From NCBI GenBank assembly GCA_036960175.1, contig JBALWH010000007.1, forward strand, positions 23,462-87,461: a stretch of DNA of 64,000 bases, given 5' to 3'. A program made the translations under genes and the position numbers. The notes under the pieces are model-generated. The model did no database searches. It saw nothing but the letters and a program-made list of their open reading frames with translations, and was not told the DNA's origin. Below, in pieces: positions 1 through 64,000 of the stretch (within the stretch, counting starts at the first letter, position 1; the number at the start of each line of letters is the position of its first letter). This DNA comes from Motiliproteus sp. (GTDB lineage: Bacteria > Pseudomonadota > Gammaproteobacteria > Pseudomonadales > Balneatricaceae).

Positions 1-177
1 TCCTAAGTGGACCATGTTTTTACGAAAGTCCTGGGGAAGGGTGATGTTGCCGCTGTCGTCTACGGAAGGGCTAAAGGGCTCCATTGCTGTAGCCGTTTGG
101 GTTAGACCGAGGCTGGCGGTAAACCCAGCGATGAGCAGCATATTGTTGTTAGAAAAATTAAGGTTAAAGCGTGCCAT
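1..177 (-). CDS. Cytochrome P460 family protein, N-terminal part (runs off window edge; absent from ORF track)
   Basis: Manual translation from ATG at 177: MARFNLNFSNNNMLLIAGFTASLGLTQTATA-MEPFSPSVDDSGNITLPQDFRKNMVHLG. Signal peptide followed by a P460-type 'F.P.VD..GNI.LP.DFR..MVHLG' start; AAGGAG RBS upstream. The heme motif lies outside the window. Confidence 0.7.
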   Translation of the reverse strand, partial: MARFNLNFSNNNMLLIAGFTASLGLTQTATAMEPFSPSVDDSGNITLPQDFRKNMVHLG

Positions 178-292
178 GGTGGTCTCCTTGATGGCTCATT
201 CGATTGCTTATCCATCACCAATGTAACGAAACCTCGATAGCGGGGGTCTTTAGATCGTCTTTAATCTGAACCCAATCGTCCAAGGAGACTTT

Positions 293-1120
293 ATGGACCG
301 GCTGTCTGAATTGCTGAACCATTTTTCGATGACTGCGACGGTGTTCTACAGTGGCAATTTATGTGCGGTGTCCCGGTTTGAGGATCCCGACTGTCAGGTA
401 GGGCACATCCATATTCTGCGGTCCGGGCGAATGACCGTCAGTCATCCTCAGGAAGAGTTATTGGAGCTGAATCAGCCCACTATTTTGTTTTACCCGGAAC
501 CCACCCCTCATCGCATTCAATCCAGTGCCGAGCAGTCTGCGGAATTAGTCTGTGCCGCGTTAAACTATGGGATTGGCGCAGGGAATTCTTTTGCCCAAAG
601 TTTGCCATCGCCGGTAGTGCTTCCCCTTGCCGAAAGTGCTGATTTGGATGTTGTTACTGAGCTGCTATTTACCGAGGCTTTCAACCCCAGCCAAGGAAGC
701 CGGGCGATGATAAATCGATTGGTGGAGCTCTTTCTGATACAAGTATTCCGCCACTTCATTGCGAAAGGAACGGTGAAAGCGGGAGTGTTAGCGGGGTTGG
801 CTGATCCGCTATTGGTCAAGGTTATGGATGCAATCCATAGCAATGCAGAAGCGGGGATGGATCTGTCACAGATGGCAAATATGGCGGCGATGTCCCGCTC
901 GTCCTTTGCTGAACATTTTCGTCGTGTTGTCGGGCAATCGCCTGGAGATTATCTGATGGAATGGCGGGTCAGTTGCGCGCAGTTGTTGCTGAAGCAGGGG
1001 CGTCCGTTAAGCTGGATTGCGAATCAGGTAGGCTACGCCAGTCCGTCCAGTCTGGCTCGAGCGTTTCGGAAAAAGACCGGGCTTTCTCCGGGGCAATGGT
1101 TGCAGCAGTTTCATTACTAA
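293..1120 (+). CDS. AraC family transcriptional regulator with N-terminal cupin domain
   Basis: MDRLSELL start, C-terminal double HTH (MSRSSFAEHFRRVVGQSP...IANQVGYASPSSLARAFRKKTGLSP); divergent from the P460 gene. Confidence 0.9.
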   Translation: MDRLSELLNHFSMTATVFYSGNLCAVSRFEDPDCQVGHIHILRSGRMTVSHPQEELLELNQPTILFYPEPTPHRIQSSAEQSAELVCAALNYGIGAGNSFAQSLPSPVVLPLAESADLDVVTELLFTEAFNPSQGSRAMINRLVELFLIQVFRHFIAKGTVKAGVLAGLADPLLVKVMDAIHSNAEAGMDLSQMANMAAMSRSSFAEHFRRVVGQSPGDYLMEWRVSCAQLLLKQGRPLSWIANQVGYASPSSLARAFRKKTGLSPGQWLQQFHY

Positions 1121-1456
1121 GTGGCTGCAGTTCCGGGTCGAGAGGAAGCAGGTGATTAGCTATCTCGCTTGCCCGCTACATACTCTTTACGTTTGATGCA
1201 GTGTTTAAAATTAGTCGTGCTGCACTTTTCACTATTACAAATGAAGGCACAGCGGCCGCTCTCTTCCGGTACCTCGCGAATACAAGAGGTGAATAGCTTC
1301 TTAAACGTACACATTAATGCAGATAACATTGCTTGCACCTATAACCCAAACGGATGAAACGACTGTTTAGATTGTAAATCAACAAGTGATTATTATCCGT
1401 GATTTAGGTCAGGATTTGATTGGGTTGTTAGCTTTGGTTTGTGCAAGGCTTGGCTG

Positions 1457-3220
1457 TTATCGTTGGGAAGCGTTCAGCATATGGCTGATCAGTGCTCGTA
1501 ACTTTCCGGGTTTAACCGGTTTGTTCAGCCGGACCAGGCCGCGCTGTTGAAACAGCTGCCGCACCTCATCGCTGCGATCGGCGGTAATCATGATGGTCGG
1601 CGGTAGCTGGCCTATATCTGCATAGATCTGGTCTAGTACGTGCAAACCGGTGAGGTCATGCTCCAGATGGTAGTCGGCGAGAATGATGTCGGGTAACTGT
1701 TGACGGCAAGCATACAGGGCCTGTGCCGTGTCTTCTGCCGCAGTCGTCAACGCGCCCCATTCCTGCAGTAATACCTGCATGCTATGGGTAATGGCCTCTT
1801 CGTTGTCGATGACTAGGATTCTTGCTCCGGTCAAATCTGATGCCATGGCTGGTTGCTGGTTATTGCTGGCCACCAAGGATTGCTGCTCGCTTAGCGGAAC
1901 GATAACGGAAAAACAGGAGCCTTTGCCGACCACGGAGGAGAGTCTTACCGGGTGTTCGAGCATATGAGAAATGCGCTCGACGATGGCCAGCCCTAAACCG
2001 ACTCCCTTATCTCTGCCGCGAACGAAATTCTCCAGCTGTTGGAATTCTCGGAAAATATCCTGCTGGCGATCTTCGGGTATCCCTGGGCCGGTGTCGCATA
2101 TGATGATACGCAGACGCCCTTGCTGACGACGGCAACCCAGTAAAATCCTGCCCTTTGGGGTATAGCGGATGGCATTGCTCAATAGATTGCGCAGTATGCG
2201 CATCAGCAAGCGAGAATCGGAATGGACGATGGCCTGGCTGGCGACCACTGTTAATCGCAGCCCCGCCTTTTTAGCAACAGGTTTGAATTCGGTGCGTAAC
2301 GCTATCAGCAAATCATTGATGGCGAACTCTCGATAATCAGGAGTGATAGCGTTGGCATCCAGTTTGGAGATATCCAGTAGGTCGGTCAGTAGTTCTTCGG
2401 CGCCTAGCAGGGCAACGTGAATTCGATGTACCAGAGTAGTATCGCGCTCCGCTAATTGCCGTTCCTGCAGGGTCGAAACCAGAAGGCGGGCAGCATTGAG
2501 TGGTTGCAGCAGATCGTGGCTGGCAGCCGCCAGGTATTTATCTTTACTCTGGTTAGCCTGTTCGGCCTCTTGTTTGGCCGCTTGCAGTGCTAGCTGAATC
2601 TCTTGTCTATCGGTGATTTCCCCGCGGAGCTGGGTGTTAGCTGAGCGCAGCTCTTTCGTGCGACGGTTTACTCGTTGTTCTAGCGTCGCATTCAGGTTGG
2701 TCAAGCTATTTTGGGCTTTCCTGCGCTCGGTAATATCCTGTACAAAGGCCTCGATCAGGGCGGGGTTGCGGCTTTTCAGTAACACGTTCATCGAAACATC
2801 AACGGCAGCGCCGGAGGGGGTTTTTAGCTGGGTCTCAAAGGCCAGTTTTTTACCCTCTTGCAGTAGTTCTTTCAGCAGCTGCTGATAATCATGATGGCTA
2901 TTGAACAGCTGGTAGCCGATATCCTCGATAGATGCGCAGAGGGTGTCAGTGGATTCGTAGCCGCAGATTGCTGCGATAGCTGGGTTAGCACTGGTGATGG
3001 TGCCATCGATCTCCGCCTGAAAAATACCATGGAGGGCGTTCTCAAATAGCCACTTGTAACGATCTTTTTCCAGCGTCAGTTCATCGATCTTATGCTGCAG
3101 CTCAGGGTAATAGTTTTTACGTGCAGAGAAATCCCCCAGGCCGATCAGGTTTTCGATCAGGGCAGTGTCATCGGAAGGCGTCGATGGTGGGTTTTGGGAA
3201 GGCTTAAAGTGCTTCCTCAT
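1457..3220 (-). CDS. ercS: Hybrid PAS sensor histidine kinase/receiver, ErcS-like
   Basis: SARKNYYPELQ N-terminal motif, PAS, H-box AASHDLLQPL, G-boxes, C-terminal receiver; overlaps the ercA stop. Start at 3220 chosen (track uses 3238). Confidence 0.8.
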   Translation of the reverse strand: MRKHFKPSQNPPSTPSDDTALIENLIGLGDFSARKNYYPELQHKIDELTLEKDRYKWLFENALHGIFQAEIDGTITSANPAIAAICGYESTDTLCASIEDIGYQLFNSHHDYQQLLKELLQEGKKLAFETQLKTPSGAAVDVSMNVLLKSRNPALIEAFVQDITERRKAQNSLTNLNATLEQRVNRRTKELRSANTQLRGEITDRQEIQLALQAAKQEAEQANQSKDKYLAAASHDLLQPLNAARLLVSTLQERQLAERDTTLVHRIHVALLGAEELLTDLLDISKLDANAITPDYREFAINDLLIALRTEFKPVAKKAGLRLTVVASQAIVHSDSRLLMRILRNLLSNAIRYTPKGRILLGCRRQQGRLRIIICDTGPGIPEDRQQDIFREFQQLENFVRGRDKGVGLGLAIVERISHMLEHPVRLSSVVGKGSCFSVIVPLSEQQSLVASNNQQPAMASDLTGARILVIDNEEAITHSMQVLLQEWGALTTAAEDTAQALYACRQQLPDIILADYHLEHDLTGLHVLDQIYADIGQLPPTIMITADRSDEVRQLFQQRGLVRLNKPVKPGKLRALISHMLNASQR

Positions 3221-4367
3221 AAACGACCTCGACATCACGTTTGTTGGATTTGCGGGGGTTGGTGAGGATGCAGGGGTCCTTTACTGCTTTTCTGGATAGT
3301 TCCGGGATATCGGAGCTGCGTACTCCTGCTTCTTTCAGTCGCTGGGTTAAGCCAACATCGCTCTTTAATTTGCGTACCGATTTCAGCAGCTGTTGTTTTA
3401 CCTGCTTTGGCCTCATGCCGCGGACGTCGATACCGACGGTTTCGGCAACAATGCGGAACTTTTCTTCTGACGATGGGAAGTTATAGTCGATGACATGTTC
3501 CAGCAAGATGGCGTTGCAGAGGCCGTGGGGCAGGTCAAGGTGGCCTCCGAGACTGTGAGACATGGCATGAACCGCACCTAGAATCGCATTAGAGAATGCG
3601 AGGCCCGCTTGCATGCTGCCGAGCATTACCTGGCCGCGAAGATGAATATCACTGGGGTCGGCCACCAGCGCTGTGAGATTGCTGGATACCAATTTGATGG
3701 CCTGCAGGGCGTGCATGTCGGTCATAGGGCCGCTGGCCGTCGATACATAAGCCTCAACGGCGTGAACCAGCGCATCGACACCGGTGCAGGCAGTCAGGAA
3801 GGGGTCCATGGTGAGGGTGGTTTCAGGGTCGATCAAAGAGACGTCGGGTACCACGGCTTTGCTGATAATGGATATTTTATTGCGGGTTTCAGGATCGGTA
3901 ATGATGGCGAATTGTGAGACATCTGCAGAGGTGCCGGCGGTGGTGGGGATGAATACCAGCGGTGGAATCGGTGCAGATATCTGGTCGACCCCTTCAAAAG
4001 TCAAAATGTGTCTTGGGTTGGTGCTGATAATGCCGATGCCTTTAGCGCAATCCATGGGGCTGCCGCCGCCGATAGCAACGATCATATTGCAGCCTTCCTG
4101 CTTATAAAATGCTGCGCCTCGCATCACCTCTTCTGCCCGTGGGTTGGGACTTACCTGAGTATAGAGTCGATAGTCGATGCCGACAGCAGCGAGGCTGTCT
4201 TCAACATCCTTCACCCAGCCAGCCGCCTGAACTCCTGGGTCAGATACGATAAGCACGCGTTGGGCGCCAAAGGTGCGGGCAAAGTTGCCGACGGTCTTAC
4301 GGGCGCCAGCACCGAAAACAATTTCAGGGGAAACAAACTTTCTAAGGTTGGTGAAATCAGTGCTCAT
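3204..4367 (-). CDS. ercA: Iron-containing alcohol dehydrogenase family regulatory protein, ErcA-like
   Basis: LRKFVSPEIVFGAG start, GGGSPMD, PTTAGT, DALVH, HAMSHSLGG..LPHG metal ligands; directly upstream of the ercS-like kinase. Start MSTDF at 4367 gives 387 aa. Confidence 0.85.
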   Translation of the reverse strand: MSTDFTNLRKFVSPEIVFGAGARKTVGNFARTFGAQRVLIVSDPGVQAAGWVKDVEDSLAAVGIDYRLYTQVSPNPRAEEVMRGAAFYKQEGCNMIVAIGGGSPMDCAKGIGIISTNPRHILTFEGVDQISAPIPPLVFIPTTAGTSADVSQFAIITDPETRNKISIISKAVVPDVSLIDPETTLTMDPFLTACTGVDALVHAVEAYVSTASGPMTDMHALQAIKLVSSNLTALVADPSDIHLRGQVMLGSMQAGLAFSNAILGAVHAMSHSLGGHLDLPHGLCNAILLEHVIDYNFPSSEEKFRIVAETVGIDVRGMRPKQVKQQLLKSVRKLKSDVGLTQRLKEAGVRSSDIPELSRKAVKDPCILTNPRKSNKRDVEVVYEEAL

Positions 4368-4573
4368 ACGGCGGGCCTGGTTATAGTTCTTCGTTGTTGT
4401 CACTCAGTGATTCGCTGGTAAAAAAGATAACGATGTCTGTTATCTGTCGCTGAGACTCTGTCCTTAGAGTGTCTGATTTTAGCATGCAAATAGGTTAGAC
4501 GGTGGGGCTATCCTGATGATCTGGATTAGCCTTTAGCAGGGGCTTGGAAAAACCCTTAGGAAGCCACAGCGAT

Positions 4574-5365
4574 TTAGGCCAGTTGCTTCTCTGTCGGGCA
4601 AATTTGTATGGAGGGGTTAGTACTCAGGGGTGGGGCTTTGTCACACGTATTTAGCGTCCTTAATTCTTCTTCCATTTTTTGTATATCTTCGGGCGTGCGT
4701 AATGCGGGAGCCAGCGCAGGGCGATATTCTTTGTTCTGGCGAATGGGCAGGCGATCAAAGATAAGTATCCGATCCGCCAATCGCAGGGCCTCGCGGATAT
4801 CGTGAGTCACCAGTAATATGGATAGTTTCGGGTGCTTTTCCCGCAGTAGCTGTAGCTGCTGATAGAGTATTTTCAGGTTGGTCTCATCCAATGATACGAA
4901 AGGTTCATCCATCAGAATCAATTGCGGTTCAATCAACAGGCAGCGAGCTAAAGCCACGCGTCGCGCCATTCCCAGAGATAATTGGGCCGGGTAAAGGTCG
5001 AGGCAGTTCTGCAGCCCCATCTGCTTGAGCAGATGATTGATCTTAGTGTCTAGTCCTTCGCGGAGTGACGGATCTGCTGCGGTTGCTTGGCAGCCCTTGA
5101 CGACTAGTTCGAGGTTTTGCTGTACCGTTCGCCATGGTAGTAAACGGGGTTCCTGAAACATGTAGCTGATGCGATAGTTCTGGGATTGTTCGATGGCACC
5201 CTGGTAGTCGTTGTCGATGCCGGCGATCATATTCAGCAGTGTGGTCTTGCCGCAGCCGGAGGGCCCTAATAGGCACAGTAATTCGCCGCTGGCCAATGAC
5301 ATTTGAAAGTCGTCAAACAGCGTGGCAGAGCCGAAATCTTTTTGTTCTATGTTGACGCTTAGCAT
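4574..5365 (-). CDS. ABC transporter ATP-binding protein (NitT/TauT type)
   Basis: Walker A GPSGCGKT, LSLGMARR signature, LMDEPF; ATG at 5365 overlaps the permease stop. Confidence 0.9.
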   Translation of the reverse strand: MLSVNIEQKDFGSATLFDDFQMSLASGELLCLLGPSGCGKTTLLNMIAGIDNDYQGAIEQSQNYRISYMFQEPRLLPWRTVQQNLELVVKGCQATAADPSLREGLDTKINHLLKQMGLQNCLDLYPAQLSLGMARRVALARCLLIEPQLILMDEPFVSLDETNLKILYQQLQLLREKHPKLSILLVTHDIREALRLADRILIFDRLPIRQNKEYRPALAPALRTPEDIQKMEEELRTLNTCDKAPPLSTNPSIQICPTEKQLA

Positions 5366-6138
5366 GTGCTTGGGTGCCTCCGCCAGCGTTGTTGATGGTT
5401 TTCCAAGGGCTGCAGAATGGTCCATTCGACTAGCTGTACGATTATTATAAAGCTTAGGCTGTAGGCCAGGATAGTGACTACATCAAACATCTGAAATGCT
5501 AGGTGTAGCTGGAATCCAACGCCATCGCTGCGGCCTAGTAATTCCACCACTAATACGATCTTCCAGATCAATGCCAGACCGCTGCGGGCGGCGATCAGAA
5601 AGTAAGGGGCGAGTTGCGGCAGCAGCAGATCTTTAAATCGGCACCAGGCATTGAGTCGATAGACGTGGGCGAGGTCGGTGTAATCAGGGTTTAGATTCTG
5701 GGTGCCTTGGCGCAGGGTGATAACGACGTTTGGAACTTTGTTGATCACCACCGCAATAATAGCGGCGGTTTCAGACAGTCCGATCCAAAGATAAAACAGC
5801 AGAATAATGACCAGTGCAGGAATATTTAGCAACAGTATCAGCACGGGGTCAGCTAGGCGGTTGAAGCCGTCGTAGAGCCCCATGATAATGCCGATCATTG
5901 AGCCAATCAGCATCGCTACGGTGAAGGTGATGACCACCCGCTGCAAGGTCGCACCCAGGTGCAGACTGAGGTCGCCCTTGAGCCACTCTGAGTGTATCGC
6001 CATCACGACTTCCAACGGTCCCGGCAGCAGTGGGTTTTGCAGAAACTGGGCCAGCAGCTGCCAGGCAAGCAGCAAAAGCATCATGGTGATCAACTGTTGC
6101 CTTAGGCTTTTTAGCCATGGTCGGGTAAGCATCTTCAT
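5359..6138 (-). CDS. ABC transporter permease (NitT/TauT type)
   Basis: Multiple TM helices, WKIVLVVELLGRSDGVG motif. Confidence 0.9.
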   Translation of the reverse strand: MKMLTRPWLKSLRQQLITMMLLLLAWQLLAQFLQNPLLPGPLEVVMAIHSEWLKGDLSLHLGATLQRVVITFTVAMLIGSMIGIIMGLYDGFNRLADPVLILLLNIPALVIILLFYLWIGLSETAAIIAVVINKVPNVVITLRQGTQNLNPDYTDLAHVYRLNAWCRFKDLLLPQLAPYFLIAARSGLALIWKIVLVVELLGRSDGVGFQLHLAFQMFDVVTILAYSLSFIIIVQLVEWTILQPLENHQQRWRRHPSTC

Positions 6139-6157
6139 TATTGCCTGCAGCCGTTAC

Positions 6158-7183
6158 TTATTGGGTTGGCGTTTGCTGTTCGGACCAGAAAGTATCTGGG
6201 TCTAGCTGTTGATGCTTGCCCATTAGCTCCGAGCCGCCGATGCCAGCAAGCAGGGTAAACATCTGCTGTGCTTGTTGTTGGAGCTTAGCAGACAGGGGGG
6301 TTGGGATGCCGGCCAAATAGCCGGCCTTAAGTCGTTCAAATACGGCCGTGGTTTTAGCACCCATTAGCGGGCGGAGTCGTTGCCAGGCATCCGGCTGGTC
6401 ACGAAGGTGATATTTGCTTTGCATTGAGGCGGCTTGCAGGGCTTTGACGCGGTCGGGGTATTGTTGTGCCCACTGCTGATGGAACACCAGCCCTAGCATG
6501 GGTAAGTCGTTATCCAGCCCCAGCTGTGCGCTTATCTGTTTTAGATCTAGCAGGCTTCTATGACCTTTGCCTTCGAGTCGGGCGGCGTAGTGCCAGAATG
6601 TCAGCACCGCATCTATTTGGCCCCGTTCCAGAGCGGCATTCAATAGCGGCGGGGCGGCGAATTGCTGCTGGCTGCTTTGCTTAAGATCAAATCCTTGCTG
6701 CAGGGCACCGGCGCGTAACAGTAGCCAGCCTTTGTCAGCCGGTCCACCGGCAATACCAATGCGCTTGCCTTTAAGATCGGCCAAAGATTCGATGGCGGAG
6801 CCCTTAGGCACCATTAGCTTACCGATGGAGGATGAATAGGGAATGAACTGTAGCGGGATGCCTCGATTTCTCTGCTGGGAAACCCAAATCCAATCCGCGA
6901 CAATGACATCGGCACTACGGCTCATCAGCGCCGTGCGGGTAGCGGTCATGCTGGCCAGGGCTATGGTCTTCAGTCGGAAACCGGATTTCTCGTCAAAGTG
7001 CTGGTGGGCCATGGTGTCGAGCTCCCAGTTAAGGGTGCCGAACTTCAGGGTCGCGACTCGTATTTCGGGCAGTGGTTGTGACTCATCTGACCAGGCCGGG
7101 CGGACGGCGCCGAAGACCAGCATGCTGATTAGCAGTCCGGCACTAAAGACCTTATTGAGCGTGTTTGCTGTGTTCATTTCCAT
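6158..7183 (-). CDS. ABC transporter substrate-binding protein (NMT1/THI5-like)
   Basis: Signal peptide, GTLNWEL motif, LADLKGKRIGIAGG; first gene of the ABC operon. Confidence 0.85.
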   Translation of the reverse strand: MEMNTANTLNKVFSAGLLISMLVFGAVRPAWSDESQPLPEIRVATLKFGTLNWELDTMAHQHFDEKSGFRLKTIALASMTATRTALMSRSADVIVADWIWVSQQRNRGIPLQFIPYSSSIGKLMVPKGSAIESLADLKGKRIGIAGGPADKGWLLLRAGALQQGFDLKQSSQQQFAAPPLLNAALERGQIDAVLTFWHYAARLEGKGHRSLLDLKQISAQLGLDNDLPMLGLVFHQQWAQQYPDRVKALQAASMQSKYHLRDQPDAWQRLRPLMGAKTTAVFERLKAGYLAGIPTPLSAKLQQQAQQMFTLLAGIGGSELMGKHQQLDPDTFWSEQQTPTQ

Positions 7184-7387
7184 CTCCTGAAACAGCCGCT
7201 ACTCGGCACCAGAGACAGGTTCGTGTAATGGAGGTCCGGGGGAGGGTGCTTTGTTCTACAATAAGGCGGTCAGCAGGATGAAAGTATAGTACTTTCGGGT
7301 CCTTATGAGGGCTCAAAGGTAGGATGGCCGAAATGTCTAAAAGAGGTTCTAATAGATTTGAGTATCAATAATAAAAGGAGTAGCTTC

Positions 7388-8191
7388 ATGTTAGCTTCGA
7401 ATGACGCAGCCCAGAGTATGGATGCTGTAGCGAGTGACGATGGAGTCTTGGTCCCAGGTGTTTCTGGCGTCGTTAATGAAGCGGACACTACAACAATGAA
7501 CGGGGTGCTTCCTTCTGTGTATAAATTGCTAATTGCCGATGATCATCCGCTCTTTCGTGAAGCTATTGCTGATGTTATTTGCAGTCGCTATCCTGATGCT
7601 GAAATCCTTGAGTCGGACACTCTTGAGTCGGCACTGGAGACTGCTCAGCGCTACGATGATCTGGATCTAATTCTGCTGGATCTTAATATGCCCGGAATGA
7701 ATGGGCTAAACGGACTGATGCAGCTTCGTAATGAAGCACCTTCCATTCCGGTGGTGATTGTTTCTGCAGAAGAAGAGAAAAGCATTGTTTTGCAGGCGAT
7801 GACGTATGGCGCTGTCGGATTTATTATCAAATCCTTAGCTCGAGAGAAGATGACAGATGCTCTGGATCAAGTTTTGGCGGGTCAGGTCTATCTACCCTCC
7901 GATGTTATACGATCGTCTCAGCCCAGCACGCGTTCCAGCTCTCACCGTCAGTCTGATGATAAACAGCTACCGCCAGAATTGTTAAATAGTCTGACTCGTC
8001 GTCAACTGTTGGTGCTGGAACGCATGGCTAGCGGTGAATCCAACAAGCAGATCGCCTATAAACTGAATATTGCTGAAACGACGGTTAAAGCTCATGTGTC
8101 TGCGATACTAAGAAAGCTTAAAGTTCATAACCGTATTCAGGCCGCACTGGCCGCCGGTAATATCGATTTTAATCAGTATTTGAAACGCTGA
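7388..8191 (+). CDS. agmR: NarL/LuxR-family response regulator AgmR (ErbR)-like, with N-terminal extension
   Basis: From [17 protein letters not shown] to [11 protein letters not shown] it closely follows P. aeruginosa AgmR/ErbR as recalled. AAGGAG lies 7 nt before ATG 7388; alternative start is GTG 7517. Confidence 0.8.
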
Positions 8192-8245
8192 TATCCTTGC
8201 TAGATAAGGGCTGCATTTGCGGTCCTTTCTCTAGCTATTTCAACT

Positions 8246-10888
8246 CTATTCTGACTGGTCTTTGGCTCCTTGGCTGAGCATGTGCTGAACTAACGCTTTC
8301 AGTTTTGCAGGGCGCACAGGTTTATTCATCATGTTGTAACCCAGCGCGCGCACTTCTTGTTTTAACTCATTGCTATAATTTGCTGTGATCATTAGAACCG
8401 GAGCGTCTAGGCGTAACTCCTGGCGAATCCGCTGGGCGGCTTCTAAGCCGGTTTTTCCGTTATCCAGGTGGTAATCGGCGATCAGCATATCGATTCCCGC
8501 TTTCAGTTCTGGCTGCTGTGCTACTTCCTCGTAGGAGGTGGCGGTGAAGACTATGCACTTCCAACTTGTTAAAAGTGTTTCCATGGCTTCACAAATACTG
8601 AGTTCGTTGTCGACTACTAGTATGCGTTTTCCTGCAAAGCTATAGTGGGCCGAGCTGTCATAGCTGTTGGATGGCAGCGGTTGTGTTCTGGGTAAGGTGC
8701 CGTAAGGGATTTGCACGGAGAAGCAAGATCCGCGTCCGGGTGCTGAGCGCACGGATATCTTGCAGCTGAGGATTTTTGCCATTTTTTCAACGATCGCCAG
8801 ACCAAGTCCCAGGCCTTTGTCGCGGGCGGAGTTGTCATCGTGAATACGATTAAACTCCTGGAAAATTTCCTCCAGTTTGTCCTCGGGAATACCGATACCG
8901 GTGTCACAGACTTCGATAGCCAGTACGCCTGCCTGTCTGCGGCACCCTAGCATGACCTTGCCGGCAGGGGTGTAGCGTATGGCGTTGCTGAGGAAGTTCC
9001 TAAGGATGCGGGCCAGTAGCTGTGAATCGGATGCGATCACTGCTGATGAGGAGACGAACTCAAACTCCAGTCCAGCATCGTTAGCAAGTGTTTGGAATTC
9101 GTTCGCTAGGTTGTCGAGCAGGTCGCCGGCGTTAAAGGCAGTGATATCTGGTTTTACTGCACCGGCATCCAGTTTGGATATATCTACCAGAGCGGCCAGT
9201 AGCGATTCCACGTCTTCCAGTGAGAAATTGAGAGAGTTGACCAGTCGTCGGGTGCGATCACAGAGGTCATGTTCCATCAGCGAGGCGGCGAATAGCCGTG
9301 CTGCGTTCATCGGTTGCAATAGGTCGTGGCTAGCAGCGGCCAGGAATTTGGTTTTGCTGGTGTTGGCGTGCTCCGCTTCTTTGGTGGCCTCTCGCAGTCG
9401 CGCTTCGATCTTTCGGCGTTCCTGGATATCTTCCAGCATCTGCAGATTGAGTGTCGTCAGCTCAGCGGTCCGCTCGGTGACTCGTTGCTCCATGTTCTGA
9501 TAGGCATTGCGGAGTTCTTCGGCAGTAATACGTTGTTCGGTTATATCCTGAATCAGCACATAGAAGCCCTCTACCTGCTGATTGTCACCGAACTGTGGAA
9601 CATAGGACTTCAGTACATAACGTTTTTTTCCGTCCGGTGTGGGTTCATCAATCTCAAAACTGACTGCCTCCCCTTTCAAGGCGCGTTTGACATAAGGGCG
9701 CAGGCGTTTCAGTTGTTTTTCCGGCAGCACATCCACCAGCTTATGTTCCAATACCTTCTTGCGATCGAGCTGATACCAAGTCTCGTAGGCGCGGTTGGTA
9801 AACTTGAAGGTCAGGTCACTATCGACATAGGCGATAAGGGCCGGTACGGCATCGGTGATCAGGCGAATTCTATGCTCGCTATCCGCTAGTGCTTTGGCAG
9901 ACCGGCTGCGTTCGGTGATGTCGGTGTAGGTGTTAACATACTGGCCATTGGGCATGGGGTGTGTCTTGATTTCAAGGACTCGGCCGTTGGACAGCTGCTG
10001 CTCCATTTCTCTGCTACGTTTTCCGTGCTTATTACTGCTGACGGGTTTTAGATCTTCTACCTCGGTGGCAGCCATCAGCTTGCTGATGCTCAGTCCCGAT
10101 GTGACGTTTTTGCGATCAAGCCCCGCAATTTCGATAAAGCGTTCGTTCCAAGTTTCGAGCTGTTGCTGGTCATTTACCAGAATGACGCCTTGGGACAGGT
10201 TGTCGAGGGTATTTTGTAGAATGGTGGATTTGTTCGCCAGCGCTTTTTCTCGCACTGCGCGCTCATTCTCCATCAGCGTGGTGATGTCTTTGTACAGCAC
10301 CACCATGCCGCCATCGCCGGTATAGCGCTCGCTAATCTGCAGCCAGTTGCCATTGGCTAAACGGTATACTTTACCGTCACTCTGCAGGGACTTGTTCTTC
10401 CAGTGTTGCTGACCATCAGCTCCTTGAAAATGGTAGTCGATCAGCTTCATCCGCTGGGATAATTCCTTGATCTCCCGCTGATGAATTCCAGGTTCGATTT
10501 TGACGCCAGAATTGCGCCAGAACTCGCTGAATTTGGTGTTACACAGCAGCATGCGCTGGTCTTTGTCATAAAGAACAAAGGCATCGGAAATACTTTCGAT
10601 GGCTTCTATTAAATATTGGTGTGCGGTCTGAGCGACATTGTTAGCATGTTTCAGGGCCTGGTTGCTGTGTTTAAGATCGGCCAGTGCAGCGTTCAGGGCG
10701 GCGGTACGTTCGTGGACCTGCTCGGCCAGAAATACCGCGTGTTCAAAGTTTCCGTAGGGGCCGTACTTATCGTTGGATCCGGCTTCTACCCGCTCTATCA
10801 GTGCCTGATTTATTTTCTTAAGCTTGCTGTTTTCCTGCTCGAGCTGTGCAAGCTGGGCTTTCAGGATTTTGGTCTCTGATTCAGCCAA
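8246..10888 (-). CDS. nahK: Multi-PAS hybrid sensor histidine kinase, NahK-like
   Basis: Several PAS domains, AASHDLLQPM H-box, receiver domain; TTG at 10888 with GGAGG RBS overlaps the nosP stop. Confidence 0.8.
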   Translation of the reverse strand: MAESETKILKAQLAQLEQENSKLKKINQALIERVEAGSNDKYGPYGNFEHAVFLAEQVHERTAALNAALADLKHSNQALKHANNVAQTAHQYLIEAIESISDAFVLYDKDQRMLLCNTKFSEFWRNSGVKIEPGIHQREIKELSQRMKLIDYHFQGADGQQHWKNKSLQSDGKVYRLANGNWLQISERYTGDGGMVVLYKDITTLMENERAVREKALANKSTILQNTLDNLSQGVILVNDQQQLETWNERFIEIAGLDRKNVTSGLSISKLMAATEVEDLKPVSSNKHGKRSREMEQQLSNGRVLEIKTHPMPNGQYVNTYTDITERSRSAKALADSEHRIRLITDAVPALIAYVDSDLTFKFTNRAYETWYQLDRKKVLEHKLVDVLPEKQLKRLRPYVKRALKGEAVSFEIDEPTPDGKKRYVLKSYVPQFGDNQQVEGFYVLIQDITEQRITAEELRNAYQNMEQRVTERTAELTTLNLQMLEDIQERRKIEARLREATKEAEHANTSKTKFLAAASHDLLQPMNAARLFAASLMEHDLCDRTRRLVNSLNFSLEDVESLLAALVDISKLDAGAVKPDITAFNAGDLLDNLANEFQTLANDAGLEFEFVSSSAVIASDSQLLARILRNFLSNAIRYTPAGKVMLGCRRQAGVLAIEVCDTGIGIPEDKLEEIFQEFNRIHDDNSARDKGLGLGLAIVEKMAKILSCKISVRSAPGRGSCFSVQIPYGTLPRTQPLPSNSYDSSAHYSFAGKRILVVDNELSICEAMETLLTSWKCIVFTATSYEEVAQQPELKAGIDMLIADYHLDNGKTGLEAAQRIRQELRLDAPVLMITANYSNELKQEVRALGYNMMNKPVRPAKLKALVQHMLSQGAKDQSE

Positions 10889-12062
10889 CGCCGGACCTCC
10901 CGATGGCAATACCAGTAAACGTCTGGTTTAAATGCAGGCCGTCAAATTGTTCACCATAAGTGTTAAAGCCGATTACTTTGTTGCGCTCGAGAATTTCGGA
11001 GGCTTGAGACGTTAATCCCAGGTGTTCGATTTCGAGACGGCGGAAGACGCAGTCGCAGCCAATGACCAGCTGCGGAGGGCCTATTTTCCGGCAGATATCG
11101 TCGAACAGGTGTTCCAGGCCTTCTAGTATGTTAGCGGCCTTAGAGCGAGTGAGTACGATACCGTTTTCAACCGCGCAGTAAAAATCGAGGCTCTGGTCAT
11201 CGTTAACTTTTTGGATGGCGCGGGGGTAGTAACGCTCGCCAATTCGAACCGAAAGAGGATTTAGGGCAAAAACCGAGGGATTCAGTTGCTCGACACTTAA
11301 TCCTAACGACTCCGCATATTCTAGGGCCGCAGGAGCAGCGTTGAATTCATAGACCCTGCGGGCCTCGCAATCGGCGTGGGTGATGACTAGTTTTTCATCG
11401 GTATTCATCAGATGGTCGATACTGAATACTTCAAACTGACAGCTGGTGTTCACCAAAATCAGGATCGCGGCATCGGAATAGAACGTGCCGTTAAAATACA
11501 CGTGGGTGTCTTTAAAGCAGAGATCATCACCGGCTGATCCACCCAGTAAAGGAATACTTCCTAAATTGGCGCTAAGGGCATTCAATAGTTGTTCTTCGCG
11601 GACCGATAGGCCGTCCAGCAGTGCTAGCGCAAAGGTGTGGCCTCTGATCGGGGCGACCTGATGCTTTTGGCACCGATCCAACATGCCGTGGACTAAGGTT
11701 TGTACCTCAGTAAAGGTGGTCTCGGTAAGGTTGCGGAACAGTGATAATTCGATAGAAAATTGCGTCTTGCAAAAGCCGATGGCCGTTATACTGCCTCTGC
11801 TGTATCCAAGGGGCGTTATTTCTCCGGCAGTGGTGCAGCCGACGACAGGAAGGTCTCCGAATCGCTGTTGCAATGCTTGAGAAAGTTCTTGTAATTCATA
11901 GTCCGTGGAGCAGAAAAATACAACTAGGCTTAAATCGCCGTGCTGAAGTTCGCTATGCAGATCTTTCGCGGCCTGCGAAGGATCGATGTTGTTAGATACG
12001 GCCGTGAATATAGGCCCTGCTTTGTTCAAATCATGTGCCAGCACGTGTTTTTCCTGCATCAT
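10881..12062 (-). CDS. nosP: FIST-domain NO-sensing heme protein, NosP-like
   Basis: FIST motifs GCTTAGEI, GGSAGD, GCDCVFRRLE, GFNTYGEQFDGLHLNQTFTG; coupled to a hybrid kinase. Confidence 0.85.
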   Translation of the reverse strand: MMQEKHVLAHDLNKAGPIFTAVSNNIDPSQAAKDLHSELQHGDLSLVVFFCSTDYELQELSQALQQRFGDLPVVGCTTAGEITPLGYSRGSITAIGFCKTQFSIELSLFRNLTETTFTEVQTLVHGMLDRCQKHQVAPIRGHTFALALLDGLSVREEQLLNALSANLGSIPLLGGSAGDDLCFKDTHVYFNGTFYSDAAILILVNTSCQFEVFSIDHLMNTDEKLVITHADCEARRVYEFNAAPAALEYAESLGLSVEQLNPSVFALNPLSVRIGERYYPRAIQKVNDDQSLDFYCAVENGIVLTRSKAANILEGLEHLFDDICRKIGPPQLVIGCDCVFRRLEIEHLGLTSQASEILERNKVIGFNTYGEQFDGLHLNQTFTGIAIGRSGVG

Positions 12063-12386
12063 TCCGAAATTAAATTATTATGTGTGATCTGTTGTTGCTG
12101 GGGTGTATGGGGTTTTTCTCAATTATATAAATAGTCTAGAGCGCTGCTTGGAAGGCATAAATAGTACTTCTGGTCACCTTTTAACGGTAACGTCTAATGC
12201 TTTGGCGCTGCTGTTTGAATGGGAGCAGGAAAAGCGTTTAAATAATTGCCCCATAGTATTCAGTGCTGGCAATGCTTTTTGAGGCTAATTCAGTAGTCTA
12301 TATCGAGCCTTTAAATGCGGTTTCGGGTGTTGGCGGCAAAGAGGGAGGAAAAAACGGTTAAATAGACCGATTTTTCTTTATCAATA

Positions 12387-12414
12387 TTGACACCAGCGCT
12401 CAATGGGGTAATAT
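12387..12414 (+). promoter_or_regulatory. sigma70 stable-RNA promoter of the tRNA operon
   Basis: TTGACA-N16-TAATAT followed by GC-rich discriminator GCCGGCC. Confidence 0.75.
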
Positions 12415-12426
12415 GCCGGCCTCTGC

Positions 12427-12517
12427 GGAGGGGTGGCAGAGTGGCCGAATGCACCGGTCTTGAAAACCGGCGCGGGTTAATAGCCCGCCGAGAGTTCGAA
12501 TCTCTCCTCCTCCGCCA
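12427..12517 (+). tRNA. tRNA-Ser (TGA)
   Basis: Acceptor stem GGAGGGG/CTCCTCC, anticodon arm CCGGT-CT-TGA-AA-ACCGG, long variable arm, GTTCGAATC, CCA end. Confidence 0.95.
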
Positions 12518-12527
12518 TTTTGATAGA

Positions 12528-12603
12528 TCCTCGATAGCTCAGTTGGTAGAGCAGTAGACTGTTAATCTATTGGTCACAGGTTCGAGTCCTGTTCGAGGAG
12601 CCA
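12528..12603 (+). tRNA. tRNA-Asn (GTT)
   Basis: 76-nt cloverleaf, anticodon loop CT-GTT-AA, GGTTCGAGTCC, CCA end. Confidence 0.95.
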
Positions 12604-12650
12604 TCAAAATAAATGCGACATACCAACGTCGCAAGTTGAAATTCGGTTTA

Positions 12651-12726
12651 GGGTCGTTAGCTCAGTTGGTAGAGCAGTTGGCTTTTAACCAATTGGTCGG
12701 GCGTTCGAGTCGCCCACGACCCACCA
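12651..12726 (+). tRNA. tRNA-Lys (TTT)
   Basis: 76-nt cloverleaf, anticodon loop CT-TTT-AA, CCA end. Confidence 0.95.
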
Positions 12727-12775
12727 TCCGAATTTCAAATGTCTTCTTACTGCGTGTGAGCAGTGAGGATTGAGC

Positions 12776-12851
12776 GGGTCGTTAGCTCAGTTGGTAGAGC
12801 AGTTGGCTTTTAACCAATTGGTCGGGCGTTCGAGTCGCCCACGACCCACCA
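12776..12851 (+). tRNA. tRNA-Lys (TTT), identical second copy
   Basis: Same sequence as 12651-12726. Confidence 0.95.
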
Positions 12852-13012
12852 CTCAATCCGATTCCCTATTTTAGGTCTGCTATTTTCTCCCTTTGGGGGT
12901 AGTCATGGCTGTGCTCGTCATTTTTCATTTTCTTGGTTATCAAAGCTGGCGGCTAACCGCGGCTATTGATAGATTTGACTTCCTTTATATAGAATCCTGT
13001 TGAGGGGCTGTA

Positions 13013-13249
13013 ATGAGAGTCTTCTTTCTCGTCGTATCTATTTTGCTGCTAACTGGTTGTGCTTCGGTCTTTGACGTAAAAGATAAATACTATGTCTGTT
13101 ACTACGGGGAGAAAAAGAAGGAGCTCTGTGAAAGTACGGTTGTGCCTGAGGACGATGAGCGGGCTTGTGTCGATTTGGCAGATGATTTTGAGTTTTCCGA
13201 AGGTGACTGCAATAAGAAGATAGGGCAATCAAAGCTGCACTTTTTTTAA
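13013..13249 (+). CDS. Small Cys-containing lipoprotein, unknown function
   Basis: Lipobox LTGC, GAGG RBS, four further Cys residues. Confidence 0.65.
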   Translation: MRVFFLVVSILLLTGCASVFDVKDKYYVCYYGEKKKELCESTVVPEDDERACVDLADDFEFSEGDCNKKIGQSKLHFF

Positions 13250-13281
13250 CGTAAAAAACAGGAGTGTGCTTCAAAGTAGGA

Positions 13282-13327
13282 TGTTCTGATATGGTGCGGT
13301 GTGACTCTTGCGCACTCGACTGGGGCG
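13282..13327 (+). promoter_or_regulatory. Two putative NtrC-type enhancer sites
   Basis: TGTTCTGATATGGTGCG (13282-13298) and CGCACTCGACTGGGGCG (13311-13327) partially match TGCACCAWWWTGGTGCA; about 105-150 bp upstream of a sigma54 promoter. Confidence 0.45.
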
Positions 13328-13430
13328 AGGGTTGTTTTGATTTGAGGTTGTTTGAATGATTTCCCAGCCTGTATTTCTCTAATGAGTATGTTTCTGGTCA
13401 TTACTAGGGGTTAGTGAACGTTTTTTAAAC

Positions 13431-13446
13431 TGGCACAATGCTTGCT
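13431..13446 (+). promoter_or_regulatory. sigma54 (-24/-12) promoter
   Basis: TGGCAC-AATGC-TTGCT, exact consensus spacing. Confidence 0.8.
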
Positions 13447-13494
13447 AAATCAGAGGGTATCTGAATCTAAAAGTATTGAATTGAGAGTCAGCTG

Positions 13495-14457
13495 ATGAAT
13501 ACCAGTGCTGCTAAAGTTTCTGCCATCAACAGTCAAGAACCGGCCTCCCCTTACTATGCCTGTTGCTCTTTGTATCGCCAGCGCTTGGAAGTCATTTCTC
13601 TAATTAAGCAGCTGAGCCAATTGGCTATCGCGGTGCAGCAGCACCGTGGTCTCAGTATGGCTGTTTTGGCGGGTGACTCAGGATTTGAGCGAGAGTTCGA
13701 GTTGCTACAATTGCAATTGGATCGGCGTATCGCGGTACTAGAGTCTTTTGCTGCACAATCAAGCCATCTATTGACTGAGACCGAGCAAGTTAATCTGGTT
13801 AATGCCTGGATGACACTTAAGAGTGGTTGGCAGGAAGATCAGGTGATGGATAACTTTGAGCTTCATTGCCACTTTATCGACCAGTTGTTATTGCTGATGA
13901 ATCAGCTGGCAAGGCGTTTGGAGCGGCCTATGTCGGATCATTTGCGGGAGTCTGGTTCCGGTTTTAAAGCTGAATCTTGGGTTAACTCCACGGGCAATGG
14001 CCAGCACCTGATTAAGCAGCTGGGGTTGCTGGCCTTCGTCTGTAAGCAGATGCCGGACCTTATCGAATTGGTGGCGAAGGTTCGGGGTTTGGCCACTCAT
14101 GCGATGATTGTTGGCCGCTGTGAAGCGCGTTATGGGCAGAAACTTCGATACCTCCTTGGTTGTGCTAAGGCGCAGCGCGAAAAACTCAATCTTGGTATTA
14201 TTCGCGTGAGTGAAACGGCTAGAGAGCAAATTCCTTCCTTACCTATGATCAAAACCTACGACATTAAGTTGCTGTATATGATCGATAAAGTGGAACGAGA
14301 AGTGCTGACTTCAAACGTAATTGTTGACGATCAGCATCAGTTTTTCGAGCTAGGCTCGCAGATTATCGATGTTTATGTCGGAGTGGTTAATCAGGGCTTG
14401 GATATGCTGCAGTGTTGGCAGGAGCAGCAGTTGGAGGAGTGGCTGGTAAAGGGCTGA
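13495..14457 (+). CDS. Stand-alone nitrate/nitrite-sensing (NIT) domain protein
   Basis: Helical protein with AVQQHRGLS and ELVAKVRGLA, resembling the two Arg-containing NIT motifs; no TM, ANTAR, kinase or MCP domain. Confidence 0.65.
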   Translation: MNTSAAKVSAINSQEPASPYYACCSLYRQRLEVISLIKQLSQLAIAVQQHRGLSMAVLAGDSGFEREFELLQLQLDRRIAVLESFAAQSSHLLTETEQVNLVNAWMTLKSGWQEDQVMDNFELHCHFIDQLLLLMNQLARRLERPMSDHLRESGSGFKAESWVNSTGNGQHLIKQLGLLAFVCKQMPDLIELVAKVRGLATHAMIVGRCEARYGQKLRYLLGCAKAQREKLNLGIIRVSETAREQIPSLPMIKTYDIKLLYMIDKVEREVLTSNVIVDDQHQFFELGSQIIDVYVGVVNQGLDMLQCWQEQQLEEWLVKG

Positions 14458-14463
14458 TCCAGA

Positions 14464-14961
14464 TTATTCGTACTCGATATTGATCACTTCATAATATTTT
14501 CCGCCCTTGGGGGTGTGAACTTCTATTTCATCACCAATGCTTTTCTTCAGTAGCGCTTTGGCCATCGGCGAGTCGATGCTGATCATGCTGTTTTCCAGAT
14601 CAATTTCATCGGGGCCGACTATGCGATAACGGGATTCATGCCCCTCTTCGTCTTCCAGGGACACCCAGGCGGCAAAAAATATTTTGCTCTGATCGCTGGG
14701 GGCTCGGTGCACTACTGTTGCGGCCTCCAGTCGCTTATCTAGATATCGAACTCGGCTGTCTATTTCCCGGAGTTGTTTTTTACCGTAGATATACTCGGCA
14801 TTTTCAGACCGATCACCTTGTGCAGCCGCTTCCTGTACGGATTGAGTGACTTCTGGGCGCTTGACCTTCCATAGGTATTTCAGCTCTGCTCGGAGTTTTT
14901 GTTCGCCGGCGCTGGTGATGTAGTTTGAACGTCTGGGTTGTGGCGGACGGTAGCGGCCCAT
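14464..14961 (-). CDS. greB: Transcription elongation factor GreB
   Basis: NYIT...LW...RPEVT..V..AAAQGDRSENAEYIYGKKQLREID; start MGRYRPP at 14961 (165 aa). Confidence 0.92.
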   Translation of the reverse strand: MGRYRPPQPRRSNYITSAGEQKLRAELKYLWKVKRPEVTQSVQEAAAQGDRSENAEYIYGKKQLREIDSRVRYLDKRLEAATVVHRAPSDQSKIFFAAWVSLEDEEGHESRYRIVGPDEIDLENSMISIDSPMAKALLKKSIGDEIEVHTPKGGKYYEVINIEYE

Positions 14962-15054
14962 GGAAAGTAGCTCCGGCTTTTGGCTTGTTTTTGGGTGGTC
15001 TTTAAACAGACTTCGATTTAGTAGGGATTTTACTCCAATTTTTGCCTTTAAGGC

Positions 15055-15081
15055 TAAAGATTTGCAGTAGTTAGCCGATTC
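15055..15081 (+). promoter_or_regulatory. sigma28 (FliA) promoter
   Basis: TAAAGATT-N11-GCCGATTC versus consensus TAAAGTTT-N11-GCCGATAA. Confidence 0.7.
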
Positions 15082-15108
15082 TAGCAATACCCTTTTTTAG
15101 GATATTTC

Positions 15109-15537
15109 ATGCAAACTAACGAAGTCGTTCATGCTCGGATTGATGCCTTAACGGCAGGCTTGAGCAACGCTGTTCGTGCGACCGGTGGTGCTGAGTTCGC
15201 GTTGATGCTGAGTATGATCTCGGAATCTCAGGTGCTTGCTAAGCAGATGACTGAGGGAGTTGGCGTTGATACGCCGCCAGCTCAGATCAGTAATCGAGAT
15301 CAGCTTTACACCGGCGATGTGGTTGAGCGCTTAAACCGATCACTTAAGGGTGGGCAGTTGGGGGAGTTACAGCTGCTGCTTAGTTGGCTGGAAACGGTTC
15401 CCTTACAGGGCAGAACGCTGCCGTTGGTCGTATCCGAGGCCCCGACCGGTATTCCTGTGGCTCAGGCAGCGTTGCTGGCGCGCCAATACAGTATGTTGGA
15501 TGAAGTCAGTGATTCTCGTCTGAGGCTCGCTGCTTAA
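15109..15537 (+). CDS. Hypothetical protein, possibly VC2046/SO_2500-like
   Basis: AGGA RBS; EFALMLSMIS segment resembles that family (weak recall). Confidence 0.55.
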   Translation: MQTNEVVHARIDALTAGLSNAVRATGGAEFALMLSMISESQVLAKQMTEGVGVDTPPAQISNRDQLYTGDVVERLNRSLKGGQLGELQLLLSWLETVPLQGRTLPLVVSEAPTGIPVAQAALLARQYSMLDEVSDSRLRLAA

Positions 15538-15569
15538 TTTCTACTGGTCTTTTCTTTACCTGCAGCTCG

Positions 15570-15968
15570 TTAAATGCGCCAGATAATGGGCTCTTCGCCC
15601 TCTTCGTTAATAGCAATCCATTCATCAGGTTCTTCTCCTTCGCTCCAGCTAGAGGCAATACAGCGGATCTCTTTGTTGAAATGGCTGTAGGCTTCGCGAG
15701 CGCAAAGAATGTCCTGTTGCCAGGGCGTCTGGTCTGACTCGAAGAGTACGCTGGTAAAATTTTTCACGGCTTTTTCGATAACCAGAATGGGTATTTCATG
15801 GCCGTCATGGGTAGCGAGAAAGTGATGTATCTGGCGCTTCTGTTTTAACAGCTCTACCTGCGAGAAGCGTTGCTTTAGCCACGCCTCGACGGCTGCGGCA
15901 GGAACTGCCTTTAAATAGATTTCGATATCGGGATGGTTTTCTGCGGAGTCACTTTTTATCATCATCAT
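15570..15968 (-). CDS. Conserved hypothetical protein
   Basis: Last gene of the dapE run; PDIEIYLK...WLKQRF...EIRC; overlaps the upstream gene. Confidence 0.7.
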   Translation of the reverse strand: MMMIKSDSAENHPDIEIYLKAVPAAAVEAWLKQRFSQVELLKQKRQIHHFLATHDGHEIPILVIEKAVKNFTSVLFESDQTPWQQDILCAREAYSHFNKEIRCIASSWSEGEEPDEWIAINEEGEEPIIWRI

Positions 15969-16221
15969 TAATAAACTTAAATATTCTCAGAATGCTTAGG
16001 CTTAGATAGCCGATGGCTGCGAGTATACCGCCTATCGTGGCAAACAACAGCCCAGCCAAGGCGCAGAATTCCTGTTTTAATGAGCTGTTGAAGGCGTGCT
16101 CTGCGTAGTAGATCAGTCCTATGCCCATGAAAAATATACTAGCGCCAGTCAAAAGAATCGTCAGGTTTTGACGCTCTTTTCCTGCTTGATCGATCAGCAG
16201 TTTTTTTAGCCGTTTTAGCAT
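15949..16221 (-). CDS. Small membrane protein (2 TM)
   Basis: Two hydrophobic helices; overlaps both neighbours. Confidence 0.7.
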   Translation of the reverse strand: MLKRLKKLLIDQAGKERQNLTILLTGASIFFMGIGLIYYAEHAFNSSLKQEFCALAGLLFATIGGILAAIGYLSLSILRIFKFINDDDKK

Positions 16222-17054
16222 GGCAGTTTAATGCTGTGGATGGATACATCGGCGCTGAGTGTCAGCCGGTCTAGTTGTTTAAGTTCCTCGCGGGCGCTGG
16301 CTGAGGCTCGCCATTGGTGTGGCGTCATGGCGAGCAATTGCAGTATCTGTTGATTGTTATCGAGCTGAAAATCAAACTGTAGGCGGTGCTGCTCTACTGT
16401 TATTTCGCCGAGGCTTTGTCGTAGCTGTGGCAGTGGGTCAAAGGCGTTGCGTTTTACCTGATCGTAAATTTGTTCTCTGAGTTGTAGCAGGTGATCGGGC
16501 CCGGTGTTGGCAATGATTAAGTGGCCGCCGGGTTTTAGTACGCGTTTGAACTCACTTGCCGCTATCGGGGTGAATAGGCAGACTACTTGATCCAGGCTGC
16601 TGTCAACGATAGGTAGGTTGGCGCCAGAGGCTACGATCCAGGTGCTTTCCTTGTTGCGTTGGCAGGCGGCCTTTACCGCTTCTTTGGATATATCCAGGCC
16701 AATTAAATCACTTTCTGGGGGTAGGTTGGCAGCCAGATGCTGGCTGTAATAGCCTTCGCCACAACCGCAGTCTAGAAGAGCAGTGGCTTCTTTGTTTGTT
16801 GCAGCAAGGGCGAGCTGACTAATCTTTTCTGCTATTGGAAGGTAGTGTCCAAGATTCAGGAAGTCTCGCCGATTGTGGACCATCTCGGCACTGTCTCCAG
16901 GCGCTTTGGAACGCTTGTTCTGCACCGGCAGCAGATGAAAATACCCCTGACGAGCCTGGTCGAAACTATGTTTGCTAGTACAGCGCAGTCCGCGCTCTTG
17001 GTAGTGCAACGCTCGGGCGCAGAGTGGGCAGCGAAGTTGTGTGGAAACTGTCAT
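16215..17054 (-). CDS. rlmA: RlmA-like 23S rRNA m1G methyltransferase
   Basis: N-terminal CPLC...C..HSFD.ARQGY Zn finger, LLDCGCGEGYY SAM motif. Confidence 0.8.
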   Translation of the reverse strand: MTVSTQLRCPLCARALHYQERGLRCTSKHSFDQARQGYFHLLPVQNKRSKAPGDSAEMVHNRRDFLNLGHYLPIAEKISQLALAATNKEATALLDCGCGEGYYSQHLAANLPPESDLIGLDISKEAVKAACQRNKESTWIVASGANLPIVDSSLDQVVCLFTPIAASEFKRVLKPGGHLIIANTGPDHLLQLREQIYDQVKRNAFDPLPQLRQSLGEITVEQHRLQFDFQLDNNQQILQLLAMTPHQWRASASAREELKQLDRLTLSADVSIHSIKLPC

Positions 17055-17055
17055 C

Positions 17056-18192
17056 TTAGGTCAGCAATCTTGCCATGATGTTTTCGTAAAGCTCTGACAA
17101 TGTGTCGAGATCTTTGATTCTGACGTGCTCGTTGACTTTGTGGATGGTGGCGTTGCAAGGGCCAAGCTCGACAACCTGTGCGCCGGTAGGGGCAATAAAG
17201 CGACCGTCCGAGGTACCTCCAGAGGTAGAAAGTTCGGTATCGATGTCGGTAATCACCTTGATGCTTTGCTGGCAGGCTTCGATCAGTTCGCCTTTCTCAG
17301 TGATAAATGGATTGCCGCTAAGAGTCCAGGTCAGTGCGTAATCGAGCTGGTGAGAATCAAGTATCTGTTGAGTCTGTAATTTGATTTTCTCTGCTGTCAG
17401 TTCCGTGGAAAAACGAAAATTAAACAGCACATTGATGTCTCCGGGTACTACGTTGGTGGCACCCGTGCCGCCCTGAATATTGGAAATCTGGAAGCTGGTC
17501 GGTGGGAAATAGTCATTGCCCTGGTCCCATTCCACGGCGGCCAGTTCGGTCAACGCTGGTGCGGCCATATGGATGGGGTTTTTTACCAAATGAGGGTAAG
17601 CAACATGCCCCTGAACTCCATGTACGGTGAGGTTGCCACTGATCGAGCCGCGTCGGCCGTTTTTGATGGTGTCGCCGACATGGTTGGTGCTGGAGGGTTC
17701 GCCGATAACGCACCAGTCGATTTTTTCGCTGCGCGCTTCAAGTACCTCGATGACCCGTGGTGTGCCGTTGATAAAATCCCCTTCTTCGTCAGAGGTGATC
17801 AGTAGCGCGATGGAGCCTTGGTGGTCGGGGTGGTTGTCAACAAAGCGTTCCAGTGCAGTAATGAAGGCTGCCAGGCCGCCTTTCATATCGGCTGCGCCAC
17901 GACCATAAAGGTTGCCATTTTCGATGGTGGGCGTGAAAGGAGGGTGTTGCCAGCGCTCTTCCGGGCCGCTGGGGACTACATCAGTATGACCGGCAAAGCA
18001 AAACACTGGACCGGTGGACCCTCTTCGAGCCCAAAAATTGCTCACGTCGGCAAAGGGCAGGCGCTCAATTTTAAAGCCGAGGGCCTGCAGCCGGTCGATC
18101 ATTATGTCCTGGCAGCCTTCGTCTTCTGGGGTCACTGAACGGCGTGCGATCAGGTCCATGGCCAGTTGGGTGGTTGCAGAATGGTTGTGCAT
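17056..18192 (-). CDS. dapE: Succinyl-diaminopimelate desuccinylase
   Basis: [49 protein letters not shown]. Confidence 0.97.
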
Positions 18193-18444
18193 AGTCTCTT
18201 GTCAATCCGCTAGATCAGTGACCGGAAGGGTGTGTATGTTCCGGATCAGGTTGTTTTGAAGCGAGTATACCTTAATCCGTGTTTGTGCCTCACCTTCAAT
18301 CGTTCTTGAGTTTGGTGGTTTGGGGCTGTGACGAGCGTTAGAAATATATGCTTTAATAGCCTCTTTTTTAGCATTTGCTGTCGCTGGGTATCATGATCAT
18401 TCGGTCGGACTGCCAAAGTGGTGTTTAAACTGAGAGGGGTCAAT

Positions 18445-18618
18445 ATGAAGAATAAAATTAGTGTTCTGTCAGCGCTGTTGCTTGGGGCTGTGCTTGTCTC
18501 TGGTTGTGCTCCAGAAGTGGGTAGTGAAGATTGGTGCAAGGATTTGAAGGCTAAGCCAAAAGGCGAATGGAGTGGGAACGAGGTGGCAGATTTTGCTAAG
18601 CACTGTGTGTTTAAATAG
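18445..18618 (+). CDS. DUF3012-like small lipoprotein
   Basis: VSGCAPEVGSEDWC...KPKGEWS.NE..DFAKHCV; ATG 18445 with GAGGGG RBS. Confidence 0.8.
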   Translation: MKNKISVLSALLLGAVLVSGCAPEVGSEDWCKDLKAKPKGEWSGNEVADFAKHCVFK

Positions 18619-18670
18619 CAGGCGCGAAAATCCCGGCAGCGGTACTTTTATGCTGTCGGGGTGCTAGATA

Positions 18671-18973
18671 CTATCGCAGTAGGTTGGATAATTTTGGATC
18701 GGGGTTGTCGGATTCCCGAAATAGCAGGGCGATATTGCCAATTTGTTGTACTAGTTCTGCCTGAACCTGTTCGCAAAGTTCGCCAATCAGCGCGTTTTTT
18801 ACTTCGCGGTCGCCGACGTTTACTTTTACTTTTACGAGTTCATGATCTTCTAAGGCGCGGTCTATTTCCAACTGGACCCCTTCAGAAAGGCCGTTTCCGG
18901 CAATGGTAACGATCGGATTAAGTTTGTGTCCGATGGTCCGGTACTGCTTTTTTTGCGAGGCTGTTAAGCTCAT
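18671..18973 (-). CDS. yhbY: Ribosome assembly RNA-binding protein YhbY (CRM domain)
   Basis: QKKQYR.IGHKLNPIV.I..NGL..GV..EI..AL..HELVKVK; divergent from rlmE. Confidence 0.93.
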   Translation of the reverse strand: MSLTASQKKQYRTIGHKLNPIVTIAGNGLSEGVQLEIDRALEDHELVKVKVNVGDREVKNALIGELCEQVQAELVQQIGNIALLFRESDNPDPKLSNLLR

Positions 18974-19141
18974 AATAGAATGGTTGACCTTATGCTGGGG
19001 AGTCGGAAGTCCGTCTCGGAAATCTGAAGCTCCGCATTTTACCCCAGTTGTCGCAACTAAAGTAGCGGTCGACTGAAGGATGGTGGTCTATGCAGTCTTT
19101 TGTACTGGGTATCAAGTAATTAGCATAATTGAGTGGTAATG

Positions 19142-19762
19142 GTGGCGCGATCAAAAAGTAGTGGGCAGTGGTTGAGGGAACATTTCGATGACCATTATGT
19201 CCAAAAAGCGAAGGATGAAGGCTACCGTTCACGGGCTAGTTTCAAGTTGTTGGAGCTGGGTCAGAAGGATCAGCTGTTCCGCCCTGGAATGACTGTTGTC
19301 GACCTTGGGGCTGCCCCTGGAGGTTGGTCGCAGGTGGCTGCCGAAATGGTCGGTGATCATGGAGTGGTGGTCGCTTCGGATATCCTGCCTATGGATGCAT
19401 TGGCGGGTGTGACTTTTGTGCAGGGCGATTTCACCGAAGAATCAGTTTATGAATCGATACTGGAAGCCGTGGATGGGCGTCCGGTAGATCTTGTAATTTC
19501 CGATATGGCCCCCAATATGAGTGGAGTGGCGTCGATTGATCAACCGAAGGCGATGTATCTGGTTGAGTTGGCGCTGGATTTGGCTCGACAGGTGTTAAAA
19601 CCTGATGGGGTTTTTTTAGCAAAAGTATTTCAGGGCGAGGGTTTCGAGCCGCTGTTGTCTGATATGAAGCAAAGCTTCACTAAGGTACAGTCTCGTAAGC
19701 CGGATTCCTCTCGGGCGCGTTCCCGGGAAATTTATCAGCTCTGTCGTGGCTTTAAAGGTTAA
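19142..19762 (+). CDS. rlmE: 23S rRNA Um2552 methyltransferase RlmE
   Basis: [48 protein letters not shown]; GTG start. Confidence 0.97.
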
Positions 19763-19849
19763 AGCGCGATGGAACAATTAAGAACGGTTGTGGTTGTCTG
19801 AACATCGATAATTGTAGCGGTCCATGATGTGGTTGCAGAGGTGCGTCTC

Positions 19850-21829
19850 TTGAACGATATGGCAAAGAACCTGGTGCTGTGGTTGGTAATCGCCGCAGTG
19901 TTGTTAACAGTTTTTAACAACTTCAACACCGAGGTGGAAACAAACAAACTGAGCTATTCCCAGTTTATTGAAAAGGTAAGGGATGATCAGGTCTCTAGTG
20001 TCATCGTTGAAGGCTATACCATTAAAGGTGAGCTGAAGGGCGGAGATAGTTTTGAAACGGTTCGGCCTGCGCTGCAGGACCCAAAGCTGGTCGATGATCT
20101 GTATAACCATGGAGTGGCGATCGAGGGCAAACAGCCAGAGCAACAAAGTATTTGGAGTCAGTTGCTGGTGGCCAGCTTTCCGATTCTGGTGATTATTGCT
20201 GTGTTCATGTTTTTCATGCGGCAGATGCAGGGCGGCGGAGGAGGCAAGGGTGGTCCCATGTCTTTTGGCAAGAGTAAAGCCCGGCTGTTGAGCGAAGATC
20301 AGATCAAGACCACTTTTGCCGATGTGGCTGGCGTCGAAGAGGCCAAGGAAGAAGTGCAGGAGTTGGTGGAGTTTCTTAAAGATCCCGGTAAATTTTTGCG
20401 CTTAGGTGGTCATATCCCTAGAGGGGTGTTGTTGTCTGGCGCTCCGGGTACCGGTAAAACATTGCTTGCCAAAGCGATAGCGGGTGAGGCGAAAGTGCCG
20501 TTTTTCTCCATTTCCGGTTCTGACTTCGTCGAGATGTTTGTGGGTGTCGGTGCTTCCCGAGTACGGGACATGTTTGAGCAGGCTAAAAAGCAATCTCCCT
20601 GCATCATATTTATCGATGAGATCGATGCTGTTGGTCGTCATCGTGGCGCCGGTATGGGCGGTGGTAATGACGAGCGCGAGCAGACTCTTAATCAGTTGCT
20701 GGTTGAGATGGATGGTTTTGAGGGTAACGAAGGCATCATCGTAATTGCCGCGACCAACCGTCCGGATGTGCTTGATAAGGCGTTGCTGCGTCCGGGGCGT
20801 TTTGATCGTCAGGTCGTCGTTAGCTTGCCGGATATTCGTGGCCGTGAGCAGATCGTTAAAGTCCATATGCGTAAGGTTCCGTTGGGAGACGATGTTAAGC
20901 CGGATGTGATCGCGAGAGGTACGCCAGGTTTTTCTGGTGCTGATCTCGCTAATTTAGTGAACGAGGCTGCGCTGTTTGCTGCTCGCGAAGAGAAGCGAGT
21001 AGTGGGGATGGAGCAGTTCGAAAAGGCCAAAGACAAAGTGATGATGGGTGCTGAGCGTCGTTCTATGGTGATGTCTCATGCTGAGCGTTTGAATACCGCC
21101 TATCATGAATCCGGTCATGCCATCGTTGGTCGCATGGTTCCAGATCACGATCCTGTTTATAAAGTTTCTATTATTCCTCGTGGTCGGGCTTTGGGTGTCA
21201 CCATGTTTCTGCCAGAGGAAGACCGTTATAGTCTTAGCAAGCAGGCGATCCTTAGTCAGATTTGCAGTCTCTATGGTGGTCGCATTGCAGAAGAGATGAC
21301 GCTGGGGAGTGACGGTGTAACCACTGGCGCTTCGAATGATATTCAGCGTGCAACCTCGCTGGCCCGAAATATGGTTACCAAGTGGGGCTTGTCCGAGGTT
21401 CTCGGGCCGTTGCTCTACGATGATGAGGATGCCGATCCTTGGGGGCGTGCTCCAGGTGCGGCGGGCAAGAGTGTGTCTGGTGAGACAGCTAAGCTGATTG
21501 ACAAGGAAGTTCGTGCCATTATTGATGATTGTTACGCTCAGGCTTCGAAAATATTGACGGATAATCGCGATGTTCTTGAGTCCATGACTGAGGCATTAAT
21601 GCAGTACGAGACTATTGATGCGAGTCAGCTTGATGACTTGATGGCGCGCCAGGAAGTGCGTGCTCCCAAGGGTTGGTCTGACAGTGATGAAGATGAAGAT
21701 GGAGCTGCCGGTAGCGGTGGGGTTGAGGAAGATGATGATGCTGAGCAGGTCGATCTGGATGATATCGAGAATTCCGACCAAGATGATTATGATCCCGACG
21801 CGGACGCTACGGACAAGCCGCTACATTAG
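19850..21829 (+). CDS. ftsH: ATP-dependent zinc metalloprotease FtsH
   Basis: [11 protein letters not shown] start, [17 protein letters not shown]; long acidic C-terminal tail. Confidence 0.98.
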
Positions 21830-21850
21830 GGTGTTTTGTCGATAGACCTA

Positions 21851-21880
21851 AAGGCTGACCTATAACGGTTGGCCTTTTTT
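21851..21880 (+). terminator. Intrinsic terminator after ftsH
   Basis: AAGGCTGACC-TATAAC-GGTTGGCCTT plus T run. Confidence 0.7.
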
Positions 21881-21944
21881 ATGCTAAGTGGGGAATCGTG
21901 CGCTATGTGCGGTACCTATGGAGAGTGGATAAAATCAACAGGTA

Positions 21945-22835
21945 GTGAATTTGGATGCCAATACTTTGCTCTGTGGTTGCCGCCGGCTAAGGCGGGACCT
22001 GCCGCAGATAATGGGGATTCTTAATGTTACGCCGGATTCTTTCTCGGACGGCGGGCAGTTGTTGTGCGATAGTCGCCTCGATATGGATAGCCTGCTATAC
22101 AGGGCTGCATCCATGGTAGAGGCTGGCGCTACGCTGTTAGATATCGGTGGCGAATCGACTCGACCTGGCGCTGCGCCAGTCAGTGTGCAGCAGGAGTTGG
22201 ATCGGGTTGTTCCAGCCGTTGAGCGGATTAATAGCGAATTGAATGTGGTTATTTCTGTCGATAGTAGTTCTCCTCAGGTGATTGCGGAAGCTGCCAAAGC
22301 GGGTTGTGGGCTGATTAACGATGTTCGGGCTTTGGAGCGAACAGGGGCTTTGCAAGCAGCAGCAGCTACGGGCTTGCCGGTCTGTTTGATGCATATGCAG
22401 GGGCAGCCTGATTCTATGCAGGACGACCCTTGCTATCGGGATGTGATCGTCGAAGTAAGTGATTACTTGCTTGGTCGAGTTGAGGCTTGTGAGGCGGCCG
22501 GCATCCAGAGGCAGAGAATTCTTCTGGATCCAGGTTTTGGTTTTGGTAAGACGCTGGAGCATAATCTGCAGCTGCTGAATCAGTTGCAGCGGTTGGAATC
22601 GTTGGGCTTGCCGTTGCTGGTGGGGACTTCTCGTAAAAGCATGATTGGCCAAGTGCTTGATCGGCCGGTGGATGAGCGTTTGTTTGGTAGTCTTGCTACC
22701 GCCGTTCTTGCAGTTCTCAAGGGCGCTTGGGTAATAAGAGTTCATGACGTAGCAGCAACCGCTGATGCGGTAAATATGGCGCTAGCGGTAGTCAATGAGA
22801 GCACGAATTATAGGGAGTGTATAAAACGTGAGTAA
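21945..22835 (+). CDS. folP: Dihydropteroate synthase
   Basis: [48 protein letters not shown]. Confidence 0.97.
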
Positions 22836-24165
22836 AAAGTATTTCGGAACCGATGGTATTCGTGGGCAGGTAGGGACTTATCCTGTCACACCCGATTTTG
22901 TTCTCAAGCTGGGCTGGGCGGCGGGCAAGGTCTTTGCTCGAAAAGGTAGAAGTAAAATTCTGATCGGCAAGGATACTCGTATCTCTGGTTATATGTTTGA
23001 AGCGGCACTGGAGGCGGGTTTGGCTGCTGCTGGTGTCGACTCGCTAATGCTTGGTCCTATGCCAACGCCAGCAATCGCTTATCTGACCCGCACTTTCAGG
23101 GCGGACGCCGGTATTGTTATCAGCGCCTCTCATAATCCCTTTCAGGATAATGGCATCAAGTTTTTCTCGGCGAATGGTACCAAGCTACCCGACGAAATAG
23201 AGTCGGCAATTGAAGCACAGATGGATATTGCTATGACCACTGTGGAGTCTGCGCAGTTGGGTAAGGCTCGTCGTCTTGATGATGCGGCAGGGCGATATAT
23301 CGAGTTTTGTAAAGGTACTGTTCCTCGGAATATGGGTCTTAAAGGGCTCAAAATCGTTCTGGATTGTGCCAATGGGGCGACTTATCATATTGCCCCGAAA
23401 GTTTTTTCAGAGCTTGGTGCTACGGTGCTGGAGATCGGCTCGTCCCCGGATGGTATCAATATCAACGAAGGCTGTGGAGCGACTGATACTAAGGCGCTAC
23501 AGCGGGTTGTTGTTGCCGAAGGCGCTGATCTAGGGATCGCCTTCGACGGTGATGGTGATCGCGTGATTATGGTTGATCATAGTGGCGAAGAAGTTGATGG
23601 AGATGAGTTGATTCTTATTATTGCGATGGCGATGAAGTCCGCGGGTCAGCTTGGTGGAGGGGTTGTTGGTACCTTGATGAGTAACTTTGGTATGGAGCTG
23701 GCCTTAAAGGAAAATGATATTCCTTTTGTGCGTGCCAATGTTGGTGATCGCTATGTGCTGGAGGAGTTAATTAAGAATGATTGGGCGATCGGAGGTGAGT
23801 CCTCTGGTCATATCATTTGCCGTAATCTAACTACCACTGGTGATGGCATTGTAGCGGCGCTGCAGGTGCTGCATATGTTGGTGGGTGAGGGTAAGTCTCT
23901 GTCTGAGCTGAAGTCTCAGATGGCTAAGTTGCCGCAAATAATGATCAATGTTCGTCTTAAAGAAAAGGTTGATCCTACCCTGTTGCCGAAAGTGCAAGAG
24001 GCAGTTCGTTCGGTAGAAGATCGGTTGCAGGGTAGGGGGCGCGTGCTGCTGCGTCCTTCAGGGACTGAGCCGGTTGTTCGGGTGATGGTCGAAGGGGAGG
24101 ATTCCGTGTTGGTTGAAGAATTAGCGAAGGAATTGGCAGCGGTTGTCGAGTCTTCTATTCATTAG
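22828..24165 (+). CDS. glmM: Phosphoglucosamine mutase
   Basis: [36 protein letters not shown]. Confidence 0.98.
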
Positions 24166-24247
24166 ATTAAGATAATTGCGGAGCGGTCTTGTAAGTTGTT
24201 AATAACTTGTATAACATTCCGCTCCGCTTGGATTACAGGAGAGTTCC

Positions 24248-25003
24248 ATGCGTAGGTTGCTAGTTGCTGGAAACTGGAAAATGAATGGCTCGAAAGAGCA
24301 GGCGAAACAGTTGGTTTCGGCCTTGGTTCAGGGTTTCGATGCAAGCAGACGGGTTGATATGGCAATATGCCCCCCCGCGCCTTATCTGGACTATGTGTCT
24401 GGCTTGGTTAAAGGTAGCGCTATTCAGCTAGGTTCGCAAAACAGCAGCGAGCACCAAGCTGGAGCGTATACCGGTGAAGTATCGGTTGGTATGTTGCTGG
24501 ACTTGGGTTGCAGGTATGCTATTGTCGGCCACTCTGAGCGGCGAGCGGTTTTTTCTGAGGCCGATAAGCAGATAGCTGCCAAGTTCGACGCTGCTAAAGT
24601 GGTTGGGTTGGTTCCTATTCTTTGCGTAGGTGAAACATTAGCTGAGCGTGAGGCGGGAGAGACGCTGAAAGTGGTCTCCAGTCAAATTGCTGCAGTGATT
24701 GAGCGCATGGGCAAGCAAGCTTTTGCGGATGCGGTTATAGCCTATGAGCCAGTATGGGCTATCGGAACGGGTAAGACGGCAACTCCTGAGCAGGCTCAGG
24801 AAGTACATGCTGCAATCCGGGCTCAAGTCGCTGAAGCTAATGCTGAAGTGGCGGAAAATTTACAGATTTTATACGGTGGCAGCGTGAATGCCGGTAGTGC
24901 CGAAGCGCTGTTTGCAATGCGCGACATTGATGGTGGTTTGGTCGGTGGTGCATCTCTGAAAGCAGATGATTTTTTAGCAATTTGTCAGGCGGGATGCCGC
25001 TAA
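24248..25003 (+). CDS. tpiA: Triosephosphate isomerase
   Basis: AGNWKMNG, GHSERR, AYEPVWAIGTG, YGGSV, GGLVGGASL. Confidence 0.98.
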   Translation: MRRLLVAGNWKMNGSKEQAKQLVSALVQGFDASRRVDMAICPPAPYLDYVSGLVKGSAIQLGSQNSSEHQAGAYTGEVSVGMLLDLGCRYAIVGHSERRAVFSEADKQIAAKFDAAKVVGLVPILCVGETLAEREAGETLKVVSSQIAAVIERMGKQAFADAVIAYEPVWAIGTGKTATPEQAQEVHAAIRAQVAEANAEVAENLQILYGGSVNAGSAEALFAMRDIDGGLVGGASLKADDFLAICQAGCR

Positions 25004-25024
25004 TTGGCAAGGGCGAAGTAGAAC

Positions 25025-25396
25025 ATGGAAATTACAGAAACATTAGTACTTATCGTACACGTTGTCCTGGCGATTGCGTTGGTGGCTTTGGTATTGCTGC
25101 AGCAGGGTAAGGGTGCGGAAGCGGGTGCTTCCTTTGGTAGCGGCGCTTCTCAGACAATGTTTGGCAGTCAGGGTAGTGGTAACTTCCTTAGCCGGATGAC
25201 GGCAATTATTGCGGCGGGTATTTTTCTGACTAGCTTTGGTTTGGCTGTGTTTTCTAAGCAGAAAGCTGAAGCGGTTGGGGATCAGGGTATTCCTACGGCG
25301 GTTGTAGAAGAGTCTAAGGCTTTGTTGGAAGAGGCGCCGGTTCTTGGTGTTTCTCCTAAGGCGGCTGTTGATGGAGATGTGCCTCCGGCTGAGTAA
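25025..25396 (+). CDS. secG: Preprotein translocase subunit SecG
   Basis: LLQQGKGAEAGASFGSGASQTMFGS. Confidence 0.96.
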   Translation: MEITETLVLIVHVVLAIALVALVLLQQGKGAEAGASFGSGASQTMFGSQGSGNFLSRMTAIIAAGIFLTSFGLAVFSKQKAEAVGDQGIPTAVVEESKALLEEAPVLGVSPKAAVDGDVPPAE

Positions 25397-25429
25397 GCTG
25401 GGGCGGGTGTTTTCTCCGTGATTTGATTT

Positions 25430-25515
25430 GCAGATATGGCGGAATTGGTAGACGCGCTACCTTGAGGGGGTAGTGTCCTATGGGCGTGGGAGTTCGAGTC
25501 TCCCTATCTGCACCA
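25430..25515 (+). tRNA. tRNA-Leu (GAG)
   Basis: Acceptor stem GCAGATA/TATCTGC, anticodon arm CTACC-TT-GAG-GG-GGTAG, long variable arm, CCA end. Confidence 0.93.
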
Positions 25516-25533
25516 ATAGTTCTGGCATGGGCC

Positions 25534-25562
25534 TTGATCTGGTCGTGCTTAAGATCTATAAT
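25534..25562 (+). promoter_or_regulatory. sigma70 promoter of rimP-nusA-infB operon
   Basis: TTGATC-N17-TATAAT. Confidence 0.7.
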
Positions 25563-25613
25563 TCGGATCCGAATCTGGGGTGCTTTCCAGGATTCAGGAC
25601 TGAATTTTTTAAG

Positions 25614-25636
25614 AAGCCCCTGTATAGGGGCTTTTT
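25614..25636 (+). terminator. Leader terminator/attenuator upstream of rimP
   Basis: AAGCCCC-TGTATA-GGGGCTT plus T run. Confidence 0.7.
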
Positions 25637-25695
25637 GTTAGGTGCGTATTTTGCACCTGTATTTCTTCTGCATCAGTATCGTTCTGGTGGAATTG

Positions 25696-25718
25696 AATGG
25701 GTCTTAGACCCATTTTTT
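25696..25718 (+). promoter_or_regulatory. rimP-leader-like hairpin
   Basis: AATGGGTC-TTA-GACCCATT plus T run about 20 nt before the rimP start, where the gammaproteobacterial rimP leader sits. Confidence 0.6.
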
Positions 25719-25739
25719 ATTTGTGGTAAGAGGCAGTAA

Positions 25740-26195
25740 GTGGCTACCAAGCGAGAACAACTCGAATTGCTAATCACGCCAGTGGTAACTGGCCTGGGTT
25801 TTGATCTTTGGGGCATAGAATATATGTCGCAAGGGCGTCATACCGTGCTGCGTATTTTTATTGACGCTGAGAAAGGTGTCTTTATACAAGACTGTGCGGC
25901 GGTAAGTCGTCAATTAAGCAGTGTTTTTGATGTGGAAGACCCCATCGCTGGAGAATATAGCTTAGAAGTTTCTTCTCCTGGAATGGATCGGCCATTGTTT
26001 ACTCTTGAGCATTATAAGGCTCACGTCGGTCAGCGGGTGCAGCTGAAGTTGCGGGTGCCCTTCGAAGGACGACGTAGATTCAACGGATTACTGAAGGCAG
26101 TTGAAGGTGACGAGGTAATTGTTCAGGTCGATGACCAGGAATACCTGTTACCTATCGACTCTATTGATAAAGCGAATATCGTTCCCCAGTTCTAA
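25740..26195 (+). CDS. rimP: Ribosome maturation factor RimP
   Basis: [33 protein letters not shown]. Confidence 0.97.
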
Positions 26196-26229
26196 ATGGC
26201 TGGGTCTGGTTCACAAACGAGGCAGTGGA

Positions 26230-27732
26230 ATGAACAAAGAGATTCTTCTGGTAGTAGAAGCGGTTTCCAACGAAAAGGAAGTACCCAAGGACGTTATCTT
26301 CGAAGCTATCGAAGTCGCGTTGGCAACAGCAACCAAGAAACGTTATGAAGAAGAAGCCGATATTCGCGTAGTAATTGACCGCAATACCGGTGGCTATGAA
26401 ACCTTTAGGCGTTGGGCTGTGGTCGGCGATGATCAGTTAGCTTTGCTGGGTACTGAATTTACCCTCGAAGAGGCGGCCGAGAAAGATGCGGCATTAGTGG
26501 CTGGTGATGTCTTCGAAGAGATGGTGGAATCCATCGGCTTTGGGCGCATTGCTGCTCAGACCGCTAAGCAGGTCATCGTTCAAAAAGTTCGCGATGCTGA
26601 GCGTGCCAAAGTGGTTCAGGAATACCTGCCCCGCATCGGCGAGCTGGTGAGCGGTACGGTAAAGAAAGTTACTCGTGACAACGTGATTGTCGATCTGGGT
26701 AATAACGCCGAAGCTTTGTTGGGTCGTGATCAGCTGGTCGGTCGTGAGACTTTCCGCATGGGTGATCGGGTTCGAGCCATTCTTCAGGAAGTTCGTAGTG
26801 AATCTCGGGGCCCTCAGCTGTTTTTGAGCCGAAGCTGCTCTGAAATGCTGATCGAGCTGTTTAAAATTGAAGTGCCTGAGATCTATGAGGAAGTGATCGA
26901 AATTCGAGCCGCTGCTCGTGATCCAGGTTCGCGTGCAAAAATTGCCGTCAAAACTAATGATGGTCGTATCGATCCGGTCGGTGCCTGTGTTGGTATGCGC
27001 GGTTCTCGCGTTCAGGCAGTGTCTGGCGAGTTGGATAATGAGCGTGTTGACATTATTCTCTGGGATGACAATCCTGCGCAGTTGGTTATCAACGCTATGT
27101 CACCAGCAGAAGTGGCCTCCATTGTTGTTGATGAGGATACTCACTCAATGGACGTTGCTGTTGCAGCAGACAACCTGGCAATGGCTATCGGTCGTGGCGG
27201 CCAGAACGTGCGCTTGGCCAGCGAGTTGACTGGCTGGGAGCTGAACGTGATGACGGAAGATGCTGCTGCTGAGAAGCAGGAGCAGGAAGTTAGCGGCGTT
27301 ATCGAAGAGTTCGTTAAGTACTTGGATATCGATGAAGAGTTCGCTGGATTATTGGTAGATCAAGGCTTTACTTCGGTTGAAGAGGTTGCCTATGTGCCAA
27401 TGGAAGAGATGTTGGAAATTGAAGGCCTTGATGAAGATCTCGTTAACGAGTTGAGAATTCGGGCTAAAGATGCGCTGTTGAACATCGCTATCGCATCTGA
27501 AGAGCAGTTGGAAAGTTCCCAGCCTGCTCAAGATCTGCTGGATATGGATGGTATGGAACGGCACCTGGCGCTGATATTAGCGAGCAAAGGTATTATCACC
27601 ATGGAAGATCTCGCGGAACAATCCGTCGACGATCTGATGGATATCGAAGATATGGACGAAGAGACAGCGGGTCAGCTCATAATGACCGCCCGTGCCCCTT
27701 GGTTTGAAGAGTCACAACAGGGTGCGGAATAA
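26230..27732 (+). CDS. nusA: Transcription termination/antitermination factor NusA
   Basis: [16 protein letters not shown] at 26230, S1/KH domains, [12 protein letters not shown], two C-terminal acidic repeats. Confidence 0.98.
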
Positions 27733-27744
27733 AGGAGAACCAAA

Positions 27745-30291
27745 ATGGCAGAAGTTACCGTAAGTCAGCTTGCCGATGTGGTTGGCGTTCCTACTGAGCG
27801 TTTACTACAACAAATGAAAGATGCCGGGTTGTCCCACCAAGGTGCTGATGACGCAGTTTCTGAACAAGAGCGTCAGAATTTATTGTCCCACCTTAAGCGC
27901 AGTCATGGCGATAGTGGTGAGACAGAAGAAGCCCCTCGAAAAATCACTTTGAATCGTAAGAAGACAAGTACGCTTAAAGTTGACAACAGTGGTCGCAGAA
28001 AGACGGTTAGTGTAGAAGTTCGTAAGAAGCGCACTTATGTAAAGCGTGAAGAAACGTCTGATACCGAACCTGAAGTGGACTTAAAGGCTGTAGAGCAACA
28101 GGCGGAAGAAACTCGTCTGAAGGCTGAGGCCGAGGCGAAGTCTCGCATCGAAACTGAAGCGGCAGTCGCTGCGAAAAAGCAAATTAGCGATGTGAAATCT
28201 AAGGAAGAAGACGCTGTTCGTAGAAAGGCCGAGGCAGACCGTATTAAAGCTGAGCAAGCTCTTGCTACGGCAGAGAAGCGTAATCCTGATGACGCTTCCA
28301 AAGATACCCCTAAGCGTACTAAGCCAGCTCCCAAGCCAGCTGCCAAAAAAGCCGCTGATGATAAGAGTAAAACTGATCGCAATAAGCCAGGTCGCGGTGT
28401 CCGTAAAGGACAGGGCTTTGATGCCTCCTTTGATGATCGTGGCGGTCGTCGCCGTGGTGGTAAGGCACCCAAGTCGCGTAATAAGCTTAAGATGCCTGAG
28501 CATCTTAAGCAGCACGGTTTTGCTCGTCCAACGGAGCGGACTATTCATGAAGTAGAGCTTCCAGAAACAATTACCGTTGCAGAACTGGCTAAGAAAATGT
28601 CGGTTAAAGCGGCCGAAGTTATCAAGGTCATGTTTAAGATGGGTGCTGCGGCAACCATTAATCAGGTTATTGACCGGGATACCGCCACCATCGTCGTTGA
28701 AGAGATGGGGCACAAAGTTAGCCTTGCCGGCAGTGTCACGGTTGAAGAGCGGCTATTGGACGGTATTAGCTACGAAGGTGAGCTGGTAGCGCGAGCTCCA
28801 GTAGTGACTGTTATGGGTCACGTTGACCACGGTAAAACATCGCTGCTGGATTATATCCGTGATACTCGTGTTACTGCTGGTGAATCCGGTGGCATTACTC
28901 AGCACATCGGGGCTTACCATGTAGAAACCGGTCATGGCATGATTAGCTTTTTGGATACTCCTGGACATGCGGCGTTTACTGCTATGCGTGCCCGTGGTGC
29001 CAAGGCAACCGATATTGTAATTTTGGTTGTTGCTGCCGACGACGGTGTTATGCCGCAGACCGAAGAAGCAATTCAACATGCTCGTGCTGCTGGCGTTCCT
29101 CTGGTTGTTGCTATCAATAAAGTCGATAAAGAAGCGGCCGACCCTGATCGTGTTAAAAACGAGCTGGCTGCCAAAGAAGTCATACCCGAAGACTGGGGCG
29201 GTGACGTCCAGTTTATCGAAGTTTCTGCTAAAACTGGCCAAGGTATCGACCAGCTTCTAGACGCAATACTGCTGCAGTCTGAGATACTGGAACTAAAAGC
29301 AGTTCCTGCCGCTCCTGGTGTTGGTCTGGTTATCGAATCCCGTCTTGATAAAGGTCGTGGTCCGGTTGCTACTCTGTTAGTTCAGAACGGGACGCTGCAA
29401 GTAGGTCAGATCGTGCTGGCTGGCCAGAACTATGGTCGTGTTCGTGCCATGCTGGATGAGAATGGAAGGCCTGTTAAAGAAGCGGGTCCTTCTATTCCAG
29501 TAGAAATTCTGGGCCTTGATGGTACGCCAAATGCCGGTGACGAGTTTGCCGTGGTAGAGAGTGATAAGAAAGCTCGTGAAGTCGCGTTGTTCCGTCAGGG
29601 CAAATTCCGTGACGTGAAATTGGCTCGCCAACAGGCAGCCAAGCTGGATAACGTTTTCGAATATATCGGTTCTGGTCAGCCTTCAATCCTCAATGTAGTG
29701 TTGAAAACTGACGTTCGTGGTTCCCTTGAAGCACTGACCTCTTCTCTGACTGAGTTGTCAAACGACGAAGTTAAAGTCTGCGTCGTTTCTAGCGGTGTTG
29801 GTGGTATTACCGAAACTGATGCCAACCTCGCAATGGCTTCTAGTGCGGTTATCTTCGGCTTTAACGTGCGTGCTGATGGCCCGGCTAAAGCGTTGGTCGA
29901 GAAAGAACAGATTGACATGCGTTACTACAGCGTTATTTACGACATCATTGATGACGTGAGGCAGGCGCTGTCAGGTATGTTGGCTCCGGAACTGCGTGAA
30001 ACCATTCTCGGTATTGCTGACGTTCGTGAGGTGTTCCGTTCGCCGAAGTTCGGTCAGGTTGCTGGTTGTATGGTTGTTGAAGGTGTCATCCATCGCAGCA
30101 AGAAAGTGCGTGTTCTGCGTGACAACGTGGTTGTTCACGAAGGTGAGCTGGATTCCTTACGCCGCTTTAAGGATAACGTTGCTGACGTTCGTAACGGTAT
30201 GGAATGTGGTGTCGGTGTGAAGAACTACGACGTTAAGGTCGGCGATCAGATTGAAGTATTCGAAATTACCGAGGTAGCACGTCAGCTGTAA
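27745..30291 (+). CDS. infB: Translation initiation factor IF-2
   Basis: [18 protein letters not shown]-domain motifs. Confidence 0.99.
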
Positions 30292-30307
30292 TCGCTGATA
30301 AAACAAT

Positions 30308-30727
30308 ATGGCAAGAGAATTTAGTCGTACACACAGGGTCGCGGAGCAGCTGCAACGCGACCTGGCGCAGTTGATTCAGCAGGAGGTCAAAGACCCCCGT
30401 CTGGGCTTTGTCACAGTCAATGAAGCCAAAGTATCAAGAGATCTCTGCTATGCGGATATCTATGTCACTGTAATGGGCAAAGAAGAAACAGCAGAAGAGA
30501 TCGCTCTTACGATTAAGATTCTTAACAGTGCGGCCGGTTTTCTCCGTGGCCGGATTGCCAAGTTGATTAAGCTGCGAATAGTGCCTCAGTTGAGGTTTCA
30601 CTATGACAGCAGTGTCTCTCGCGGTAACTATCTGTCCTCTTTGATTAACAAGGCGGTATCGGAAGATCGTCAGCGAGCGGCTGATGAAGACGATTCCAAG
30701 CCCGCTCAGGATAAAGAGGACGACTAA
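30308..30727 (+). CDS. rbfA: Ribosome-binding factor A
   Basis: [29 protein letters not shown]. Confidence 0.97.
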
Positions 30728-30728
30728 G

Positions 30729-31709
30729 TTGGCAAGACGTCGACGAGGTCGTGAAGTAGATGGAATACTACTGTTGGATAAGCCTCTAGGGGCGAGTTCC
30801 AACTATGTTCTGCAGCAGATGAAGCGCCTCTACGGTGCCGCTAAGGCGGGTCATACAGGAGCGCTTGATCCGCTGGCTACCGGCATGCTGCCAATCTGTT
30901 TTGGTGAAGCAACCAAGTTCTCGCAGTTCCTGTTAGAGGCTGATAAACACTATCAGACCACCGCCAAGCTGGGTGTTAAAACCGCTTCTGGTGATGCTGA
31001 AGGCGAGGTCATTGAGCAACGTCCTATCGTCGATGTGACGGCTGATCGAGTCTGTCAGTTGCTAGAACAGCATTTCAACGGTGAAATTACCCAGACCCCC
31101 TCCATGTACTCCGCCCTGAAGCATCAGGGGCAGCCTCTGTATAAGTTGGCGCGGCAAGGGATCACAGTCGAGGTCAAAAAACGGCAAGTCACCATCTATC
31201 GGATCGAGTTGCTTGATTTTCGCGGCGATGAACTGGACCTGGATATTCAGTGCAGCAAAGGAACCTATATCCGCTCAATCGTCGAAGATTTAGGTGAGTT
31301 GCTCGGCTGCGGTGCTTATGTCAGTGCGCTTAGGCGACTAGACTCTGGTCCTTATAAAGCGGATATGATGAGAACCGTTGAGCAGATGCAGGATATAGCC
31401 GTTCAGGCGGCGGCATTGACCCCTGAAGGTGAGGGCGTTGAGGGCGAAAATAAGGACGTACAATGGGCCTTGGATCAGGTATTATTACCGCCCTGGACAG
31501 CAGTGGCCCATCTGCCGATATTAAAGGTGAATGATGACCAGGCGCAGTTGATCAAAAATGGCCGTCCAGTCGCTTTAGAAGAGCCGCTCGATTTTTCCGA
31601 GTTGGCTTTAATTAGAATTATTGCTGGGGCTGAGGAAGCGTTTCTCGGACTCGGAGAAGTATCGGAAGATGGTGTGTTGACACCCCGTCGACTGATGAAA
31701 ACCCAATAG
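30729..31709 (+). CDS. truB: tRNA pseudouridine(55) synthase
   Basis: LLDKPLG.SSN, KAGHTGALDPLATG, CSKGTYIRS; TTG start at 30729. Confidence 0.96.
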   Translation: MARRRRGREVDGILLLDKPLGASSNYVLQQMKRLYGAAKAGHTGALDPLATGMLPICFGEATKFSQFLLEADKHYQTTAKLGVKTASGDAEGEVIEQRPIVDVTADRVCQLLEQHFNGEITQTPSMYSALKHQGQPLYKLARQGITVEVKKRQVTIYRIELLDFRGDELDLDIQCSKGTYIRSIVEDLGELLGCGAYVSALRRLDSGPYKADMMRTVEQMQDIAVQAAALTPEGEGVEGENKDVQWALDQVLLPPWTAVAHLPILKVNDDQAQLIKNGRPVALEEPLDFSELALIRIIAGAEEAFLGLGEVSEDGVLTPRRLMKTQ

Positions 31710-31834
31710 CCTTTCGGCGGGTTTTTCATAGCTGATGCGTCGTACTGTAAATATGCACGGTACAGACGTTTATTTAACCAGTGTGGTTGAGGTCAATGCA
31801 CCCGCCGCATGCATATTAGTAATGGAGAAGTATT

Positions 31835-32104
31835 ATGGCACTCTCTGCCGAACAGAAAGCAGTCGTTGTTGCGGATTATCAAACTGCTGAAGGAGACACT
31901 GGTTCTCCTGAAGTTCAAGTTGCTCTGTTGACCGCAAACATCGAAGGCCTGCAGTCCCACTTCAAGTCTAACAAGAAAGATCACCATTCTCGTCGTGGTC
32001 TGATTCGTATGGTTAACCAGCGTCGTAAGTTGCTGGATTACTTGAAGTCTAAGAACGTCACGCGTTACACCACGCTGATCGGTCGTCTGGGTCTGCGTCG
32101 CTAA
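31835..32104 (+). CDS. rpsO: 30S ribosomal protein S15
   Basis: [22 protein letters not shown]. Confidence 0.99.
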
Positions 32105-32115
32105 GCTGATCCTCC

Positions 32116-32145
32116 CAAAGGCCATAGCAATTGCTATGGCCTTTG
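32116..32145. terminator. Perfect 30-bp palindrome after rpsO, probable bidirectional terminator
   Basis: CAAAGGCCATAGCAA|TTGCTATGGCCTTTG. Confidence 0.7.
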
Positions 32146-32270
32146 ACTTTCTGGGATCTGAGGTTGAATAGCCGCATCGGTTGTTTGACATTTACTGTTG
32201 CTAGCAAGCATCGCTAACAGCAGCGTTAATAGTAAATTGATTGTAAATAGGTGCTCTTAGTCTGTTGAAT

Positions 32271-32337
32271 AGCCCGTACTTTTTTGTGTTTTCCACGCGC
32301 GAGATTAATGTGCAAAAGAATACAAAAAAGTACGGCT
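32271..32337 (+). promoter_or_regulatory. pnp 5' leader stem, probable RNase III site
   Basis: GTACTTTTTTGTG pairs with TACAAAAAAGTAC, extended by GCC/GGC; same position as the RNase III stem used in pnp autoregulation. Confidence 0.65.
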
Positions 32338-32419
32338 TTGAAGGCACAACAGTAGGCCTGCGGGATATCAGATGACCCTGCGGCCGGAGCACAGAGAAAA
32401 ACCAATAGAGGAATTCACT

Positions 32420-34525
32420 GTGAGTCCAACTCCAAATACCAAAACATTCCAGTATGGCGATCAGCAAGTCACGCTGGAAACCGGCCGTGTTGCACGTCAA
32501 GCTTCTGGTGCTGTATTGATCACCATGGGTGAAAATCAGGTGCTGTGTACCGTTGTCGGTAACAAGAAAGCCCGTGCTGATCAGCCGTTCTTCCCGCTGT
32601 CGGTTCACTACCAGCAGAAGACTTACTCGGTTGGTAAGATCCCCGGTGGTTTCTTCAAGCGTGAAGCGCGTCCCAGCGAATTTGAAACACTGACCTCGCG
32701 TCTGATCGATCGTCCGATTCGTCCGCTGTTCCCGAAAGGCTTCATGAACGAAGTACAGGTTGTCTGTACCGTTATGTCTGCCGACAAGAAGAACTGCCCT
32801 GATGTTGCCGCGATGATCGGTACTTCAGCAGCACTGGCTATCTCCGGTATCCCGTTCAGCGGTCCTATCGGTTGTGCGCGTGTTGGTTTTGATGAAGAGG
32901 CTGGTTACATCCTCAACCCATCTTTCGAAGCGATGCAAAGCTCGCTGTTGGACATGGTTGTTGCTGGTACCAAAGACGCTGTGTTGATGGTTGAGTCCGA
33001 GGCACAAGAGCTGTCCGAAGACGAGATGCTGGGTGCGGTACTGTTCGCCCATGACGAGATGCAAGTTGCCGTCGACGCGATCGTCGAGTTCGCCGCTGTA
33101 AACGCCAAGCCGATTTGGGACTGGGCCGCTCCAGCGGTTAACGAAGAGGTGAAACAACAAATTGTTGATGGTTACGGCGCTGCAATCACCGAAGCCTACG
33201 CGATCGGCGACAAGCTGGCCCGTTACGGCCGTCTGGGTGAAGTGAAATCCGAAGCTGTTGCAAAGTTAGCTAGCGAAGAAATCGATGGCAAAGACGTTGA
33301 GAAGCTGTTTGCCTCGGTTGAGAAAAATATCGTACGTAGCCGCGTCGTTAACGGCGAGCCACGTATCGACGGTCGTGATACCAAGACTGTTCGTCCAATC
33401 GAAGTTGAAGTTGGCGTACTGGGTAAGACCCACGGTTCTGCTTTGTTCACCCGTGGTGAAACTCAAGCCATCGTTACCGCCACGCTGGGCACCAGCCGTG
33501 ATCAGCAGATCATCGATGCACTGGAAGGCGAGCGTAAAGATCCGTTCCTGTTCCACTACAACTTCCCAGGCTACTCGGTTGGTGAGTGTACTCGCATGAT
33601 GGGTACCAATCGTCGTGAGATTGGTCATGGCCGACTGGCGCGTCGTGGTATCCAGGCAATGATGCCTAGCCAGGATGATTTCCCTTACACTATCCGTGTC
33701 GTATCTGAGATCACTGAATCTAACGGTTCCAGCTCTATGGCTTCCGTTTGTGGTGCTTCTTTGGCGTTGATGGATGCCGGTGTTCCGGTTAAGCGTCCGG
33801 TTGCTGGTATTGCCATGGGTCTGGTTAAAGAAGGCGAAAAGTTCGCGGTACTGACAGACATCTTGGGTGACGAAGATCATCTGGGCGACATGGACTTTAA
33901 GGTAGCCGGTTCCGAGAATGGTATTACTGCCTTGCAGATGGATATCAAGATCGAAGGTATCACTGAAGAGATCATGGAGCAGGCTCTGGAGCAAGCTCTG
34001 GAAGCGCGTCAGCATATCCTTCGTGAGATGGCTAAGGTTATCGGTTACGCTCGCCCTGAGCTGAACGACAACGCTCCAGCTATGACTCAGTTGAAGATCA
34101 ATCCTGACAAGATCCGTGACGTTATCGGTAAGGGCGGCGCAACTATCCGTTCTATTACCGAACAGACCGGTGCATCTATCGATATCGAAGACGACGGTAC
34201 TATCAAGATCTTCGCTGCCGACAAGGCTGCTGCTCAAGCGGCTATTGATACTGTCCTGGCGATCACTGCTGAAGCCGAAGTCGGTAAGATCTACGAAGGT
34301 AAGGTCGAGCGTATCGTTGATTTTGGCGCGTTCGTTAACATCCTGCCTGGTAAGGATGGTCTGGTACATATTTCTCAAATCGCCCAAGAGCGTGTTGAGA
34401 AAGTGACCGACTTCCTGAAAGAAGGTCAGATGGTTAAGGTCAAGGTTCTGGATGTTGATCCTCGCGGTCGCATCAAGCTGAGCATGAAAGACCTTCGTGA
34501 AGACGAAGGTGTTGAGCAGGACTAA
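32420..34525 (+). CDS. pnp: Polyribonucleotide nucleotidyltransferase
   Basis: [44 protein letters not shown] and S1 domains; GTG start at 32420. Confidence 0.99.
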
Positions 34526-34539
34526 CCTGTAGGCTAACG

Positions 34540-34565
34540 AAAAAACGGGCTTAGGCCCGTTTTTT
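34540..34565. terminator. Intrinsic terminator after pnp
   Basis: AAAAAACGGGC-TTAG-GCCCGTTTTTT. Confidence 0.9.
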
Positions 34566-34687
34566 ATTGGATTTTAGAAGCACCTGCTGTATTTACCTTA
34601 TGCAGGTGTCGGCTTGAGATCGGCGCGCCTTATACCAGTTGCGGCGCTGATGTCGTGACCGCCGGGTGGTAAAGGAACAAACCGTCC

Positions 34688-35533
34688 ATGACTGTACATG
34701 AAGATTCGCGCATCGAGCGCCATATTGATATTCGTGAAGGGGGCAAAAAGGCTCTGGATTGGCTGGCAGAGGGCTGTTGCTTGAGCCGAGCCGAGCTGAA
34801 AACCGTGATGCACAAAGGCGCGGTTTGGCTGACCCGTGGAAAAACTTCGCGCATACGTCGTAGCAACAAAATCCTGAAATACGGTGATCAATTACACCTC
34901 TACTATGATCCCAAAGTGTTGGAAGAGGAGCCGCAGGCGGCCCAGTTGATTAGTGACCAAGGAAACTATTCAGTCTGGTACAAGCCTTTTGGAATGCGCT
35001 GTCAGGGTTCCAAATATGGTGATCACTGCACCCTTTACCGTTGGGCCGAAAGCCATATGGAACCCGAGCGCACCGCTTACACCGTGCACCGCCTGGATCG
35101 TGCCACCGAGGGCTTAATTCTATTGGCTCACGACAAAGCCACCACCACGGCCTTAGCCTCTCAGTTTGAAAACCGTGAGGTTGAAAAACGCTATCGAGCT
35201 CGTGTTCATGGAATTCTAGAATTTCAGGATGAGTTGGTTGATGAGCCGGTTAATGGCAAGTCTGCCCGCAGTCGCATGACTACCTTGGCTGTTGATGCAG
35301 ACAAGCAGCAATCCTTGATTGAAATTTTGCTGGAAACGGGTCGCAAGCATCAGATTCGCCAGCATCTGTCGGGCATGGGATTTCCCATCGTTGGTGACCG
35401 TCTCTATGGGCAGGGGGTTGCCGATGGGGTGGACCTGCAGTTGCAGTCCTTTTTGCTGAAGTTTCGCTGTCCCAATAGCGATACGCAACTCTGTTTTATG
35501 GTGCCGGAGCAGCAGCTGCTGTCCCTGTCCTAA
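34688..35533 (+). CDS. RluA-family RNA pseudouridine synthase
   Basis: VHRLD catalytic motif, LETGRKHQIRQHL, PIVGDRLYG. Confidence 0.92.
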   Translation: MTVHEDSRIERHIDIREGGKKALDWLAEGCCLSRAELKTVMHKGAVWLTRGKTSRIRRSNKILKYGDQLHLYYDPKVLEEEPQAAQLISDQGNYSVWYKPFGMRCQGSKYGDHCTLYRWAESHMEPERTAYTVHRLDRATEGLILLAHDKATTTALASQFENREVEKRYRARVHGILEFQDELVDEPVNGKSARSRMTTLAVDADKQQSLIEILLETGRKHQIRQHLSGMGFPIVGDRLYGQGVADGVDLQLQSFLLKFRCPNSDTQLCFMVPEQQLLSLS

Positions 35534-35556
35534 TTCTTAGTGCTGCTGCCCAAGCG

Positions 35557-36042
35557 CTAATCTTTGCTCAGCTGTCGCAACGGTAGTGCCGTTTTCTGCA
35601 CCGGTTGGCGTATCACGAAATTGGAAATGATTGAACGAATTCCGGGTATGGCGGTGAGCTTATCCAGAAGTAGCTGCTGGTAGTGATCAAGGCTGGGCAT
35701 CACGATTTTTACGATATAGTCGGCGGCACTGCCGGTGATCAGGAAGCACTCCAGCACCTCCGGAATTTTGACAATCTCGGCCTCAAAGGCATCTAGCTTA
35801 TCTTTGGTTTGAGCTTCCAGGCTGATCTGTACCAGCACCGTCATTGGTAACCCTGCTTGTTTCTGATCCAGCAGCACCACCTGGCGAGCGATCAGTCCAG
35901 ATTCCTCTAGCTGTTTGATACGTCGACCGCAGGGGGTCGCCGATAGTCCGACCTGTTCGGCGATATCGCTGACGCTGATGCGGGCATCCTGCTGCAGAAT
36001 TTCTAAAATATTACGATCAATGCGATCCAGGGTTCGGTTCAT
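35557..36042 (-). CDS. Lrp/AsnC family transcriptional regulator
   Basis: LDRIDRNILEILQQDARIS..DIAEQVGLSATPCGRRIKQLEESG. Confidence 0.93.
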   Translation of the reverse strand: MNRTLDRIDRNILEILQQDARISVSDIAEQVGLSATPCGRRIKQLEESGLIARQVVLLDQKQAGLPMTVLVQISLEAQTKDKLDAFEAEIVKIPEVLECFLITGSAADYIVKIVMPSLDHYQQLLLDKLTAIPGIRSIISNFVIRQPVQKTALPLRQLSKD

Positions 36043-36368
36043 AGCAGCCAGTCAGCTTAGTGGGGGAATGAATGGGTAAGTCTGTGCATGGTTGGAGAGA
36101 GAAAAAGGATGGTTTCTTTGCCGAGTTTCAGTGCCATGGCAGCAGGTCATGCTTATGGTCGTCGGGGTTATGATCTTGTGAATCATAGCGGTAGCCTTTT
36201 GGGCTTTAGCGGATTCGGCCCTTTTGGGGCCTAACCAACCATCCGCAGTTAGATTAACAACTGCGGCTTAGTGAATGTCTGCAAAGTTAGCTTTTTTTCT
36301 CGTTGCTATTGGAGATTATAGCTAATTAAATATAATAAATTAGCTATGTTTTGTTTTGTGCTTCATAT

Positions 36369-37001
36369 CTATGCATTATTTGGTTGCATAATGCGCTCGA
36401 GTTGGCGCTGGTGTGCTCGGTTTAAGGTGGCTAATCCTACGATGGCGCCGAGCAGTGCCAAGGCCATGTCGGATTGGGTATCCCAGACGTATCCTTGGGT
36501 GCCAAGAAAGGCTTCTGCAGATTCGCCGGAGCCGATGGCGACCCACCATTCAATTAGTTCGTAGAAGGCGCTGAAGGCCAGACAGAAGCAGACGATAAGG
36601 AAGTTACGCCAAGCTGCGGTACTGATTACCTGTTTACGAATTAGCAGCTCCCGGGCGATCAAAGCCGGTACCAAGCCTTGAACAAAGTGTCCTACTTTGT
36701 CGTAGTTATTGCGCTCAAGATCAAAGCTATCTCGTATCCAGTCGAATAGTGGCACTTCGGCGTAGGTGTAGTGGCCGCCGACCATCAGAATCAGGCAGTG
36801 AATCAGAATCAGTACATACACCAGGGGGGTTAGCGGAAAGCTACGCCGCGTTGCCAGCAACACAGCGGCACCGATCAGTGCGGGGAGCACCTCCAGAAAC
36901 CAGGTAAAACTGTCTTTGGGGTCGATTGCCGACCAAGTCAGTACCGCCAGAAAACTGCTCATCCAAAGTGCTGCTTTGAGGTTGGATTGATTACTTAGCA
37001 T
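36369..37001 (-). CDS. DUF2238/YjdF-family inner membrane protein
   Basis: GGHYTYAEVP, RNNYDKVGHF, YELIEW, QGYVWDTQSDM. Confidence 0.88.
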   Translation of the reverse strand: MLSNQSNLKAALWMSSFLAVLTWSAIDPKDSFTWFLEVLPALIGAAVLLATRRSFPLTPLVYVLILIHCLILMVGGHYTYAEVPLFDWIRDSFDLERNNYDKVGHFVQGLVPALIARELLIRKQVISTAAWRNFLIVCFCLAFSAFYELIEWWVAIGSGESAEAFLGTQGYVWDTQSDMALALLGAIVGLATLNRAHQRQLERIMQPNNA

Positions 37002-37369
37002 TGTTGATTGCTATCCTTATTCTCATCGCTGTTACTGATCGCTAGGTCACCCTGAAGATCTTCGATTTGTTGCAGCACCTGCAGAAATTTTTCACCAAAA
37101 GGCGTAACGGCGTACTCGACCCGGGGGGGAAGCTCTGGATAAGAGCGTTTTTCCAGAATACCGAATTCCATATTTTTTCGTAGGCAATCATTCAGCACTT
37201 TTGTGCTGAGTCCTTCAACGCAACGGACCATTTCGCCGGGGCGGTTGATGTCATTGGCCAGTAGGTTGAATACGGTTAACGACCATTTACAGCCGAAAAT
37301 GGTCTCTACCATGCGTGCTGCGCGCTCCGGTGATGACTTTCTCTGAACTTTTTTCTCGTTAGTAATCAT
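36995..37369 (-). CDS. HxlR-family winged-helix regulator
   Basis: GCKWSLTV, GLSTKVL, YPELPPRVEYAVTPFG. Confidence 0.9.
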   Translation of the reverse strand: MITNEKKVQRKSSPERAARMVETIFGCKWSLTVFNLLANDINRPGEMVRCVEGLSTKVLNDCLRKNMEFGILEKRSYPELPPRVEYAVTPFGEKFLQVLQQIEDLQGDLAISNSDENKDSNQQC

Positions 37370-37374
37370 AAAGA

Positions 37375-37410
37375 TGTACCAATAGGTGCCTAGTGTACCG
37401 ATTTGTGCCT
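37375..37410. promoter_or_regulatory. Tandem operator, probably for the HxlR-type regulator
   Basis: Two copies of TGTACC-N5-GTGCCT with a 19-bp period between the divergent regulator and SDR. Confidence 0.55.
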
Positions 37411-37491
37411 GGTTTTCAGCGGCTTAACCCGCTCTTAGAGTAGTTCATCACAGACATGCAAGTGTGATCAAATTATTCAGGAGAGCAGACC

Positions 37492-38286
37492 ATGATAAGC
37501 ACGCTAAAGTTCGATCTTAATTCATCTAATGAAACGCGCTATTCACTGATTATCGGAGGCTCCAGCGGCATTGGCTATGCTACCGCAAAGCAGCTACTAC
37601 TGCAGGGACGGGCGGTTATTATTGTTGGCCGTAATGGTTCCAAGCTGAAGGATGCAGAGCAGCTGTTGTCGGAGTTCGGCGAGGTCGCTAGCATTAAGTG
37701 TGATCTCTATAGTCGCGATCAACGACAGCAGCTCTGCGATGAGCTGCTGGCAAGCGACATCAATATTGAGCAATTGGTGAATGCTGCGGGTTACTTCAGC
37801 CCTAAAGCGTTCCTTGACCATAACGAAGCGGACTATGATGTCTATATGGATCTGAATCGGGCGTTATTTTTTATCAGCCAATGCGTTGCGGAGAAAATGA
37901 AGCAGCGTGGTGGTGGCAGTATCGTCAATATTGGTTCTATGTGGGCACTGCAAGCAATCAAAGCCACGCCATCATCTGCTTACTCGATGGCTAAGGCGGG
38001 ACTCCATGCCATGACCCAGCATCTGGCCATGGAGCTGGCGGAGTTTAATATCCGCGTTAATGCGGTATCGCCCGCCGTGGTGAAAACGCCTATTTACGCT
38101 TCTTTTATTGAAGCGGATCAGATCGATGCAACCCTGGCCAGCTTTGATAGTTTCCATCCATTGGGACGCATAGGCAGTGCCGAGGATGTGGCTAACAGCA
38201 TCAGCTTTTTGCTATCGGATAAAGCATCCTGGGTCACCGGTGCCATCTGGGATGTAGACGGTGGTGTCATGGCAGGAAGGAACTGA
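37492..38286 (+). CDS. SDR family oxidoreductase
   Basis: GGSSGIG, NAAG, YSMAK, RVNAVSP, WDVDGG. Confidence 0.93.
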
Positions 38287-38294
38287 GGATAAGC

Positions 38295-38975
38295 ATGATG
38301 ATGAATATGGATCGCAGTCAACGGCTGGTGATCGATACCGCAGAGATGCAGTGGCAGGACTCCCCTGCCGCTGGCGTGTTGCGTAAACCCCTGGAGCGCG
38401 AGGCGGCCGAATCCGGGCAGGTCACCAGTATCGTGCGCTATCAGCCCGGTGCTCGGTTTTCCGCCCATAGCCATCCCCATGGCGAGGAGATTTTGGTGCT
38501 CAGCGGCGTCTTCGAGGATGACCAAGGCCGTTATCCCGCAGGCAGCTATCTGCGCAATCCTCCCGGCTCCAGTCATAGTCCGGCCAGTTCAGCAGGTTGT
38601 GAGCTGCTGGTTAAGCTGAATATGTTTGATGCTGAAGATCTGCAGAGTCTCAATGTTGATACTAAACAGACGCAGTGGCAACCGGGGTTGGTTGCGGGGC
38701 TGTCAGTGCTGCCGCTGCATAACTATTCCGATGGTCGCTACAACGAGAGCACTGCCTTGGTGCGTTGGCAGCCGGGAACTAAGTTCCAGCCTCACTCTCA
38801 CCCTGGCGGCGAAGAGATTCTGGTGCTGGAAGGGGTGTTTGAAGATGAGTTTGGTCGCTATCCGGCGGGTAGCTGGATTCGCAGTCCCAGTGGCAGTGCG
38901 CATCAGCCGTTTTCTGCTGAGGGCTGTCTGATCTTTGTGAAGACCGGACACCTGCATGGTCTCACCCTGCGCTAG
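38295..38975 (+). CDS. Tandem ChrR-like cupin protein
   Basis: Two H.HP.GEEILVL.GVFED..GRYPAGS repeats. Confidence 0.88.
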   Translation: MMMNMDRSQRLVIDTAEMQWQDSPAAGVLRKPLEREAAESGQVTSIVRYQPGARFSAHSHPHGEEILVLSGVFEDDQGRYPAGSYLRNPPGSSHSPASSAGCELLVKLNMFDAEDLQSLNVDTKQTQWQPGLVAGLSVLPLHNYSDGRYNESTALVRWQPGTKFQPHSHPGGEEILVLEGVFEDEFGRYPAGSWIRSPSGSAHQPFSAEGCLIFVKTGHLHGLTLR

Positions 38976-38979
38976 TTAA

Positions 38980-39666
38980 TCAGTCCTCAAAGCGATAGCC
39001 AATGCCATGCACGGTCTGAATTATTTCAGGCACTCTTGGATCTAGCTCAAGGGTTTTACGCAGCTTCGATATATGTTGATCGAGGCTGCGACTGTTGGCC
39101 AGATAGTTGCGACCCCAGCAATGATTAAACAGCGACTCGCGATCCACCACTTTGCCGCAATTGTCATGCAGCAGGCGCAGTATTTTCATATCCCGAAGAC
39201 TGAGTTCGTAAACTGTGGAGCCGCGCTGGGCCCTTAACTGCTCGGGCATGACCTGCAGGTCTTTCATCACGAAGGCGTGGTCATTTTCGCTGTTGGCCTG
39301 AATCTGCAAACAACGGCGGGTCACGGCGCGAATACGGGCGATGACTTCGCGGCTGCCGAAAGGTTTTTTGATGTAGTCGTCGGCACCTAATTCAAGGCCC
39401 AGCACCTGATCTATCTCTTCGGATTTGGCGGTAATGAAAATGACCGGTACGGTTTGATTCTGCTGGCGTATCTGCCGGCAGATACTGTAACCATCCTGCT
39501 TCGGCATCATGATATCCAAAAGCACCGCATCGGGCTGAAACTGCTGATAGAGCTGCCAGGCCTGATCGCCATCGGCGGCTTCAATACAGTCATAGCCTTC
39601 CGCTTCCAACAGTGCTTTCAGCCCTTGGCGGATATGCAGATCGTCTTCGGCAATGAGTAACTTCAT
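38980..39666 (-). CDS. OmpR-family response regulator
   Basis: LLDIMMP receiver, GADDYIKKPF, wHTH with TVHGIGYRF; ATGA overlap with the kinase. Confidence 0.95.
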   Translation of the reverse strand: MKLLIAEDDLHIRQGLKALLEAEGYDCIEAADGDQAWQLYQQFQPDAVLLDIMMPKQDGYSICRQIRQQNQTVPVIFITAKSEEIDQVLGLELGADDYIKKPFGSREVIARIRAVTRRCLQIQANSENDHAFVMKDLQVMPEQLRAQRGSTVYELSLRDMKILRLLHDNCGKVVDRESLFNHCWGRNYLANSRSLDQHISKLRKTLELDPRVPEIIQTVHGIGYRFED

Positions 39667-41462
39667 GGAAGATCTCCGCGTGGGATAGCGTCTTCGGGCG
39701 TGTTAATTTGCAACAAAAAACTAGCGCCAGAGAGGGGGTGATCTGCAGCAGTATCTGTCAGGGTTTCCAGCATCAGATCACCATCTTGGGCCCGGGCCAG
39801 ATCTCTTGCCAGACCAAGGCCAATACCGGTGCCGCTGACGCCATCGGTGAGCTTGTTACTGATTCGGTAGAAGGGCGTGAAAATAGCCTCGGATTCGCCA
39901 GGTGCAATACCGGGCCCGTAATCTCTGATTCTGATATAGCTGCTCTGCGCCTCCTGCCAGCTGCTGATATCGATAAAGCGGCCATCCGCAGCGTATTTTT
40001 CACAGTTACTGATTAGGTTGTTAAGAATTTGCTCCAGCGCCTGACAGTCAAACAGGCGTATTTCGTTGGCGTTGCCGTCAAAGCGGATCTGCAAATTGTG
40101 ATCATTAAGGGCCGGGGTGAAGTTCTCGATAATCTGCTCAATGCAGCGGTCTATCTGGTCTTGCTTGGGGCTGATCTTTAAACCGCCACGTTTGATGCGG
40201 GAGAAGCTCAGGACGTTTTCGATCAGCCGGGATAGACGCTGGCTTTCGCTGGCAATAACCCGTAGATAGCGTTGTGGTACGGGGTCTTCTTCTTCGGTTG
40301 GCAGGTGCTGCTCCAGCATCTCTGCATAAAGTCGGACGTTGGTCAGCGGTGTTTTCAACTCATGGGACACCTGATTAACAAAATTCACCCGCTGCTCGGC
40401 ATTTCTTATTTCTCGATTGTGTTCCCGGTACAGCAGCCAGGCTAGGGCAGAAAGGCCGCTGGTAAGCAAAATTAGCCAGCTGACCAGTGACATCCAGCCA
40501 CTGTCTCCGGCTTGCAGCGCCGGTGCATAATAAGCCAGACGCCAGCTGCCGATAGGGTGGCTGAGGGGCAGGACTCTTTGTGGCTGGCTATTGGCCTGGG
40601 GGCGGTATTCGCCCCAGGCATAGACGACCTCATCACGGTCATTGATCAGGCGTATTTCTGCCCGTCCGAGAGAGCTGCTTTGACTGTCACCCTCTGGCAA
40701 CCGGTTTAGCAGGTCTGACACTAGGCGGGGGCCATTCAGTACAAAGCCGATAACGTTATCCAGGTCATCTCGCCACCAGAATATATGCTGCAGACCGGTA
40801 TCGGCGTACCAGGCGATCCAGCCATGCGGGTTGTCAGCCAGAATGTCAGTCTTTTGGGTCGGTGACTCTAAGCGTTCTGGCTGTGCCTGTTGGGATAGTT
40901 GACCACTGTATAAGGTTGAACTGAGAACGGAGTCTTCATATTGATCAGTGGCTGCTGAGGACGATTGCAGCTGGCTGCGTTGCCCGGTTCTTTTTATTGG
41001 CTGGTTAATCGGATCCAGCTCTGGGCTGTTAAATAGCTCTGGCGTTGCGAATAGTGCTTTGGTGCGTTCGACAAAAGCCTGCTCCAGGCGATTGCTTTGC
41101 TGGTTTGAGGGTGGGAATTGTCGCTCCCCCTGCGGGGTCAGGACAAACAGTTGGGATAGCCAGGGTGACTGTTTAATGTATTGTCGCAGGGGTTCTGGAG
41201 AGTAGGTGCCATCACGCTGTTGCTGCAGGGTTCTGGCGTCAGGGATCAGGCGCCTTTGTAGCGCGAGGAAGTGGTCCTGAAGCAGCTGGTCGACAGTCTG
41301 CAGGCGGTGTTCGATCAGGTTGCTGAACTGGTGTTCCAGTAATTGCTGCTGGTTCTGTTGATGACGGACTCCGAACCAGGCCAGCAGCAATACTGGCAAG
41401 AGGATAATGACGGCTAGCAGGATCGGAGTTCGTTTTTTCAGAGTCATGGTCAGCGACAGCAT
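39663..41462 (-). CDS. Membrane sensor histidine kinase
   Basis: Two TMs around a large periplasmic domain, VSHELKTPL H-box, DYGPGI, GTGIGL. Confidence 0.93.
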   Translation of the reverse strand: MLSLTMTLKKRTPILLAVIILLPVLLLAWFGVRHQQNQQQLLEHQFSNLIEHRLQTVDQLLQDHFLALQRRLIPDARTLQQQRDGTYSPEPLRQYIKQSPWLSQLFVLTPQGERQFPPSNQQSNRLEQAFVERTKALFATPELFNSPELDPINQPIKRTGQRSQLQSSSAATDQYEDSVLSSTLYSGQLSQQAQPERLESPTQKTDILADNPHGWIAWYADTGLQHIFWWRDDLDNVIGFVLNGPRLVSDLLNRLPEGDSQSSSLGRAEIRLINDRDEVVYAWGEYRPQANSQPQRVLPLSHPIGSWRLAYYAPALQAGDSGWMSLVSWLILLTSGLSALAWLLYREHNREIRNAEQRVNFVNQVSHELKTPLTNVRLYAEMLEQHLPTEEEDPVPQRYLRVIASESQRLSRLIENVLSFSRIKRGGLKISPKQDQIDRCIEQIIENFTPALNDHNLQIRFDGNANEIRLFDCQALEQILNNLISNCEKYAADGRFIDISSWQEAQSSYIRIRDYGPGIAPGESEAIFTPFYRISNKLTDGVSGTGIGLGLARDLARAQDGDLMLETLTDTAADHPLSGASFLLQINTPEDAIPRGDLP

Positions 41463-41498
41463 CCTGTGTATGGGTTTACCGAGCCACGGCTCAGGCTA

Positions 41499-42851
41499 TC
41501 AGTATTTCTGTTGGGTTGCGCGTTTATACTGACGGGCTTTGAGTTCCTTGCGTTTTTTGTTCCACTGCTGCTCATCGCCCAGCTCATCAGCATCTTTCAA
41601 GGCTTCGGCCTTCTGTTCCATCAGCTTTGGAGAGCTTAATGCCGCGCCCTGTGAACCCAGGTAAGTCGCGCTTTGTTTCAGGATTGTTTGGGCACCCTGA
41701 ATATCACCCTGATCCCTTTTTTCCAGGGCCTGACGACCATATTCATTGGCGACCTGTTCAACGGCTGACTCATAGGCGTTACTGTCGATGGCGGCTTCAA
41801 CTTCTTCTTTAGACTGGCTGAAAGAGGCGCTGACTCGCTCCCGTACTTGCTGGTTCTTGCGGGTGTAGAGGTTGTAATAGTCAATATCGATAGTGGCCAG
41901 TTCCAGGTCACTGCCTGCCTGTTGGGCCGGTACTTCGACCTCAAGGATGACGAATTTTTCCTGCTCGCTATAGAGCTGGTTGAGGCGAGCGCGAACACGG
42001 CCGCCAATGATATCGCTTTCTCGTCCAAGCAAGCGAATGGGTTTGATGCCCTTGCCGCAGTTGATCTCGATGGTGACACCCTGGGCGACCACGGATAACA
42101 CGTCGCCAAACTCATATTGGAATATGCTGGCCAGATCCTCGGCATTTTCTACAAAGGCATGGTTGCCATCGCTGAAACCTGCCAAGCGTGTCATCAGGTC
42201 TTCGTTATATCCCAAGCCGAGGCCGATAGTGGTGACGCTCATACCTTCTTTGGCCAGTGATGCACCCAGTTGTCCTAGCTCTCTGGGAGACTGTGGGCCA
42301 ACGTTAGCAAGGCCATCCGATAGCAGAATAACGCGATTAACCTTGTTTTGATCGAGGAACTTACGCAGTTCCTGAGCCCCTTTGCTGACACCGGCAAAAA
42401 GAGCGGTGTTGCCGTTGGCACGAATATGGCGGATGGCGTTGTAGATGCTTGGTTTATCGCTGACCTTAGTGGCGGGCACCACAACCTTGACCCGAGAGTC
42501 ATAACTGATCACCGAGACGATGTCTCTGTTGTCGAGGCGACGAATGGCCATTATCGCGGCTTCACGGGCCTGTTCAATTTTATCGCCAGCCATAGACCCA
42601 GATTTATCCAGGACGATGGCGATGTTGGCGGGTATGCGCTCCTGCTTGTTATGTTGCTTGAAGCCTTCCAAGGATATCTTGATAAACGCCTTGTGGACTT
42701 TGTCGGCGGCCATGACCGGGGTGGCCAGATTGATATTTAGATCAATCTCATTGGGCACTTTCAGGCTGGCGTTGGCGCTGCAGGCCAGCAGTGCCAGCAG
42801 GGCGCCGCCTAGCAGTTGCTTCATTGGCTGAGACACGTTGGGTGCGTTCAT
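41499..42851 (-). CDS. Exported vWA-domain protein
   Basis: Signal peptide; intact MIDAS (IVLDKSGS, GNTAL, LLSDG); AAGGA RBS. Confidence 0.9.
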   Translation of the reverse strand: MNAPNVSQPMKQLLGGALLALLACSANASLKVPNEIDLNINLATPVMAADKVHKAFIKISLEGFKQHNKQERIPANIAIVLDKSGSMAGDKIEQAREAAIMAIRRLDNRDIVSVISYDSRVKVVVPATKVSDKPSIYNAIRHIRANGNTALFAGVSKGAQELRKFLDQNKVNRVILLSDGLANVGPQSPRELGQLGASLAKEGMSVTTIGLGLGYNEDLMTRLAGFSDGNHAFVENAEDLASIFQYEFGDVLSVVAQGVTIEINCGKGIKPIRLLGRESDIIGGRVRARLNQLYSEQEKFVILEVEVPAQQAGSDLELATIDIDYYNLYTRKNQQVRERVSASFSQSKEEVEAAIDSNAYESAVEQVANEYGRQALEKRDQGDIQGAQTILKQSATYLGSQGAALSSPKLMEQKAEALKDADELGDEQQWNKKRKELKARQYKRATQQKY

Positions 42852-42975
42852 GATGATATTCCTTGTTCAGTGAGTATAGGGGAGCGGGGTGTTTCCGAAA
42901 ACCGGTCTTTCCCCAGGCTTCTGTATGTCACTGTATGCCAGTACTAAGGTTCAAAGGTCAGATGAGTTTTTGGGT

Positions 42976-42994
42976 TTTGTAAGGAGTTTGTAAG
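42976..42994 (-). promoter_or_regulatory. 11-bp-period direct repeat upstream of the vWA-HK-RR operon
   Basis: Minus strand CTTACAAA-CTC-CTTACAAA, the geometry of OmpR/PhoB-family operators. Confidence 0.55.
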
Positions 42995-43089
42995 CGCTGG
43001 CGGGGCTTGTTCAGAATGCCAATTTCTTTCATCATGCCTGCTGAGTCGAATTTGAAACGCTTTTTGAACTGAGTCGGAAAGGACTGAAA

Positions 43090-43536
43090 TTGATGAAAAC
43101 CCTATATGCTCTGCTCGCTGCAACCTTGTTGCTGAATACTTCGACCCTGATGGCTGCGGATGTCTCTGCTGAAATTCTGGCGCAAGGATCAGCCAGCTGG
43201 GATAGCGGTGGTTTTCAGTATCCTGCCGGGAAACCGCAGCTGACGGTGCAGAAAATCAGTATTAAGGCCGGGTCTGAGCCGCTGGAGCTAAGCATTCATT
43301 GCCATACAATCCCCCTGGCTGCCTACGTCGTCAGCGGCAGCGTCAAGGTAGTCAAGCTAAGCGGGGAAGAGAAGACTTTTCAGGCCGGGGAAGGTTTGAT
43401 AGAGGTGGTGAACAGCTGGCACAAAGGCGTGTTTGTGGATGATACCGAGCTGATCGTTTTTTATGCCGGCGCTGAGGGTACGCCACTCTCATTTAAGCAA
43501 GGTGATACTAAACCGACTTCGGCCAGTTGCCGATAA
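43090..43536 (+). CDS. Exported cupin-domain protein
   Basis: Signal peptide, HCH cupin motif, EVVNSWHKG, LIVFYAG. Confidence 0.8.
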   Translation: MMKTLYALLAATLLLNTSTLMAADVSAEILAQGSASWDSGGFQYPAGKPQLTVQKISIKAGSEPLELSIHCHTIPLAAYVVSGSVKVVKLSGEEKTFQAGEGLIEVVNSWHKGVFVDDTELIVFYAGAEGTPLSFKQGDTKPTSASCR

Positions 43537-43686
43537 GTCTGTAACGATGTAACCATAAAAATGTCAGCGGGCGCGTAATAACAGCATCAATAACCGTGCC
43601 TGATCATAGCTTTGATCGGAGCGATCCAGCCCGCGTTACTGGCACCAGCTGGAGGCCATTCTTGCGGAGGTTGCTTTTGCCGTTTG

Positions 43687-43935
43687 TCAGCTTTTGATTT
43701 GCTTATAAACAAACAGTACTGCGAACGCGCCTGCTGTTGCCGTAGCGATACTGCCTAGGCTTAGTCCTCCGGTGGTTCCCAAGCCGAAAAAAGATCCCGC
43801 CCAGCCACCCACAAAGGCGCCAACAATACCGAGGACCATGGTTATCAGCATGCCACCGCCGTCTTTACCAGGCATCAGCCATTTGGCCAGCATTCCAGCG
43901 ATCAACCCCAGGATAATCCAAGAAATAATGCCCAT
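43687..43935 (-). CDS. GlsB/YeaQ/YmgE-family membrane protein
   Basis: MGIISWIILGLIAGMLAKWLMPG, LGIVGAFVGG. Confidence 0.92.
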   Translation of the reverse strand: MGIISWIILGLIAGMLAKWLMPGKDGGGMLITMVLGIVGAFVGGWAGSFFGLGTTGGLSLGSIATATAGAFAVLFVYKQIKS

Positions 43936-44187
43936 TGTTTAATTCCTCATAGGTTAACGGATTGTTCGGGGGTTACAGCTTTTAGTGTAGATAAGCCTGA
44001 CAAAATTAGTAGCGGGAGCTTTGCTTCGCCACTGAGATCCCTCGCTGGGTTCAGGATAGATTAAGCTGTTGGTTCTAAAATGGTGAAACCTTCTGGATCT
44101 AACTGTGCTCAAAGGGTTTAATTGACTATAACTGAGTGTCGGCTCTGGTGTGAATAGATTGTGGGAATGCTGCTAATGGACAAGGCA

Positions 44188-45726
44188 ATGAGATTTAAGA
44201 GTTTTTGGGTTGTTTTTATATTGCTGACGGTGGCGGGTTGCTCGACCAACCCGGTGACCGGTAAGCAGGAACTGAATCTTATTTCCGAGCAGTGGGAGCT
44301 GAATACGGGTAAGAAGCAGTACTTGCCATTACGGCAATCTCAGGGCGGTGACTATGTGGTCGACCCCGTCGTTGAAGCCTATGTCAAAGAAGTCGGTCAA
44401 CGCCTGGCTGCCGTCAGTGATCGTAAGCTGCCCTATGAATTTAATGTGCTCAATAGTTCCGTTCCCAATGCCTGGGCGCTTCCCGGAGGTAAAATCGCCA
44501 TTAACAGGGGCTTGCTCACTGAGTTGGAATCTGAAGCGGAGCTGGCTGCTGTTCTGGGGCACGAGATTGTCCATGCTGCTGCTCGTCATGGCGCTCAGGG
44601 TATGCAACGAGGCGTGTTATTGCAGGGCGTGATGCTCGGAACTGCTATCGCCACCCAGGGTGAAGATTACGCTAATGTGGCCCGTTTGGGAGCGGGTCTC
44701 GGTGCTAAGTTGGTTGGTACCAAATATGGTCGTGATGCGGAAACTGAATCTGATAACTACGGCATGACCTATATGTCCCGGGCCGGCTATGACCCTCAGG
44801 GCGCTGTTGAGCTGCAGAAGACTTTCGTGAAGATGAAGGACGGAAAGAAGGCAAATTGGTTGGAAGGATTATTTTCCAGTCACCCGCCGTCTCAGCAGCG
44901 GGTCGATAATAATATTAAGAATGCCAACGGACTCCCCAAAGGCGGAGATATGGGGCGGGATAAGTATCAGAAGATGATGGCGCGTCTGAAAAAATCAGAG
45001 CCCGCATACGAGAATTACGATAAAGCTCAGAAGGCACTGGCTAAGAAAGACACTAAAACGGCGCGGAGCCTGATTAAGAAAGCCATTAGAATCGAACCTA
45101 AAGAGGGACATTTTTATTCCCTGCTAGGAGATATTGAATACAAACGCGAGCACTTCAAAACGGCCCGTACCCAATACAGCAAAGCCATCTCCCTGAACGA
45201 AGAATTTTTCTATTATCACCTGCGTCGCGGGCTGGCCAATGAGAAGCTGGATAACGGTAAGCAGGCCCGAGTAGATCTGGAGCGTAGTAATCAGCTACTG
45301 CCGACTGCTAATGCCCATAATGCCCTTGGGGATCTATCCCGTCAGGCCGGGGACCTGAGTGCGGCAAAGGGCTATTATGCTCTGGCCGCTGAGCAGCAGG
45401 GTGATATTGGTAAGGCTGCCTTCGGCTCATTGGTAGAGATGGATCTGCCGGCGAATCCGCAGAAATATATCAAGATTAAGAATATCAGCGATTCTCTGGG
45501 GCGTTGGTTTATTGAGGTTCAAAACCCTACCCCAAGGGCGATAAAAGGTGTCACCCTAATGCTAGAGTATCCGGATAAATACGGTGAAACCCGGCGTGTG
45601 ACGAAGCGCTTAAATGTGACTATTGAGCCCGGCGCCAGTCAGCGCCTTAACACCCGAATGTTGATTAATCCTAAGTTGGTTCGTCGTTACCAGAGCAAGA
45701 TCGTTGGCGCTCAGCTGGCGAAATAG
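44188..45726 (+). CDS. M48-family metalloprotease lipoprotein with TPR region (BepA-like)
   Basis: VAGC lipobox, NAWALPGG, LGHEIVH zinc motif, SSHP, TPR helices. Confidence 0.9.
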   Translation: MRFKSFWVVFILLTVAGCSTNPVTGKQELNLISEQWELNTGKKQYLPLRQSQGGDYVVDPVVEAYVKEVGQRLAAVSDRKLPYEFNVLNSSVPNAWALPGGKIAINRGLLTELESEAELAAVLGHEIVHAAARHGAQGMQRGVLLQGVMLGTAIATQGEDYANVARLGAGLGAKLVGTKYGRDAETESDNYGMTYMSRAGYDPQGAVELQKTFVKMKDGKKANWLEGLFSSHPPSQQRVDNNIKNANGLPKGGDMGRDKYQKMMARLKKSEPAYENYDKAQKALAKKDTKTARSLIKKAIRIEPKEGHFYSLLGDIEYKREHFKTARTQYSKAISLNEEFFYYHLRRGLANEKLDNGKQARVDLERSNQLLPTANAHNALGDLSRQAGDLSAAKGYYALAAEQQGDIGKAAFGSLVEMDLPANPQKYIKIKNISDSLGRWFIEVQNPTPRAIKGVTLMLEYPDKYGETRRVTKRLNVTIEPGASQRLNTRMLINPKLVRRYQSKIVGAQLAK

Positions 45727-45743
45727 CGATTTAACAATCGATA

Positions 45744-46076
45744 CTAGCCGCTCGGCTCAGCTGGATAAAACAGGCAGATCCAGATGCAGGGCGGCTGCTC
45801 ACTGGTCCATGCAACCCGGTGCCGGACTGCTGCAGGAATAAGCAAGGTGTCACCGGCTATTAGCTGTCGGTCCTGCTGTTCATCTGCAAAGCGTAATCTC
45901 GCCTGCCCCTGAATCAGCACTAGCCATTCGTTTTCATCCTGTTCATACCAAAATCCCGGTTCTGATCGGTGCCCCTGAGAAACAATGCGCTCAATTCTGA
46001 TGCCGGGTTTATCCAGAACCCTGGTTATCAGCTCTTCAGGAAGCTGCTCGGGTATGTCTGCAAAAATATTATCCAT
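45744..46076 (-). CDS. Small cupin-domain protein
   Basis: RIERIVSQGH.S..GFWYEQ.ENEW, IPAAVRHRVAWT. Confidence 0.88.
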   Translation of the reverse strand: MDNIFADIPEQLPEELITRVLDKPGIRIERIVSQGHRSEPGFWYEQDENEWLVLIQGQARLRFADEQQDRQLIAGDTLLIPAAVRHRVAWTSEQPPCIWICLFYPAEPSG

Positions 46077-46102
46077 ATCTTCAGGCTCTTACGATTTGCT
46101 GC

Positions 46103-46129
46103 TTAATTTTTGATCAGCTTGGCCGATAG
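46103..46129 (+). promoter_or_regulatory. sigma28 (FliA) promoter
   Basis: TTAATTTT-N11-GCCGATAG versus TAAAGTTT-N11-GCCGATAA. Confidence 0.6.
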
Positions 46130-46176
46130 CATAGGTTACCCCCAGCCAATTTTCTCATGATGCAGGTAATCAGGTC

Positions 46177-47334
46177 ATGTTTATCACTCAAAGCTGGTTG
46201 GATCTGGAAAGTCACCACCAGGCATCCAATTCGGTAGCACAACAAGAATCTCTTTTGCTGTTTAAAGTCTCGGCAGAGGGTCAGGTGCAGGAGTCTGTGC
46301 AGCTTGACCAAACTCGGGTCAGCTTGTCCGCTGAGGCCAGATCCCTGGCGCAGCGCATTGAGCGCGGCGATGGTCGCGTTGAGGAAGAGTTTTCCGCACT
46401 GGAAAGTCGTTCTGAGCAACAAAGCGAAGGTCTGTCCATACGTACGAATCCAGTAGTGGGCTACGTCCCTCTGACAGATGGCGACACCGAGACAGTTTCT
46501 TTAGATGCCCGCACATTGATGATCAAGGGCATTATTGAAGCGATGATTGGCAAATCCATTGATCTCTATGATCCCGCTACAGCGATGCGGGGCGGCGAAG
46601 AACCTAAATCATCATCTACTCTGGAAGTCGTTGCCGGTGAAGAAAATGTTGACCAGCAGGGGCCTAGTCGTGTGGGGCTGCGTTACCAGTACACGGAACT
46701 TCGTCATGAGCAGGAACACACAAGCTTTAGTGCCGAAGGCCAGGTTCAGACCGCCGATGGTCGCACCATTAGTATCGACCTCGAGCTGAATATGTCCCGC
46801 AGTTTTGTGGAGCATAATCATCTGGAGATCGAAGCAGGTGCTAGGCTAAAAGACCCCCTGGTGATCAATTTCGATGGCCGCGCTGCGGAACTGACGCAGC
46901 AGAAATATCAGTTCGATATTGATGCCGATGGCAGCGCTGACCAGGTCAGCTTTGTCGGGGAGCATAGTGGGCTATTAGCTCTGGACCGCAATAACGATGG
47001 CGAGATCAATGATGGTACCGAGTTATTCGGCGCCCTCAGTGGTAACGGCTTTGCTGACCTGTTGGAATACGATGAGGATGGCAATGGCTTTATCGATGAG
47101 GGCGACGCTATCTACGACAGTCTGCGGATCTGGGTTAAAACCCCGGATGGCTCTGATCAGCTGCTAGCTCTGGGTGATCGCAACGTTGGTGCTATTTATC
47201 TGGGCTCGGTGGAAACTCCCTTTGATCTTAAAGATAGTGAGAATGAATTACAGGGCCGCATTCGTGCCAGTGGAGTTTATATCGGTGAAGAAGGCGGTAG
47301 CGGCACGGTGCAGCAGATTGATCTGGTGGTTTGA
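46177..47334 (+). CDS. Acidic hypothetical protein with DxDxDG Ca-binding loops
   Basis: FDIDADGSAD, LDRNNDGEIND, YDEDGNGFIDEGD; no signal peptide. Confidence 0.8.
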   Translation: MFITQSWLDLESHHQASNSVAQQESLLLFKVSAEGQVQESVQLDQTRVSLSAEARSLAQRIERGDGRVEEEFSALESRSEQQSEGLSIRTNPVVGYVPLTDGDTETVSLDARTLMIKGIIEAMIGKSIDLYDPATAMRGGEEPKSSSTLEVVAGEENVDQQGPSRVGLRYQYTELRHEQEHTSFSAEGQVQTADGRTISIDLELNMSRSFVEHNHLEIEAGARLKDPLVINFDGRAAELTQQKYQFDIDADGSADQVSFVGEHSGLLALDRNNDGEINDGTELFGALSGNGFADLLEYDEDGNGFIDEGDAIYDSLRIWVKTPDGSDQLLALGDRNVGAIYLGSVETPFDLKDSENELQGRIRASGVYIGEEGGSGTVQQIDLVV

Positions 47335-47523
47335 GCGTTAATTCAGAACTTATTCCCTTCCCCCATCATGCCCTCTTTTGAATTTTCCCATACACCACAT
47401 TTTACAATATCACCGGTAATAGAGATAAGACCCTCGCCTAAAGTTGCGGGGTTTTTGCTATCTACGGGTTTAAGTGTTGGGCAGGTTTGTCGGTGCTTAC
47501 GGCCGTTCCCCGGTATTATCGTG

Positions 47524-47561
47524 TTGCATATCGTGCAATACCAAAGTGCATATATATCAAT
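47524..47561 (+). promoter_or_regulatory. IlvY-like operator upstream of ilvC
   Basis: TTGCA-TATCG-TGCAA palindrome, 13 nt, then ATATATCAAT; resembles E. coli ilvC O1/O2 as recalled. Confidence 0.55.
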
Positions 47562-47766
47562 ATACGAAAGACTTAGGCTGCTATAAACTAGTGCCCTAAA
47601 TTCTCAGAGCGCAAGCTTAATCAGGTTGTTCTGAGCCCTGCATCGCAGGTCAGTTTGTCACTAATTTCAGCGGACAGTGCTTATTCACAGCCTTGTTCGC
47701 TAAAACTCGATTAACTTATTGTTTTTACTGCTTTGGTAACGACCTAAATAAACGGAAATCGCAGAT

Positions 47767-49242
47767 ATGCCTAATAATTATTTCAATACCCTGCCGCTGC
47801 GCGAGCAGCTCGAGCAACTGGCTAAGTGCCGCTTCATGAACATCTCTGAGTTTTCAGACGGTGTTGCTGCACTGAAAGGCAAGAAGATGGTTATCATCGG
47901 TTGTGGCGCCCAGGGCCTTAACCAGGGTTTGAACCTGCGTGACAGTGGTCTGGATGTTTCCTACACCCTGCGTGCAGCAGCGATTGCTGAAAAGCGTCAA
48001 TCCTGGAAAAACGCGACTGAGAACGGTTTCACCGTGGGTACTTACGAAGAGCTGATTCCGACTGCTGATGTCGTATTGAACCTGACTCCTGATAAGCAGC
48101 ACACCCCTGTAGTCACTGAAATCATGCCGCTTATGAAGAAAGACTCTTGTTTGTCTTACTCTCATGGCTTCAACATCGTTGAAGAAGGCATGAAGATCCG
48201 TGAAGACCTGACCGTTATCATGGTTGCGCCTAAGTGCCCAGGTTCTGAAGTACGTGCAGAATACGTGCGTGGTTTCGGCGTTCCTACCCTGATCGCTGTT
48301 CACGAAGATAACGATCCTCAAGGTCAAGGTCTGGCTCTGGCCAAGGCATATGCTGTTGGTACTGGCGGTCACAAAGCCGGCGTATTGATGTCTTCTTTCA
48401 TCGCTGAAGTTAAGTCTGACCTGATGGGCGAGCAGACTATCCTTTGCGGTATGCTGCAGACTGGTTCTTTGCTGTGTTTCGACAAGATGGTCGCAGAAGG
48501 TGTCGACGCTGGTTACGCCTCTAAGCTGATTCAATTCGGTTGGGAAACTGTCACCGAAGCACTGAAATATGGCGGCGTAACCAACATGTTGGATCGTCTG
48601 TCCAACCCTGCCAAGATCAAAGCTTTTGATCTGTCTGAAGAGCTGAAAGTGATCATGCGTCCGCTGTACAACAAGCATCAGGATGACATCATCGATGGCA
48701 CCTTCTCTCGCACTATGATGGCAGATTGGGCTAATGATGACGTTAACCTGCTGGGCTGGCGTGCAGAAACGGCTGAGACAGCCTTCGAAAAGACTCCGGC
48801 TGGCGATGTTGAAATCTCCGAGCAGGAATTCTTCGATCACGGCATCCTCATGGTTGCTATGGTTAAAGCCGGTGTTGAGCTGGCATTCGAAACGATGACA
48901 GCTGCTGGCATCATCGCTGAGTCTGCTTACTACGAGTCTCTGCATGAAACTCCGCTGATCGCTAACACCATCGCCCGTAAGAAGCTGTACGAAATGAACG
49001 CTACCATTTCAGATACAGCTGAGTACGGTTGCTACCTGTATAACCACGCTTGTCTGCCTCTGCTTGCTGATTTCATGAAGAACATCAAGACTGATGTGAT
49101 CGGTCGTGGTCTGCCGGTTGATGACAACGGTGTTGATAACGCTCGTCTGATCGAAGTAAACGAAGCCCTGCGCAGCCACCCGGTTGAAGCGATTGGCGGC
49201 ATTCTTCGTGGTCACATGGCTGACATGAAGAAGATCGTTTAA
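47767..49242 (+). CDS. ilvC: Ketol-acid reductoisomerase, long (class II) form
   Basis: [39 protein letters not shown]; 491 aa. Confidence 0.97.
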
Positions 49243-49293
49243 TCGATCTGTGTGATTAAAGTCTGCATCTGTTTGCAGGCTTTATGACCTAAG

Positions 49294-49322
49294 AAAGCCG
49301 GGATCTGCATCCTGGCTTTTTT
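49294..49322 (+). terminator. Intrinsic terminator after ilvC
   Basis: AAAGCCGGGAT-CTGC-ATCCTGGCTTT plus T run. Confidence 0.75.
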
Positions 49323-49378
49323 ATATCCGGACTTTGATGAGTCCAGACTTTATCGATTCAATAAACGGGTAGGCCTCT

Positions 49379-50797
49379 ATGACTATTCATCTAAAAGATC
49401 TGACGGTTCAGTTTGATGAGAGTTTTCAGCTGCATAATATCAACTGGCAGATTGAAGCTGATCAGCATTGGGTGATCACTGGCACCAACGGTGCGGGTAA
49501 GTCCGCCCTGGCAGCAGTGCTTGCCGGTGTGGGCGAATGCCTGTCTGGAGCTATCGAAGGTCTGCCTGCTCGGGTAGGCGTAGTGTCTTTTGAAGCCCAG
49601 GCGGAGTTGATCGAAGCCGAGCGCAAAAAAGATGACGCCGATATTCTTGATGTTATCTCTGCAGGAACACCGGTCAGAGAGATCTTGTTTGTAGACTGCG
49701 CTGATATCGAAACAGCCAATGATTTAGTGGCAAGGTTTGAGCTCGAGTACCTGTTAGACAGGGCCTTCAGAAAGCTCTCCACCGGAGAGTCACGCAAGGT
49801 GATGTTAATTCGCGCCTTGGCCAGCAAGCCAGATCTGCTGGTGCTGGATGAGCCTTTCGATGGTCTGGATGCCAATGCCTTATTAATGTTGCAGCAATAT
49901 CTGGCATCGCTTATCGATAGCATTCCCATGGTTATGGTGTTAAACCGCTTCGATGAGTTTCCTGATTTTATCAGTCATATCGCCTATGTCGATCAGGGCG
50001 CACTGCAGCATCAAGTGCAGCGCAGTGATGAAAAAGCCTATGCTGAGCTGTATCAATTACTGCATCTGAAAAGCACCGATCTTGACGTGCCTCCGGCGGA
50101 TCCTGACACTGAAATTCCTCGTCTGGATAGTCAGCAACCGCTAGTGCGGCTCAATGGTATCAGCATTAAATACGATGAGCATAAGCTCATCGACAGCCTG
50201 GACTGGACCATTGAAGCCAATCAGCATTGGCAATTGAGTGGCCCTAATGGCAGCGGCAAAACTGCACTGCTTTCGTTGATTACGGGTGACCACCCTCAGT
50301 GTTACGTTAACGATATTTTTGTCTTTGGATTTCAACGTGGTAACGGTGAGAGTATCTGGCAGATAAAGCAGTTTATCGGTTATGTCTCAACGGCATTGCA
50401 GTGGGAGTATCGAGTCGGTACCGGCCTGCGTAATGTGATTATTTCGGGCTTTTACGACAGCATTGGCTTGTATAGCAAATGTACCGATCAGCAGCGCCAG
50501 ATCGCCGATCAATGGTTGGAGTTGCTGGGTATGAAGGACCGCGCCGACCAGCCCTTTAATAAACTCTCTTACGGCGATCAGCGTCTGCTGTTGATTGCCC
50601 GGGCGATGGTTAAACATCCGCCTTTGCTGATCCTGGATGAGCCTTGCCTGGGACTGGATGATATGAATCGTCAGCTGGTACTGGCACTGATCGAAAAAAT
50701 CTGTGCCAGCAGCGAGACCTCTGTTCTTTATGTAAACCACCACCCTGAAGACCGCATCAAGGGGATTGATAACTATCTGGCGTTACAGAAAAACTGA
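49379..50797 (+). CDS. modF: Tandem ABC ATPase, ModF-like
   Basis: Two nucleotide-binding domains (GTNGAGKS/LSTGE; GPNGSGKT/LSYGD), LITGDHPQCY. Confidence 0.85.
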   Translation: MTIHLKDLTVQFDESFQLHNINWQIEADQHWVITGTNGAGKSALAAVLAGVGECLSGAIEGLPARVGVVSFEAQAELIEAERKKDDADILDVISAGTPVREILFVDCADIETANDLVARFELEYLLDRAFRKLSTGESRKVMLIRALASKPDLLVLDEPFDGLDANALLMLQQYLASLIDSIPMVMVLNRFDEFPDFISHIAYVDQGALQHQVQRSDEKAYAELYQLLHLKSTDLDVPPADPDTEIPRLDSQQPLVRLNGISIKYDEHKLIDSLDWTIEANQHWQLSGPNGSGKTALLSLITGDHPQCYVNDIFVFGFQRGNGESIWQIKQFIGYVSTALQWEYRVGTGLRNVIISGFYDSIGLYSKCTDQQRQIADQWLELLGMKDRADQPFNKLSYGDQRLLLIARAMVKHPPLLILDEPCLGLDDMNRQLVLALIEKICASSETSVLYVNHHPEDRIKGIDNYLALQKN

Positions 50798-50834
50798 TTA
50801 GGTCTGTTGAGGTCGCTGGCTATGCACAGCGATA

Positions 50835-51743
50835 TCAACGGGTTTTTGCTGCGCCCTGGTCACAATTCCAATCTAGGCTGCGAACCTTTTTCGCGGCTGT
50901 TTCGGACAGGGGGACGCTTTGCAGGCGCTTTATATTGTCGTCGCAGAAAAATAGCTGCGCTTCAGCGATCAGATTTTCGGCCATCACTAAGTTGCGTTCA
51001 ATCTGCTCTGCCCAGTCAACGGCTATGCGGATGCTCCCCTCGGGTTCGGCCTTCTTTGCCTTTTCATCCAGTTTCGTCAAGGGTTTAAGTACGTTTTCAA
51101 TTAGCAGTTGGCGAATGTCTGCGCAAAAAATGCCCAGTCCCTGTAGTTGTTCTACATCTTGAAGTTGCTGGTCGCTGGCGTTGTTTTCTATAAGTCGTTC
51201 GAAAATGGAACTGTTGTCTTTACTCGCCTGCAGCTCTTGCAGAGCATTTACCAGCTCCAGTGGATAGGCCTTTTGAAATTGGCTGAGGGATTGGAACAGC
51301 CAGTTAGCGCCTTGGTTTGCTTGTTTGAGTTCTTTTACTCGTTGTTTTATTTGGGTGCTTTCGTTGATGAAAGTATCCAGGTCCATGTCCCGGGTTAAGG
51401 CTGGAGTCGTTGATGAGGCTGTTCGGGTCGCAGAACTACCGCCAGTTCTGCTGCGAGAGACTTTTGGCGGTTTTAGTGCGCTCGGGTCCATAAAGCGCTT
51501 GGCGCAGGCTTCGCAGATACTGCATTCGCTCTCTTTGTCGACACGCACCAGATAGCCTTTTTTGTGATTTTGATAGCAGTCACTGACGCTACAGCTGGCA
51601 ATCTTGCGGGGGAGGGAATAGGCCGCCAGGACATAGCGAAATAATGATTTTCTAGGGAGGACGGTTGCCTCAAAGTGGGGACGATTAACGATATCCTCCA
51701 GCGTACGGATGCTGATGTTGTCTTTGGTGTAAAAAGTGGCCAT
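50835..51743 (-). CDS. Hypothetical protein with putative Zn-binding N-terminal domain
   Basis: CSVSDC..NH...CSICEAC cluster, S/T/R linker, helical C-terminus. Confidence 0.7.
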   Translation of the reverse strand: MATFYTKDNISIRTLEDIVNRPHFEATVLPRKSLFRYVLAAYSLPRKIASCSVSDCYQNHKKGYLVRVDKESECSICEACAKRFMDPSALKPPKVSRSRTGGSSATRTASSTTPALTRDMDLDTFINESTQIKQRVKELKQANQGANWLFQSLSQFQKAYPLELVNALQELQASKDNSSIFERLIENNASDQQLQDVEQLQGLGIFCADIRQLLIENVLKPLTKLDEKAKKAEPEGSIRIAVDWAEQIERNLVMAENLIAEAQLFFCDDNIKRLQSVPLSETAAKKVRSLDWNCDQGAAKTR

Positions 51744-51867
51744 CGTTATTGGAGTCCTGTACTGCGATTATTCGCTATTATGTCTCGCTCCTTGATGAGA
51801 CGCTGACGAGGCGTTTTCCCTGCGCCAATTGCTGTTTTTAAAATACACTAAAACGGCCATGACTATC

Positions 51868-52998
51868 TTACTCCTTGATGCTTTTAAATAATTTTGTGGA
51901 GTGATCGTAGGCATCCTGATAGACATTTTTACGTTCAACAAAATAATCAAAAAAACGAATATGTGTCTCGTACTCTACCGGCTTAAGGTCAATTGGGCGG
52001 TATTGTGAGGGGAGGTGACCTTTTTTCAGTAGCTCGTTGATCAGCTCAATGTGGGCGACCTCCCCAGAGTAAGAGGCATTGAACCAGAGCTGTGTTTCAA
52101 GGTTAGAAACCTGCAGTCTGTTGCGGGGCATCTTGGCATTCCACTCCAGACTTTGCGGGCGTACAGAAAAGATTCGATCAGCCGCCGGTGCGAGCTCGCG
52201 AATCACGAATTGACGGTGATAGGCGCCATCCAAGATAGTACGTTCTTTGCCATTACGACCCTGAAAGCCATAGAGGTAAAGCCAGAGCGCGCCATCAACA
52301 GCCTCAAGCAACTGTTGCGGATTTTCCGGATCAAGCACTTGGATACGCACATCATTATGGATCTGGTCGTGTTGGTACTTATCAGGCTTATGGGTCTTTA
52401 GCAGTTCTTGCGCACGCTTATTGATGTACAGAATTTCCTGGCCCTTTGGGGCATCAAAGGCATTAAAGACAATCCCGATTTTGCTCTCGGCTGCAAAACG
52501 GCGGCCGATTTCCGTTAGCGACTCAGGTGATCGCTCAGAGACAAATATCTGTGCGGGCATTAGTCGATTAAGTATTTCGTCACCAAATTGTTTCCAAAGG
52601 TTATCGAAGGATTGCGGCATATAGGGGCTTAGTAGGTTTTTCCAAAAGGGTTCGATTGCTGGTGAAAAAATGCCGGGGTCGCCGCGCATGGCCATGGCTG
52701 AAGCATCCAGCCACTGCAGTGGCTCTGGGAAAATATTACTCTTGGCAATTTCCTGATCCAGCTCGGTACGCATGTCGACTGCTTCACCGCTAAAGGGGTC
52801 TGCTTCGTTGTTTTTCTGCAATAGATAACGCCAGCTCCAGTAGATCTGACCTGAGGTGCAGCTGATTATCTCAGGCTCTACATTCGAATCCAGCGAGGCC
52901 TGCAAAAAGCCAACACCATGAGCGTTAAATCCTCCTAAGCCGCCGAGGGCAAAAGCGTTTCTTGAGTGAGCTGCGGATGTGTTGGCATTTTTTGGCAT
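51868..52998 (-). CDS. Divergent patatin-like phospholipase
   Basis: FALGGLGGFNAHGVG Gly loop, IISCTSGQ elbow, ILDGAY Asp motif; ATG 52998 with AAGGA RBS. Confidence 0.7.
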   Translation of the reverse strand: MPKNANTSAAHSRNAFALGGLGGFNAHGVGFLQASLDSNVEPEIISCTSGQIYWSWRYLLQKNNEADPFSGEAVDMRTELDQEIAKSNIFPEPLQWLDASAMAMRGDPGIFSPAIEPFWKNLLSPYMPQSFDNLWKQFGDEILNRLMPAQIFVSERSPESLTEIGRRFAAESKIGIVFNAFDAPKGQEILYINKRAQELLKTHKPDKYQHDQIHNDVRIQVLDPENPQQLLEAVDGALWLYLYGFQGRNGKERTILDGAYHRQFVIRELAPAADRIFSVRPQSLEWNAKMPRNRLQVSNLETQLWFNASYSGEVAHIELINELLKKGHLPSQYRPIDLKPVEYETHIRFFDYFVERKNVYQDAYDHSTKLFKSIKE

Positions 52999-53293
52999 AT
53001 TCAGTCGTCCTTGCTGAGGGGTTGTAGAGGCGGTGATAGCGGCGATGTGCCTGGGATCGCAGTGACAGTTTGCTCTCGTCAATTGATCACTCAGGCTCGC
53101 GGCTCTAAGTAATACTCCGGTCTGTTCTTATTAACAGCTTGATAGTTAAGGTTATTGAGAATATGGCTTATGGGGGGATTAAAAGCTATAGCTATGTTGG
53201 TCTAGGCGTTAGGCTGTAAGTATGTTTGATTTTGGCTTGTCTGTGGGATATAGATTAAGTCCCTAATATAAATTTCTGAACGGGTCGTCGCTT

Positions 53294-53806
53294 ATGTGGG
53301 ATAGAACACCCTGGTTGCTGTGCGTGCTGCTGCTGTCCGGTTGTTCCGTTGTGCCGGAGGTGGGGGTTGATGATAGTCGGTTAGCTAAAGCTGAAGATAG
53401 TCGCTATCAGTCAGCTAAAACTGATGCGATCGCCGCGGTAATAGTCCGAAATAAAGAGACAGGCGTCGAAGAGTATATCGGCGAGACCACCGTTGTTTAT
53501 TTGTCCGACTTTAATTTTTCACCCAACGAGTTTCGTTTTAAATCCGGTACCGTAACTCGTATTCGTCTAAAGAACGTGGCTTGGGTGACCCATTATTTCG
53601 GTGGCAAGGAGTTCTTCGCCGAAGGTGCGGATATAGTCAATATTCTCGGCAGCAAAATACCGTCCCAGCAGCATGTCCCGGCATCACCCTACGTCACCCG
53701 CGATCTTTATCTGTATATTAAGAAGCCGGGAGAATACCCGCTAAGCTGCTTTGTCCCCAATCATCGTATAGAGGGTATGACAGGCCGCTTGATTGTAGAA
53801 CCATAG
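53294..53806 (+). CDS. Cupredoxin-domain lipoprotein
   Basis: LSGC lipobox; type-1 Cu ligands VTHYF and CFVPNHRIEGM. Confidence 0.8.
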   Translation: MWDRTPWLLCVLLLSGCSVVPEVGVDDSRLAKAEDSRYQSAKTDAIAAVIVRNKETGVEEYIGETTVVYLSDFNFSPNEFRFKSGTVTRIRLKNVAWVTHYFGGKEFFAEGADIVNILGSKIPSQQHVPASPYVTRDLYLYIKKPGEYPLSCFVPNHRIEGMTGRLIVEP

Positions 53807-54091
53807 GGGTTCCCCCCTCTCTCTGGGCAGGAGTCGGGGAAAATGTTTTATCGTCTAATTGAAAACGGAAGAACGCCTGAAGTCAGCGATGACTGCAGGC
53901 TTGGTCAAGTATTTCGCAGCCTCCAGACCCGTGTCGATGCAGAACGTTAGATAGTAGACCTGAGCGGCACCCCCCTGTTTTATCGGATAGCCATCCCCTT
54001 AGACCTCAAAAGGGATGCAAATGTCTTGGCTTTCCTGTACCCTTACGCGCTATTTATTCCCCCGGTATTACCTGACCTATCGAGTGACACA

Positions 54092-56185
54092 ATGACAGAC
54101 CTATCCCTTTACAGAAACATCGGTATCTTCGCTCACGTTGATGCGGGTAAGACTACCACTACTGAACGTATTCTGAAGCTTACCGGTAAGATCCATAAGA
54201 CCGGTGAAGTGCATGACGGTGCTGCTACGACTGACTTCATGGATCAGGAACAAGAGCGTGGTATTACTATCCAGTCTGCAGCCACGACTTGCTACTGGAA
54301 AGACCACCGTTTCAATATCATCGATACTCCAGGACACGTTGACTTCACTGTTGAAGTTTACCGCTCACTAAAAGTATTGGATGGTGGTGTTGGCGTATTC
54401 TGTGGTTCGGGTGGTGTTGAGCCGCAGTCAGAAACTAACTGGCGTTATGCTAACGATTCCGAAGTTGCTCGGATCATCTTTGTTAACAAGCTGGACCGTA
54501 TGGGTGCCGACTTCCTGCGCGTTGTTGATCAGGTTGAAAAGGTTCTGGGTGCTAACCCGCTGGTTATGGTTCTGCCAATTGGCGTTGAAGAAAATTTTGT
54601 CGGCATGGTTGATCTGCTGACGCGTCAAGCGTTTGTTTGGGACAACTCTGGTCTGCCAGAAAACTTCGAAATCGTTGATATTCCTGCTGATATGGTGGAG
54701 CAGGTCGAAGAATACCGCGAGATGATGATAGAGAAAGCGGTTGAGCAGGACGATGATCTGATGATGGCGTACATGGAAGGCGAAGAGCCTTCTATCGACG
54801 ATATCAAGCGTTGCATCCGTAAGGGTACTATCGCTCTGGACTTCTTCCCGACGTACTGTGGTTCTGCGTTCAAGAACAAAGGTGTTCAGCTGATTCTGGA
54901 CGCGGTTGTTGACTACCTACCGTGCCCGACTGATGTAACGCCGCAGCCGTTGACCGACGAAGAAGGCGAGCCTAACGGTGAAACTGCGCTGGTATCTATC
55001 GACGAGCCATTGCGTGCGCTGGCGTTTAAGATCATGGACGACCGTTTTGGCGCCCTGACTTTCGTACGTATCTACTCGGGTGTGCTTGAGAAAGGCAACT
55101 CTATTCTTAACAGCTTCACCGGCAAGACCGAGCGTATCGGCCGTATGGTCGAGATGCACGCCGATGACCGCAACGAGATTCATCGCGCCCAAGCGGGCGA
55201 CATCATCGCCATCGTGGGTATGAAGAATGTGCAGACTGGTCACACTCTGTGTGATCCTAAGTTCCCATGCACCTTGGAAGCGATGGTTTTCCCTCAGCCG
55301 GTAATCTCTATCGCGGTTGCACCGAAAGATAAGCAGGGTTCTGAGAAGATGGGTGTCGCGATCGGCAAAATGATCGCCGAAGACCCCACGTTCCGGGTTG
55401 AAACTGATATCGATTCGGGTGAAACCATCCTTAAGGGTATGGGCGAGCTGCACCTTGATATCAAAGTCGACATCCTTAAGCGTACTTACGGCGTTGAGTT
55501 GATGGTAGGGGCGCCTCAGGTGGCTTACCGTGAGACTATCACTCAGCCTCTTGAAGACTCTTACACCCACAAGAAGCAGTCTGGTGGTTCTGGTCAGTTC
55601 GGTAAGATCGATTACACTATCAAGCCAGGCGAGCCAGGCACTGGTTTCGTATTCACTTCAAAGGTTGTGGGCGGTAACGTTCCTAAGGAATTCTTCCCAG
55701 CCGTTGAGAAAGGCTTCAAGAGCATGATGGACACTGGCCCTGTGGCTGGCTTCCCGGTTCTTGATGTTGAATTCGAACTGTACGACGGTGGTTTCCACGC
55801 GGTTGACTCCTCGGCTATTGCGTTTGAGCTGGCTGCTCGTGGTGCCTTCCGTCAATCCATGCCTAAGGCTGGACCTCAGCTGATCGAGCCGATCATGCAC
55901 GTTGACGTTTTCACTCCAGACGATCACGTTGGTGATGTTATCGGTGACTTAAACCGTCGTCGCGGCATGATCAAAGATCAAATGGCTGGTACAAGCGGCG
56001 TTCGTATCAAAGCTGACGTACCACTGTCAGAGATGTTCGGTTACATCGGAACCCTGCGCACCATGACTTCTGGTCGCGGTCAATTCTCGATGGAATTTGC
56101 TCACTATCTGCCATGTCCTAACTCGGTTTCTGAGAAAGTAGTAGCAGCTGAGCTGGAACGCAAAGCAGCTAAAGCCAAAAAGTAA
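54092..56185 (+). CDS. fusA: Elongation factor G, paralogue outside the str operon
   Basis: [43 protein letters not shown]; not flanked by rpsG/tuf; ATG at 54092. Confidence 0.95.
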
Positions 56186-56209
56186 GTTTTACTTAGGCTA
56201 GCTGTTCTG

Positions 56210-56245
56210 AAGCCCCGGTGATGAAAGTCACCGGGGCTTTTTTTT
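56210..56245 (+). terminator. Intrinsic terminator after fusA
   Basis: AAGCCCCGGTGA-TGAAAG-TCACCGGGGCTT plus T run. Confidence 0.92.
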
Positions 56246-56319
56246 GGACTCAGTTTAGATATTAAGGCTCTGCAGAAACGCTGAGCTTGGTAAGTGCCGC
56301 GCAAGATGACATAGGGCTT

Positions 56320-56754
56320 TCAGCTCGAAATGACTTTTAGCTTTTGCACATCGATACCCGGCATCATCACCTCTATCGGTAACGGTGCCAATACCCTGCG
56401 GATCTCCATGATGAGCTCTTCTAAGGGGTAGAGGGTTTGAAACGCCTGGAGCGCTCGCTCAAGGGTGCTATTTACCCCATCAGACCAGCACAGGGTTGAT
56501 TTCTCGTTGTTGTAGTTCAGTTCCAGATAAGCCACATGCTGGAGGTCCTGAGCGCTACCGTTGCGGTTGGCAACCATCGAAATATTGATTTTGAACCGGT
56601 TACTCCCCAGCTCTATCAATTGGAACAGAAACCGCAGCTCCCACATCTCGTAGTTGTCAGCAGCTATCCATTGGTATTCGAAGCGGGTTTTAAGTGCATG
56701 TATTAAATCACGGGAACGAGGTCTAAGCCCCGGAATACGGTTATCCATAACCAT
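56320..56754 (-). CDS. Hypothetical protein
   Basis: 144-aa ORF with GGAGA RBS in an otherwise empty interval; no recognised motif. Confidence 0.6.
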   Translation of the reverse strand: MVMDNRIPGLRPRSRDLIHALKTRFEYQWIAADNYEMWELRFLFQLIELGSNRFKINISMVANRNGSAQDLQHVAYLELNYNNEKSTLCWSDGVNSTLERALQAFQTLYPLEELIMEIRRVLAPLPIEVMMPGIDVQKLKVISS

Positions 56755-57052
56755 GTCTCCAGTTTGTCCATCAGGGTAATCTAAGGCAGATGCAAGACCG
56801 AACTATAGGACAAGTCTTCTTTGCGGTCAGCGATGGATCTAGTGTAGCAGTTTCTCTTTACAGGTAGAGAGGGCTTATTGGACGACTACAAATGTTCGGT
56901 AGCTAGCCACATAGATGTGCATACGCGAACGCTCTAACGCTGCATAAAGCAATAATAGGCGCGATTTGACGCCTAAATATGTGCGATGACAATAGGATAA
57001 AGCCTTGAGGATAGAGATCGTTTTGGCAAAGCAGTCAGCAATTCCTGAATCC

Positions 57053-58018
57053 TTAAGGCACTATTACCGCATTGGCAAAGTCGACCGCTGGAAGGGAGGA
57101 TTTGAGATGATCCAGAGTACGCTCATTGATCAATAAACGGCTGGTCTTGGCCTCATAGATGCCCATTTGTTGCAGTGACTCGCCCTTATAGTGGCGATCC
57201 AGCAGGCTGGCGGCCACGCGCCCGAGGTCGTAGTAGTCCGGCACGAAGCCGATCAGCACGCCGTTATCAATGTATGTTCGCTGGGCGCCAATGCTGATTA
57301 ACCGGGTCTGCTGTAGCGCCTGACCAATCTTAGCGGCCTGGGATATCAGATAGCTATCCATGGGTAGATACACGGCATCGACCGCAATGGCATGGCTACT
57401 CAGTTGCTGTAGATAGTGGTCTAGGCGGTTGGATTCCGGCGGGCAGCGCAGTTCGATAACCGCTATGTCAAACTGCTTGGCAACTTCTATTAATTTGATC
57501 CGGGTAAGCTCGGAATTGCGTTCCCGGGGGTTGAAGAAAAAGCCTAGACGTTTAATCGCCCCCATTTTTAGCGCTGCCTGCAGTTGCGACTGCAAGGGCA
57601 GTTGATGGCTGACACCGCTGAGGTTACCGCCGCTGTGTTGCAACGAGTCGACAATGCCTGAGCCCACCGGGTCCAGCACAATATTGAACAGGTGCGGGGT
57701 GTGGTTGCTAATGATCTGCTTGACCATCTTGGTGGCGGTGGTGCCAAAAGAGTAGATATAGTCGCTTTTTCTGAGGTTATCGAGATCACTTCGCAGCAAG
57801 TTAGCGAGATCTTTGCGTTGTTGGTTAGCGTTGAGAAGATGGTAATTGACTTGATAACCACGGGCTTTAAGGCCATCGCGAAAACCACGCTCGGCCTCTG
57901 TCTCTCCGCGCCAAAGCACCATGGTTACGTCCAGCGCAATGGGCCCCGCAGCACTATTCTGCAGTACTTGTGGTATTAGCAGCAACAATATTAGTAATGA
58001 ATTTATGATGGTTTTCAT
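57053..58018 (-). CDS. Orphan ABC-type substrate-binding protein
   Basis: Signal peptide; IYSFGTTAT, NLSGVS, LGFFFNPRERNS, PDYYDLGRVAA pattern; no permease or ATPase adjacent. Confidence 0.85.
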   Translation of the reverse strand: MKTIINSLLILLLLIPQVLQNSAAGPIALDVTMVLWRGETEAERGFRDGLKARGYQVNYHLLNANQQRKDLANLLRSDLDNLRKSDYIYSFGTTATKMVKQIISNHTPHLFNIVLDPVGSGIVDSLQHSGGNLSGVSHQLPLQSQLQAALKMGAIKRLGFFFNPRERNSELTRIKLIEVAKQFDIAVIELRCPPESNRLDHYLQQLSSHAIAVDAVYLPMDSYLISQAAKIGQALQQTRLISIGAQRTYIDNGVLIGFVPDYYDLGRVAASLLDRHYKGESLQQMGIYEAKTSRLLINERTLDHLKSSLPAVDFANAVIVP

Positions 58019-58063
58019 AACAGCGTCTCCGATATCAGACTCCAGGAAATAACCGATTGGCTA

Positions 58064-60001
58064 TTAAACCCGGAACCGACTCATCGCTGTTTTGAGGCCA
58101 TCGGCCACGGTGACCAATGCCAGGGAGCTGCGGCGGCCTTCCTGCACCGAAGATACCGTGATGTGTGCCGCGTCGCTGATGCTTAGTAGATTATTGTTCA
58201 CATCGTTAGCCACCTGGGTTTGTTGTTCGGTCATGGCAGCGATACTGGTGGTCATGTCGCTGAGATGCTTAATCGAGCTGCTGATGCTATTCAGCTGCTG
58301 GTCGGTCTGGGCAATGGCCTCGATGCCGATACCCGCCTGTTCACAGACATTATGAGTGACATTCACGGCTTCACGAGTGCCAGCCTGTAGCTTCTCAATG
58401 CTCAGTTGAATGTTCTCAGTGGATTGCTGGGTCTTGCTGGCCAGGGTGCGGACCTCATCGGCAACCACGGCAAAGCCACGACCGCTCTCACCGGCCCGAG
58501 CGGCTTCAATGGCGGCGTTGAGGGCCAGCAGATTGGTCTGTCCGGCGATCTCCTTGATGACATCCAGGACTAGGCTGATTTCACTGCTTTGCTTGGACAC
58601 TTCATTGACCACTGCAGAAGCGTTCTGCAGATCATTGACCAGTTTTTGAATTAGCATGCGTACTTCATTAGAGGTCTCCAGGCTGCTTTCGGCGGATTGT
58701 TGGATGCTGCTGACATGCTCCAGATTATTCTGGGTTTCCTCAGTAACACTTTGCACTGCCTTAACCATTTCGTTCATGGCCATGCTGACCTGGCTGATAT
58801 CGTTGTTTTGTTGTTCTGCTCGATTTTCCATATCCTGGCATAGATTGCTGAGGCTATCGCTCTGACTGGATGTCTCGCTGGCCGCTTGGTTGGCGTCTCT
58901 AACAATGCCCTGGATCTTTTCAATAAACAGGTTGATGACTCTGGCCATATCGCCGATTTCATCTTTGCTGTTAATGTCGATGCGATGGGTGAGGTTGCCT
59001 TCACCTTCGCTCAGGCATTTCAATGATGCGGTGAGCAGCTGCAATTTGCTGATAATACTGATGCGCATCACCACCAGAATCCCTATGACCATAGCGACTG
59101 CCATGCCCAGAAGGGTCATTAGCAAAGAGGTCATAAGATGGGATGATCCCGATTCAATGAGTGCTTCGGCCTGACTGAGGGTGGTTTCCATATCCTGCTG
59201 GATCTTCTCCAGATTGGCGGATAACCGTGTCGACGTGGCGGCGGCCTCCTGCACGATGGCCTGTCGGACCTGACTGTTGGTGGAAGTGGTTAGCTCACCA
59301 AAACTGACTTGTAATCCGGCCGCAGCTTCCCGGGCTTGTTGGTTGGACAGCCCCAGTACCACACGACCCAGAGTCTGGTCGTTAAGGCTGATCGGTTGTT
59401 CACTGAGCACTAGGCCGTCGTCATTAAGGCCTTTTTTCAGTAACTCAGGAAGTGCTTGCCGAGCATCGGCTCCCTTCAGCAGTCGCGTCATCTGTTGATT
59501 GTCTGTGTCGCTGTAGTGGCCAATCAATTCGCCGCTGCTATCCACAACGGCGGCAAATAGCAGGTTTTCAGTATCGCTGAGCGCCCCCAGGGTTGCCTTA
59601 ATAGATGCGATATCACCGTCATACAGCGGCTCTGCGGTAATCCGGGCCAGTAGTGCGGTGAGAGAGTCTGCAGTGCTGACTAAGGCGCTGTCCAGCAAAC
59701 TAGCAGCCTTCATCTGTTCCATCGCCAGTGACATGGTCAGTGTCTGTGTCAGGCTTTCCTCGGTGCTGTATGCCAGCGAGGTCATGGTTTGTTTTACCTG
59801 TTTGCTGCTGGACTGCAGCTGATCGCTGGCATTCTTATTTTGCTTTTTTAGCTTTTCAACGGTGCTGCCAACCAACTGGCCGACACTGATTTCGGTGATG
59901 CCCATCACCATTGCACCCTGCACCAGGGTGATCAGTATGACGGCGATAAAGAAGGGTAGGAGTAAGCGGCTTTTAAAGCTCATTAGCAGAGATTTCAACA
60001 T
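58064..60001 (-). CDS. Methyl-accepting chemotaxis protein
   Basis: Two TMs, [35 protein letters not shown] signalling hairpin. Confidence 0.96.
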
Positions 60002-60102
60002 GAGGTGCTCCAGAATATTATTATAGGAAGGGCTGGAACGGTGGACGGTTTTTGGGGAAATCCACTGGCCGACAGCTTCGGGAGTTTTAGTAATAGAGCG
60101 TA

Positions 60103-60118
60103 AGCAATCCCAGTGCCA
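60103..60118 (-). promoter_or_regulatory. sigma54 (-24/-12) promoter of the MCP-SBP operon
   Basis: Minus strand TGGCAC-TGGGA-TTGCT, about 100 nt upstream of the MCP start. Confidence 0.75.
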
Positions 60119-60412
60119 TGACAGTTGTTCGTCTTAAAAGAGCCTGTATAACAAATGCATATGGGTTTTTATTGTTGGCTGGTTTGATGCTCGGGCGGAT
60201 TTTTGCCGATGCTCTTCGGTTGAATAGGCAATTCACGGCTCATTAGGCTAAAGTTTTATCTTGGCAGGTGGTTTTCATCCTGTGTCGCCGATTGCAGTGC
60301 CATAATTGTGTGGTTTAGTAACCCAAGTAGGCGCTTTTTTGCCGATGGCTGTATTTCTCGGCACCGTCAACAACAAAGCAGAGACAATCAATATAGTTAG
60401 GAGATAGCCTTT

Positions 60413-60955
60413 ATGGCCCTGATCGAATCTCGAATGATGCCCTTGGGTACCAAGGCACCGAATTTTACCTTGCCGGCTCCTGACGATGGCAGGGAATATT
60501 CTTTAGACAGCCTGCGGGGTAAGAAGGGAACTCTGGTTATGTTTATCTGCAACCACTGTCCCTATGTGAAACATATTGAATCTAAATTGGTAGATCTTGG
60601 TGGGCGGTTTCAAAACACGGGTGTCAGTATTGTCGCCATCAGCGCCAACGATGCAGACACCCATCCTCAGGATGGCCCAGAACAGATGGCGGCAAAGAAC
60701 TATCCCTTCCCCTATCTCTATGATCAGAGCCAGCAGGTCGCGAAAACCTATGGCGCAGAGTGCACGCCGGATTTTTTCCTGTTTGGGGCTGATCTGGGTT
60801 GTGTCTATCGCGGCCAGTTTGATAGTTCACGTCCGGGTAACGATATCCCCGTCAGCGGAGATGATCTGGTCGCCGCCATGGATGCACTGCTTAATCAAAC
60901 AGCCGTGAGTTCCGATCAGAAACCCAGTATCGGCTGTAATATTAAGTGGCGCTGA
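60413..60955 (+). CDS. Thioredoxin/AhpC-TSA family protein
   Basis: FICNHCPYV, AECTPDFF, PSIGCNIKW. Confidence 0.92.
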   Translation: MALIESRMMPLGTKAPNFTLPAPDDGREYSLDSLRGKKGTLVMFICNHCPYVKHIESKLVDLGGRFQNTGVSIVAISANDADTHPQDGPEQMAAKNYPFPYLYDQSQQVAKTYGAECTPDFFLFGADLGCVYRGQFDSSRPGNDIPVSGDDLVAAMDALLNQTAVSSDQKPSIGCNIKWR

Positions 60956-61048
60956 GGTTTTTTATTGAATTTATCGTCCAGCTTGTTGCTAGAGTTATCG
61001 GTGTAAGCTTTCTTTCAGAATGTAGGTATTTAGCTTATTCGGAGGGGC

Positions 61049-61234
61049 TTAGGAGCGACGCTTCCAAAGATTGTCGTCTTTCTTGCGACGACCATCATTG
61101 TGTCGGCGATTGTCTTTGCTAGGTTCGTAACGAATGTCCTCGCGGCGGTCTTCCTTGGAACGCCGGTCCTTGCCGTCACGATGTTCACAGCCGTCCCAGC
61201 TTATTTCCCCTTCTTTTCGAGCATCGTTCTTCAC
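61049..61234 (-). CDS. Small charged protein with repeated DRR motifs
   Basis: GGAGG RBS before GTG; DRRSKEDRREDIR...DNRR...GRRK. Confidence 0.6.
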   Translation of the reverse strand: MKNDARKEGEISWDGCEHRDGKDRRSKEDRREDIRYEPSKDNRRHNDGRRKKDDNLWKRRS

Positions 61235-61349
61235 GATGGCACCTCCCTATCGTCGTCAATTTAAATAGAAAGTGACAATGAAAGTATAGAGAATTATCTT
61301 AGCATCGTGGGTTTTGGAGTGATTAAAGTATGTCGGGCGCAATCATCTG

Positions 61350-63271
61350 TTAGCGACCTATGATGCCGCCGTTGTCGCGGCTGATCGCCATGACGCTGGA
61401 GCGTGGCTTACTATTCTCTCCTGCCGGGAAATGAGACGGCTGTGATCTCTCTCCTGGATGCTGGATGCCGATAAACATAGTTCGGTAGTCGGAGCTGAAG
61501 CACAGGCCGGTGATTTCGCAGGCGACGGGGCCGGTGAGAAAACGCCTGACTTCGCCGGTGGTTGGATCACTGCAGAGCATCTGGTTGTTGCCCATGCCAG
61601 CAAAATCACCTTTGTTGGAATAGTTGCCATCGGTCTGAATCCATAGCCTGCCTTCCGCATCAAACCCTATCCCGTCCGGGCTATTGAACATATTGTCGCG
61701 CTTGATGTTGTCACTGCCAGCGTAAAGCGTGTCTTTATGCACTTCAGGATTACCGGCAAGCAGATACAGATCCCAGTTGAAATGCTTGCTGCGATGGTCA
61801 CCGTTACGGGGCATCCAGCGAACGATCTGGCCGTAGTTGTTGTTGGCCCGTGGATTTACGCCGTTTAGCGGTTGGTTGTACTTGACGCCTCTAGCCATAT
61901 TGTTAGTAAGAGTGCAGTACACCTGAGTACCGCTGGGATGCACTGCCACCCATTCCGGGCGATCCATGCTGGTGGCTCCCACCTGAGTGGCGGCGCGGCG
62001 AATAAAGGTCAGTACTTCGGCCTGATCAGCAAAACCGTTTTTTGCGGTTAAACCGTTTTTTCCATGACTGAGTTCCAGCCATTGACCGTTACCCTTAAGC
62101 TCGCCGTCTTTGGCGTCAAAACGAGCGACATAGAGGCTGCCTTCAGCGAGTAGTTCTCTATTGATATGGCTGTTGTTGGGATCAAAGCGTCTTTCGGAGA
62201 CAAACTTATATAGATGCTCGCCACCCTCATCGTCACCCATATAGATCACCACGTGACCGTCCTCATTTAGAGTGAGGGCGGCATTTTCATGTTTGAAACG
62301 GCCCAGAGCGGTCCGCTTTTTGGGAATGGAATCAGGGTTCAGAGGGTCGATCTCGACCACCCAGCCAAAACGATTGGCTTCGTTGGGATTCTTGGCCAGG
62401 TCGAAACGGGAGTCGAACTGATGCCAGTGGGCGCGGCTGTTGCTGCCAATGCCGTAACGCTGCTGATTGGGGTCCGGGCTAAAACTGTCGTCACTGCCAA
62501 AATAGCCGTTAAAGTTTTCTTCACAGGTCAGGTAGGTGCCCCAGGGGGTCTGGCTGTTGGCACAGTTGCTAAAGGTGCCATAGACGCTGCGGCCTTCTGG
62601 ATCAGCACGGGTTTTTACCAGCTCATGTCCCGCCACCGGACCGCTCAGCTGCATTGGGGTGTTGGCGGTAATGCGGCGATTGTAAGGGGAATCGATAACC
62701 ACAGACCAACTCGAGCCCTGTTTTTTAATTTCAACAATGGAAACACCCTGAGCGGCCTGGGCTTTTTCAACCTCTTCCTGATTCTGCGGTTTGCCGCCAT
62801 GCTGGAACAGCTGCTGGTAACTGCTGTACTCGTTTTGATCGCCAGCACCGCGCGATTTTCAGACAGCGGAAACAGGCTCATGCCATCATTGTTATCACCA
62901 AATTGCAGGCGCTGACTGGCGGAGCTGCCGTTGCCGCTGGGATCGAATGCGGGTGCCTCCGAAAACAGTGGGTCACCCCAGGATATCAATGGCTCGGCAC
63001 GGTAGCCCTTAGGCACGATGACCTGGTCTGCGGTGCTGGCCGCAACGGGTTTAAATCCCATCAACGGCAGAGGTGTTTGATCGGTTGCGGTTGCGGCCAT
63101 TAGCTTGTCGACTGGATTCGATGCCAGAAACGCGGCAAGGCCAGCTCCTAGCGCCGCAGTACGGGTCACAAACTGGCGACGACTCATGGCGTTATCAATC
63201 AGGCGGCTGAAGTCAGAGGTGCTGTCGATGTGATTAGCAGGGTGCTTGGGTTTGAACTCATGGCTGGCCAT
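61350..63271 (-). pseudogene. phoX: PhoX-family alkaline phosphatase interrupted by a 1-nt frameshift at about 62833-62836
   Basis: Tat motif SRRQF, GDNNDGM, TPWGTYLTCEEN, GRFKHEN, MDRPEW, SPDG, QHPG. Minus strand ATC AA AAC GAG TAC: restoring one base gives an open frame through NEY...AAQGVSIVE into the downstream ORF. Confidence 0.85.
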
Positions 63272-63492
63272 CGTTTGTTTTCCTGCTGTGACGTCTGCTG
63301 GCTTGGCGTGAAACCTTATGGTTAGAACTCTAGTTTAGGATGTCATTGTTGGACTCTAATTTAAAATCAATGGCGGTTTGATTTCAGCTCCGTGACGATG
63401 CTGACATTTATCAAATTTAAAAGCTGGTTACCTATTGACCGATAAAGCTGATTCGCGTTCTAATGATCCGGTCCTGTTTGGGCACTTATATT

Positions 63493-63650
63493 AATAATCA
63501 CAGCACGAACTGATATTGCCACTATGCAAACACTGTTTATGACATGCACACACCGAACTTACGCACCCAAATCGAACTGGGTACGAATTTGTGCCTGTCC
63601 GTGCGCCCGGTGATTATTTAAACCTACTGGCCGCGGATCCCCTCGCGGCC
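63493..63650 (+). ncRNA. Candidate structured RNA or leader upstream of the DUF1127 gene
   Basis: Four nested inverted repeats plus a GC hairpin, found by eye; no expression evidence. Confidence 0.3.
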
Positions 63651-63715
63651 TGAGTAAGAAATTCCAAAAAACTCCTCCCGCGATTTGATCCCCGGCCTTC
63701 TATCGGAGATTGACC

Positions 63716-63967
63716 ATGACTTTAATAAGCTTGTTTAAAACTGCCTTTGATCGCAGCCGTGCCGTTCATGCCGAGGGAGCGCTGTACCATAAACTCAGCG
63801 GGCTTGACGCTTACCTGTTGGAAGATATGGGTCTTAAGCTGGAAGGCGGACGTGTTTTATCCACTCGCCAGGCGCCTTTAGTATCCTCTTTTGAGAATGC
63901 TGCCGAGGAAACGGCTGCATTGGCTGAGAAGCACTACCAGACTGAACTTAAGGGAGCCGGGGGGTAG
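63716..63967 (+). CDS. DUF1127 (YjiS-like) small protein
   Basis: KLSGLDAYLLEDMGL motif; GGAGA RBS before ATG 63716. Confidence 0.75.
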   Translation: MTLISLFKTAFDRSRAVHAEGALYHKLSGLDAYLLEDMGLKLEGGRVLSTRQAPLVSSFENAAEETAALAEKHYQTELKGAGG

Positions 63968-64000
63968 TCGGGTCGCCGCCCAGGGAGTGGTGCCGGCGAC

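Follow-up and report, generated by a model that had tools for sequence, protein, structure and literature searches.

Soluble, output-less NIT-fold proteins with sigma-54 promoter motifs in Motiliproteus and Cellvibrionaceae

Few domains are dedicated to the sensing of nitrate and nitrite. NIT is among them, and to our knowledge it has been studied only in proteins in which it is fused to an output, for example, NasR. NasR from Klebsiella oxytoca is a one-component antiterminator of the NIT–ANTAR type which responds to nitrate and nitrite (PDB 4AKK). Its arginines R50 and R176 are required for the nitrate response (PMC9581486; PMC7496416), and the protein has already been used as a scaffold for nitrate/nitrite biosensors (PMC9581486). 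In the NasS–NasT systems of Paracoccus, Pseudomonas, and Azotobacter the sensor of nitrate and nitrite is soluble and sequesters an antiterminator of the ANTAR type, which is a protein of its own (PMC3795266). McpN, which a preliminary description of the present locus had cited as a further NIT example, is described as sensing nitrate via a PilJ domain (PMC6381276).

Our literature searches turned up no work on a soluble NIT protein that stands alone. The gene described here codes for such a protein and is located in a stretch of 64,000 nucleotides from Motiliproteus sp. (the window, to which all coordinates refer). We suggest that the protein is an output-less NIT sensor of a nitrogen oxyanion, which is expressed from a sigma-54 promoter and acts through a separate partner; as a whole, this explanation has in our view slightly less than an even chance of being right.

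The protein, its fold and its signature residues

The gene extends from position 13495 to 14457 on the forward strand and codes for a soluble NIT-fold protein of 320 amino acids, consisting of two four-helix bundles and a long C-terminal helix (residues 280–319). A Shine-Dalgarno-like GAGAG is read at 13483–13487 on the same strand, 7 nt before the ATG. The start of the 320-residue version is supported by the conservation of residues 19–42 in the family, with R30 and L36–Q39 nearly invariant, and a database version of 278 residues that starts at the TTG of Leu43 is therefore too short. The maximal Kyte–Doolittle hydropathy over 19 residues is 1.38 and thus below the membrane-segment cut-off of 1.6. 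Searches with the 320-residue protein yielded only a weak NIT match and no output domain in Pfam, and no match in NCBIfam, which holds no model for the family. The protein is thus predicted to be cytoplasmic and devoid of a membrane segment or output domain, as the preliminary description had it. Comparison with the orthologue in a Motiliproteus metagenome-assembled genome (MAG) gave a pN of 0.17 and a pS of 0.77, at which synonymous sites are saturated, which demonstrates purifying selection. The gene is real, conserved, and under purifying selection.

The family is found in at least 109 species of Cellvibrionaceae and Motiliproteus-like bacteria, and the protein length is conserved among them. 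With the family profile 1029 clusters at 50% identity are retrieved, and nearly all of the best 150 have 280–340 amino acids. The earlier view that an output-less NIT protein is unusual was overstated given these 1029 clusters: the output-less soluble NIT proteins are a large unstudied family.

Both a comparison with the Pfam NIT model (PF08376) and a structure prediction had been proposed before. The window protein itself stays below the gathering threshold of the model (15.5 bits against 24.9, E 0.023, residues 42–89 only), but six relatives exceed it with 25.8–29.7 bits (P0005, P0009, P0010, P0011, P0013, and P0014), and their matches jointly span profile positions 1–234 and hence both domain halves. 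At E ≤ 1 the model matches 26 of the 27 family members. When the family is aligned to Pfam-positive NIT proteins by hhalign, the probability is 99.6% (E 1e-24, 254 columns). The AlphaFold model is all-helical (pLDDT 86.9) and has tandem four-helix bundles as in the NIT domain of NasR. The top Foldseek matches in the PDB are the two NasR chains 4akk_A and 4akk_B with a probability of 1.0, TM-scores of 0.61–0.64, and 307–315 aligned columns, whereas the matches that follow have TM-scores of at most 0.4 and are helical but unrelated, leaving NasR as the sole meaningful match. In the PDB, NasR was reached only by the fold search and never by sequence, be it with the protein, two family profiles, or a Pfam-positive relative as the query. 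The structure prediction has thus provided the NIT fold match, and the protein has both the NIT fold and NIT homology.

The alignment to NasR spans nearly the whole protein, including the helix which leads into the NasR ANTAR domain. Such an extent could be expected of a decaying NasR-type remnant that is devoid of its ANTAR domain; alternatively the protein could be a nitrate buffer or store, an earlier idea for which there is no support. The strong purifying selection, the length kept in at least 109 species, and the hundreds of more distant clusters speak against both, and a single-site binder behind a tightly regulated promoter would make a poor store. We regard decay or storage as hardly credible.

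Some members of the family are named "lytic murein transglycosylase" by NCBI and UniRef. We rejected this name, as P0009, which bears it, matches only NIT in Pfam and nothing in NCBIfam; no SLT, MltA, or similar transglycosylase domain was found in it with both collections.

The two arginine-containing NIT-like motifs of the preliminary description, VQQH-R51-GLSM and KV-R197-GLATHA, are borne out, their arginines being invariant in 81 relatives. The first signature (V47–M55, 13633–13659, forward strand) lies in helix 1. All 27 family members share its residues Q48, H50, R51, G52, and M55, and it aligns to PQHRGMAN of Pfam-positive NIT proteins and corresponds to E49-R50-G51 of NasR. The second signature (K195–A203, 14077–14103, forward strand) lies in helix 5 and is preceded by the invariant E191; it aligns to GQARGMGTG of the Pfam-positive proteins and corresponds to Q174-E175-R176 of NasR. 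The invariance of R51, R197, and E191 holds among these 81 diverse relatives down to ∼17% identity. We equate R51 and R197 with NasR R50 and R176 by motif alignment and by the published NasR peptides, of which E49-R50-G51 is deduced from primers (PMC9581486) and Q174-E175-R176 is taken from a second report (PMC7496416). By analogy to NasR, R51 and R197 should point into the cleft that separates the four-helix bundles, where they would most likely hold a small oxyanion of nitrogen, for example, nitrate or nitrite.

The acidic residue found before each arginine in NasR (E49 and E175) is replaced by the invariant H50 and by Val or Ile at position 196. As the Pfam-positive membrane-anchored relatives likewise have H-R and A-R at these places, the missing E-R motif is a trait of the subfamily and not a ground for exclusion. 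In addition, the family has a motif of its own, DNFELHxH, of which D119, N120, E122, L123, and H126 are invariant in the 27 members and H124 is nearly so across the 81 relatives. Given the replaced glutamates and the family-specific motif, the pocket chemistry differs from that of NasR, and a ligand other than nitrate may be bound. The earlier claim of a nitrate/nitrite ligand is therefore not established, and we consider it a nearly balanced question with a slight tilt against these two anions. The fold and the promoter could well be as described here and the altered pocket could bind another small anion or a metabolite, so that the protein would report a different nutritional or stress state. 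The invariant H50, the hydrophobic position 196, and the DNFELHxH residues fit this alternative; that both arginines essential in NasR are invariant does not, nor does the occurrence of the H-R-G motif in Pfam-positive NIT proteins encoded beside HPP-family, Rrf2, and globin genes. We regard a different ligand as possible, though at clearly less than an even chance.

The promoter and its candidate activator

Upstream of the gene, at 13431–13446 on the forward strand, there is an exact match to TGGCAC-N5-TTGCT (TGGCAC-AATGC-TTGCT), which had been read as a −24/−12 promoter of sigma-54. This reading not only holds for the window but extends to the family, as 65 of 80 loci have the motif ahead of the orthologue. 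The GG of the −24 element and the GC of the −12 element have the canonical spacing and a suitable distance to the start codon (48 nt from the element to the ATG). In the 64-kb window TGGCACN5TTGCW occurs twice, against 0.07 occurrences expected, and in the loci of the orthologues its density is 1.6 per kb upstream of the gene and 0.0125 per kb elsewhere, a 129-fold difference. A remote soluble subgroup, sampled through the metagenome scan of alignment A4 (eight loci, six of them distinct), has the motif in six loci (four distinct). Of all features of the family the promoter type is the most conserved. Transcription is predicted to start near position 13457, giving a 5′ untranslated region of ∼38 nt, and the gene is monocistronic. 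A search for RNA-seq runs to map the 5′ end retrieved metagenomic DNA runs only. We consider it very likely that its expression depends on sigma-54 in vivo.

If RNA polymerase with sigma-54 transcribes the gene, an enhancer-binding activator would be needed for expression. In this clade the activator would most plausibly be NtrC, and the NIT protein would then be a product of nitrogen limitation. As the pattern of the NtrC regulon we took tandem TGCACCA-N3-TGGTGCA sites ∼100–170 bp from the promoter. The two NtrC-like sites noticed earlier are indeed present. Site 1, TGTTCTGATATGGTGCG (13282–13298), is centered at about −167 from the predicted transcription start and has a good right and a degenerate left half-site, matching TGCACCAnnnTGGTGCA at 9 of 14 positions. 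Site 2, CGCACTCGACTGGGGCG (13311–13327), lies 29 bp from site 1 and has the core GCAC-N7-GGGC with one mismatch; it is weak, also with 9 of 14 positions, and unconserved in the closest relative. The mean best score in shuffled upstream DNA is 8.3, and as 9 of 14 equals the best score expected after shuffling, the window sites alone are not above chance.

At the position orthologous to site 1 the Motiliproteus MAG has an 11/14 site with an exact GCAC-N7-GTGC core, and the loci L089–L091 have exact or near-exact NtrC dyads. Among 74 upstream regions of the family the exact core is found in five, against 0.375 expected, namely in the orthologue loci L009, L089, and L090 and in the distant loci L021 and L064; these five include the nearest relatives of the window, at the orthologous position. 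With up to one mismatch the core is found 28 times (10 ± 3 expected), and downstream of the promoter in Cellvibrionaceae the half-site TGCACCA occurs 65 times against 8.8 expected. An NtrC dyad upstream is absent from most Cellvibrionaceae loci, and most Cellvibrio have none. An unbiased scan for 4-mer dyads in 72 upstream regions revealed no single enhancer motif throughout the family, and its top hits mostly mirror the kinship among Cellvibrio species. In Methylomonas DH-1 the gene of a protein with nitrate/nitrite-sensing domains is located near a ChIP-exo peak of NtrC and is induced by nitrogen limitation (PMC12799797). The earlier claim of NtrC activation is thus not established, with the exact dyad in only 5 of 74 loci, yet this number is an enrichment over the 0.4 expected, and we see the chances of NtrC being the activator as even. 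Triplets of the NorR type (GT-N7-AC) were not seen by eye upstream of the window gene. The spacer between putative enhancer and promoter (13330–13430) is AT-rich, with 36% G+C against 51% for the window, and a search of it for the IHF consensus with up to one mismatch found none.

It is common for sigma-54 systems to come with modulators of their own that act at the protein level, as in the Psp and Nif systems. The NIT protein could in the same way be a feedback anti-activator, which binds the enhancer-binding protein of its own sigma-54 promoter like PspA binds PspF or NifL binds NifA, and releases or inhibits it depending on the ligand. The sigma-54 promoter as the most conserved feature of the family would suit such a role. 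Nevertheless, no gene of an enhancer-binding protein is linked: a GAFTGA motif was not found anywhere in the window, nor was a gene of this kind found in the flanks of the relatives, and by Foldseek the fold is unlike PspA or NifL. We therefore judge this role to be quite improbable.

Neighboring genes and possible partners

In the window as well as in the loci L001, L002, and L089–L091 a small open reading frame precedes the NIT gene, after which comes greB in convergent orientation. In the window the small frame (13013–13249, forward strand) codes for a lipoprotein-like protein of 78 amino acids with a signal peptide and an LTGC lipobox; it has no Pfam or NCBIfam match and is a syntenic upstream neighbor outside the sigma-54 unit. 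In about half of the species, which belong to Cellvibrio, Gilvimarinus, Marinimicrobium, and unnamed genera, the NIT gene is directly followed by pldA, the gene of outer-membrane phospholipase A, which could indicate a role of the protein related to the envelope or to lipids. The link is found in 41 of 80 loci, with pldA 0–143 nt downstream on the same strand (in one locus with a 26-nt overlap) and with differing outer flanks; the downstream gene matches PF02253 with 326.6 bits, and in C. mixtus the prediction places no terminator between NIT gene and pldA. On the other hand, the gap is predicted to contain a sigma-70-like promoter, it is not obvious how a sensor in the cytoplasm would directly contact an enzyme of the outer membrane, and pldA is missing from the window, the Motiliproteus clade, and the leuS-adjacent subclade. 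An envelope role is in our opinion very unlikely.

It had been stated that no nitrate genes are nearby. This is true within ±6 kb of the NIT gene, where neither nas nor other nitrate genes were found, and in the examined part of the window there is no nitrate assimilation gene; overlooked, however, was a pair of nitric-oxide-sensing genes of the nosP/nahK type (8246–12062), which is divergent from the NIT gene at a distance of 1.4 kb. The gene nosP (10881–12062, reverse strand) matches the NCBIfam NosP model with 547.8 bits (cut-off 450), and the hybrid histidine kinase of the nahK/ercS′ type (8246–10909, reverse strand) matches the NahK/ErcS C-terminal model with 526 bits (cut-off 400). An ABC transporter encoded at 4574–7183 belongs to the sulfonate/taurine/nitrate superfamily; we rejected it as a nitrate transporter, because all nitrate-specific models stay below their cut-offs and the best ones are of phosphonate, sulfonate, and taurine type.

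The absence of nitrate assimilation genes near the NIT gene, in Cellvibrionaceae as well as in the window, again suits a ligand other than nitrate. Against this stands a remote soluble member which is encoded directly after an operon of the ntrCD type: immediately upstream are nrtA-like, ntrB-like, ntrCD ATPase (TIGR01184, 351.9 bits, cut-off 291.8), and porin genes. The membrane-anchored relatives have an HPP-family gene in all three of their loci, and one of these also has Rrf2, globin, and reductase genes. As far as gene content tells, a nitrogen-oxide theme seems to recur in the neighborhoods across the NIT superfamily.

For a protein without an output domain, ligand binding would have to be relayed to a partner from another gene by protein–protein contact, probably through the long C-terminal helix, which takes the place of the linker between NIT and ANTAR in NasR. 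Candidates for the partner are the neighboring kinase of the NahK type, an antiterminator like NasT, and the cognate enhancer-binding protein. Action in trans, as claimed before, is the natural reading and has a precedent in the membrane-anchored NIT proteins and their sensor-less MCP partners, but a signaling partner gene that is conserved beside the NIT gene across genera was not found. We regard signaling in trans as somewhat more probable than not.

The NosP/NahK-type pair is a candidate partner suggested by its location. The NIT protein would then be an accessory sensor of this phosphorelay, binding the NahK-type kinase and adding a nitrate/nitrite input to the nitric oxide input of NosP. 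No signaling genes lie nearer to the NIT gene than this pair, be it in the window or in the Motiliproteus MAG, where the neighbors are the same; since NahK already takes its input from a separately encoded sensor, it is built to receive input in trans, and the nitrogen-oxide theme would be coherent. Nevertheless, the adjacency is confined to these two closely related genomes and may be plain synteny. In Cellvibrionaceae nosP and nahK are not adjacent to the NIT gene, and within 3 kb of it no NosP or kinase gene was found in 80 Cellvibrionaceae-type loci. In addition, pair and NIT gene are separate transcription units with different promoter types. We consider an accessory role in this phosphorelay unlikely.

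Comparison with known sensor systems

The cytoplasmic output-less proteins form a well-delimited NIT family with a nearly universal sigma-54 promoter, an invariant arginine pair, and an altered pocket. Having no output domain and no known linked partner, they probably signal through a separate partner protein and provide a tractable entry point to the question how a sensor of a single domain transmits its signal when no partner is linked to it, as well as to the perception of nitrogen oxyanions in polysaccharide-degrading marine and soil gammaproteobacteria on nitrogen-poor substrates. If the ligand is not nitrate, the family widens the known chemistry of the NIT fold. Small and soluble as it is, the protein could moreover be built into biosensors of nitrate or nitrite as their scaffold.

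Like NasR, the window protein is cytoplasmic and has a NIT fold of two four-helix bundles, to which a long helix is joined (TM-score 0.61–0.64 over ∼310 residues), and the equivalents of R50 and R176 are invariant in its family. Unlike NasR, it has no ANTAR domain by Pfam and ends after the linker-like helix. The sequence identity is only 14–15%, so low that sequence profiles miss NasR; the glutamate before each arginine is changed to His and to Val or Ile, and the gene has a sigma-54 promoter and is not located beside nitrate assimilation genes.

In its proposed logic the window protein resembles NasS–NasT: a soluble output-less sensor would act on a separate effector by protein contact, and its expression would be nitrogen regulated. 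NasS, however, has the fold of NrtA-like periplasmic binding proteins and not the NIT fold. NasS is also co-transcribed with NasT, whereas no ANTAR gene is linked to the NIT gene of the window.

The membrane-anchored NIT-only proteins of the loci L092–L094, which their sources name "nitrate- and nitrite sensing domain-containing protein" or "methyl-accepting chemotaxis protein," are homologous to the window protein (hhalign 99.6%) and share the length of ∼320 amino acids, the H-R-G and x-R-G motifs, the KLRYL sequence, and the lack of an output. Their genes overlap by 4 nt with a gene coding for an MCP-signal protein that has two transmembrane helices and no sensor domain. As N-terminal and C-terminal transmembrane helices flank it, their NIT domain is periplasmic. 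Thus, these proteins have an obvious MCP partner, whereas the window protein is soluble and without a linked one. No sigma-54 promoter was seen upstream of the three membrane-anchored genes. The window gene does not conform to such a split chemoreceptor, as no segment of its product reaches the hydropathy of 1.6 and no MCP gene is adjacent; the only MCP gene found in the window is 45 kb away.

NosP and the stand-alone H-NOX sensors have in common with the proposed NIT sensor that a single domain acts in trans, in their case on a separately encoded kinase. They differ from the NIT protein in fold and ligand chemistry, and their genes normally share an operon with the kinase gene, whereas the NIT gene is monocistronic.

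Taken further, the soluble NIT-only proteins may represent a third, so far undescribed architecture for the cytoplasmic perception of nitrogen oxyanions alongside NasR and NasS–NasT, in which a free receptor induced by sigma-54 and NtrC docks onto an unlinked effector by its C-terminal helix; we put this forward tentatively and consider it doubtful in its entirety. Possible effectors are a kinase of the NahK type, an antiterminator like NasT, or an enhancer-binding protein. If this proposal is true, NIT would more generally be a module for sensing that can be detached, given that the membrane-anchored relatives work likewise with their sensor-less chemoreceptors.

A conserved gene behind a sigma-54 promoter

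The NIT gene (NIT, nitrate/nitrite-sensing domain, Pfam PF08376) is an open reading frame of 320 codons at 13495–14457 (+). Its ATG start lies 48 nt 3′ of the sigma-54 promoter TGGCAC-AATGC-TTGCT (13431–13446, +), which is exact, as the preliminary description had it, and a GAGAG ribosome-binding motif is found between the two. The exact promoter pattern occurs twice in the 64-kb window as compared to 0.07 expected occurrences, and given the customary distance between the −12 element and the start site, transcription is predicted to begin near 13457. The sole other exact promoter, TGGCAC-TGGGA-TTGCT at 60103–60118 (−), is located ~100 nt 5′ of a gene for a 645-aa methyl-accepting chemotaxis protein (58064–60001, −), which is followed by a gene for a 321-aa secreted-looking protein (57053–58018).

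The NIT gene is genuine and conserved. In a database search 27 clusters of full-length relatives came up, with 33–75% identity to the window protein, and a scan across GTDB species, each represented by one genome, gave 109 loci, the best 80 of which are listed. Among the matches listed the carriers are nearly all Cellvibrionaceae (Cellvibrio, Saccharophagus, Marinagarivorans, Teredinibacter, Gilvimarinus, Marinimicrobium, Exilibacterium, and Thalassocella), and the nearest relative, with 75% identity, is found in a Motiliproteus MAG. The non-synonymous divergence from this orthologue is 0.17 whereas synonymous sites are saturated (pS 0.77), which argues for strong purifying selection. Since residues 19–42 are conserved among the relatives, the 320-aa start is correct and the 278-aa database version, which leaves these residues out, is too short. 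Some family members (P0009, P0011, P0013) are named lytic murein transglycosylase in NCBI and UniRef; no transglycosylase domain is detectable in them and the label appears to be a propagated error.

The sigma-54 promoter is the most conserved feature of the family. TGGCA[CT]-N5-TTGC is present within 400 nt 5′ of the NIT gene in 65 of the 80 loci, with a density of 1.6 per kb in this upstream window versus 0.0125 in the rest of these loci, both strands counted (129-fold). A remote soluble subgroup, represented by eight metagenomic loci, has TGGC[AG]C-N5-TTGC or a close variant in 6/8 (4/6 distinct). This enrichment and the presence of the motif in the remote subgroup suggest that sigma-54 dependence is a family trait.

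Upstream elements and the candidate activator

Two NtrC-like sites had been described upstream of the promoter. Both are present (13282–13298 and 13311–13327), each agreeing with TGCACCAnnnTGGTGCA at 9 of 14 specified positions; as the best match in shuffled upstream regions averages 8.3, these two sites alone are not above chance. The 100-bp spacer from the sites to the promoter is AT-rich (36% vs 51% G+C) and contains no IHF consensus. When the upstream regions of the window's clade are aligned, they agree only in the promoter and a single further element. In the Motiliproteus MAG this element is TGCACTCATATGGTGCG (11/14), with the exact GCAC-N7-GTGC core; two metagenomic relatives have CGCACTTATATCGTGCT and TGCACAGGTTTTGTGCT, and the window has a degenerate version, TGTTCTGATATGGTGCG.

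With one further position of the promoter pattern relaxed, 74 upstream regions qualified. The exact core is found five times in these regions (0.375 expected) and the core with at most one mismatch 28 times (10 ± 3 expected); two exact-core sites belong to distant lineages, one being an excellent AGCACCAATATGGTGCA. A dyad of this type is absent from most Cellvibrio loci, and an unbiased dyad scan of the upstream regions revealed no dominant motif. In Cellvibrionaceae the heptamer TGCACCA, identical to the NtrC half-site, is over-represented 3′ of the promoter: between +25 and +175 at loci L013–L088 the coding strand carries it 65 times versus 8.8 expected, and the other strand three times. One copy lies in the 5′UTR and a second inside the codons of a conserved Ala-Pro, written GCA-CCA in 54 of 64 loci (gene-wide usage 24% and 29%) and usually preceded by a codon ending in T. 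The pattern points to a constraint at the nucleotide level; the window's clade does not show the over-representation. A link between NtrC and a NIT gene is independently supported in Methylomonas DH-1, where nitrogen limitation induces the gene of a nitrate/nitrite sensing domain protein situated close to an NtrC ChIP-exo peak (PMC12799797). We put the chances that NtrC is the activator at about even.

Neighbours of the NIT gene and of distant relatives

No signalling partner is conserved beside the NIT gene in the window, the Motiliproteus MAG, the metagenomic relatives, or the Cellvibrionaceae loci. The order small lipoprotein gene, NIT gene, convergent greB is shared by the window, the MAG, and three metagenomic relatives. 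Relative to the window, the MAG carries three genes between the NIT-like gene and greB (L001, 7414–12073), coding for proteins of 438 aa (phage-integrase-like), 910 aa (Integrase_2), and 201 aa; this insertion looks like a mobile element with a recombinase trio. In one Cellvibrionaceae subclade the NIT gene is divergent from leuS-lptE-holA. In another, pldA, the gene of outer-membrane phospholipase A (PF02253, 326.6 bits), lies 3′ on the same strand at 41 of 80 loci from several genera, among them Cellvibrio, Gilvimarinus, and Marinimicrobium, at a distance of 0–143 nt (one 26-nt overlap); at L049, for example, the NIT-like gene spans 3019–3987 and pldA begins at about 4096. Past pldA there is often either a DUF3833 gene or a pair of genes for DUF1631 and PilZ proteins.

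The nearest signalling genes in the window are divergent from the NIT gene and 1.4 kb off: nosP, coding for a nitric-oxide sensor (10881–12062, −; NCBIfam 547.8 bits, cut-off 450), overlaps the gene of a NahK/ErcS′-type hybrid histidine kinase (8246–10909, −; 526 bits, cut-off 400), which adjoins the gene of an ErdR-like LuxR-family response regulator (7358–8191, +). The NosP/kinase neighbours recur in the Motiliproteus MAG; the preliminary description did not mention this NO-sensing module. Farther out, at 1457–4403 (−), there is a regulatory cluster of the ethanol-oxidation type known from Pseudomonas, made up of ErcA, a regulatory protein resembling alcohol dehydrogenases (616 bits), and a second hybrid kinase of the NahK/ErcS family. 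Next comes an ABC transporter (4574–7183) that belongs to the sulfonate/taurine/nitrate superfamily and attained no substrate-specific cut-off.

More distant Pfam-positive members have a TM-NIT-TM layout. At all three loci examined (L092 5844–7987, L093 5832–7966, L094 5811–7945) their gene overlaps by 4 nt an MCP-signal gene, whose product of roughly 390 aa has two N-terminal membrane helices and no periplasmic sensor. The pair amounts to a split chemoreceptor, and demonstrably at least one branch of the superfamily relies on an output encoded by a separate gene. At all three loci the pair faces, in convergent orientation, the gene of an HPP-family membrane protein, and Rrf2, globin, and ferredoxin-reductase genes are found at L093. 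At L101 (74–5780) a remote soluble NIT-like gene directly follows genes for an nrtA-like binding protein, an ntrB-like permease, an ntrCD ATPase (TIGR01184, 351.9 bits vs 291.8 cut-off), and an Opr/alginate-export type porin; at L095 a porin gene of this type lies immediately 3′ of the NIT-like gene. From these neighbourhoods, recurring neighbours of the superfamily deal with nitrate, nitrite, or NO.

NIT fold, binding pocket and comparison with NasR

The window protein is a NIT-fold protein, and the structure prediction proposed in the preliminary description bears this out. The protein itself scores 15.5 bits against Pfam NIT (cut-off 24.9, E 0.023, residues 42–89 only) and has no NCBIfam match. 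However, 26 of the 27 family members match Pfam NIT at E ≤ 1, and six relatives score above the gathering cut-off, with matches that between them span profile positions 1–123 (residues about 43–153) and 125–234 (about 182–298). The family profile aligns with that of ~320-aa Pfam-positive NIT proteins over 254 columns (99.6% probability, E 1e-24). The AlphaFold model (pLDDT 86.9, pTM 0.85) consists of eight long helices, seven of 21–40 residues and one of 17, and a short one. Its sole convincing PDB match is NasR, the NIT-ANTAR antiterminator of Klebsiella oxytoca (4akk; probability 1.0, TM-score 0.61–0.64, 307–315 columns), which sequence searches of the PDB with the family did not reach.

As no 19-residue segment attains the membrane cut-off of 1.6 (maximum hydropathy 1.38), the protein is soluble, and Pfam gives just the sub-threshold NIT match, in line with the earlier account of a soluble 320-aa protein devoid of an output. 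That account took NIT domains to signal normally through a fused output. NIT-like proteins without an output are, however, common in sequence space: a family profile search gave 1029 clusters at 50% identity (E ≤ 1e-3), and the best 150 are nearly all 280–340 aa long, about 130 having no hydrophobic terminal segment. A literature search found no study of a soluble stand-alone NIT-like protein. McpN, previously cited as a NIT example, uses a PilJ domain and not NIT (PMC6381276).

Thus, the gene product is a cytoplasmic NIT-fold receptor without output, encoded behind a sigma-54 promoter, and to this extent the preliminary interpretation holds; its ligand, activator, and partner are what we infer. 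Most likely a small nitrogen oxyanion would bind at the Arg51/Arg197 site, and contact with an unlinked partner protein would pass on the signal. Expression would be under an enhancer-binding protein, probably NtrC.

In an alignment of 81 sequences, down to about 17% identity, R51, E191, and R197 are the only invariant internal residues, and Q48, H50, G52, G60, W105, and H124 are nearly invariant, so the binding pocket appears conserved in part. The nitrate response of NasR is abolished by alanine substitutions called R50A and R176A (PMC9581486), and its helix 5 bears Q174-E175-R176 (PMC7496416). Judged from the primer sequences given in PMC9581486, the wild-type peptide is LQC-E-R-G-ASN, with the classic E-R-G motif. 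The primers for ‘R49A’ (apparently also ‘R176A’) alter the codon preceding the arginine, so that with wild-type C-E-R-G ‘R49’ would be glutamate, a point relevant just to residue mapping. Both NasR arginines are retained in the family, in Q-H50-R51-G and V/I196-R197-G, whereas the glutamate before each is replaced. As membrane-anchored Pfam-positive relatives also have H-R-G, this replacement is a subfamily trait, and the ligand specificity of NasR is not simply transferable. The structural alignment takes in the C-terminal helix of the window protein; in NasR the equivalent helix runs on to the ANTAR domain.

Follow-up and report, generated by a model that had tools for sequence, protein, structure and literature searches.

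In the 64,000-nucleotide window analysed here, from a Motiliproteus sp. contig, an exported vWA protein is encoded in one operon with a sensor kinase and a response regulator. The question that this locus raises is whether the vWA protein serves the system as a sensor subunit, as its product, or as both. Two-component systems with a periplasmic accessory protein are already known; what is new here is a vWA/MIDAS protein in that place, and to our knowledge no such system uses one. A literature search returned neither a paper nor a functional name for the vWA-kinase-regulator cassette.

The three genes lie on the minus strand in the order vWA, kinase, regulator, which an earlier note on this DNA had described and which we re-read from the sequence. 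They encode an exported vWA protein of 450 aa (41499-42851), a sensor histidine kinase of 599 aa (39663-41462) and an OmpR/PhoB-family response regulator of 228 aa (38980-39666). The regulator start overlaps the kinase stop as ATGA, and the previously reported 36-nt gap between the vWA and kinase genes holds with the longest kinase ORF. Since orthologous kinases start with MKxRTP, the true kinase start may be Met6 (ATG 41447), in which case the gap would be 51 nt.

We found that the three genes are inherited together as one unit. In a synteny survey of loci from other genomes, 43 contained a full-length vWA orthologue (40-86% identity), and in every one of them the kinase gene came next on the same strand; one genome each of Myxococcota and Oligoflexia is among them. 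The regulator gene follows in 41 of the 43, one of these being clipped by the contig end; in the remaining two the contig stops within the kinase gene, so that the regulator is present wherever the contig permits. When neighbouring genes were compared across the cassette loci, none beyond these three was held in common. An anti-phage defence reading was rejected: PADLOC gave no match for the vWA protein, and weak generic domain matches only for the kinase and regulator.

Judged by their domains, the kinase and the regulator are a classical two-component system (HisKA kinase, OmpR/PhoB-family regulator). The regulator combines a receiver domain with D51 in the motif LLDIMMP (Pfam Response_reg, E 3e-32) and a winged-helix output domain (Trans_reg_C, E 9e-22). 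All of its NCBIfam matches, the best being YycF/WalR, RpaB and PhoB, fell below cut-off. Its recognition helix, SR(S/T)LDQHISKLRK, is nearly invariant across loci.

Such constancy of the helix is accompanied by a strongly conserved DNA element. The region upstream of the vWA gene reads gcTTACAaactccTTACAaaa, with TTACA at 42993-42989 and 42982-42978, that is, the repeat of 11-bp period noticed earlier. On the basis of sequence and conservation, we predict this direct repeat, TTACA-N6-TTACA (TTACAAACTCCTTACA; 42978..42993, minus strand), to be the operator, bound with high affinity by a dimer of the cognate OmpR-type regulator. The exact repeat is found in 39 of 44 orthologous promoters. Conservation begins exactly at its first T: the half-site positions carry 1.5-1.8 bits each, and information content is about 0 in the unconserved sequence just upstream. 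Weaker third and fourth half-sites (42956..42971, minus strand; AAAAA at 42971-42967 and TGACC at 42960-42956) overlap the -35 region, the latter falling within a conserved TCTGAC (42962-42957). In the promoter alignment, an A-C core thus recurs at +2/3, +13/14, +24/25 and +35/36; the A at +24 is present in 33 of 36 sequences, and TCTGAC (+31 to +36) is kept in 29 to 34 of 36, depending on the position. The sole helix/operator variant pair comes from Oligoflexia, in which a TGACA repeat accompanies H-to-T and K-to-T changes in the helix; another locus pairs the Thr helix with TTACA.

Further downstream, columns 42-55 of the promoter are unconserved, and conservation resumes at columns 58-64 with a -10-like box, TACAGT (42930..42935, minus strand; family consensus TAgAGTg), at a fixed 58 nt from the repeat start. 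Transcription is predicted to start near 42923. A sigma-70 scan of this promoter found no canonical -35/-10 pair, and the promoter therefore fits activator dependence. The -35-like TGAC lies 20-21 nt from the -10-like box, a spacing atypical for sigma-70, so the promoter assignment is provisional. Sigma-E and sigma-54 readings of TCTGAC were rejected, as the consensus has no matching partner element at the right distance.

The exact TTACA-N6-TTACA pattern occurs 4 times in the 4.83-Mb genome of this bacterium, against about 10 expected from composition, a count not above chance; the significance of the repeat rests on its conservation across loci. With a 39-nt matrix, the 4.83-Mb genome yields one strong match, the promoter of the cassette itself (41.8 bits, versus 16.7 for the next best). 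With an 18-nt matrix, other positions of the same genome score almost as high, so weak or degenerate sites elsewhere are possible. Of the 81 family genomes, 11 contain the 16-mer TTACAAATCTTTTACA, each of them a single time, with 0 for the reversed control, and all 11 copies precede a vWA orthologue in the correct orientation. The relaxed pattern TTACA-N4-T-N-TTACA has a single match, the cassette, in 7 family genomes. Exact, relaxed and matrix patterns were also used to look for a wider regulon, in the genome of this bacterium and in 18 cassette-bearing genomes; the idea was rejected, as the search returned within-genus repeats and control-level counts only. No second conserved high-affinity site appeared in the 18 cassette-bearing genomes, where extra matches were near reversed-control counts.

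The low count in the own genome would also suit a chance repeat beside genes that are adjacent by chance, or a repeat that serves another regulator, for instance a CpxR-like one. A similar TTTAC-N6-TTTAC box indeed precedes an LTXXQ (CpxP-like) gene beside another OmpR-type regulator on contig C31. Against this reading, the site occurs once per genome and travels with the cassette into unrelated contexts and phyla, accompanied by no transcription factor other than the regulator of the cassette. We consider both versions of this reading, chance and another regulator, very improbable. The repeat, fixed in position relative to the -10-like box and travelling only with the cassette, behaves as expected for the operator of the cognate OmpR-type regulator, which agrees with the cassette-own operator proposed in the earlier note. 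These searches found a single conserved high-affinity target, the promoter of the operon. Hence, the vWA protein would be at least the main output of the system, and it is probably its main product.

The vWA protein itself is, from its sequence, exported. A signal peptidase I-type signal peptide is present in all orthologues (about 28 aa here); the motif LLAC resembles a lipobox, but its Cys is unconserved and the orthologues carry AxA signal peptidase I sites, so that a lipoprotein reading was rejected. Two N-terminal strand segments precede the vWA domain (residues 76-251; Pfam VWA, E 2.4e-19). Beyond it, residues 254-345 form a beta-sandwich and residues 348-445 a bundle of four helices, and the protein closes with a basic tail whose last residues are QQKY. 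The isolated C-terminal half has no match in Pfam. The MIDAS residues (D82-x-S84-x-S86, T149 and D179) are all there, without variation across an alignment of 33 orthologues, and the site is thus intact, as previously claimed. Conservation within the cassette is highest in the vWA domain (80% mean identity); the kinase core has 55% and the sensor lobes have 36-45%. An AlphaFold model of the protein (pLDDT 86, pTM 0.79) has its best Foldseek matches in ArnB (8s05), 4fx5 and vWA2 (5a8j), with E-values of 9e-26 to 2e-21, a probability of 1.0 and target TM-scores of 0.67-0.76. The modelled protein has the tripartite fold of ArnB/vWA2.

The kinase spans the membrane at about residues 12-31 (TM1) and 321-345 (TM2), which leaves approximately 290 periplasmic residues, close to the 300 or so estimated before. 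In the AlphaFold model, these residues form an alpha/beta sensor (32-320) that is split by a disordered, variable insert (149-208). TM2 runs directly into the DHp helix, and there is no HAMP domain. Pfam recognizes HisKA (358-425, E 1e-18) and HATPase_c (474-582, E 8e-15) and nothing else in the kinase, and it has no match for the isolated sensor. H367 and the N and G boxes are invariant in an alignment of 31 orthologues, as are the periplasmic residues P117, E127, W215, G284 and P303. The sensor diverges much faster than the vWA domain. Because the cytoplasmic core dominated the Foldseek matches of the kinase model, this search was uninformative on the sensor. When the sensor was compared by profile with two other proteins, the kinase from a VIT-vWA cassette of a planctomycete and an approximately 1,100-aa partner of a kinase-less vWA protein, the periplasmic parts showed no relation.

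Such kinase-less vWA proteins bear directly on the role of the protein. Full-length orthologues (39-47% identity) that keep the MIDAS, the hallmark motifs and the C-terminal tail occur with neither the kinase nor the regulator nearby, some of them behind a multi-transmembrane protein of about 1,100 aa and others in different surroundings, and thus the vWA protein can work without this kinase. Moreover, about 14 of 31 loci carry a strong hairpin, in some cases followed by a T-run, in the spacer between the vWA gene and the kinase gene; the corresponding spacer of the present locus (41463..41498, minus strand) holds a weak hairpin, GAGCC-GTG-GCTC. The strong hairpins are terminator-like, and their frequent place behind the vWA gene makes it probable that vWA protein is produced in excess over the kinase and the regulator. 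Both facts, together with an operator unique to the promoter of the cassette, would suit a system in which the kinase alone senses an envelope or periplasmic cue and the vWA protein is an induced effector that binds or sequesters a periplasmic or surface target through its MIDAS, without contacting the kinase. The fixed order of the genes across phyla, with the vWA gene always first in the transcription unit of the kinase, speaks against it. So does the sensor, which keeps the invariant surface-type residues E127, W215, W229, W283 and W307, unusual for a small-molecule sensor so divergent. We regard an output without feedback as possible but rather unlikely.

The nearest precedent for a vWA protein as output is PghK/PghR with its dedicated sortase operon (Shewanella oneidensis SO2192-SO2196; TIGR03784-03788), in which, as in the cassette, an OmpR-type system is tied to an exported vWA protein. 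PghKR strongly induces this protein as its output: the sortase/VIT-vWA operon is induced >17-fold, and its deletion leaves the PghKR ampicillin resistance unchanged (bioRxiv 10.1101/2023.05.05.539549). The best NCBIfam match of our vWA protein is indeed the sortase-target family TIGR03788, with 68.7 bits against a cut-off of 551.65, and the regulator scores 131 bits against TIGR03787 (cut-off 335.7). The sortase target has a VIT domain and a C-terminal sorting signal, whereas the cassette protein has no VIT, no LPXTG-type signal or transmembrane segment, and ends in a basic helix (QQKY). The sensor of PghK carries a CBM9 domain, unlike that of the cassette kinase, in which Pfam finds no CBM9, and the Pgh genes form divergent operons while those of the cassette form one. 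No sortase or PdsO gene is conserved near the cassette loci. With scores far below the cut-offs, no sorting signal and no sortase, membership of the dedicated sortase system was rejected.

The reading that we prefer, although we put it a little below an even chance, is that of a self-contained, horizontally mobile three-gene cassette that is positively autoregulated, with the vWA protein as both main product and feedback on the kinase. The unclassified alpha/beta sensor of the kinase would detect a cue in the periplasm or envelope, and the kinase would phosphorylate the regulator at D51. The phosphorylated regulator would bind the repeats as tandem dimers, from about -70 to -33, and activate its own operon, which would yield mainly exported vWA protein, probably exceeding the kinase and the regulator. 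In the least secure step, the vWA protein would report back to the kinase, either by binding the sensor domain or by being titrated off by its own MIDAS ligand.

This feedback is modelled by analogy on CpxP-CpxA/CpxR of E. coli and DbfQ-DbfS/DbfR of Vibrio cholerae, which, like the cassette, encode an exported protein together with the OmpR-type two-component system that controls it. CpxP binds the periplasmic sensor of CpxA and sets the balance between kinase and phosphatase activity. DbfQ acts on its kinase DbfS in the same manner (PMC12714742). The use of feedback by many systems of this layout argues against a pure output and makes a feedback role of the vWA protein plausible, possibly as a partner of the sensor. 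The likeness is one of arrangement: CpxP and DbfQ are small or small helical proteins, unrelated in sequence and fold to the 450-aa tripartite vWA protein with its MIDAS. Binding to the kinase is known in Cpx and Dbf, whereas vWA-kinase binding is a proposal. Both systems control broad regulons, in contrast to the cassette, where the conserved site is found at its own operon promoter only.

The earlier note had read the vWA protein as a metal-dependent co-sensor. In its strict form, this reading would make the protein an obligate ligand- or metal-binding subunit in the manner of LuxP-LuxQ or TorT-TorS and would place the real regulon elsewhere. In those systems, too, the gene of a periplasmic protein lies beside that of the sensor kinase, to which the protein could pass on the ligand state, and the strict synteny, the intact and invariant MIDAS and the large unclassified sensor of a kinase that lacks HAMP would all fit. 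The existence of kinase-less vWA orthologues and the hairpins that often part the vWA and kinase genes weaken this reading, the hairpins speaking against 1:1 co-production, and the 18 cassette-bearing genomes offer no second conserved site to serve such a regulon. Unlike the vWA protein, LuxP and TorT have the periplasmic-binding-protein fold, their kinases are hybrids, and neither protein is the chief autoregulated product of its system. A pure co-sensor role is hence not the best-supported reading, and we judge it distinctly improbable.

Within the preferred scheme of autoregulation with feedback, the invariant Glu127 of the kinase is a candidate for the residue that completes the MIDAS metal site. 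The MIDAS metal ion might then clamp Glu127 in an integrin-style, metal-bridged receptor-kinase complex that an external ligand or a change in cations forms or breaks. We hold this to be unlikely; if true, a vWA/MIDAS protein would for the first time act as co-receptor of a bacterial histidine kinase, and the complex would define a widespread three-component envelope sensor that amplifies itself. Calcium-channel alpha2-delta subunits, which pair vWA with Cache, offer a loose parallel. Though unstudied, the cassette is well defined, with three genes, one operator and one obvious output, and its operator consensus is precise enough to locate it in a genome. Should the MIDAS contact the kinase, this would add a new mode of gating for histidine kinases; should it not, the cassette would serve as a compact module that makes an exported adhesion-type protein on induction.

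Among the structural matches of the vWA protein, ArnB and vWA2 of Sulfolobus acidocaldarius, and Caci_2163 (PDB 8s05, 5a8j and 4fx5), share the tripartite fold and intact MIDAS with the predicted model. In ArnB/vWA2, the vWA domain is inserted in a beta-sandwich with N-terminal strands, and a C-terminal four-helix bundle follows (PMC6509490). Sequence identity between these proteins and the cassette protein is 15-19%. ArnB is a cytoplasmic signalling adaptor whose partners are Ser/Thr kinases and an FHA protein; the cassette protein, in contrast, is predicted to be exported and is tied to a histidine kinase.

The 38980-42851 interval is filled by three open reading frames on the minus strand. 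The first encodes a 450-aa protein (41499-42851) with an N-terminal signal sequence and a vWA domain (residues 76-244 match Pfam VWA, E 2.4e-19). It is followed by a 599-aa sensor kinase (39663-41462), in which two membrane helices enclose about 290 residues and the only Pfam domains, HisKA and HATPase_c, lie C-terminal to these helices, and by a 228-aa OmpR/PhoB-type regulator (38980-39666) that reaches the cut-off of no NCBIfam equivalog, YycF/WalR being its best NCBIfam similarity. Every element that an earlier note had described in this DNA could be located, namely the gene order, the 36-nt gap that separates the vWA gene from the kinase gene, the ATGA in which the kinase stop overlaps the regulator start, an intact MIDAS, the metal site of the vWA domain (D82, S84, S86, T149 and D179), the periplasmic domain of the kinase, and the TTACA repeat gcTTACAaactccTTACAaaa upstream of the vWA gene (42993-42978, minus strand). 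Orthologous kinases begin with MKxRTP, and Met6 may be the true kinase start, which would widen the gap to 51 nt. The cassette qualifies as a genuine two-component system of the OmpR type.

We scanned one genome per species for vWA relatives and found 74 loci, 43 of them with full-length orthologues (40-86% identity). The hosts are mostly marine gammaproteobacteria of the Nitrincolaceae/Oceanospirillales type (Motiliproteus, Amphritea, Marinobacterium, Neptuniibacter and Pontibacterium), together with Hahellaceae, symbiont MAGs, one Myxococcota MAG and one Oligoflexia MAG. In this survey the order of the triad was kept: the kinase lies directly 3' of the vWA gene on the same strand in 43/43 loci, and the regulator follows in 41 (one truncated by a contig end), the contig ending within the kinase gene in the remaining two. 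No neighbour gene from the window was common to more than three of the orthologue loci, and clustering of all ORFs from all loci gave no common neighbours beyond these three genes. Moreover, genomes carry no more than one copy, and the distribution is patchy, with the cassette in 14 of the 301 genomes of the order and in 9 of 135 genera. By its patchiness, kept order and unshared flanks, it behaves like a three-gene module that is self-contained and moves horizontally.

The exact TTACA-N6-TTACA repeat is not over-represented in the source genome (4 matches vs about 10 expected), yet across genomes it is present in 39 of 44 cassette promoters, including that of the window. The Hahellaceae and Oleiphilaceae loci have near-exact variants, and the Oligoflexia locus carries the direct repeat TGACA-N6-TGACA instead. 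When 36 non-redundant promoters were aligned on the repeat, information content was about zero through position -2, rose to 1.5-1.8 bits over tTTACAAATCTTTTACAa, and was intermediate up to +40, with the A-C core appearing again at +24/25 and +35/36, inside a conserved TCTGAC. Conservation drops to zero from +42 to +55 and is high again at a -10-like cnTAgAGTg (+58 to +64). Because an unconserved gap separates conserved blocks, this profile reveals selection on specific elements rather than mere recent common descent of the cassette edge. The proposed operator comprises four half-sites in 11-bp register, the last over the -35 region. Activators of the PhoB/OmpR type are expected to have half-sites in such a register reaching over the -35 region, and the boxes of WalR and Bacillus PhoP, TGTWAH and TT(A/T/C)ACA, resemble the TTACA half-site. 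A sigma-70 scan of the upstream spacer returned no canonical promoter, which fits an activator-dependent cassette promoter; the distance from TGAC to the -10-like box, 20-21 nt, is unusual. Transcription is predicted to start near 42923. On the other side of a shared 238-bp spacer, a divergent gene (43090-43536, plus strand) encodes an exported 148-aa cupin-like protein and starts about 100 nt from the operator. It adjoins the cassette in one locus only, so that co-regulation, if any, would be lineage-specific.

Scanning the 4.83-Mb genome with a 39-nt matrix built from the conserved promoter, we obtained one strong match, which is the cassette (41.8 bits; the runner-up scores 16.7). Among 81 family genomes, 11 contain the consensus 16-mer, in a single copy each, and its reversed control is absent from all 81. 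Every copy is correctly oriented and precedes the mature start of a vWA orthologue by some 180-220 nt. In 7 of these 11 genomes, the relaxed pattern TTACA-N4-T-N-TTACA matches the cassette promoter alone; in other genomes its counts are near control, and extra sites recur only within genera. These results point to the operon's own promoter as the only conserved high-affinity target predicted for the regulator. Furthermore, no transcription factor other than the cassette regulator accompanies the site, and the recognition helix of this regulator, SR(S/T)LDQHISKLRK, is almost invariant across loci. Altogether, this is very probably a dedicated autoregulated cassette whose cognate regulator would act at the TTACA repeats. 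With an operator unique to the operon, the vWA protein is predicted to be the principal regulated product. It is conceivable that it is an induced product and nothing else, although we hold this to be rather unlikely. Of note, a TTTAC-N6-TTTAC box, TTTACAGAAACTTTACA, lies on another contig of the source genome (C31, about 9105-10465), between the genes of an OmpR-type regulator and of a divergently encoded LTXXQ (CpxP/Spy-like) periplasmic protein, a pair that is probably a Cpx-like system. Hence, the short half-site is not, on its own, diagnostic of the vWA cassette.

All vWA orthologues have signal peptidase I-type signal peptides. A lipoprotein reading of the window protein was discarded, as the candidate lipobox Cys is not conserved, and export as a soluble periplasmic protein is predicted. 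The vWA domain is the best-conserved part of the cassette, with a mean identity of 80%, compared with 55% in the kinase core and 36-45% in the sensor lobes. At the C-terminus, a conserved basic helix, WNKKRKELKxRQYKRATQQxY (window 42851-42760, residues 430-450), has an invariant QQxY end, and the final Tyr is present in every orthologue, kinase-less ones included; the helix might serve to dock the protein onto a partner, a PDZ-type domain or the envelope. AlphaFold models the protein with confidence (pLDDT 86, pTM 0.79), and the best Foldseek matches of this model are ArnB (8s05), Caci_2163 (4fx5) and vWA2 (5a8j), followed by Sec23/24 and ITIH1. Exactly this tripartite architecture has been described for vWA2 and ArnB (PMC6509490), and the predicted model shares it. 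Among solved chains, those closest in sequence are ArnB, ITIH4 and the alpha2-delta subunits, and database names are all generic ("VWA domain-containing protein" or "Ca-activated chloride channel family protein").

Residues 32-322 of the kinase have no Pfam match. In the AlphaFold model, a long helix extends from TM1, followed by an alpha/beta lobe (89-144), a disordered insert of variable length (149-208) and a second, beta-rich lobe (213-312); TM2 is continuous with the DHp helix, without a HAMP domain. The secondary-structure pattern of this modelled sensor looks PDC/Cache-like, and its invariant periplasmic residues include P117, E127, W215, G284 and P303. These conserved residues, together with the strict vWA-first order within one operon and the precedents of CpxP and DbfQ, lead us to rank first, albeit tentatively, a reading in which the vWA protein would be a titratable feedback partner of the kinase.

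The earlier note had proposed a metal-dependent co-sensor. A pure co-sensor role appears improbable to us, and several observations speak against a vWA protein that is an obligate co-receptor while the regulon lies elsewhere, beginning with the operon-unique operator. In about 14 of 31 loci, the spacer that separates the vWA gene from the kinase gene holds a strong hairpin, with a T-run in several cases; GC-rich ones were recorded at L003, L004, L010, L016, L019, L027, L030, L033, L036, L038 and L043, and in the window (41463-41498), where the hairpin is only weak. Such hairpins suggest that the vWA protein is made in excess over the kinase, and may be partial terminators or attenuators setting this ratio. 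In addition, full-length vWA orthologues without the kinase pair keep the MIDAS, the hallmark motifs and the C-terminal tail. Finally, in Shewanella, the sortase/VIT-vWA operon beside the two-component system PghKR is induced more than 17-fold by PghKR, yet deletion of the operon leaves PghKR-dependent ampicillin resistance unaffected (bioRxiv 10.1101/2023.05.05.539549). These four lines of evidence are compatible with feedback on the kinase.

Kinase-less vWA genes (vWA identity 39-47%, QQAY tail), with neither kinase nor regulator adjoining, lie directly behind a gene for a multi-TM protein of about 1,100 aa at L140:4664-9390 (in G697), L141:4387-9410 (in G557) and L142:2628-7326, which represent two genomes of other classes and a metagenome contig. 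The multi-TM protein has no Pfam match; its 4-5 TM helices at the N-terminus are followed by a long coiled-coil stretch and a further TM helix, and it may be an alternative membrane partner of this vWA family. The contexts of 17 metagenome relatives are mixed: kinase and regulator lie downstream in three; a divergent regulator is present in two, and in one of these two the vWA gene is preceded by that of a 571-aa exported protein; the rest lack both genes or lie on contigs that are too short. A second context of the family is an exported protein of 400-570 aa without Pfam matches, whose gene precedes the vWA gene at L145:52-4094, L148:124-3543 and L149:127-3168; a 139-aa lipoprotein gene follows in two of these loci, and L145 has a divergent OmpR-type regulator upstream.

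A full-text literature search found no paper on the vWA-kinase-regulator triad, and PghKR with its sortase/VIT-vWA operon is the nearest studied analogue. Membership in the dedicated sortase system was rejected on scores, sorting signal and sortase, and the cassette matches none of the known defence systems. The cassette is clean and testable, and its circuit logic is ordinary. An analogous, unrelated cassette occurs in Planctomycetia (L063:5080-9945 and L069), where a 758-aa VIT-vWA protein is followed by an OmpR-type regulator and then by a kinase whose periplasmic region spans about 350 aa; only the core of that kinase aligns with the window kinase.
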